The position numbers and the translations under genes were made by a program. Shown piece by piece: positions 1 to 64,000 of a stretch of DNA of 64,000 nucleotides. The stretch comes from Eledone cirrhosa (Eukaryota): assembly GCA_964016885.1 (NCBI GenBank), contig OZ024747.1, positions 24,676,001 through 24,740,000 on the forward strand, read 5' to 3'. The notes under the pieces were generated by a model, which had not been told where the DNA came from, did not search any database, and saw nothing but the letters and a program-made list of their open reading frames with translations. Numbering within the stretch: the first letter of the stretch is position 1; each line of letters opens with the position of its first letter.

Positions 1-1423
1 TGCAAAGCAAACTCTTTAACCACACAGCCATTTCTACTTAAAAATATATAATTGTTAAATGGATAATGGATAATGTTATTGGTACTCAAACCAGTATGTT
101 ACAGTGGAAATAATTATATTGTCTCTATCCCTCTTACCATCCCCCTCTCTCTCTCATACACACACACACATTGACACATACCACACACATGTGCACACGT
201 GCACACACATACACACATTTCACAGTGATAAACAAAAGCTGAGATGGTTCTTTAAACAATAGAGAAATGGTAAAGGCGTCCCATCCCCTCTAGCATAATC
301 TCACTGTAAAATCAATCAAACTCATTCTGCGATACATTCAATTATCTGCTACCATTCCATTCCCTAAACAAAGAATTTTTCTTGTATTGTTTATCAGTAA
401 AAATAGAGAAAGAGAGAGAAAAAGAGGGAAAGAAAGAGAGAGAATGGCAGAACCTAACACTGCCAAGGGGTTATATATTTCTCTCCATTATTTCAGTTTG
501 GTAATCTTGCAATAAGGTAAGGAATCAGTGACTCTATTCTATCCCAAGTCTCACTAGTGTTTCCGTTTTGGATTTGGTGCTATTCAAAGGATGTTTTCTT
601 CCTGAAGACAAACCTTAGGAAAGGTGAAAAAAAAAAACAATTTCTAAATGTCTTAGAATTTTTTGTGTTTTCCTGATTCCTGTCAAAGACATTTGTTTTT
701 GGAAAATGTTGGCTTCATTTGATGCTCCATAAACAGCACTGGCCTTTTCTTTCGACTACAGTCAGTATGAAGTTTGTCTGCATGTCTGGAAGACACTGTA
801 TTATTTATTAACTGGATCAGTCTGAATAGATATTTAGTCTAAGAGTCATCGAGTGCTAGACTAAATACTTAGTGCTATTCACCTTTGTCATTTATATATT
901 CATCTTGGCTATTCAATGCCTGTAATGAAACCTCCCAAAAGTAAGGGAGAAGATCAAAAGAAGTTGACTTTATTTATCAAGATATGGTGCAAGATATCCA
1001 GAAGAGGAAGAAGTAAAGACAACCCTGTGCAATCCAAAGAAATGAATGAGAAGGTGTGGTGGACATCATGTTACATATATTGACAACTTCAAACTGGATA
1101 CATGCCAGAAAAATATCAAAGAACTGAAGATGGCAATGGTGAACAGAAAAGTGTGTAGACTTCTCTGATTTGGTAATATTGTACCAGACATTGCTATTCT
1201 ATTTAAGTGAGAATTTGGAAAGGATCTCAATATATTGGTTCATATTAATCCAAAAGTTCATTATTATCCAAATTCTTTTATGAAAGGTTAAACGTACATG
1301 TTGTGTGTGTGTATGTATGTATATATATATCTTGCAACATATATATATATAGATATATATATATATATATATATCTTGCAACATATTGAGCACTATTTTC
1401 CTTGATCTTTCATCTACGGATTC

Positions 1424-4190
<2,767 letters not shown>

Positions 4191-4191
4191 C

Positions 4192-4441
4192 TCAACATCA
4201 CACCAGGACACGTCAAAACAGAAACTGACCACACAAAATTCAAGAGTCTTTGGACAAATTCCTCCAAGTAATCCCGGACAAACCACCCACACCCGGATAT
4301 GTCTCCGCAAACAGTAATTCTCTTCTCGAATGGGCCATGGTGCCCAAATCCTGAATTGAAAGACTTCGCCAGGTGGTGCTATTAAGTTAGACATGCCCTG
4401 GGCCAATACTGGCCAAAACATTTCAAAGTTATTCAAAGTTA
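4192..4441 (+). mobile_element. 5'-truncated 3' end of a CR1/L2-type LINE embedded in (TA)n
   Basis: Near-identical to 32795-33045, which follows an RT C-terminal region; ends in TTCAAAGTTATTCAAAGTT tail. Confidence 0.8.
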
Positions 4442-5082
<641 letters not shown>

Positions 5083-7845
5083 GAATATAGACATAGAATA
5101 TTCGAAAATATTCTGTATGTTTATAATAAACATTTTGAAGACCTAATCGCTATAGAATAGAATACGTCACGTATTACAATTAGATTCTCGATAAAAGAAA
5201 GGGAAGTAATCTACGCGTTTCATTCTCTGTTAGAATTCATCAGGACTACATATCCAGTGCTTTTATCGAGAATGACACAGCTAGAGACTTATAGAATACT
5301 TAGCTGTGTACAGGAACTGGTTTGAAAGAGCGGTGCCGGTCCGGCAGAAATTAGAAATTTGGAATAAATGCTCTGAAATAGCGATATATATGTGAATATA
5401 GACATAGAATATTCGAAAATATTCTGTATGTTTATAATAAACATTTGAAGACCTAATCGCTATAGAATAGAATACGTCCACGTATTACAATTAGATTCTC
5501 GATAAAGAAAGGGAAGTAATCTACGCGTTTCATTCTTGTTAGAATTCATCAGGACTACATATCCAGTGCTTTTATCGAGAATGACACAGCTAGAGACTTA
5601 TAGAATACTTAGCTGTGTACAGGAACTGGTTTGAAAGAGCGGTTGCCGGTCCGGCAGAAATTAGAAATTGGAATAAATGCTCTGAAATAGCGATATATAT
5701 GTGAATATAGACATAGAATATTCGAAAATATTCTGTATGTTTATAATAAACATTTGAAGACCTAATCGCTATAGAATAGAATACGTCACGTATTACAATT
5801 AGATTCTCGATAAAAGAAAGGGAAGTAATCTACGCGTTTCATTCTTGTTAGAATTCATCAGGACTACATATCCAGTGCTTTTATCGAGAATGACACAGCT
5901 AGAGACTTATAGAATACTTAGCTGTGTACAGGAACTGGTTTGAAAGAGCGGTTGCCGGTCCGGCAGAAATTAGAAATTGGAATAAATGCTCTGAAATAGC
6001 GATATATATGTGAATATAGACATAGAATATTCGAAAATATTCTGTATGTTTATAATAAACATTTTGAAGACCTAATCGCTATAGAATAGAATACGTCACG
6101 TATTACAATTAGATTCTCGATAAAAGAAAGGGAAGTAATCTACGCGTTTCATTCTTGTTAGAATTCATCAGGACTACATATCCAGTGCTTTTATCGAGAA
6201 TGACACAGCTAGAGACTTATAGAATACTTAGCTGTGTACAGGAACTGGTTTGAAAGAGCGGTTGCCGGTCCGGCAGAAATTAGAAATTGGAATAAATGCT
6301 CTGAAATAGCGATATATATGTGAATATAGACATAGAATATTCGAAAATATTCTGTATGTTTATAATAAACATTTTGAAGACCTAATCGCTATAGAATAGA
6401 ATACGTCACGTATTACAATTAGATTCTCGATAAAAGAAAGGGAAGTAATCTACGCGTTTCATTCTTGTTAGAATTCATCAGGACTACATATCCAGTGCTT
6501 TTATCGAGAATGACACAGCTAGAGACTTATAGAATACTTAGCTGTGTACAGGAACTGGTTTGAAAGAGCGGTTGCCGGTCCGGCAGAAATTAGAAATTGG
6601 AAGAAATGCTCTGAAATAGCGATATATATGTGAATATAGACATAGAATATTCGAAAATATTCTGTATGTTTATAATAAACATTTTGAAGACCTAATCGCT
6701 ATAGAATAGAATACGTCACGTATTACAATTAGATTCTCGATAAAAGAAAGGGAAGTAATCTACGCGTTTCATTCTTGTTAGAATTCATCAGGACTACATA
6801 TCCAGTGCTTTTATCGAGAATGACACAGCTAGAGACTTATAGAATACTTAGCTGTGTACAGGAACTGGTTTGAAAGAGCGGTTGCCGGTCCGGCAGAAAT
6901 TAGAAATTGGAATAAATGCTCTGAAATAGCGATATATATGTGAATATAGACATAGAATATTCGAAAATATTCTGTATGTTTATAATAAACATTTTGAAGA
7001 CCTAATCGCTATAGAATAGAATACGTCACGTATTACAATTAGATTCTCGATAAAAGAAAGGGAAGTAATCTACGCGTTTCATTCTTGTTAGAATTCATCA
7101 GGACTACATATCCAGTGCTTTTATCGAGAATGACACAGCTAGAGACTTATAGAATACTTAGCTGTGTACAGGAACTGGTTTGAAAGAGCGGTTGCCGGTC
7201 CGGCAGAAATTAGAAATTGGAATAAATGCTCTGAAATAGCGATATATATGTGAATATAGACATAGAATATTCGAAAATATCTGTATGTTTATAATAAACA
7301 TTTTGAAGACCTAATCGCTATAGAATAGAATACGTCACGTATTACAATTAGATTCTCGATAAAAGAAAGGGAAGTAATCTACGCGTTTCATTCTTGTTAG
7401 AATTCATCAGGACTACATATCCAGTGCTTTTATCGAGAATGACACAGCTAGAGACTTATAGAATACTTAGCTGTGTACAGGAACTGGTTTGAAAGAGCGG
7501 TTGCGGTCCGGCAGAAATTAGAAATTGGAATAAATGCTCTGAAATAGCGATATATATGTGAATATAGACATAGAATATTCGAAAATATTCTGTATGTTTA
7601 TAATAAAACATTTTGAAGACCTAATCGCTATAGAATAGAATACGTCACGTATTACAATTAGATTCTCGATAAAAGAAAGGGAAGTAATCTACGCGTTTCA
7701 TTCTTGTTAGAATTCATCAGGACTACATATCCAGTGCTTTTATCGAGAATGACACAGCTAGAGACTTATAGAATACTTAGCTGTGTACAGGAACTGGTTT
7801 GAAAGAGCGGTTGCCGGTCCGGCAGAAATTAGAAATTGGAATTGG
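5083..7845 (-). repeat. Left arm of 310-bp hammerhead-containing tandem array, about 9 units (ribozyme on minus strand)
   Basis: GAATATAGACATAG unit starts at 5083, 5394, 5703, 6012, 6322, 6632, 6942, 7252, 7560; units nearly identical. Confidence 0.97.
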
Positions 7846-10008
7846 AATTTCTGCCGGACCGGCAACCGCTCTTTCAAACCAGTTCCTGTACACAGCTAAG
7901 TATTCTATAAGTCTCTAGCTGTGTCATTCTCGATAAAAGCACTGGATATGTAGTCCTGATGAATTCTAACAAGAATGAAACGCGTAGATTACTTCCCTTT
8001 CTTTTATCGAGAATCTAATTGTAATACGTAACGTATTCTATTCTATAGCGATTAGGTCTTCAAAATGTTTATTATAAACATACAGAATATTTTCGAATAT
8101 TCTATGTCTATATTCACATATATATCGCTATTTCAGAGCATTTATTCCAATTTCTAATTTCTGCCGGACCGGCAACCGCTCTTTCAAACCAGTTCCTGTA
8201 CACAGCTAAGTATTCTATAAGTCTCTAGCTGTGTCATTCTCGATAAAAGCACTGGATATGTAGTCCTGATGAATTCTAACAAGAATGAAACGCGTAGATT
8301 ACTTCCCTTTCTTTTATCGAGAATCTAATTGTAATACGTGACGTATTCTATTCTATAGCGATTAGGTCTTCAAAATGTTTATTATAAACATACAGAATAT
8401 TTTCGAATATTCTATGTCTATATTCACATATATATCGCTATTTCAGAGCATTTATTCCAATTTCTAATTTCTGCCGGACCGGCAACCGCTCTTTCAAACC
8501 AGTTCCTGTACACAGCTAAGTATTCTATAAGTCTCTAGCTGTGTCATTCTCGATAAAAGCACTGGATATGTTAGTCCTGATGAATTCTAACAAGAATGAA
8601 ACGCGTAGATTACTTCCCTTTCTTTTATCGAGAATCTAATTGTAATACGTGACGTATTCTATTCTATAGCGATTAGGTCTTCAAAATGTTTATTATAAAC
8701 ATACAGAATATTTTCGAATATTCTATGTCTATATTCACATATATATCGCTATTTCAGAGCATTTATTCCAATTTCTAATTTCTGCCGGACCGGCAACCGC
8801 TCTTTCAAACCAGTTCCTGTACACAGCTAAGTATTCTATAAGTCTCTAGCTGTGTCATTCTCGATAAAAGCACTGGATATGTAGTCCTGATGAATTCTAA
8901 CAAGAATGAAACGCGTAGATTACTTCCCTTTCTTTTATCGAGAATCTAATTGTAATACGTGACGTATTCTATTCTATAGCGATTAGGTCTTCAAAATGTT
9001 TTATTATAAACATACAGAATATTTTCGAATATTCTATGTCTATATTCACATATATATCGCTATTTCAGAGCATTTATTCCATTTCTAATTTCTGCCGGAC
9101 CGGCAACCGCTCTTTCAAACCAGTTCCTGTACACAGCTAAGTATTCTATAAGTCTCTAGCTGTGTCATTCTCGATAAAAGCACTGGATATGTAGTCTGAT
9201 GAATTCTAACAAGAATGAAACGCGTAGATTACTTCCCTTTCTTTTATCGAGAATCTAATTGTAATACGTGACGTATTCTATTCTATAGCGATTAGGTCTT
9301 CAAAATGTTTATTATAAACATACAGAATATTTTCGAATATTCTATGTCTATATTCACATATATATCGCTATTTCAGAGCATTTATTCCAATTTCTAATTT
9401 CTGCCGGACCGGCAACCGCTCTTTCAAACCAGTTCCTGTACACAGCTAAGTATTCTATAAGTCTCTAGCTGTGTCATTCTCGATAAAAGCACTGGATATG
9501 TAGTCCTGATGAATTCTAACAAGAATGAAACGCGTAGATTACTTCCCTTTCTTTTATCGAGAATCTAATTGTAATACGTGACGTATTCTATTCTATAGCG
9601 ATTAGGTCTTCAAAATGTTTATTATAAACATACAGAATATTTTCGAATATTCTATGTCTATATTCACATATATATCGCTATTTCAGAGCATTTATTCCAA
9701 TTTCTAATTTCTGCCGGACCGGCAACGCTCTTTCAAACCAGTTCCTGTACACAGCTAAGTATTCTATAAGTCTCTAGCTGTGTCATTCTCGATAAAAGCA
9801 CTGGATATGTAGTCCTGATGAATTCTAACAAGAATGAAACGCGTAGATTACTTCCCTTTCTTTTATCGAGAATCTAATTGTAATACGTGACGTATTCTAT
9901 TCTATAGCGATTAGGTCTTCAAAATGTTTATTATAAACATACAGAATATTTTCGAATATTCTATGTCTATATTCACATATATATCGCTATTTCAGAGCAT
10001 TTATTCCA

Positions 10009-10014
<6 letters not shown>
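7846..10014 (+). repeat. Right, inverted arm of the same 310-bp array, 7 units (ribozyme on plus strand)
   Basis: Reverse complement of left arm; CTGCCGGACC recurs at 7851, 8161, 8471, 8782, 9092, 9401, 9711. Confidence 0.97.
7950..7992 (+). ncRNA. Type I hammerhead ribozyme (representative copy; one per 310-bp unit)
   Basis: GUAGUC-CUGAUGA-AUUCU(AACA)AGAAU-GAAA-CGCG-UA/GAUUAC: intact core, stem I 6 bp with one G-U, stem II 5 bp, palindromic stem III ACGCGU; distal stem 7926-7939 pairs with 8001-8014. Confidence 0.9.
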
Positions 10015-10052
<38 letters not shown>

Positions 10053-10077
10053 TATATTTATTAAAATAACAGATTAA

Positions 10078-10128
10078 AGTTTAAGCAAAGAATCGCTGCT
10101 TTCACCCTTAACGGGATCTTCTGAAACT
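10078..10128 (-). ncRNA. Variant hammerhead ribozyme in the Penelope 3' end
   Basis: AGUUU-CAGAAGA-UCCC(GUUAA)GGGU-GAAA-GCA(GCGAUUCUU)UGC-UU/AAACU; all three stems form, core has U4 to A change. Confidence 0.7.
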
Positions 10129-11047
10129 AACAAAGTCAATCTGTAAACGCAGAACTGGATATTTCAAAAAAACGTTGCAACCGGAGGAAGACAGGAAGAC
10201 GATAACTTTGGTTCGTGGTAACGTTCGCTGGCAAAGAACGGGAAAAAACGAATAATACGTCATTAATAGGAGCGGTGAAAAACAATTACGCGCAAAGACA
10301 GAACCACGTTTATGGTATAAAAGAGTTCGTAGACTAATGTTCTCTTAGGTGGTGCATAGAGACGTTCTCTGGCAATGAACGAAAAAACGAAGATAATAAG
10401 TCATATGTGGAGCGTGGAGAACAATAGCACGCAAAGACAAAACACGTAAATGGTATAGCAGAAATCGTAGACTAAAATTCTAACTAGGAGACCAAATGAA
10501 TCTCCGCTACAGAGTTAAGAACAAAGTAAATAAATACAATACAGAAGTAATAGAAACAAATAAATACATACACGCAAACAGATACGTACATACACAAAAC
10601 CTCACCATGGGTATACAAAACCACGCACATATAAATATGTGTGTGTGTATGCTTGTGTACAAATGAATAAATAATTATATAAACGTATATAAGTAAATAA
10701 ATACGTATATAACAAGCGCACACGCATACCTACATATAAATACACGAATGTTCGGAGACGTAAGTCAACTAAAACAAGAAGTACACATATACACACACCC
10801 ACCATACGTTACGAACCTGCACACTCACGCGGACGCAAAACTCCCGTATACACATAGCCAAACCCTAAATACCAAAATATGTAAAAATTATACGCTATAA
10901 ACAGTCAAATATACGTACGAGAAGGTATACATACCTTCACAAAACATACGGGTAATATATACTTACCTATGCAAATAAGTAAAGGAATAAACAAAACATA
11001 TACTTAGCTCCCACATCAAGACGTAAAATATCCACGTATAGATCGTG

Positions 11048-12708
11048 CTATCCGTTAGGGTATAACGTGGGGCTGTAATACAGGAAAGTTTTGTGCAATT
11101 TATGTTTACAAGCCGAATTGCCTCAGATTTTTTGTTTAAAATGTGGTCTGTAGCGTAGAGTATTTCCAGGGCCTCAGCGGCGCAGAGGTCACATGGTCTT
11201 TTATTTCCGTTATACGATCTAGCCCTAGCTAGGATCTCCCAGTGTAACTTATATTGGGTGTGGTTGTCTTTTAGACTCCAGATATAAGCTGAAAGTTGAC
11301 GTCATATTCCTTCTTAGAGGGTAACGAAAAAATGGGTATGCATGTAAAGACGCTGCTTGAAACTATTGACGGTTAACCCTATGTAGGCCCTACGGGACGT
11401 GGGTGTTACAACCTTACATTTGTAGACAATGTTACTAGAGAGGCATTTCCTGGATAGGGGGCAATCAGCCGATTCCTACAATTACAGTTAGTACTAACTA
11501 CAGGGTTGCACGTGTTCCTATGGCTAGGTAGTTTAGCTAAATTTGAAGCTGTGATGTTATGTGCACGGTTAGGAGTTGTAGAGTAAGAAATTTTAATAGT
11601 ATTTCTATTAAAAATTTTACTATATTTATGTGTAGGGGGAAAATGCTTCGAAATAAGGGAAAGAAAGATCTTAGCTAATGGTGTGGCCACCTCCATATTA
11701 TATGGTGGGTTAAACCAACAAATGCGACGGGATCTATTTCTTCTAGGTCTATTTTCGTACTCTGTATATGCTACCTTATCGACAAATCCACTTCGAGCAA
11801 GAGCTTCATCGTAATAAGTGGAATGGTGGTTGAAAATGCGCTCGTTGGTGGAAAGACGCGAAAGCCTCAACGAAACGTTTCTTACCAGGTTCTTGGTTAT
11901 GCTGGCAGGATGGTTGGAATGCTTACTTATGTAATTAAGCGTATCATTCGGCTTAATATACGGGTAATACAACCATTCAATAAATTGAGGGTAACGTCGA
12001 GGTAATTAACGACCGAGAGATTGGCCTCAACCTGTATAGAGAGGTTGAAGCCTTTAAAGAAGGCTGTGAGTTCTTTTCTGAACCTGTCGCAAGCACGAGG
12101 TCCGCACTTAGTCATGGTCAAAAGACCATCGTCACGGTACAAACCACCGCCCGCGTTGGGGAATTCGTCCTTGATAGAGAAAAGAAGGAAAAGGCCAATA
12201 AGATCAGTAACCTCCGCAGAGTCACTGGCGCCATACTCACGTCGAATGGGGTACTATTGGATTTTTTAATCCAAATAGAGTCGTCGAAATTAATCACCGA
12301 CTTTCGGGCATTAAGGATGACATCAACTTCAAAATCCTTAACCACTGTGAGTGTTTTACCGAAATTGATAGCTCTAAGGAGAAAGTGGTAAAGTGATGGA
12401 GGAGTAGTAATTGTTGATGTCGAATTGGATAAAACGGCAATGTTCCTTGTTACATATGCCGTTGAACCAATCAATCACCGCGAAGAGTTGTTCCACACTG
12501 CAAGAGGGCCCAAACTTCTAATTTCAGGTATAATTCTATCAAGAATCGTTTTACTAAGTCTACCTAAATCGGACTTCGTAGGGTTAATAAGCCGAATTGT
12601 TCGGAAAATTGGATTTGTGATCCTTCAGGGTAAAGTGGGGAGAGATAGGGTCCAGAGGTTCGGCTCCGGTCCAGGATGTTGAGATCAGATGTGATTTTAA
12701 ACCCGAGC
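11048..12708 (-). pseudogene. Frameshifted Penelope-type reverse transcriptase + GIY-YIG endonuclease
   Basis: Fragments read [92 protein letters not shown]. Confidence 0.9.
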
Positions 12709-16010
<3,302 letters not shown>

Positions 16011-16093
16011 CGTTATTCCGGGTTGAATCGGAGGTAACCACAGTAAGTAAGGTACTCAATACATAGCAGAGTATAACAGTTTTAATATAGATG

Positions 16094-16144
16094 AGATTCT
16101 ACAGGACTAGAACTGTTTCATTCATTAGAAATCATCAGGAATCT
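16094..16144 (-). ncRNA. Hammerhead ribozyme (left arm copy)
   Basis: AGAUUC-CUGAUGA-UUUC(UAAU)GAAU-GAAA-CAG(UUCUAGUC)CUG-UA/GAAUCU. Confidence 0.85.
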
Positions 16145-16881
16145 GGGTATCAAAAAATAAATATGGTATTTATAGGTCTCTACAAGTGGTAGGAGAGGGT
16201 GGGGAGTGGGATGGGTGCAGGTCATTGGTTGATAGAGAAGGGAATTCATTAAAAGCTAATTCTACAAAGCTATAGTTAATTTATATTTATTTATGTTTTT
16301 AGAGTAACAAAGGCAGACAGAATTCTATAAACAGGTTCTGGATGGCATACCCATTCCTTGTCAATAAGTTTCTCTTAAGCTAGCAGATGTCTATAAAATC
16401 AGTGGGGGGTCATTCATGCTCGATAGAATTAAAGAAAAGGGAGATTCTTTAAAAGCTAAAGTCATTAAGGTTCTGCTAAGTGACAAAGGTCTAGGGAATT
16501 CTGCAGACAGATTCAAAATACTGAGTGCATATCTTACTATTATCTTCGAACTTCTCTTAAACTAATCAACAATATGCCAAATCAACAGACACATTCACAA
16601 AAAAACAAAAAAACCCCAAAAAAACAAAAAAACAGAAAAACAAAAAAAACCACACCTAAAGAACAAAAAAACACACATACTCACTCACACACTTACGCGC
16701 AACCATAAACACACACATAAACACATATACACACATAAAAACACACACATATATATAAAAAAAATATATAAATATATACAAATATATATTCATGTACACA
16801 CACATACATACACACATACATACATACATAAAATACATATACACATATACATACGCACACATATATAATATATATATATAT

Positions 16882-16930
<49 letters not shown>

Positions 16931-17043
16931 TATATACACACATATATATATACACACATACACACACACACACACATACATACATATATATATATACATA
17001 TATATATATATACATACATATATATACAAATATATATATATAT

Positions 17044-17092
<49 letters not shown>

Positions 17093-17223
17093 GACACAGA
17101 TACACACACACATATACACATACATACATATGTATACTCGTGTTTGTATGTATGCGTGTGTGTGTATTTATTTGTGTATATATGTCGTGTATGTGTGTAT
17201 GAATGTGTATATGTGTGTGTATC

Positions 17224-17264
<41 letters not shown>

Positions 17265-17299
17265 ATATATATATATATATATTTGTATATATATGTATG

Positions 17300-17330
<31 letters not shown>

Positions 17331-17383
17331 GTATGTATGTGTGTGTGTGTGTATGTGTGTATATATATATGTGTGTATATATA

Positions 17384-17428
<45 letters not shown>

Positions 17429-18175
17429 ATATATATATATATATATTATATATGTGTGCGTATGTATATGTGTATATGTATTTTATATATGTATGTATGT
17501 ATGTATGTGTGTATGTATGTGTGTGTACATGAATATATATTTGTATATATTTATATATTTTTTTTATATATATGTGTGTGTTTTTATGTGTGTATATGTG
17601 TTTATGTGTGTGTTTATGGTTGCGCGTAAGTGTGTGAGTGAGTATGTGTGTTTTTTTGTTCTTTAGGTGTGGTTTTTTTTGTTTTTCTGTTTTTTTGTTT
17701 TTTGGGGTTTTTTTGTTTTTTTGTGAATGTGTCTGTTGATTTGGCATATTGTTGATTAGTTTAAGAGAAGTTCGAAGATAATAGTAAGATATGCACTCAG
17801 TATTTTGAATCTGTCTGCAGAATTCCCTAGACCTTTGTCACTTAGCAGAACCTTAATGACTTTAGCTTTTAAAGAATCTCCCTTTTCTTTAATTCTATCG
17901 AGCATGAATGACCCCCCACTGATTTTATAGACATCTGCTAGCTTAAGAGAAACTTATTGACAAGGAATGGTATGCCATCCGGAACCTGTTTATAGAATTC
18001 TGTCTGCCTTTGTTACTCTAAAAACATAAATAAATATAAATTAACTATAGCTTTGTAGAATTAGCTTTTAATGAATTCCCTTCTCTATCAACCAATGACC
18101 TGCACCCATCCCACTCCCCACCCTCTCCTACCACTTGTAGAGACCTATAAATACCATATTTATTTTTTGATACCC

Positions 18176-18226
18176 AGATTCCTGATGATTTCTAATGAAT
18201 GAAACAGTTCTAGTCCTGTAGAATCT
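18176..18226 (+). ncRNA. Hammerhead ribozyme (right arm copy)
   Basis: Same motif as 16094-16144 on the opposite strand. Confidence 0.85.
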
Positions 18227-18242
18227 CATCTATATTAAAACT

Positions 18243-24984
<6,742 letters not shown>

Positions 24985-25146
24985 TGTTATACTTTGGGAG
25001 GGTCATGTTGCCAATAAGAAACACACGCACCAGTTGCTTTCACTTCAATTAATTTAATATATATTTATAAATTTACAAATTTATAAATTTATAAATTTCT
25101 GGTTGGTTGGTTGGTTCCACAACCAGATAGTTGTTTATATATATAT

Positions 25147-25191
25147 AGTCATAGTTCTTTCGTCACACACTCTGTGACCTCTTCAGTGACT
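25147..25191 (-). ncRNA. Hammerhead ribozyme (left arm)
   Basis: Mirror of 25296-25340. Confidence 0.75.
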
Positions 25192-25295
25192 GGGGATTTC
25201 TTCTTCGTTTCTGTGCCTTTCCTTTCTTCTATCCTACGCCAAAATGGCGTAGGATAGAAGAAAGGAAAGGCACAGAAACGAAGAAAGAAATCCCC

Positions 25296-25340
25296 AGTCA
25301 CTGAAGAGGTCACAGAGTGTGTGACGAAAGAACTATGACT
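25296..25340 (+). ncRNA. Hammerhead ribozyme (right arm)
   Basis: AGUCA-CUGAAGA-G-GUCAC(AGAGUGU)GUGAC-GAAA-GAAC-UA/UGACU; minimal stem III. Confidence 0.75.
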
Positions 25341-25563
25341 ATATATATATAAACAACTATCTGGTTGGTGGAACCAACCAACCAACCAGAAATTTATAAA
25401 TTTATAAATTTGTAAATTTATAAATATATATTAAATTAATTGAAGTGAAAGCAACTGGTGCGTGTGTTTCTTATTGGCAACATGACCCTCCCAAAGTATA
25501 ACAATATCGGTTTCAACACACGATTTCAGATAAAGAATCTTGCTAAACAAATTCAGAAACGAC

Positions 25564-29150
<3,587 letters not shown>

Positions 29151-29330
29151 ATCATCATCATCATCAACGTTTAACGTCCGTGTTCCACGCTTGCATGGGT
29201 TTGGACGGGGGTAGTCCCACTTGAGGCAAGAGTGATTGTCTTGCTCGCATAGGACTGTCTGGCAGGTTTTCTACAGTTGGATGCCCTTCCTAACACCAAC
29301 CACATTTACAGTGTGTGTCTGGGAGGTTTT
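29151..29330 (-). mobile_element. SINE-like repeat with (ATG)n tail
   Basis: CATCATCAT-CGTTTAACGTCC..GCATGGGTTGGAC..GGATGCCCTTCCTAAC; related copies near 54541, 54750-54930, 58510-58580, 63180-63420. Confidence 0.7.
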
Positions 29331-29539
29331 TACCGTGTTGCCTACACGGCCACATTACAGCGTGGACTGTGTGTTTTTTTGTCGTGACACCTACATGATC
29401 TCATTTGTTTCGGCCTATGGCGCGGCACCAACATAACTTTACATAGAACGGGGTGGTGTGGATGGGGTGGGGGTGGGGTGGTGGGACGGGGTGTATTTGT
29501 TAGAGATGCCTACTGGTTGGAGTAGGTTTTACTATATAT

Positions 29540-30283
29540 TTAGGTAAGGCGGGTCTTCTCTGTTACTGAGTACCGCCAATGGTCTCGGTCCAGTGACATT
29601 GTCTTGGAGAGGTGTAAGTGTGTGATGTCGGAGTTTATCAGCTCGTCCCAGGTTTTTCTAGGTCTGCCTATTCCGTGACTACCGTCTATCTTTATTGCCC
29701 TGCACTTTGTTATACAGCTATCGACTTTCATGCGCATCACGTGTCCATACCAACGTAGCCTTCTCTCGAGTAAACAACATCTGATCCCTCTTATCTCTAA
29801 TTTTTTCCTTAGTTCGTTTATGCTTTGCCGTTCACGTATATTACTGTTACACATCCAGCGGAGCATGCAAGCTTCGTTTCTCTCTAGTCTGCGTATATCC
29901 TCTGCACACAATGCCCAGGTCTCACTGCCATGCAGCATTGCTGTTCGTATGCAGGCATCGTACAATCTGCCTTTCATTTTTAGGGAGAACCCTTTAGCAG
30001 CTAATAGTGGTATAAGCTCTCTGAACTTTTTCCAACCAGTTCTGACTCTAGCTACAGTACTTTCAGAGCACCCTCCCCCACTGCTGATTTTATCGTCCAG
30101 GTAACGGAAGCTGTCCACTATTTCTATAGAACCCTCTGCGCAATTGAAAGAGCTAGTATTTCGTGGGCACTTGCTGCTACTTATTGCACCAGAGCACCGG
30201 CCACATGTAAAATCTATGTTCTTAGTTAGCTTACCTGTGATCCCACTACATCTTTTATGCACCCATACTTTGCATTTAGGACA
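29540..30283 (-). mobile_element. 5'-truncated RTE-clade LINE, C-terminal ORF region
   Basis: [53 protein letters not shown]. Confidence 0.9.
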
Positions 30284-30553
30284 TATATATATATATACAT
30301 ATATATATACATATACACATATACATATATATATACATATACATATATATATATACATACATATATATACACATATATATATATACATACATATATATAC
30401 ATATATATATATACATATATATATATACATATATATATATACATATATATATATATACATACATATATATACATATATATATTATACATACATATATATA
30501 CATATATATATATACATATATATATATACATACATATATATACATATATATAT

Positions 30554-30612
<59 letters not shown>

Positions 30613-30766
30613 CATACATATATATACATATATATATATATATACATACATATACATATATATATATACATACATATACATATATATATATACATACATA
30701 TATATACATATATATATATACATACATATATATACATATATATATATACATACATATATATACATA

Positions 30767-30818
<52 letters not shown>

Positions 30819-30847
30819 CATATATATACGATACATATATATACATA

Positions 30848-30885
<38 letters not shown>

Positions 30886-30889
30886 CATA

Positions 30890-30927
<38 letters not shown>

Positions 30928-30985
30928 CATATATATATATACATATATATATATACATACATATATATATATATATATACATACA

Positions 30986-31043
<58 letters not shown>

Positions 31044-31157
31044 CATATACATATATATATATATGTATATATATATACATATATATATATGTATATATAT
31101 ATACATATATATATACATATATATATGTATATATATATATACATATATATATATATG

Positions 31158-31191
<34 letters not shown>

Positions 31192-31415
31192 CATATATAT
31201 ATACAATATATATATGTATATATATATACATATATATATACATATATATATACATATATATATACATATATATATACATATACATATATATACATATATA
31301 TATACATATATATATACATATACATATATATACATATATATATACATATACATATATATACATATATATATACATATACATATATATACATATATACATA
31401 TATATATACATATAC

Positions 31416-31450
<35 letters not shown>
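30284..31450. repeat. (TA)n / TACA microsatellite
   Basis: Direct reading. Confidence 0.97.
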
Positions 31451-31790
31451 GAATAATGCTGGCTCTCGGCTGACAGCCACAGCCGTGATGGGTAGCAGTA
31501 AAATATGGTACAGGCATTGGTGGGCCATTGTTTTGGCTGACAGGTTGAACTGACTAAGCAAATTTCCTTGAAAACTTGCGCAAGCGGTGGGGGTGAATTG
31601 GTACTCACAAGGGAGCGGATGAAAACCCCAAAACACGCAATTCATCCGTTCCCATGTCAATCCAATTTGGATTGCCTCGGAAACATAACCTTATTATGTA
31701 ACAAGCTGTCTGATGATGACACGACACTCGCACACAGAACAGTGTGGCCAGTGTCGTCACTGAAATATATATCACAGCATTATTATTAAA

Positions 31791-31980
31791 GGGTGGATTG
31801 GCAGTATCGGTAGAGGGTCGGACGCCATGCTTTCCAGCATAGTTACGTCCCTTTACGATCTGAGTTCAAATCCCGCCGAGGTTGACTTTGCCTTTCATCC
31901 TTACGGGGTCGATAAAATAAAGTACCAGTAATGCACTGGGTAATTGCTGGCCTTGTGCCTAAAGTAGAAACAATTATTAT
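31791..31980 (+). mobile_element. tRNA-type SINE, near full length
   Basis: A-box-like TGGCAGTATCGG, B-box GAGTTCAAATCC, central GCCTTTCATCCTTACGGGGTCGATAAAATAAAGTACCAG (resembles the Meta/Sauria-SINE domain), ATT tail; more than 15 copies in window. Confidence 0.88.
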
Positions 31981-32094
31981 TAAAGGACTTGAACATCTGA
32001 AACTACTTCGCTTTTCCTTATTCGATATTTACTCCATCACTCCTACGTGGAAAAAGTACGTTGAGTGCTTGAATTGAATTGCATCAATATTTAC

Positions 32095-32155
<61 letters not shown>

Positions 32156-32412
32156 TATACATATATAAATATATTCATAAGTATCTACAAGTATATACAT
32201 ATAATTATACATATATATATATATATACATATATAAATATATACATATGTTTATGTATCTATCTATATATATATACATATATAAATATATACATATGTTT
32301 ATGTATCTATCTATATATATATACATATATAAATATATACATATGTATATGTATCTATCTATATATATAATACATATATAAATATATATATACATATATA
32401 AATATATATATA

Positions 32413-33045
32413 TTATCCTTCTCTTCTCTACTTTCGCCCGACCACACCTTGAATACTGTTGTCCACTGTGGTCTCCCCACACGAAACAAAGTATCATGAA
32501 ACTTGAAGCTCCTCAAAGGGCAATCACGAAAAAGATAGATGGCATGTCAGACCTTGACTACTGGGGTCGATTGGAAAACCTGAAACTTTACTCACTCCAA
32601 CGTCGCCGTGAGCGTTATATTATCTGCATGATGTGGAAAATGTTCCATCATCACTGCCCAAATGATGTTGGCATCGCCTTCAAGATACACCCAAGGCTTG
32701 GGCCCCGTGCTATCCGTCCCATTCAAAAATCTAAATCGCAACTCATAACAACAATACGGCACAATTATTTCACCTCAATCGGCCCTGCTCTCTTCAACAT
32801 CACACCAGGACACGTCAAACAGAAACTGACCACTCAAAATTCAAGAAGTCTTTGGACAAAGTCCTCCAAGTAATCCCGGACAAACCACCCACACCCGGAT
32901 ATGTCTCCGCAAACAGTAATTCTCTTCTCGAATGGGCCATGGTGCCCAAATCCTGAATTGAAAGACTTCGCCAGGTGGTGCTATTAAGTTAGACATGGCC
33001 TGGGCCAATACTGGCCAAAACATTTCAAAGTTATTCAAAGTTATT
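32413..33045 (+). mobile_element. CR1/L2-type LINE 3' fragment
   Basis: [43 protein letters not shown]; short tandem tail. Confidence 0.88.
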
Positions 33046-33333
33046 ATACATATGTATATGTATCTATATATATATATACATATATAAATATATACATATG
33101 TATATGTATCTATATATATATATATATACATATATAAATATATACATATGTATCTATATATATATATATATACATATATAAATATATACATATGTATATG
33201 TATCTATATATATATATATATATACATATATAAATATATACATATGTATATGTATCTATACGTATATACATATATACATATATAGATATATACATATGTT
33301 TATGTATCTATACGTATATACATATATACATAA

Positions 33334-34935
33334 ATAACATTACAAATTGCTCACAATTCTTTCAGAATAACATTAGACTTATAATGTCAATCATAAACAA
33401 AAATATAAACGTATATAACAAATACAACCAACTATCGCCAGGAACCTCACAAAAACAACACACCAAAATACATGAGTAGGGCGAGAGAGAAGAAAACAAA
33501 CAAAAATGTGAGAAGCAAAAGCAAAAACAATCTTCACTGTCAACAACCCAACTCCACCAAATGTCTCGAACGCCACAGGCTGGAAGAAATAATTATTAGA
33601 TAAATCCAGGTATTTCCGAATTTTATTCCGTTTGGCAACAGAACTAGTGACGCCCTCACCACCACCACACACACATTTACCGCGGCATCCTTGACGTGGG
33701 ATGGAGAAAAAAGATCGCCGTTGGGCTTTGTGAGGCCAGACAGTTTAGCCCCAAATAAGGGAGGACATTCTAAGACGAGAACAAGTTGACGAAATGGGTG
33801 AGGTTCTTCAAGAGCCGACAAAGAGACACCATCCTTGAGGTGCCGAGGTCGAAGCCGATCAATCCCTGCATCAGAACCCCCCGGAAAGGATATGATCTCC
33901 TTACTGACGTTAACTGGGGTGAAGATAGGTTACAAGTAACCTGGTCACCTGGAGTGGCCATCTCAGTCGGTTGAGTGAATCAGTAGGGCACTGGGCGAGG
34001 AATGACATAGAAGAGAGAAAGCGAACAGCCCCTTTAATGTCAAATTCATTGAATTTGGCGTTGACGAAGTTCGGTGATCGTCCATTGATTGGAACTAAGT
34101 TGATCCCCGACCTGAGATGAGCAGTAGTTGGGGTTGAATCAAACAACTCGAACTGTCGTTTTAAAGAAGATGTGAGGCATTCGGATTTCACGTTGGCCAC
34201 ATGGAGAGAGACTAATGGAACAAGAATAGTTTCTGCCAATCCAAGATGTCGTTGGATAAACAGATGTTCTTCAGCAGCTTGGAGAGAGCACGGGCGAAAC
34301 TGGTCCGAGCTCCTTTTGGGATCCTGTTGATGAGTTTCAACTTAGACAAGTCCCAGAGGGCAGCGAAAAAATCCTCAACAGGGATCTGAACGTCAGAGCT
34401 AGGTTTTGACCTGCAAACTGAACCGGAGCTGAAGTAGCATTGGTTTCGCGTCCAGTTTCAGATTGATCCTTAGTAATGCCAATGCAGCTCCTGTAATAGC
34501 TTAGGCTACATGGGTAACATTCAACTGTTTTTAGATATTGACTTGTACGGGAGCAGAGAGCGCAGTTTGGTGGTGAATTGGCAGCATCAGAGAAGTCAAC
34601 CTTAGAATTAGGATTCAGACGGGGGAGGAAAGACGATGATGGGGGGGGGGGTTACGATAGAGGTAGAGGGAGGGAACCGGGTAACCAGCATTAACTCTGG
34701 CAGTGGGACTCAGTTGGGGGGGGGGTGACGTTGGAGGCAAGCTAGCTGTTGCGGGAATGGTGGGGGAATAAGGGGATGAATAGGTCTAATTTCTACTGAA
34801 TCCGACGATGGAGGAGGAGGAGAGAGATAGGGGGCTACAAGTTAGCTCTCTTGGAATGTGGTGGGGGTGGTGGGAAACGGGAGGACGTTACGAAATGTTA
34901 CGAAAGATGTTAGGATGTTACGAAATCCTTTAACC
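33334..34935 (-). mobile_element. Deleted CRE-like (RLE-type) non-LTR retrotransposon relic
   Basis: NRIPKGAR, DIKGAVRFLSS, AKRNKIRKYLDL..FFQPVAFETFGGVG; 3' part similar to 35635-35830. Confidence 0.65.
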
Positions 34936-35300
34936 ATGCGAGTCTCCTGGTCACTCAGAGAAAGACCTTAAAATAATTTAGATTTAAATCTAAATAGTAA
35001 CTTTGTTTTAATATATGTGTGTGTATATATATGTATATGTGTGTGTGTGTGCGTGCATATATACTGTGTGTATATATATATATATATATATACCTGTGAA
35101 TTCCGGAGAATAACTTTCTTACTGGTGATGATGTCAGAAATGAGAAATTACGTATCACATGGTATTAAATTCAAGCGAGAAATCATATTGCATCGGTGCG
35201 AGTTCAAGTTGCTGCCGTCGTGACACCATTTTTTTTTTTTTCACCTTTGTAAACTATACACTACACAGTCACCAATACATATTATTATTATTACTATTAT

Positions 35301-35432
35301 TTGAGTTCAAATCTGAGTTCAAATCCCGCCGAGGTTGACTTAGCCTTTCATCCTTACGGGGTCGATAAAATAAAGTACCAGTAATGCACTGGGTAATTGC
35401 TGGCCTTGTGCCTAAAGTAGAAACAATTATTA
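35301..35432 (+). mobile_element. SINE copy (5' truncated)
   Basis: Matches 31860-31980. Confidence 0.85.
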
Positions 35433-36147
35433 TTACTATTATTTACACGCGCACACACATAGTATATTCGCGCCGACAATAATGACAGCAAATATAAGTA
35501 TTGTACTTTAGTACTAAATAAATAAACCTCAAAATCATATCTGTCGTTTTATGTTCGTATTGCTCCCCGTTACGATAGAAGTTTTACCCTCCTAGAACCG
35601 AAGTTGTGGAGAAAATAAGTTTTATTCACAGTTGTATAAATAACATTACAAATTGTTCACAATTCTTTCAGAATGAAAGTATAAACACAAGCATAAACAC
35701 AACAAATACAATTAACTATTGCCAGGAACCTCACAAATATAACGCACCAAAATATACGATCAGAGCGAGAAAGGGGGGAAAAGGGGGAAACAAAAACAAA
35801 AACTACCATCAGTTCACCACCAAGTGCGACAATCGGCCGCACATCACAAGGGGCAAAGGAAAATCCGCTAGTTTCCTTCGAAAATCGTTATATGTTCGAA
35901 TCTCTTCGAAGGTACTGAGCAGGGCTGTTTCAATCATCCCTCTGCTTATTACTAGTTCATATATTTTGATTATGTTGGGCTTATCATTTCGTAGACAACA
36001 AATATCGTTGTATTAAATTAGATAAGCCACTATTCGAAATGTGCCGGTGCAAGTTCGTATCAACTGCATGTCAACCATGTAGTTTTTCTTTTCCATACAT
36101 TTTTATTTATACATTGATAGTTACGAAACACCCGGCCAGTTTTCTGC

Positions 36148-36346
<199 letters not shown>

Positions 36347-37051
36347 TGTGCGCGTGTGTGTACTATATATAGAGAGACACAAATACATAGGTAAATACAT
36401 ACGTACATACATACGTAGAGATAGATATAATTAGGTGTGTGTGTGTATTTGAGATGTGCATAAGTATTTGCGTGTGTACGTAAGAGAAGTGTAGAGAGGA
36501 TGAAAGAGAAAGTGGGAGAATGTGTTTGTCTGAATGCCTGTATGAACGTCACTGGGTGTGTAAGGATGTGCACATGGGTGTGTGTATATGTGTGTGAGCG
36601 TGCGCGCGTTATATGTGTAAAAGTGTGTATATGTTTGTTTGCGTAAACTTGCGTAACGGTACGTGTGTGCATCAAAACGTGTCATGCATGTATGTGTGTG
36701 CGTGTGTATACGTATATGTAAACACGTGTGTAAACATATGTAAACGTATGCATGTGTAAACATGCGTGCATGTGTGTGTGTCTCCGTACGCGTATGTATA
36801 TGTGAGTGCCTGCTTGTGTAAGTAAACGTGTGAGATGTGTGTGTGTGTGTGAGTATAAAATGTAAACAATGAACGGGGAAACATCTCAATGAAATATTTA
36901 CAAACTAATTGTATTGTTCATGTAAACTTATATGTGTGTGTGTGTGTGTGTGTGTACAGGGTGGGGGTGTGAACTGTGTGTGTACAGGGTGGGGGTGTTA
37001 ACTGTGTGTACAGGGTGGGGGTGTGAACTGTGTGTACAGGGTGGGGGTGTT

Positions 37052-37151
<100 letters not shown>

Positions 37152-37448
37152 TAGCGGGGAAAACGGACGTTAAATGATGGTGATCGTGATGATGGTACAT
37201 ACAGACACTATTATGTACTTGCAATAAAAAGATGCATATACATATACACTTTCATAACGCACGCACATACATACATGCATACTCAGAAAAGCATATGCAT
37301 ATGTACCCAAATACACACACAGTATGAATATATACACCTACTCAATTTGTACTCAATAGAAATGTGTATTTTCAGCATCGGTAATATTATATGAAAAATA
37401 TGACATAAATACGCTATGTGTGTGTCTCCATGTATATGTGTATGTATG

Positions 37449-37510
<62 letters not shown>

Positions 37511-37656
37511 GTTAAACAAGGTTCAATGAATAAATCAAAGAATGAGTTTTACAATAGATTGGAAGCACTCAACAAATATGGTTTTCCGGAGTTATTAATA
37601 TTAATTCAAAATATTAACAAAATATTAACAAAAATAGACATTAGTATGATCAAGTA

Positions 37657-37723
37657 TATTTTATTATACATATTTCAGAGGTACTGAGCTATCTTCAACA
37701 GTACGTCCTCATCAGATAAAATA
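37657..37723 (-). ncRNA. Hammerhead ribozyme
   Basis: UAUUUUAU-CUGAUGA-GGACGUACUG..CAGUACCUCU-GAAA-UAUGUA-UA/AUAAAAUA; 8-bp stem I. Confidence 0.8.
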
Positions 37724-37810
37724 AGATGATGCATGACATTACCCTGACATAGTAGATGGTTAAGATTCAGTCATGTTTATGTATTATGCACACACATAGA
37801 CCCCCCCTCC

Positions 37811-37847
<37 letters not shown>

Positions 37848-37893
37848 AATGAAAAGTATAGAAATTATTGTAGCAAGAAGCCAACAGTATTCC

Positions 37894-37933
<40 letters not shown>

Positions 37934-38292
37934 AGGGGGGGGGGGGTCTATGTGTGTGCATAATACAAAAACACATCATACATAGCTGATTGGAGATAGA
38001 CAGTTATATAGATAAATCCATATATGTATGTGTGTCCATGCGTAAATAATATAATCTTTAACATACAATACACACACATATATATATATATATATACCGA
38101 TAGATATACACACACACACATTTTGTGTGGTGTGTGTGTAATATACATACATAGTCACATATATAGAGAGATAAATGTATAATATATACATATATATTTA
38201 TATATATATATATATATATATCTATACACATAGATAGATGTATATATATATATATTTATACATACATATACATTTATATACATACATACATA

Positions 38293-38344
<52 letters not shown>

Positions 38345-38439
38345 TAGAAGTGGTATTTAATTTGTTGGAAGTCCGACAAATATAAATGTTTATAACTGAT
38401 TTAGAGCACTCAACAAGTTACTGGAGTAAATATTCAATG

Positions 38440-38527
38440 ATATTAAATAAATGGAAACTATATTTATAAAACCATATTTATTTTATTATAAATATGGTTT
38501 TATAAATATAGTTTCCATTTATTTAAT

Positions 38528-38529
<2 letters not shown>
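38440..38529. repeat. Perfect 42-bp-arm hairpin
   Basis: ATATTAAATAAATGGAAACTATATTTATAAAACCATATTTAT and its reverse complement, 6-nt loop. Confidence 0.9.
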
Positions 38530-38608
<79 letters not shown>

Positions 38609-38701
38609 TTATATGTATACATATATAGATGAATTGGTTTAAATATATACATGTGTATATATATATATATATACATACATACATAGATGAATTGATTTAA
38701 A

Positions 38702-38739
<38 letters not shown>

Positions 38740-38852
38740 CATAGATAGATGAATTGATTTAAATATATACATGTGTGTGTATACATACATATTTATATGT
38801 TATATATACATTTATATACAAACAGATAGATAACATAGATAGATGGATTTAC

Positions 38853-39047
38853 CTGTTCGTTAGCTGGTGGCTCGTTGCTCTCCGGGTTATCCGTGGGTAA
38901 ATTGCCGGAGCGTAACGAGTTGGACATGGGGAAGAATCGACTTAACTTCGGTTGCGTCCTAGCCACCGGTGACGAGTTCGAATCATCGGTCCGGTCCCCC
39001 CGGCAGTAACCGGGTCGGGACCCACGAATGCTGGGTGCACAACCCAT
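38853..39047 (-). CDS. Probable first coding exon (65 codons) of a PDE8-like cAMP phosphodiesterase
   Basis: ATG at 39047, MGCAPSI N-terminus as in PDE8A/B (MGCAPSIH); GC-rich unique sequence; donor CAG/GTAAAT at 38852, phase 0. Family call rests on 7 residues only; an upstream in-frame near-cognate start exists. Confidence 0.7.
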
Positions 39048-41136
39048 GAAATTAGTTCGTATGTGATCCGAGAATACTGAGAAATCCACGTTGAATCTGG
39101 TGTATCTAGGGGAAAGTGAGGAAGAAGAAAGATGGTTGTAGTGTTGTTGTCGTTGTGTGTGTGTGTGTGTGTGCGCGCGCGCGCGCGCGTGTGTGTGTCA
39201 GTGGGGTTAACTGAGATAGCAGCGAGGATCGAACCTTGGCAACATCCTTACAGAAATAATAAACCACACAAGCCTCTCCCTCTCGCCACCGCCACCATTA
39301 CCACCACCACTACCACCGCCACCACTACCTCTTTCTCATCTGTTTCTTTCTCCTCTTTTCTCCCTAGTTTTTTTCATTTTCGTCTCTCTTTCCCTCTCTT
39401 TTTCTGGCTGGCTGAAGGAGTGTATGTATGTATATATCTATATCTACATATATATGTGTGTAAACGCAATATTATATACGTGAATGTTTATGTGGAGTGT
39501 GTCTGCGTGTATGCATATGTGTGCTGTAAAAATTGCTTGTATACATATAAACACATAGCATCATATATATATCTATACATATATATGAGTTTGACAAGTA
39601 CCTTTGCTACGAAATTCTAAGGCCTTGAATTACTCCCGTAGTAAATCTTATAAAAGATATACACTGTTATATATGTATTGAGTTCTTTTTCTGCCGCTTG
39701 TAAAACCAAACGTGCCTATATGTATCAGTGTGTGTGTGCGCGTGCGCGCGTGCGTGTATGTGTTGTATAGAGGTATGTCCAAGTTGTATATCCGTCTATT
39801 GTAGATGTATACACAGCAGACATAGGTGTGTAATTACAACACACATGTCGCTGTGTTACGGTGGTGTCCAACACATCAATATGACACCCACATGTTTAAC
39901 GACACACATTGCTTTATAATAATACATGGATTCCCAACAATTTAGTGTGGTTGTGTGTGGCTGTGACTGATGTATGTCTACATGTATATGTGTGAGCTTG
40001 TGCTTATGCCTGTGTGTATGTGTGACTGTAAGTGTGGCTGTAATTGGTGTATGTATGAGCAAATGTATATGATATTGTGTTTATGACTGTTTATGTGTGA
40101 ATTATGCGGTGTTGTGCTTATGACTGTGCGGCTTCGTGTGTGAGAGAGAGCTGGTGCTTATAACTGTGTAAGTGTACGGCTGAGTTTGTATATGAGAGTC
40201 TATGTGTGGAGGCTGTGCTTATGTCTTTCTAAGTGTGTGGCTACATGTATGTGTGGGTATGTGAGAGGGAGGGGAAGAGAGGTTATGCGTGTTTATGTGA
40301 TTCTGTGTTAGTGTGTGACTAATGTATGACTATGTGTATGTGTGAAAGTGCTTTAAGTGTCTGTAGTGGTAGCTATTTGTGGGTGTGTGTATGTGAGAAT
40401 GTGTGTGTGGCTGTGGCTAGCTGATGTATATATATGTATTGACTGCTGTAAGTGCCGTATATGACTGACTGACTGTTGCATGTATGTACGTCTGTGTATG
40501 TATGTAGCTTATGGCTCTATCGAATGTTGTTCTGGCTATGTGTGGCTGAATTAATTGATGTGTGCGACTGTGTGTATATGAATCTGTGTATGTGTTTATG
40601 ATGTTCCCTATATGTAAATGTTCTGTGCACTCGTGTGAAAGATGTACGTATGTATGAATCCGTTCACTGATATGTGTGTGTTTATATTGTTTATTGTGTG
40701 TATAAGCGTTTGTGTGTAAGAGTTACGGCAGTGATACTTATTTGCGTGCTTGCTTTACGTATGAGTGAATACATTGAATAGAGCGTTTGTAAGGGGCATA
40801 CACGCAGCAGAGTATGTGAATGACAGCGCGTATGTTAGAGCATGTATTGCGTGATGTATAAATTTGCGTTTGTGCAATACATATATGACTATGTGTGTGC
40901 GTGTATATGTGAGAGTTAATGTGTGATTATTAAGTAACGCGTGTGTTGCGCGGTGTTTGTTGTTTAGCCCCGATCCAGCAGACGTATATAATCAAAAGCA
41001 TTCTAACCGTGACCACTCCATCTTATATACATACATACATTGTACAATATATTCTCCCTTCAAATGTTAAGGGTATGATTTGAGAGAGATTGGGTTGCTA
41101 TATATATAGTCTCTCTCTCTCTCTCTCTCTCTCTCT

Positions 41137-41180
<44 letters not shown>

Positions 41181-41184
<4 letters not shown>

Positions 41185-41297
41185 TGAGTTCAAATCCCGC
41201 CGACGTTAACTTTGCCTTTCATCCTTACGGGGTCGATAAAGTAAAGTACCAGTAATGTACTGGGTATTTGCTGGCCTTGTGCCAAAAGTAGAAACAA
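41181..41297 (+). mobile_element. SINE copy (5' truncated)
   Basis: Matches family consensus. Confidence 0.85.
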
Positions 41298-41300
41298 TAT

Positions 41301-41457
41301 ATATATAGCCACACTCTACTATCCCAAGTATCGAGCACTCTGTTAAATAATGGTCTAACTAGTTTAATATATATCAGGATTAAACCAGTATTAAACTAGT
41401 TAGACCATTATTTAACAGAGTACTCGATATTTGGGATAGTAGAGTGTGACTATATAT
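41301..41457. repeat. Inverted repeat, about 69-bp arms, 19-bp spacer
   Basis: Arms differ by three transitions. Confidence 0.9.
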
Positions 41458-41473
41458 ATATATATAGAGAGAG

Positions 41474-41521
<48 letters not shown>

Positions 41522-41727
41522 GACTTTGCGATTTCAGAGTCAGGTTCGATCATTACATCGAACGTGCCTCGAGCTGGTCGCCAGAGAAACGATTGTAATA
41601 TGTCTAATAAATTTTATTCGTCGCAACACTGATTCTCCGTTTCTTATGTGATATCATACTCTGCTCTGTAAGAGCATCGAGTGCTCAAACGGCATACCGC
41701 TTACGGACGGTTTAAGCATCCAACACC

Positions 41728-41796
<69 letters not shown>

Positions 41797-41976
41797 AGTG
41801 GAAGCTTAGTAAAATCGAAGCTTTGGCTGTGGCCAAGCAAAGTTGACCTACAATAAGGAATGTGTAGCAAAGCACTCAATAAGGGTAGGTCCTTAGAGTA
41901 ATAACATTACGTTTAAAAAGCTTGACAAATTGAAAATTACGGTAGGCAAAACCCAACCATACAATACCAAAACAAC

Positions 41977-42045
<69 letters not shown>

Positions 42046-42106
42046 TAATAATAATAAAATTGAAGACTAATATATAAGATCAAAAGATGGTTAAATGAGT
42101 TCCATG

Positions 42107-42177
42107 TATTTTATTATGCGCATTTCAAAAACAAATATCATCATGCAATAACATTTGTGTTTTCATCAGATAAAATA
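42107..42177 (-). ncRNA. Hammerhead ribozyme
   Basis: UAUUUUAU-CUGAUGA-long stem II (ACAAAUGUUAU/AUGAUAUUUGU)-GAAA-UGCGCA-UA/AUAAAAUA; palindromic stem III. Confidence 0.82.
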
Positions 42178-42232
42178 GGAGGACATGATATGAAGGTTAA
42201 AAAACACTTGTGGATAGTGCAGTTTTAAATCA

Positions 42233-42364
<132 letters not shown>

Positions 42365-42939
42365 TGGCTGCCAACTCGTTTTCGAGTACGGCCACTACTT
42401 TATATCCATGTAGGAGAACCCCTACCGATGCGCTGAACGGTTGTGACTTTTTAGTCCAGCCAGTGACTTGAAAACTCTGGTACAAACACTACACTTGTGA
42501 CAATTATTGACACATAGTGCTGGGCCTATGGTACCATGTGACGACAAGTGCAGAGAGATCTCCAGATATAAAGCAATGCCTGTGCCGTGAAGCTTTTATA
42601 GTGAGCAAAGGCAGTGCACAAAGCCAGTCCCACTCTCTTAACCCAAGATGATATTTACCAAAAAGAAGACCAAGTCAAGATCATTGGATACCATCAGGGT
42701 TGCAGGTGTTATATCAGAGTTTTCCTTCTAGAATTCTGCCTTGACAAAGGCTAAGGGGTCATCTCTCCCCGTGATTTTGGATGGCCATTGACTCTTAAGA
42801 GCTCCTTTGCCCTTTGACAGGTTTTGTTTTTAGTCCTGCAGGATGTCCAAAGTCACCCACACACACATATATACATACACATATATACATACATATATAC
42901 ATATATACACATACATATATACATATACATATATATACG

Positions 42940-43004
<65 letters not shown>

Positions 43005-43342
43005 GTGTGTGTGTACGCGTGTGTATGTGAGTGAGCGTGTATGTGTGTGTGATGTGTGTTTAGCCACAACCCAGTCCTAATTAAGTAAATTTATGAACAA
43101 AGTCGTCCCAGTCGTGACAATCCCGTCCTTTATTGGGACATTGGGTATGCAATAACATTATTCAATATATCCATTCTTGTTTAAAACAACATGACGTGAT
43201 TTGCGGAGGATATGGTTGTTATTACTAGCGGATCGATTGGCTACATAAAGGGCATATGTATATATATATGTGTGAATGAAGTAATTCCGTCGGAAAAGTC
43301 CAGGAAAAAAGAGTGCTCTATGTAGGTAACAGAGCTTAATAG

Positions 43343-43503
43343 TTATGTAATAAACAACATAAAGCAATTATTCCATTTACCAGTGGTTTCTTAAAAGCAA
43401 AAAATTTTGCTTTCAATCATCACTGATGTTTGAAAGCAAAATTTTTTGCTTTTAAGAAACCACTGGTAAATGGAATAATTGCCTTATGTTGTTTATTACA
43501 TAA
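43343..43503. repeat. 80-bp-arm palindrome centred at 43423 on a truncated hammerhead core
   Basis: UGAUGA-UUGAAAGCAAAA..UUUUGCUUUUAA-GAAA-CCACUGG-UA-AAUGG on minus strand; mirrored on plus. Confidence 0.85.
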
Positions 43504-43504
43504 G

Positions 43505-43637
<133 letters not shown>

Positions 43638-44124
43638 ACGGATGGACGGATAAAAGCCTGTATACATGCATGTGCGTGAAGGTGAGCAAGCATTGTATAT
43701 GCATGTATATATCTGAATGAGAATAGGTAAGTGTGTAAAAAGAGTGGGTCTGTGGGAGAGTGAGTGTAATATATGTGTGCATCTTTATATGGGTGTCTAT
43801 AAATTGTGTAACTGCGTGTTTACATAGAACGCATTTGGTTCTAATATAGAAATATGTGCACGAATGTACGTACCAACATATTTACACACGCGTTCGTGCG
43901 CGCACTGTTATTTAGACATAAATATGCTCAAAATGCTGCGTGTAGACACAGCATGGCTGTATCGTTAAGAAGTTCAATTGGCAATTATAAGGTCTTAGGT
44001 TCGATCTCATTACGTGGTATGTTGGTCAAGTGTCATTTACAGTAACCCTTAAAATCAACCGAAGCCTTGTGTATTAAGTTGAGTAAACAGAAATTGTTTG
44101 TAAACCCGTCGGATGTATCGGTCG

Positions 44125-44380
44125 CTCTCCGACAGGTTTTTTCAGTCGAGTCCCTAGCAGTGGAGACTCTGATGCCCTTGGATCTGGGGCTACCTCCCTA
44201 TTTACCACCATAGACGCTGAGCTGGCGAGCCGCAGGTGTAAGCCTCGCGAGATGGAATGGCTCTTCCAGCGCATCTCCCTTACCATCCTCCGGGGAAACG
44301 CCTTCTCCATTCTGTCCGCCAGAGCCGTGGGCAGCCAACACGTGGGACCCCATTTGCTCATAGTAGTGAGAAATGAGGAG
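44125..44380 (+). mobile_element. CRE-like RLE C-terminal fragment
   Basis: ALGSGA..REMEWLFQRISLTILRGNAFSIL motif. Confidence 0.65.
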
Positions 44381-45512
44381 GGCAAGAGAAATGAAGGCGA
44401 TGACAGTGGGAGTTCGGCTCCTCTGTGTTGGACCTGGTGTCCAACAAATTGTAAAAAGCTTCAGAAAACGCGTAGTTAAAAATACAGTGTACCTGTAATT
44501 TAAAAGATCGACTTTGCCATACACAGTGTCAAGTCAAAATTACAGTGCCTTTCACAGGCGCCTGCATCCTTTTTATTCAATTTAAACATCTGTATAGTGT
44601 TAGTAAACCCTGACAGAATGCGAAAGGGATCTAGAAACCCTTTACAATTAAGAAACAAAGCCAAGAGAAGGACAAAGAGGGGGGGGGGGGGTTAAGAGAA
44701 AAAAACACACACAAAGGACAAGGAAATTCAGCGTGAGACAATTACAGATACAATCCATTAGACAGGCTTCCATGCAGTTTCCGTCTACCAAATTCCACTC
44801 ACAATGCTTGGGTCAGTGGGAACTTATGGTAAATAAATAACCCATGTCCATGATGCCACGTGGTGGGATCGAACCTGCAACGTTATGATTGCACAGCGAA
44901 CATTGTAACCGTTCGGTTATGTCTCCAAGTTTGCATTGAACCCACAAACTTACAGTTTATAGCTGCAGTCTGTTAGGCTACCATTAATTACTAAATTGCA
45001 GCTAATCAGCCGGTGGCACTCTCCCGTTTCATTCATTATTTAACCTTTAATTAACCATACTAATTAACCCACAGTTACTAACTTTTATACTTTTATTGTA
45101 ATTATCTAACTTTACATTAGTTGAAAGGAGGTACGTTAGTCGAGTTGCTAGGGGCGCCACATAGAACACCTTACTGCATTTGTATATTCTGACCCACTAG
45201 ATCCTGAGTTCAAATCCTACACAGCCAATTTTGCTTTTCTTACTCCTTGGAGGAGTCAATAAATAAAATCCCGCTTCAATACTGAGTCTCTCCTCCTCTG
45301 AACTGTACTTGTATTTCAAAAGACGTATATTTGTCGCATTGTGTCACGCTTATACTGCCAGAGAATTACGTTAAGGGTACACGGGTCTGCAAAATACATA
45401 CACACACAAATATCGAAAGAGAGAGAAAGAGGGGGGGGGTGAAAATAGGAAGATAAAGAGAATAGGATTTCATATAGGTTAAGCAATGCAAATATTAACT
45501 GATAGTAATAAT

Positions 45513-46290
45513 AATTGTTTCTACTTTAGGCACAAGGCCAGCAATTACCCAGTGTATTACTGGTACTTTATTTTATCGACCCCGTAAGGATGAAAGGCAA
45601 AGTTAACCTCGGCGGGATTTGAACCCAGAATGGCAAGGGCCGTAACTCTATACGTCAAAGCATGGCGCCCGACCCTCTACCGATACTGCCAATCCAACTG
45701 ATAATAATAATAATAATAATGGCTTTTGATTTAGGCACAAGGCCAACAACTTGAGAGGAGGGGGAAAGTCGATTAAATTGATCCCAGTGCGTTACTGGTT
45801 GTTTATTTTATCGACCCCGTAAAGATGAAAGGCAAAGCTAACCTCGGCGGGATTTGAACTCAGAATGTATAGGGCCATAACTATATGCCACAAAGCATAA
45901 TGCCTGACGCTTTAACGATTGGGAATCCACCGCTTTAATATAATTGTTTCTACTTTTGGCACAAGGCCAGCAATTTAACCAGTGTATTACTGGTACTTTA
46001 TTATCGACCCCGTAAGGATGAAAGGCAAAGTTAACCTCAGCGGGATTTGAACTCTGAGCGTAAAGGGCCGTAACTCTATGCTGCAAAGCATGGCGTCAGA
46101 CCCTCTACCGATACTGCCAATCCATCCACCGCTTTGATATAATAATGGTTTCTAACACAAGGTCAAGAAGGGGTTGGAAGTCAATGAAATCGAACCCTGT
46201 GCTTGAATAACATTTTATTTTATTGACTTCGGGAGAATGAATGCAAAATTGACCTTTGCTGGATTTGAACTCAGAACGTAGAAGGCCTTA
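45513..46290 (-). mobile_element. Tandem cluster of four SINE copies
   Basis: Repeated reverse complements of the SINE consensus, head to tail. Confidence 0.85.
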
Positions 46291-46989
46291 AGAATATTTG
46301 GGTGGCCTCCTTATATTTCGAGTAAAATACCACTTTCAAAAGTTGAAAGACTTGTGATTACTGTGCATCGATTACTGGGACATTCTGAATTAAAGGAAGG
46401 AATTATAAGACATCTTCATTTCAATTTTTTTATCGTATCTGAAAGAGCTGATCGTATTTACGGTAACAAAATCGTTTAGTAATGCAAACTTGAGTCAAAT
46501 CCCCAATACAAATATTCTCAACTTCCAAATTATGTGTTGGTTGTACATTTCTTTCATTTGTACCCAAACGTGTATGAGTATGTGCGTAAGATATAAACAC
46601 ATTTATATATGTGCGTGTGTGTGTTTATATATATATATATACACACACATATATACATGTATATATATATACATGTATAAAATTTGTAGAAATTTTTTTT
46701 TTTTCCTACAAATTTTATACTTAACGACCCAATATATATTATATGATTTCAAAAATTGCCCGCACGACTAAGTCTTTAGAACATAAATTCAAAATAGGGA
46801 GCGCACACGACAAAGACAATGGAAGAGAAAAAAAAACAGTCCCATCTCCTCAATCAACATCTGGAAATTACTACGGTTTCGGTGCACAGAGGGAGAGTGT
46901 GAGAGACCAAAAAATGTTTGTCTTCACCATTCAAATCTAATGTTTCTTTGTGGCAAATCTAAAAATCATGCTCATTATTATTATTATCA

Positions 46990-48568
46990 TTAGTTTTATT
47001 TTTATTGCACTGCGTCACTTCATTAGCGAACACAGCTCTGTGCGCCTTGGGTATGTGCAATATGGTTTTTGGTGGTGTTGTTTCTACTGTATTGAGAGTG
47101 TTTTTCATAATGTGTGCAATTTTTCGTATGATGTGAGTCCTAAAGTTTGGTTATGTAACTGTGTGTGTGTGTGTGTATGTGTTTTTATCATTCCTTGAGC
47201 ACCTATTATTATAAGTACTGTTTCTGTTTTCATCATCAACATTCGGTTTATTTCTATCTCAGGATAGTTATATTTAGAGAGTTCTCCATATCCTTGGTAG
47301 ATATGTTGTCGTTTGTGAGGATAGATACATCAATTAGAAGACATTTTTCTTTGAGGTTATTTTACTATTTCCCAGAAGACCAAATACATGTTAGTCATTT
47401 TGGTTTGTCGAAAATTTTTGATTGTTTATACACTAACTTACTAATGCGAAAGTTATAACACAAAATCTCTCCAAATTATATCCAGCCGGTTGCATTGCTC
47501 TCCCTCACTGTGTGTACTGGCATATCCCAAAGTATGGTTGTTTTGTCATTCTCTGACACCTTTTCTAGTGTGTATCTGCACCATTTTTTTTCCTGTGTAA
47601 ATCCCAATTCTATCATGCCTGTGGATATATTCCTTTTAAAACTGTATCTTATTACTCGGACTGGTAGAGTATTGAGGTCAATTACCTTATTCTTTGCGTT
47701 TAGTTCTGTTTTAAGTAATAATCTATTCCTTTCTAATATTTTCTTTCATCTGTGTGTTGAACCATGTCCAGTTCGTTGATTCTTAAGTATTTGTATGCCT
47801 GTGTTTGATGTACTTCTCTTATCACAATTTCTTTATCCAGCATGATAGTTTTTTTCACTAGTTTTCCTCTCTTCAGAGTTGCCTTGGCACATTTATCTAG
47901 TCAAAATTGCATGCCGATTTCTTTTGTGAATCCATGTGTTGTCTGTAGCAGTGTTTCGAAATGTCTCATCTAGAGCAGCATACATACAGCTTGGCGATTT
48001 TTTTCTAGTTTAAACTGTATGTCTATTTTTTTAGGTGCATCCATGTACAGTTTGTAGCAATGTTTCGCGTTGTCTTTTGTTTGCAACATACAGCTTTAGA
48101 TAATCCATATACAGGAGATGGTTAATTTACTTGTAGCATTTATAACCCAGTCCAGTTCTGTTTAGGATCTCAGATAATGGTTTCAATGCTAGGCACCGAT
48201 TGGGATGGGCTCGGTCTTTATAGTTCTATCCTTCGTTTCCATTTGCACAACTGTTTGCCACTTACGCATGGCATGCTTAATAAATGTTTTTAGTGTTGGC
48301 TCTTCTTTATTCATGGCTAGTAAGTTCAGTATACATGTATGGGGAACACTATCAAACGCTTTCTGGTAATCAACCCATGCCATGCTGAGATGTTTTTGCT
48401 TTTTCTGCAGCCTTCGGTTATGGCTTTATTGATTACCAACTGGTCTTTACAGCCATATGAGCCACTACAGCATCCTTTCGGTTCTTCTGGAAGCAGGTTG
48501 TCTTTTTCCAGATGTTTGGTTAGTTTCTGCGATAGTTAAAGTTTTGTAAGTAGTAAGAAGGCATACTA
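46990..48568 (-). mobile_element. Degraded R4/Dong-like LINE (RT + RLE relics)
   Basis: PEEPKGCCSGSYGCKDQLVINK, MAWVDYQKAFDSVPH, INHLLYMD, LKTELNAKNK, TILWDMPVHT, IDVSI. Confidence 0.8.
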
Positions 48569-48569
48569 T

Positions 48570-49240
48570 CCCCAAATTGCTGGCCTTGTGCCTATAGTAA
48601 AAAAACCATTATTATTATTATCCTGTCTAAGTTAGCTTTGCCTTTTATCCTTACGGGTTCGATAAAATAAAGCACCAGTAATGCACTGGGGTCGATTTAA
48701 TCGACTTTCCCCTTCCCTTCAAATTGCTGGTCTTGTGCCTAAAGAAGAAACAATTATTATGTAAATTGGCAGAATTGTTTGCTCTGGGTAAAATGATTTA
48801 AGGTATTAGTTCATTCTCTTTACATTCTGAGTTCAAATCCTGCCTAGGTCAACTTTGTTTTTCAACCTTCCAATACTGGAGTCGAGATAATCGACTTTCT
48901 CCTCTCCACGAATTGCAGGCCTTATGCCAATATTAGAAAGAATTGTTATTAGAGACGTTAGAACGTCGGACAAATGTTTTGCGGTATTTGTTCCGGCTCT
49001 TTACGTTCTGAGGTCGATAAAATAACAGTACCAGTCAAGTGCTAGGGTCGCTTTGATCGACTTTCCCCTCCACCAAAATTACTGGACATCACCACCATCG
49101 TTCAAATCCCGCCGAGCTTAGTTTTGCCTTTCATCCTTCTGGGGTCGATAAAATAAACAACCAGTAACGCACTGGGGTCAATTTAATCGACTTTCCCCCT
49201 CCCCCCAAATTGCTGGCCTTGTGCCGAAATCAGAAACCAT
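48570..49240 (+). mobile_element. Cluster of partial SINE copies
   Basis: Several GTCGATAAAATAA / AATTGCTGGCCTTGTGCC segments. Confidence 0.8.
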
Positions 49241-49614
49241 TATTTCTTTACAATTTATTATTTTTTTCCGGTTTCTCCTTTCATCTTTCCTTCCTGTTTC
49301 GTTTCCTTTCAATGTCGTTGGAGGTTTAGGTGTAGCAGAGCGAGGCTTGTTGCAGTGTAGCATGGTAGTGGCTGTGGTAGTATGATAGTGTGAGTGGTAG
49401 TATCGTAGTGGGAATGGTAGTGTGGCAGTGGGAGGTGGCATCTGCGGTGTTAATAATGTGTTGGTTACATATAAATACATGTGAGTGTGTGTCACAGTTA
49501 CAAGTATCAGTGGTAAATCACTAATCAGGAGAGAGGGTAGATGCCATGACCGTTTGCAGAGCCTCCAAGACTGTTGGGGGAGGGGGAATTGTATCCTCAA
49601 ATCGGAAATCTGTA

Positions 49615-50310
49615 AACAGTTGTATTCGCGGGGGTTACGTTCCAAGACCACCCGCGAAGAGTGAAAAACTATGAATATTGGGCGTCATCCATAAAAATGC
49701 CTCTAAACGTCAAAATATAATGTAAAATATAATTTAAAAAAAAAAAAAAAAGAGGGAGTCTCTTATGCGAAGGGGCTTTCAATGGGCCGGCAAATACGGT
49801 ATATTGTTATTAATAATTAAGCGTTAAAAAATATATATAATATAACTTTTGGCACAAGGCCAGCAACTACCCAGTACATTACTGGTACTTTATTTTATCG
49901 ACCCCGTAAGGATAAAAGGCAAAGTTAACCTCGGTGGGATTTGAACTCAGAATGTAAAGGGACGTAACTATGGTGGAAAGCATGGTGTCCAACCCTCTAC
50001 CAATACAATTGTCTACTTTTGGCACAAGGCCAGCAATTACCCCAGTGCATTACTGGTGCTTTATTTTATCGACCCCATAAGGAAAAGGGCAAAGTTAACC
50101 TCGGCGGGATTTGAACTTGGAATGTAAAGGGGCGTAACTATGCTGGAAAGCATGTCGTCCGACTCTCTACCGATACTTACAAACCAGCCACGAAAAAAGC
50201 CATTAAAAAATCGCTGAAGATATTTACGATTCCGCGAATATGCGGTGGTTTCCACGAACAATTAGCTCGCTTCTAAGGAAAGTTCCGCGAATAACCGGGA
50301 GTACACTGTA
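49615..50310. mobile_element. Tigger/pogo-like MITE containing two SINE insertions (49846-50180, minus)
   Basis: Ends ACAGTTGTATTCGCGGGGTTACGTTCCAAGAC and CCGCGAATAACCGGGAGTACACTGTA (imperfect TIR, TA at right end). Confidence 0.6.
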
Positions 50311-50931
50311 CATACATATATATGATCAATTATACATATATATATATATATGTGTGTGTTGTGTGAGTGAATGTGCCTGTGTGTCTGTATGCATACATAC
50401 ATACACACACACACATGAATAACCATATACAGTATAAATGTGTTGTCTACTAATATTTTCCTTTCTAGTTTTGCGCTGTGTTGTGGTATGTAATTTAGTG
50501 GTGCTGCAGTTGTTCTTTATTATAAGTACATTGTTAGTCTATGAGAGAGTATCGTACTTATATGACCAATATAACAGTTGGAGTCATGAAGTTTGTGACT
50601 TTCACATTTGCAATCGGATTTATAAATCATAATTCGTAGCTTTTTTCTTGGGTCTACAACCTCTTTATTGCCAAATCACAAGCAAGTAGACTCTACATGC
50701 TTGTGTTTTGACAATAAAGAGTATTTTTACTTCAGACTTTGTAGCATATTATCAATATTAATTTGTGATTTGATGTGATCCGTTATGTGTTACGTTTTAT
50801 AAGATTTTTTGATAATGTGCTCGTCTATTCTATAGCGAGGCAACGGAATATGATTCGTGCGGCTAATTGTTCTTGAAAATAAATACGGATATATGCCCAC
50901 TAAACGATGCCCACAGTACAGCGACTATTAT

Positions 50932-51050
50932 TTGAGTTCAAATCCCACCGAGGTTAACTTTGCCTTTCATCCTTACGGGGTCGATAAAATAAAGTACCAG
51001 TAATGTACTGGGTAATTGCTGGCCTTGTGCCAAAAAGTAGAAACAATTAT
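50932..51050 (+). mobile_element. SINE copy
   Basis: Matches consensus. Confidence 0.85.
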
Positions 51051-53102
51051 GAAGCGGGGGAGGGGGGTGTAAATCAATAAACCGGGTTCTTAGTACCAAC
51101 CAGAAACGCTTTATCGGCATAAAAGAAGGGCCATTCCTCTTTCAAACAATTGAACAAGTGGAATATAATGAAACTTCTGGTTTACGTCTCGTCTTAAAAA
51201 AAAAAAAAAAAAAAACCCTGTAGTTTACAACATCGACGGAAGAATCATTGAGAGATGTAGGCCTTATGTAAACTGTAGCAGGACTTGTGGAATATGCACC
51301 ACTGAGAAAAGGTTAATTCTAAAAAAAACTCATTGAATTCGGACTTTTATTTAAACACCAAGGGTTTCAACAATGGCATACAAATGTATTCTAAAATATT
51401 GGTTACCGCCCCTTAATATAATTACAGAATATTGAGCAAATTTTTACCCTATCCTCTTGGTATTTCTACTTTTTAACTTTCTCACTTAATTCCTATACTT
51501 TCATACGGTTCCATTATCATTCTCTATCCGTTATTTGTTCACCTGTTTAACTATTGATTTCCTTACTTATTCTTTAACGATTAAATTATTTATTCCGTAT
51601 ATTCCTAATAACTGTTAACGCTCTGTACCACATGGAACTACATTAGAAATACATTTTTGAAAAGCCCAAAACAACACTATGACTGCATCACATTAAAAAT
51701 TAAAGTCTTTGCTTGCAAATTTTCACCATCTCCCCACAAGTTGATTTTCTACAAACATTTCAATCAAACACCCTGTTTCAGATATTTTCTGTTAAATCAT
51801 TACAGGATGTTACGTTTTGTCGATATAGTTTCAACGAAACTCAGACCATACCAGCAGAATCTCTAATAAAATATGATTATTGGGGTATATTTTATTAGTA
51901 TTTAGAGATGAATCTCGTTAGCAGAGTCGTTAGGAACTCGGATTAAATGTTTTGCAGCATTAGTTCTGACTCTCTGTACTGAGTTCAAATCACACCGAGG
52001 TCAAATTTGCTTTTCATTATTTCAGGATTGATAAATAAAGTACAAGTACAGGGAAGTTGATTGTAGGAAATGTTAAAGCATCAGGCGTGTCATACATACA
52101 TACATACGTATGTATGTACGTACATACATACGTATGTATGTACAGACATACATATGTATGCATGTATGTATGCATTTATGTATTTACGTACGTACATATG
52201 TATATATGTAATTATGCAAGTAAGTACGTCTATATATGTATACATGTATACATACATATACACATAGACATACATGTTTGTCAGTATATATGTATGTATG
52301 TACACATGCATGTATATACGCGTGTATGTATGTATGTATGTATGTATGTATGTATGTATGTATGTATGTATGCACCTCCCGTCCGTCGTTTACAGTTCAG
52401 TTGTCAATAATACGATATAATGTGTGTCTGCTACACCAGATGGCGTTAATATAGAAAGCTACCGCTGTGTAACTAAGGACCATGTTGTTGCTATGTTTAT
52501 GTATCTTCTCTCTCTCTCTCCCTCTCTCTCTCTCTCTCCCTCTCTCTCTCTCTCTCCCATCATTGATGACGTCAATAAACTGTGTTTGTTATTGTTGTTG
52601 CTGCCAATTCTGTTGTTTTTGTAGTTGTTATTGCTACTGTTGTGGCTATTACTGTTGTTGCAGCTGCTGCTACTGGTGGTGGTGGTGGTGGTGGTGTTAT
52701 TGCTGTTAATGTTGTTGTAAACAATTAAACCACAAGAGAAACTATGGTGTAGTGTAGTTATTTAGCCCCAGGTCAGCCATGATAGAGCAGACCCATGGTC
52801 GTATTTCCTGGCATCTAAGACTGTTCTTTCTCTTTTATCACAGCAGCTGTGATTCATGAGATTTGGTTACTATTTCTAGCAAGACGAATGACCATATAGC
52901 GACACCTTGTTAATTTGTTTAGTGCAATGTAGTTAAGTGGTCGAGACGTCCGCTTTGCATCGTGAGGTCTCAGGTTCGATCCCATTGTGTTTTGGGTAAG
53001 TATATGTACATACATATACACACATGTAAGTACATATACTAACCCAGTGTGTGTGTGTGTGTGCGCGCGTCACTTGGTTGACAAATAACTATAATAACTA
53101 TA

Positions 53103-53622
53103 ATAATTGTTTATACTTTTGGCACAAGGTCAGCAAATACCCAGTGTATTACTGGTACTTTATTTTATCGACCCCATAAGGATGAAAGGCAAAGTTAACT
53201 TCGGCGGGATTTGAACTCAGAATGGCAAGGGCCGTAACTCTGTGCGTCAAAGCATGGCGTCCGACCCTCTACCGATACTGCCAATCCTATTTGAATAAAT
53301 CGGGTAAAGTATTCCTGGAGATGGAAAACAGTGGACAGGTATTTCTGTATGGAGTAATTGATTGTCTAATATCCAGATTGCGTATTATATTATGTACTGT
53401 ATCAAAATATGTCAGAATCACAAATAATTATTAATATGGAGTGGCAGTGTCGGTAGAGGATCGGACGCCATGCTTTGCAGCAAAGAGTTACGGCCCTTTA
53501 TGGTCTGAGTTCAAATCCCGCCGAGGTTAACTTTGCCTTTCATCCCTACGGGGTCGATAAAATAAAGTACCAGTAATACACTGGGTTAATTGCTGTCCTT
53601 GTGCCAAAAGTAGAAACAATTA
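53103..53622. mobile_element. Two SINE copies head to head (53103-53288 minus; 53438-53622 plus)
   Basis: Both match consensus in opposite orientation. Confidence 0.85.
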
Positions 53623-54309
53623 TTAATAAATGAAATATTAACATCAACATCTATGCCTCAGTGATTTTTCCATAACCCTTGACTATTTATTTATAAAAAT
53701 ATGTATATATATATATGCTACAACTTAAATTCATATCCATTATTATATAAATGGAATAGAATGAAACGAAATTTCATTTCTCACTCTTAGTACGGCACTT
53801 ACTTAAATGTAAGTATGTATGTATACGTACATACACATATGTATACAGACGTACAGTAGCATGTGTATATATATATATATATATAGGCACACATATATAT
53901 GCACGTATCAGTTTACCGAACATTTATTATAATGTTCGCTTTGTTCGTTTGTAAACAAACGAACAGCCTGATTTACGCCGTACAGTGTTCAGACAACCAC
54001 GTCACCTTTTTGTTCAACACTGACACAGGAACGATGTACTAGTTTCAAGCTTGTTAGCTATCGTCAGCACCGTATACCTTTCTGCCAGATGGTTGAATGT
54101 TCGAAAGTATATACTTTCCTTATGAAAATTAACGGCTGAGCAGCCTAATTTGCATATCGAGTGAGTTCAGTCGGCCAGGCGCACCGAAAACGATAAATAG
54201 AATACAATGAAACGAAATTTCATTTCTTACTCTTAGTACGGCACTTACTTAAATGTAAGTATGTATGTATACGTACATACATATATGTATACAGACGTAC
54301 AGTAGCATG

Positions 54310-54360
<51 letters not shown>

Positions 54361-54366
54361 GCACAC

Positions 54367-54412
<46 letters not shown>

Positions 54413-54466
54413 GCTACTGTACGTCTGTATACATATATGTATGTACGTATACATACATACTTACAT

Positions 54467-54544
<78 letters not shown>

Positions 54545-54679
54545 TCATCGTTTAATGTCCATCTTCCACGCTAGCATGGGTTGGACGGGAGTCTATATAT
54601 ATATATATATGCTACAATTTTGATTCATATCCATTATATGTGTGTGTGTGTATAATATTGGATGTGAATCGAAGTTGTA

Positions 54680-54718
<39 letters not shown>

Positions 54719-55724
54719 GGGTATGAATCGAAGTTGTAGAATATATATCATCATCATCATCGTTTAACGTCCATCTTTCACGCTAGCATGGGTTAGACGG
54801 TTTTGTTCCATTTGATGCAGGATTGGTTGGGAGACCATGTCTTGCTCATACGGAAGCGTCTCTGGAAAGTTTTTTTTACAGCTGGATGCCATTCCTAACA
54901 CCAACCACCTTTACAGTGTGGACTGGGTGCTTTTTGTTGTGTCATCGACACAGTGGACGGAACTGGGAGGATGGGGTATACCAGAATTCTACACAGTTTC
55001 TGTCAACCAAATTTCACTCACAAAGTATTGGTCAACCCAAGGCTGTAGTAAAAGACTTGCCCAAGGTGCCACATAGTGGGACTGAACCCCAAATCCCATG
55101 GTTGTAAAGCAAATTCCTTAAATTCACAGTCATGTCTGTACCTTTTAGTCTATTTTTTTTCTTCGTTGCATCAAATTTTGTCTAAAATAAAAAAAAATAA
55201 TGATGCCTAGAATATCGAGAGAACAGCAGTGGAGTGGTGAAGAACAGAATGAATAGAAGACAAAGACTTAGAGTACTGATTCCTTATTGATATTTGTCAT
55301 ATTAGTGTTAGTAGTCCATGCCTTTGATTGAGTCTGTGTTATTTCGAACAGTAAACATAAGCTAATGGTTCTCTGCGCTTAATATCTTTCTGTGATTAAC
55401 ATAATGTCTTAGTGAAAATATTTACCTTGCTCTTTAGTCTACTTGACACAGTTTTCTGCAGGAAAAATGAATAATCCATTTGAGAATGCAGATAATATAT
55501 TTTCACTTCACACTCATACTATGTCCAGATTCAGAGGAAAGGAAACTATGAAAGCTCTCAGTCAGATTGTCAACTGTTTCAACTTGATAATTTCATTTCC
55601 AATCTACATACAAACCTAATATAGAATAATGATTTGATGTAAATACAATTTATATAATGAATAGGATTTGCACAAGAAACAAATTAATAGAAATTAGTCA
55701 CAGAAAAAAAATTGAGAGTAGACA

Positions 55725-56020
55725 TGCATATTCAGTGATGCACTACAACTGGGAATGCTGGTGTTGTCTTGTAAAAATGTTGGAGGCAAGCCAAGAGACA
55801 ACATTACCACAGGTGATAGTAGTTCCTCAATAACACAGTACAACAGGGAATACTGGTGTTGTCTTCTAAAATATTTTTAGACAAGCCAAGACACTCACGG
55901 CATTACTTCAGGGGATAGTTGGTTCCTCAATGACACACTACAATAGAGAATGCTGGTGTTGTCCTCTAAATATTTTTGAGGCAAGCCAAGATGCTCACAG
56001 TATTATTGTGGGTGATAGCA
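55725..56020. repeat. Diverged minisatellite, 3 units of about 97 bp
   Basis: CTGGTGTTGTC at 55758, 55853, 55953. Confidence 0.8.
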
Positions 56021-56254
56021 AGGCGAAGGCACTGGAATAGCTAATCAGCCTCACAAGCATCATTTGATATTTCAGTAGAGTGAACTGGCAACAATGACAA
56101 ACACTTCATTGTTATAAGCTCAGCTCTCCACTGGGAAGACAGAAAGGAATAACCAAACACCCTCACCTTGAGCATTGGGTGACTTTTTGGAATTGTTAGA
56201 GCATTGGACGAAATACCTTGCGTCACAACAAACAACACATAAAAACAAGATGAT

Positions 56255-56457
56255 GTAGGATAGAACAAAGGAGAGACACAAAATAAAAACCTAGTCACTG
56301 AGGAGGTCACAGAATGTGTAACAAAAGAGCTTTGACAATATATAAACAACCTTCCGATTATCGAACCAACCAGCCAGCCGCTGGAAATTTATAATAAATT
56401 GAAGTGAAAACAACAGGTGCGTGTGTTTTTATTGGCAACATGACCGTCCGAAAGTAT

Positions 56458-56465
<8 letters not shown>
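56255..56465 (+). mobile_element. Older single copy of the 25-kb element with decayed hammerhead
   Basis: AGTCACTGAGGAGGTCACAGAATGTGTAACAAAAGAGCTTTGAC; shares TTGAAGTGAAA..GGCAACATGACC..AAAGTATAACAATAT. Confidence 0.8.
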
Positions 56466-56511
<46 letters not shown>

Positions 56512-56654
56512 TTTTCCGTAGTGTTGTAATATGAATATTACACACAGTAGATGGACAGCTCACGTAGGGTTTGCTCGATGGTTCCAGTTGTAGTTTCAAA
56601 AGTAATCCGGCGAAAATAGAAGGATTTAAATGGATACAGTTCAGTAAAAGGAAT

Positions 56655-56775
56655 TTATTGACACGTGTTTCAATAACAGTTATATAACCTGAAAACGGCT
56701 GCTATCTACAAAGTATTAATTATGCAGACACTCAATATTTCAATGTTATTTTCAACTATCATTTCATCAGAATAA
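56655..56775 (-). ncRNA. Hammerhead ribozyme with long stem-loop II
   Basis: UUAUU-CUGAUGA-AAUGAUAGUUG...UAACUGUUAUU-GAAA-CACGUG-UC/AAUAA; GUC cleavage triplet, palindromic stem III. Confidence 0.8.
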
Positions 56776-56801
56776 TCTCATTGAGATATATATATATATA
56801 T

Positions 56802-56837
<36 letters not shown>

Positions 56838-57502
56838 CAATATATATATATATGATCTCTAAATATCTATCACTTTCTTATATGAGGAGAATGGGAGAGA
56901 GACAGACAATCAGACAGTTAGGCAGAAAGACTGACAGACAGACAGATAGACAGTGAAATCTATTTGTAAATTCTGGGTTTAGCTGTGTTCTATGACATCA
57001 AAATATTGAGTGAGTGGGGTGCAGGGTGGTGGCAGTGGTGCTGTTATTTTGGTAAAAAGTACTGTTGGTGAAGTAGGAACAATTCTGGGGCCAGAGCAAA
57101 TGCACACATACACACACACACACACACACATACATACACACAAACACACACGCACATACATATAAAAGTACTATTAGTGAAGCAGACAAGCACACATACA
57201 GACATACAAAAGTACTGTTGGTGTAGCAGGAACTATTTTGGTGCCAAAGAACACACACACAAAGAAAAACGATGTTAAAATATAAATCTATAGATGGACT
57301 ATTCTGAAGAGGGTTAAGTTGGTCTCTATTGGCTTTCACTGAAAATATGACTCACACTTCATTATTGCTTATGTTATGGCTGCTACTGCGGCTACTGCGG
57401 TTATTGATGATGATGATAATGATGATGTTAATGATGATGATGATAATGTTACATCCTTCTTTCTTTCTTCTCTCTCTCTCTTTCATTCCTTTCTCTAATT
57501 GT

Positions 57503-57560
<58 letters not shown>

Positions 57561-57704
57561 TTTATATGCGTTTTATGTATAATCAGACATAAAAACAGTC
57601 AAAAGTTAACTGATTAAGCACTCAATACATATTGAGTATATACGTAGAATATATATTTTAACAGGAAGAGTTTCTTAGTGACTTCAAAATTCCACCTATA
57701 TATA

Positions 57705-57769
<65 letters not shown>

Positions 57770-57925
57770 ATCCACTTTTCTAAAAAAAAGTATATCATAC
57801 ACAAAACGCCAGCATCAACAGTTTTCCAAAAGACAGCAACATGAAAGGACCCGTTATTTTTCTCTAAAAACATTTTTTCCAATTCCGCCCCACTCGTTCC
57901 TTCAATCTTTCTAATTTCTCATTCT

Positions 57926-57963
57926 TTCTTCTGATGAAGGACTAGCGTCCAAAACGTTAGGAC
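57926..57963 (+). ncRNA. Degenerate hammerhead-like motif
   Basis: CUGAUGA-A-GGAC(UAGC)GUCC-AAAACGUU; essential G12 is A. Confidence 0.45.
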
Positions 57964-59829
57964 CATCTTCCTGCTATTTCAAGTGTTAACCTAATATATA
58001 CCTTCCATATATACTGTATCGATTGTGTAGTTATTTCTGTTTACCTTTTACATACATATATATATATATATATATGCATGTATGCGTTTGTCTGTGTCTG
58101 TGTGGGAGGTTTGAACCCAAGTTCTTTCTCATTTTTTACACAAAAAATGTTGACCCAGATATTTTAAAGTTCTAGCTCTATTTGATATTTAATCATACTA
58201 CGATAAGTATATACCTCTTTCTCTTTCGGATTATAAGAACATTATTCAGGAAAACACTTTCAACTTGTTTGATCCAACTGAATAACACATTCAGCATGTC
58301 ATTACTCTACAAAACGTTATTGCATCAAATTCCATCTGCAGCATTTATGGTGTTGATGAATTATGTAAAAGAACATGAAAGTGGTGGTTTTCTAGCTTCG
58401 GAATTGGGGATGTCAACTTGAAGGATGAGCCAAAAACAGAGGCATTCAAAGGGGACTTCATTCTCAGACCCTACAAGTCAGATTCCAAAATTTCCTTCTT
58501 CAAATTGTCACATCATCATCATCATCATCATCATCATCTTCATTTAACCTCCATTTTTCCATGCTGGCATGGGTTGGACAGGTTCTCACAGACTAAGTCA
58601 GTACTTAATTGAAGCTAAATGGGTATAGTGGATACTTTAGCATAAATAGAGGAGTTGATACGAAAATACTGGGCAACTTGTTTCTATACTGATAGCCAGG
58701 TCATCTGCAGTACCACAGGTAGGTCATCAATCATCATAGTCCTTCAACATCTATTGTGAGATTCAGCTTCATAAGCTCTGTCTTCACCAATTGATCTCAT
58801 GTCTTCTTAGGCAATTTAATATTTAAGACTCACATTCTGTAACTGCTTTCTAAGAAGATTAAGAAACTCAGGGGAAATTTTTCTCCTGGGACTTTCAGAG
58901 AATGGCTAAATGAACTTTCTTTCAGTTTCTTAGACCCACCATCTGGAAAGGGTTAAAACTAACATGAAGTAGACGCATCACCTTGTCAATACAATTAGTG
59001 ATAGAAGCAACAACAAAATTGTACCTCAGGGAGCAGAGACTAAATGACATTAACAATCAGTAATACATATGTGTATATACATACATACATGTGGAAGTAT
59101 ATGTATATATATGTGTGAGTATGTGAGAGCAGATCTAATTAAATGGTAAAATTAAGGAGGCAGTTAAGTATCATAATTAATTAAACAGATATAATGAGTT
59201 AAATTAAATAATTGAATCTAATAATATGAAATATTCAATTTATTTAATAATAATTAATTGTATCTCTGCCTCCAACAAAACGGAAATATATTCCATGCTA
59301 TGTAGCATGTGATAGGGGTAAAAAGAGAAAGAGAAAGACAATAAGACAGAGAGGGTGAGGAAAGGGGCAAGAGAGAGATTGGGAAAGACAGAGAGAGTGG
59401 AGAAAGGGGCAAGAGAGAGAGATTGATAATAAAAGACTAAATCGAATGCTGAATTGAATGCTTTTAAACTGGCCATATCCAGCCAGAATTCTCTCACCTC
59501 TTTCTGTTCAAACTGGTCGTAACTGGCCACTCATACTGATGTGAAGGTGTTGTTCTCAAAATAAATAATATCAAATCCTCGTAGATTCGATATTATGTTA
59601 GATAATTATGTGAAATAAAATGTTTACTATGAAAATACAATAGTAAATATATAGTAATGTAAATGCTAAAGGGTTAAATGAAGGCGGATCTTAAGAATAG
59701 ATATAGAGAAAGTGAAGGCTTTATTAATTATTTGAAAATTGACAAAAATAATTGGAAATAAACAAACGGACACCATACATTCATTATTCAATAGTTTCAT
59801 TCTTTAAAACTTACTTTAACACAATGCTA

Positions 59830-60180
59830 AATGAACCACATTAGCAAGATATTCTTGAAAAGTAGAAAACAGTACTATGACTGTATCACATTAAACATTA
59901 AAGCCTTTGTTTTAATACTGCAAATTTTCACAATAATCTTTACAATAATAAAGATACTATAAATATTTGAATTAACAAACTACATGAAACCACATTAGTA
60001 AGAAATTATTGAAAAGTAGAAAACAGCGCTATGACTGCATTACTTCAAATATTAAAGCCTTTATGCTAATACTGTTAATTTTCTCAACAATCTATCATCT
60101 TCTGGTAATGATAATATAAGCATTTGAATTAACAAACTAGCTTTTAGATATTTTGTGCTAAATCATTACAGGATGTTGAG
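59830..60180 (+). repeat. Tandem duplication (about 153 bp) of a dispersed repeat also at 51630-51812
   Basis: CCACATTAG..TTGAAAAGTAGAAAACAG..CTATGACTG repeated. Confidence 0.7.
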
Positions 60181-61609
60181 AATTAATATCTTTCTGTAAT
60201 GGGTATCTCTCATTGATTGGGTTTAGAAAAACATTTTTTGTCACATCAAAGAAACAAAACATAGACAGCTCTTAATAGATAGAAACCATGATTTGGACAC
60301 ACATGCCTGCAGTGGAGACAAACTCACAAACATGAATTTATGATTCGATTCAATCCTATATTTGGCACAGGATGGGCATCCAGCTTTAGAGACCATGCCA
60401 AATATGTCGAGAAGACTCTTCAGTTATATCAAGGATGTGGCAACTTCCCTAGGACTGTTGATCCTATAAAATGCACTCAGTTCCCTCATAAGGTGGCGAA
60501 TTGGCAGAGTTGTTAAAACGTCAGATAGAATGCTTTATGGTATTTGTTCCGGCTTTCTGCTCTTTGAGTTCAAATCTTGCTGAGGTCAACTTTGCCTTAC
60601 ATCCTTTCAAGGTTGATAAAAGAACCACCAGTCTAGTACTGAGGTCGATTCTTCCTCTCTCTGCAAGAAATCTGCTGTACTGAGGCCTGGAGAGGGATGG
60701 GCGCTGCCAGGCTTAAAATGCCCAAGAAATGCCATATGTAAATACAGTGCCCCTACAACTCTATCAGGAGTTACGGGACCATACATACCCTCTGTAAAAT
60801 GGTTGGTGCTAGGAAAGCTATCCAGCTATAGAAACCATGGCAAAATTTGAATGTAAGTGAAGTGTGCCAATAGACCATCTAGGAAGACGGTAACTCCAGA
60901 TAAATACTGTAACGACCCATCCAACAAATGACTACATAGAAAATCCTCATAAAATGAAGATGATCATGATGATGATGATGGTGAAATAAAAACAGCCATA
61001 ATCCTTTTAATAAAAATACCATCAATTCAGGAAATTGTGTATTTTGTGTTGAGGAAGAAAATGCCCTTTAAAAGGTGTTGCTAGTTTTGTTGTGAGGTAA
61101 TAGAGGGAGATATTGGAAGTCTGCTTCACTGAATTGGAAGAAGTAAACGTGTTTCTAGATCTACAGCAATAAAACACACTCATTCACCCTCTCACCCTCA
61201 CCCTCTCACACCACTTCCTTCCTTTCCCATTTTTATCTTATCTTTCTTTCTTACATTTTCTTGTCTTTGTTTCATTTTTTGTTTTCTTTTATAAATGTTT
61301 TCTTAGTATTTGTGTTTCACAGTGTACCTACACATGCATATACACATACACACACATACATGCATGCATACCTATACATATATACACACACACACATATA
61401 TTATATATATATTTATACACACACAAATGCACACATGCACATATGTACACATACACACACGCACATACAAATGCATACACACACAAATGCACACACAAAC
61501 ATGATATATATACACATACATACACACACATATGGTAGACATTGATGTATGTAATGAGGTACCAAATGACATATGCAAAAATAAATTCAATTAATAGAAT
61601 GATTATTGT

Positions 61610-61940
61610 GAAGGTACTTAGCTATTCTTCCAGTTCCTTAGCCTCGCGATCACCTGGTCTTATTGAAGTATCAGGTGATGCTAGTGAAAGCGCTTGGCTA
61701 TTCCAACATGTTAGACTGGCATTCTCCTGGTCTTACTGAAGTATCAGGTAATGCTGGTGAGGGTCCTTGGCTATTCCAGTGTCTTAGCCTCGCTATCCCC
61801 TTGCCTTATTGAAATATCAGGTAATGCTGGTGAGGGTCCTTGGCTATTCCAGTGCCCTAGCCTCACTATCTCCTAGCCTTATTGAAGTATCAGGTGATGC
61901 TGGTGAGGGTACTTGGCTATTCCAGTGCCTTAGCCTTGGT
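61610..61940. repeat. 73-bp minisatellite, about 4.5 units
   Basis: GAAGTATCAGG (one copy GAAATATCAGG) at 61665, 61738, 61811, 61884. Confidence 0.85.
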
Positions 61941-61954
61941 GTCTCTCATATGCC

Positions 61955-62266
61955 TTAACCTCTTCAGTGCCGTAGACGAGATAACTCGTCCTAACATGTA
62001 TGCATACCAGTGCCACGGATGAGATAACTCGCCCTAACATGTTTGGATTCCTTTCCAACAGTTCATAACTTTGAAGTTATGAACTCATTCCCCAAATTTC
62101 ATAACTTCAGTTATGAACTCGTTTCCAACAGTTCACAACTTCAAAGCTAGATGGGTTACTAGTTTATTGATGTGACGTTTGTCAATCAAAATAGTCATTT
62201 TACTGAAAAGAAAAACTGGCACAGCAACTGTAGCTGTGTAAAAATACGCAGCAGTCAACAGGTTAA
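61955..62266. mobile_element. piggyBac-like MITE
   Basis: TTAA at both ends; imperfect TIR TTAACCTCTTCAGTGC / GCAGTCAACAGGTTAA; internal short direct repeats. Confidence 0.6.
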
Positions 62267-62488
62267 AAATTTCCCCGAAGGTAACAATGACATTCCTTGT
62301 GACAGTGTGTAATGCAGGGATTCGCTATCATCTGTGATAATGGCATGGGTGTCTTGATTTGCCTGAAACATATTTACAAAGCAAGACCAACATTTTATAT
62401 TGTTGTATGTAACTGAATGTAAATATCTTCTCTTTTTTCTTTCTGATTCTTTTTTTTTTTTATTGATTTGTTACTTTTATAAATGTAG

Positions 62489-62591
62489 ATTTCTTGCATC
62501 AGATTCAAGGAGGAAGAGATAATTGGACATCGATTGCAATGTTTAAATTTTCCTTAGGAAGCATTGACCTCATGAAGAAGATCAGTTATAA
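62489..62591 (+). other. Possible exon of an unidentified plus-strand transcript
   Basis: Long T-rich tract then TGTAG acceptor; AA/GTAAGA donor; one open frame FLHQIQGGRDNWTSIAMFKFSLGSIDLMKKISY; no homology recognised. Confidence 0.3.
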
Positions 62592-62710
62592 GTAAGAGTA
62601 TATTTACCCACTCGGACCAGATAGATCTTTGAAAAAAATTAAATGGTGAAAGTTGAGCTTTGGAAAAATATTAAATAGCAAGAAACCATTACTTAACATA
62701 AGATTTTAAA

Positions 62711-62930
62711 TAATTGTTTCTACTTTAGGCACAAGGCCAGGAATTTGGGGGCAGGGAAAAGTTGATTAAATTGACCCCAGTGTATTACTGGTACTTTATT
62801 TTATCGACCCCATAAGGATGAAAGACAAAGTTAACCTCAGCGGAAATTGAACTCAGAACATAAAGGGTCATAACTCTATGCTGCAAAGCATGGTGTCTGA
62901 CACTCTATCAATCCTACCCATCCACCACCC
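62711..62930 (-). mobile_element. SINE copy
   Basis: Reverse complement of consensus. Confidence 0.85.
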
Positions 62931-63908
62931 TTACTTAAAATAATAAGAATGTGAATACCTTCTTATCAACTAATTTCTCTCTAGAATAATTATAATTTAG
63001 CTTTGCTATCACTTACAGTAATACTGTGAGTGTTTTGGGTTGCCTCAAAAATTTCTAGAGGCAACACTAACATTCTCTGTTGCAACATGTAACTGAGCAT
63101 GCATATTTTCTGCATTATTTTCTATAATTAATTTCTATCAATTTCTTTTTTTTATTTCTTTTTTTTTCATGTAAATCCTATTAAGTGGACGCCACTACAC
63201 TCTGTAAAGTGGCAGAATAAAATGCACCCAGTACACTCTGTGAAGTGGTTGACATTAGGAAGGGCATCCAGCTGTAGCAATCAAGCTAAAATGGAATGTA
63301 TGAACAGGATGTGTCTCTCCAAACTATCTAGTCTTGAACTGTGACAAACTGTCCAACCCATGCCAGCATGGAGAGCAGATGTAAAACACTTTTGATGATG
63401 ATGATGATGATGATGAATGTCAACTAGAAATATATATATATATTTTTTTGTTAAGAAACGAAAATTAATGTCAGTAAAACCTAATGAAGTTAATACTTGG
63501 TAGCTCATGTCACAATGGACATTGTAGTGCTCATGGAAGTAGAATACTAACAGTATTAAATTAATATAGACAACTGTACAGAGTCACTAATGTACTTAGA
63601 ACTTCATGTCTACCTTAGCTTTACCTTTTATCTAATTACATTATATATTGGAGATGTTAGTGGAAATTTAATAATCTTAAAAACTTAGTGATCTTTATAT
63701 AAATAGATAGAAAAATGTACTGAATTAAGGTCAGGTGTTTGTAAATACAGTGAGCTTGTATCCTATGTGGTCAACTGGTTCTTAACAATCCTGCATTATT
63801 CAAAAATCTGTATGTTTTTTTTAAACACTGAACCTCACAGAGGAGATGAAAGAACACAATGGGTGGATGGCTGGAGTGGAGCTGTGCTGGAAAAGACAAG
63901 TCCAACAC

Positions 63909-63947
<39 letters not shown>

Positions 63948-64000
63948 TACATACATACATACATACATACATACATACATACATACATAGGAAGAGACAT

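Follow-up and report, generated by a model that had tools for sequence, protein, structure and literature searches.

Animal non-LTR retrozymes are described in PMC7229834 as tandem arrays of 170-400 nt monomers of low GC content, with one type I hammerhead per unit and without an ORF or LTR, present in thousands of copies alongside Penelope-like elements (PLEs). A stable self-paired fold has already been described for them (PMC7229834; 10.64898/2026.07.22.740005), and their return into DNA is called an open question in the latter report. The prior case for PLE involvement consists of co-occurrence and pLTR phylogeny. PLE insertions are reported to include an inverted 5'-truncated copy, to bear a tail of 30-40 bp at one of their ends and to favor (TA)n targets (PMC8557442, PMC3846280). 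In work with a purified PLE protein (PMC11167929), AT-rich DNA was cut and extended on both strands, and the PLE reverse transcriptase (RT) started at two adjacent internal RNA sites, the interval between them giving the tail.

Arrays of a 310-nt repeat in (TA)n

The window, by which we mean the whole 64,000-nt stretch of Eledone cirrhosa DNA analyzed here, contains two arrays of a 310-nt monomer (GC about 33%) in back-to-back orientation. The left arm (5073-7842) has 8.9 tandem monomers with the ribozyme motif on the minus strand, the right arm (7846-10015) has 7.0 on the plus strand, and the inner head-to-head junction carries a 3-nt insert (7843-7845). Taking the plus-strand unit at 7851-8160 as the reference monomer, with position 1 at 7851, the outer (3') end of the left arm is at monomer position 266-275 and that of the right arm at position 306; we refer to these as the early and late sites. 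The arms adjoin (TA)n directly and without an LTR, the left flank (1501-5072) being a (TA)n-rich target microsatellite and the right flank (10016-10061) a (TA)n one. Among the window's reading frames listed, none in the array is stop-free over at least 130 aa, so that the RT plus GIY-YIG ORF of an autonomous PLE is absent, and no match was found in the phage collection.

By every sequence-level criterion the 310-nt repeat would be classed as a non-LTR retrozyme. It shares monomer size, GC content, hammerhead, non-coding nature and predicted fold with those of Cervera & de la Peña 2020. It differs in that most loci are two-armed with a fixed tail, and circles and cleavage are demonstrated for the retrozymes of PMC7229834, whereas here they are predicted from sequence. 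The plant LTR retrozymes have a type III hammerhead within LTRs; the motif here is of type I and the units are in tandem. The newt and axolotl satellite hammerheads, as presented in PMC7229834 and PMC4209133, resemble the 310-nt repeat in the lengths of helix I (6 bp) and helix II (4 bp) and in a palindromic helix III of 1-2 bp that calls for a double hammerhead, whereas families related to the 310-nt repeat include palindromes of up to 16 nt and a U3-A8 core. The words 'inverted', 'microsatellite' and 'octopus' do not occur in the main text of PMC7229834, and the literature covered, which lies largely outside subscription papers and supplements that may draw them, yielded no account of this family or of two-armed tailed retrozyme insertions.

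Several other repeats are present in the window and at other loci. A flanking SINE motif and the microsatellite load are suggestive of an octopus. A degenerate, 5'-truncated PLE-like element (10062-12700, minus strand) shares its (TA)n tract with the right arm; it has RT and endonuclease remnants, a 139-bp tandem repeat in its 3' part and a possible decayed minimal hammerhead near 10100-10135, and lacks the conserved domain of the 310-nt repeat described below. A 16.4-kb tract rich in (TA)n (12709-29152) has several elements inserted in it, and within this expanse is a second back-to-back element of about 2.2 kb (16012-18245), with minimal hammerheads at 16138 (minus strand) and 18182 (plus strand); of its two arms just the left one has a tail, of about 70 nt. 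This element belongs to another family with the same geometry as the 310-nt arrays. Another repeat family, which has a hammerhead and two terminal hairpins, is present at 54030-54090 (minus strand), L241:2775-3202 and L263:1000-1300, in back-to-back orientation within (TA)n at L241, and L095:6690-7110 is another short hammerhead-bearing insertion in (TA)n, with inverted ends and an unrelated sequence.

A hammerhead pattern has 14,252 matches in the 3.0-Gb genome (control 0). Of the first 100 matches listed, 99 are from the window's family and are spread over 15 loci, from which we estimate that the family has roughly 2,000 loci. A conserved motif gives 6,712 genome matches with the window's family excluded (control 1). 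The fetched loci contain 91 distinct full units that fall into five clusters, with the relatives 65-68% identical to the window's family; a sixth, older family (F) was found beyond these.

The unit is also present in sequencing runs, with 20 holders listed in 17 studies; no RNA holders are listed, which is not evidence either way. In one run (X1) there are 806 pieces of the unit, and their summed depth, which reaches about 8e5, would be compatible with an origin in host DNA. Six runs with other organism labels (X4, X5, X8, X9, X13 and X15) each have one near-identical contig of 331-340 nt at a depth of 10-365. Contigs of the unit read alike for a circle and for a tandem array, and those with the six labels are probably carry-over, which we prefer to horizontal spread as their source; we do not use them as evidence for a circle or for such spread. 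A raw DNA run with the study and label of X9, not valid as a test, has 0 reads in 1,938 million letters.

Hammerhead motif and fold of the monomer

A type I hammerhead motif is located at 7944-7996 on the plus strand, assigned by sequence motif and by alignment to Rfam HH9. It consists of a 3-bp distal stem I (7944-7946/7994-7996) with a UAU bulge, a 6-bp stem I (7950-7955/7987-7992), the core CUGAUGA (7956-7962), a 4-bp stem II (7963-7966/7973-7976) with a 6-nt loop, GAAA (7977-7980), and a palindromic helix III, ACGCGU (7980-7985); cleavage is predicted after 7986, with the triplet GUA. There are no Rfam matches within the window at the gathering threshold, and the full HH9 model aligns weakly (E 0.0024; 23.4 bits against a gathering value of 52). 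The core pattern is found in 51 of 52 distinct family A units. Pair 10.1-11.1 in family A is A-U or a U-U mismatch rather than the usual G-C, and cleavage may therefore be poor. Families B, D, E and F have the core UUGAUAA, in which the C3-G8 pair is swapped to U3-A8, a natural and active hammerhead variant according to PMC3088659. All families have a palindromic or almost palindromic helix III, 6 to 16 nt in length and varying in sequence; the layout of the motif is the canonical metazoan geometry of PMC4209133, in which a palindromic helix III of 1-2 bp needs a double hammerhead. Because the geometry of the stem I bulge and 6-nt loop II is kept across families and aligns to HH9, the loop I-loop II tertiary contact suggested in the original prediction is plausible.

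The original prediction described the monomer as largely base-paired, with a branched fold under selection at the RNA level, and all five of the stems that it named are present where it placed them. The monomer has a folding energy of -71.4 kcal/mol (z -4.31 against dinucleotide shuffles, 0 of 100 as low), a second copy gives z -4.10 (100 dinucleotide shuffles), and folding in circular mode gives z -3.26 (1 of 100 as low), so the expectation that it would fold better than shuffles holds; related families are predicted to fold at z -5.2 to -7.8. Being largely base-paired is not a distinctive trait, the paired fraction of 0.58 being ordinary against 0.55±0.04 in shuffles. The antisense strand reaches z -3.81 in circular mode, such that the strand is not identifiable from energy, and two of nine control windows elsewhere in the 64-kb window reached z -4.6; for these three reasons energy alone is no proof of selection. 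One control window at z -4.6 (50501-50810) has two long imperfect hairpins. A perfect inverted match of at least 14 occurs in 17 of 2000 shuffles, a count that includes loop-less palindromes.

Covariation is stronger evidence for the fold than energy. In a MAFFT alignment of 24 of the 91 units, not fitted to structure, 85.2% of the cells of the originally predicted stems are paired, compared with 34.6-48.5% in slid controls, and there are 71 both-side changes, compared with 24.1 in shuffles (0 of 500 have as many). The number of pairs with a both-side change is 12 against 11.0 in shuffles, with 166 of 500 shuffles reaching it; this count does not exceed the shuffles because there are few independent lineages, all of the covariation counts resting on about 3-6.

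The long stem enclosing the ribozyme motif (7926-7939/8001-8014, plus strand, spanning 7926-8014) is 96% paired across families with both-side changes in 7 of 13 pairs, and has pair probabilities of 0.97-1.0 in 12 of 14 pairs in the circular ensemble. Within the motif, hammerhead stem II has compensatory changes in 4 of 4 pairs and the inner half of stem I in 3 of 3, with the outer half 62.5% paired. The UUCG hairpin (8084-8103) is 98% paired, with compensatory changes in 2 of 8 pairs and pair probabilities of 0.65-0.97. The small plus-strand hairpin at 7852-7864, originally drawn as UGCCGG-A-CCGGCA, is present, but since a 1-nt loop cannot close, it folds with 5 bp and a 3-nt loop; it is 89% paired across families with only one-side changes (pair probability of UGCCG 0.84-0.98). 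The AUAGCGAU helix (8045-8052/8124-8131; pair probability 0.49-0.61) is 93% paired but has zero compensation and weaker inner pairs. The ACACAGCUA/UAGCUGUGU hairpin (7890-7924, plus strand; stem 7890-7898/7916-7924) is present and stable in the window's family (0.9-1.0), but only 56.5% of it is paired across families, indicating that it is specific to the window's family. Its loop contains AUUCUAUAAG (monomer 51-60; 7901-7910), which is near-invariant in families A-E although the stem is not, and which could be a promoter or protein-binding motif. A TACG hairpin does not align across families (27%).

Two conserved helices are additional to those in the original prediction, an outer helix GCUCU/AGAGC (7868-7872/8135-8139, plus strand) that is near-invariant in families A-E and has both-side changes at its edges in family F, and AUGUUU/AAACAU (8065-8081). 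The latter is one of two hairpins, the other being at 8084-8103, in the most conserved structured domain of the monomer (8045-8151, plus strand), which has a closing helix at 8045-8050/8126-8131. For the 3' domain with family F included (17 stretches), both-side changes occur in 9 of 26 predicted pairs. Covariation in the related families thus supports a branched fold selected at the RNA level. We also considered two other readings of conserved sequence and rejected both: inspected by eye for tRNA-like or Pol III A/B-box features, the conserved domain has no T-arm pairing and these features are not kept across families, and a short ORF from an invariant AAATG has its frame shifted by a 1-nt indel between families.

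Ends, junctions and haplotypes

We compared 34 loci of the window's family: the window itself, 18 taken from the best DNA matches, a choice that favors near-identical copies, and an unbiased set made up of the first 15 loci along contig C1. Back-to-back arrays, mostly in (TA)n, are present at 28 of the 34 (12 of 15 among the unbiased loci), and the other six are one-way. Both outer ends are readable in 25 of the two-armed loci, the others having N gaps (two) or an incomplete sequence (one). In 24 of the 25, the end of one arm lies within monomer positions 257-278 (mode 266) and that of its partner within 292-306 (mode 301). These bins were defined after inspection of the ends, and the reading falls short by a few bases in three subfamily loci. 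If the two sites were chosen independently, half of the pairs would be mixed. The single exception ends at 85 and 302. Families C and B show the same pattern: in C, 15 of 30 loci are back-to-back, and of these 15, 11 pair an early with a late end and 0 have a same-class pair; in B, 22 of 28 are back-to-back, and of these 22, 17 are mixed and 1 is of the same class. The early site (about 8116) and late site (about 8151) are separated by a 35-nt tail, and both fall in parts of the most conserved structured domain that are mostly unpaired in the prediction, as monomer positions 263-265 and 291-310 are. The early site adjoins an AT run, and the flanks are of the (TA)n type at most of the ends listed, with L034, L080 and L095 as exceptions.

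The inner junctions are variable. Among 26 usable ones (L045 and L088 were left out), 19 overlap by 1-16 nt, two are blunt and five have inserts. Overlaps of at least 3 nt are present in 10 of the 26 (6.8% by chance) and of at least 5 nt in four (0.9% by chance), two junctions pass through the arms of the long stem, and all 52 inner ends are more than 10 nt away from the predicted cleavage site. The two arms are uniform in haplotype: variants are fixed in both arms at 16 loci, and among the scored variants none that is fixed in one arm is missing from its partner arm. There are 15 haplotype sets among the 31 loci with at least two scored copies, and the remaining differences are mostly singletons. 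One haplotype common to both arms of a locus is as expected from repeated copying of one circle.

In LINE-1 twin priming, two target ends prime on one RNA to generate an inverted junction with microhomology; L1 priming uses the poly(A) tail and a variable internal site of a linear RNA. The 310-nt arrays are alike in the inverted junction and differ in that both sites are fixed and internal and the arms are multimeric. The similarities to PLE insertions, as far as PMC11167929, PMC8557442 and PMC3846280 describe them, are a head-to-head inverted copy, a one-sided tail, AT-rich targets and two starts in a structured region, and by analogy the two-armed arrays closely fit the PLE insertion signature. 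The arrays are unlike PLEs in having no ORF, a canonical rather than minimal hammerhead and up to about 19 units per arm; unlike the PLE RT in PMC11167929, which initiates in the absence of target homology, they have an AT run next to the early site.

Uninterrupted PLE-type reading frames, about 850 aa long and accompanied by minimal hammerheads, are present in the genome. Three loci (L247, L248 and L250) have full-length frames of 844-850 aa and flanking repeats with minimal hammerheads, and on sequence grounds these PLEs are candidate enzyme suppliers. No similarity of the repeat to the pLTRs of the PLE loci examined was found, and the conserved domain is in none of 80 PLE-bearing loci (of >10,000 candidates) except as separate retrozyme insertions. 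Searches for an autonomous partner by protein and family, and in 20 long PLE loci with four profiles, returned only further retrozyme families.

Proposed route of insertion and its alternatives

We propose that the 310-nt monomer is the repeating unit of a mobile non-coding element, a non-LTR retrozyme whose circular RNA is copied into (TA)n by a PLE enzyme, and we regard this as probable. Given the hammerhead motif and the behavior of known retrozymes, transcripts of the arrays would be processed by neighboring hammerheads that pair through the palindromic helix III and excise monomers, and a host ligase would close the 310-nt circle. A PLE protein may then bind the conserved three-way domain and cut both strands of an AT-rich target, with both DNA ends priming reverse transcription at the RNA sites about 35 nt apart that the array ends mark. 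Each polymerase would circle the template several times to give two arms of one haplotype, and the two cDNA ends would be joined, consistent with the short microhomologies at many junctions and the long-stem arms at some. A more specific version, to which we give even odds, is a double-primed rolling-circle reverse transcription in which a PLE dimer sits on the conserved domain of the circle and primes from (TA)n at the two sites, 35 nt from each other, with both polymerases travelling round a single RNA molecule. On this view the domain, present in at least six families, would serve as a cis-acting docking element, the first to be defined for an animal retrozyme.

The main rival retains the same element and PLE enzyme but has the enzyme copy a source-array transcript that is long, multimeric and uncleaved. 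A weak 2-bp helix III may cleave slowly, the arms run unbroken across the predicted cleavage site, and homogeneous source arrays do exist (L033 and L036 have no variants). We nonetheless think it rather unlikely, since it has to accommodate 15 distinct haplotypes among 31 loci, each fixed over both arms, and a core and palindrome maintained through compensatory changes, and relatives in other animals are described as accumulating as circles (PMC7229834). Alternatively, a short PLE-derived inverted tailed insertion of one or two units could have undergone satellite-like expansion in place by unequal crossing-over, in which case the fold would be inherited and array length would say nothing about RNA copying. 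Expansion in place has been put forward for retrozymes in 10.64898/2026.07.22.740005 and fits the mostly short arrays of the older families C and B, yet one B array is about 9 kb. The longest arrays are in the youngest family, with 99-100% identity across contigs, and both arms are expanded from unrelated inner starts with one common haplotype, so we consider this explanation improbable.

The stems could also be selected in single-stranded DNA, as in a DNA rolling-circle or hairpin element, and the antisense strand does fold about equally well (z -3.81). G-U-type one-side changes are common, however, the hammerhead core with its U3-A8 swap is on one strand only, and the ends match a retroelement signature, all of which make this very improbable. 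Scattered single-base indels in the window's copies are typical of read errors and raise the question of whether the back-to-back layout is a long-read fold-back or assembly artefact. Against this, the two arms are unequal in length and have different inner breakpoints and flanks, the layout recurs with a fixed early/late rule at 28 loci spread over many contigs, and two loci (L034 and L095) appear to be bordered by direct target duplications; it is hard to credit that an artefact would produce these.

Copying of a circular RNA by a PLE enzyme is therefore the reading that we favor. The fold itself is expected for the class, and the interest of these arrays is the link between a conserved fold and a PLE-type two-site insertion rule: in a young family, a PLE insertion signature is tied at nucleotide resolution to a covarying RNA domain. 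Because there are unbroken PLE reading frames in the same genome, the mechanism is testable in vitro. Large inverted arrays of this kind could also yield double-stranded RNA or cruciforms.
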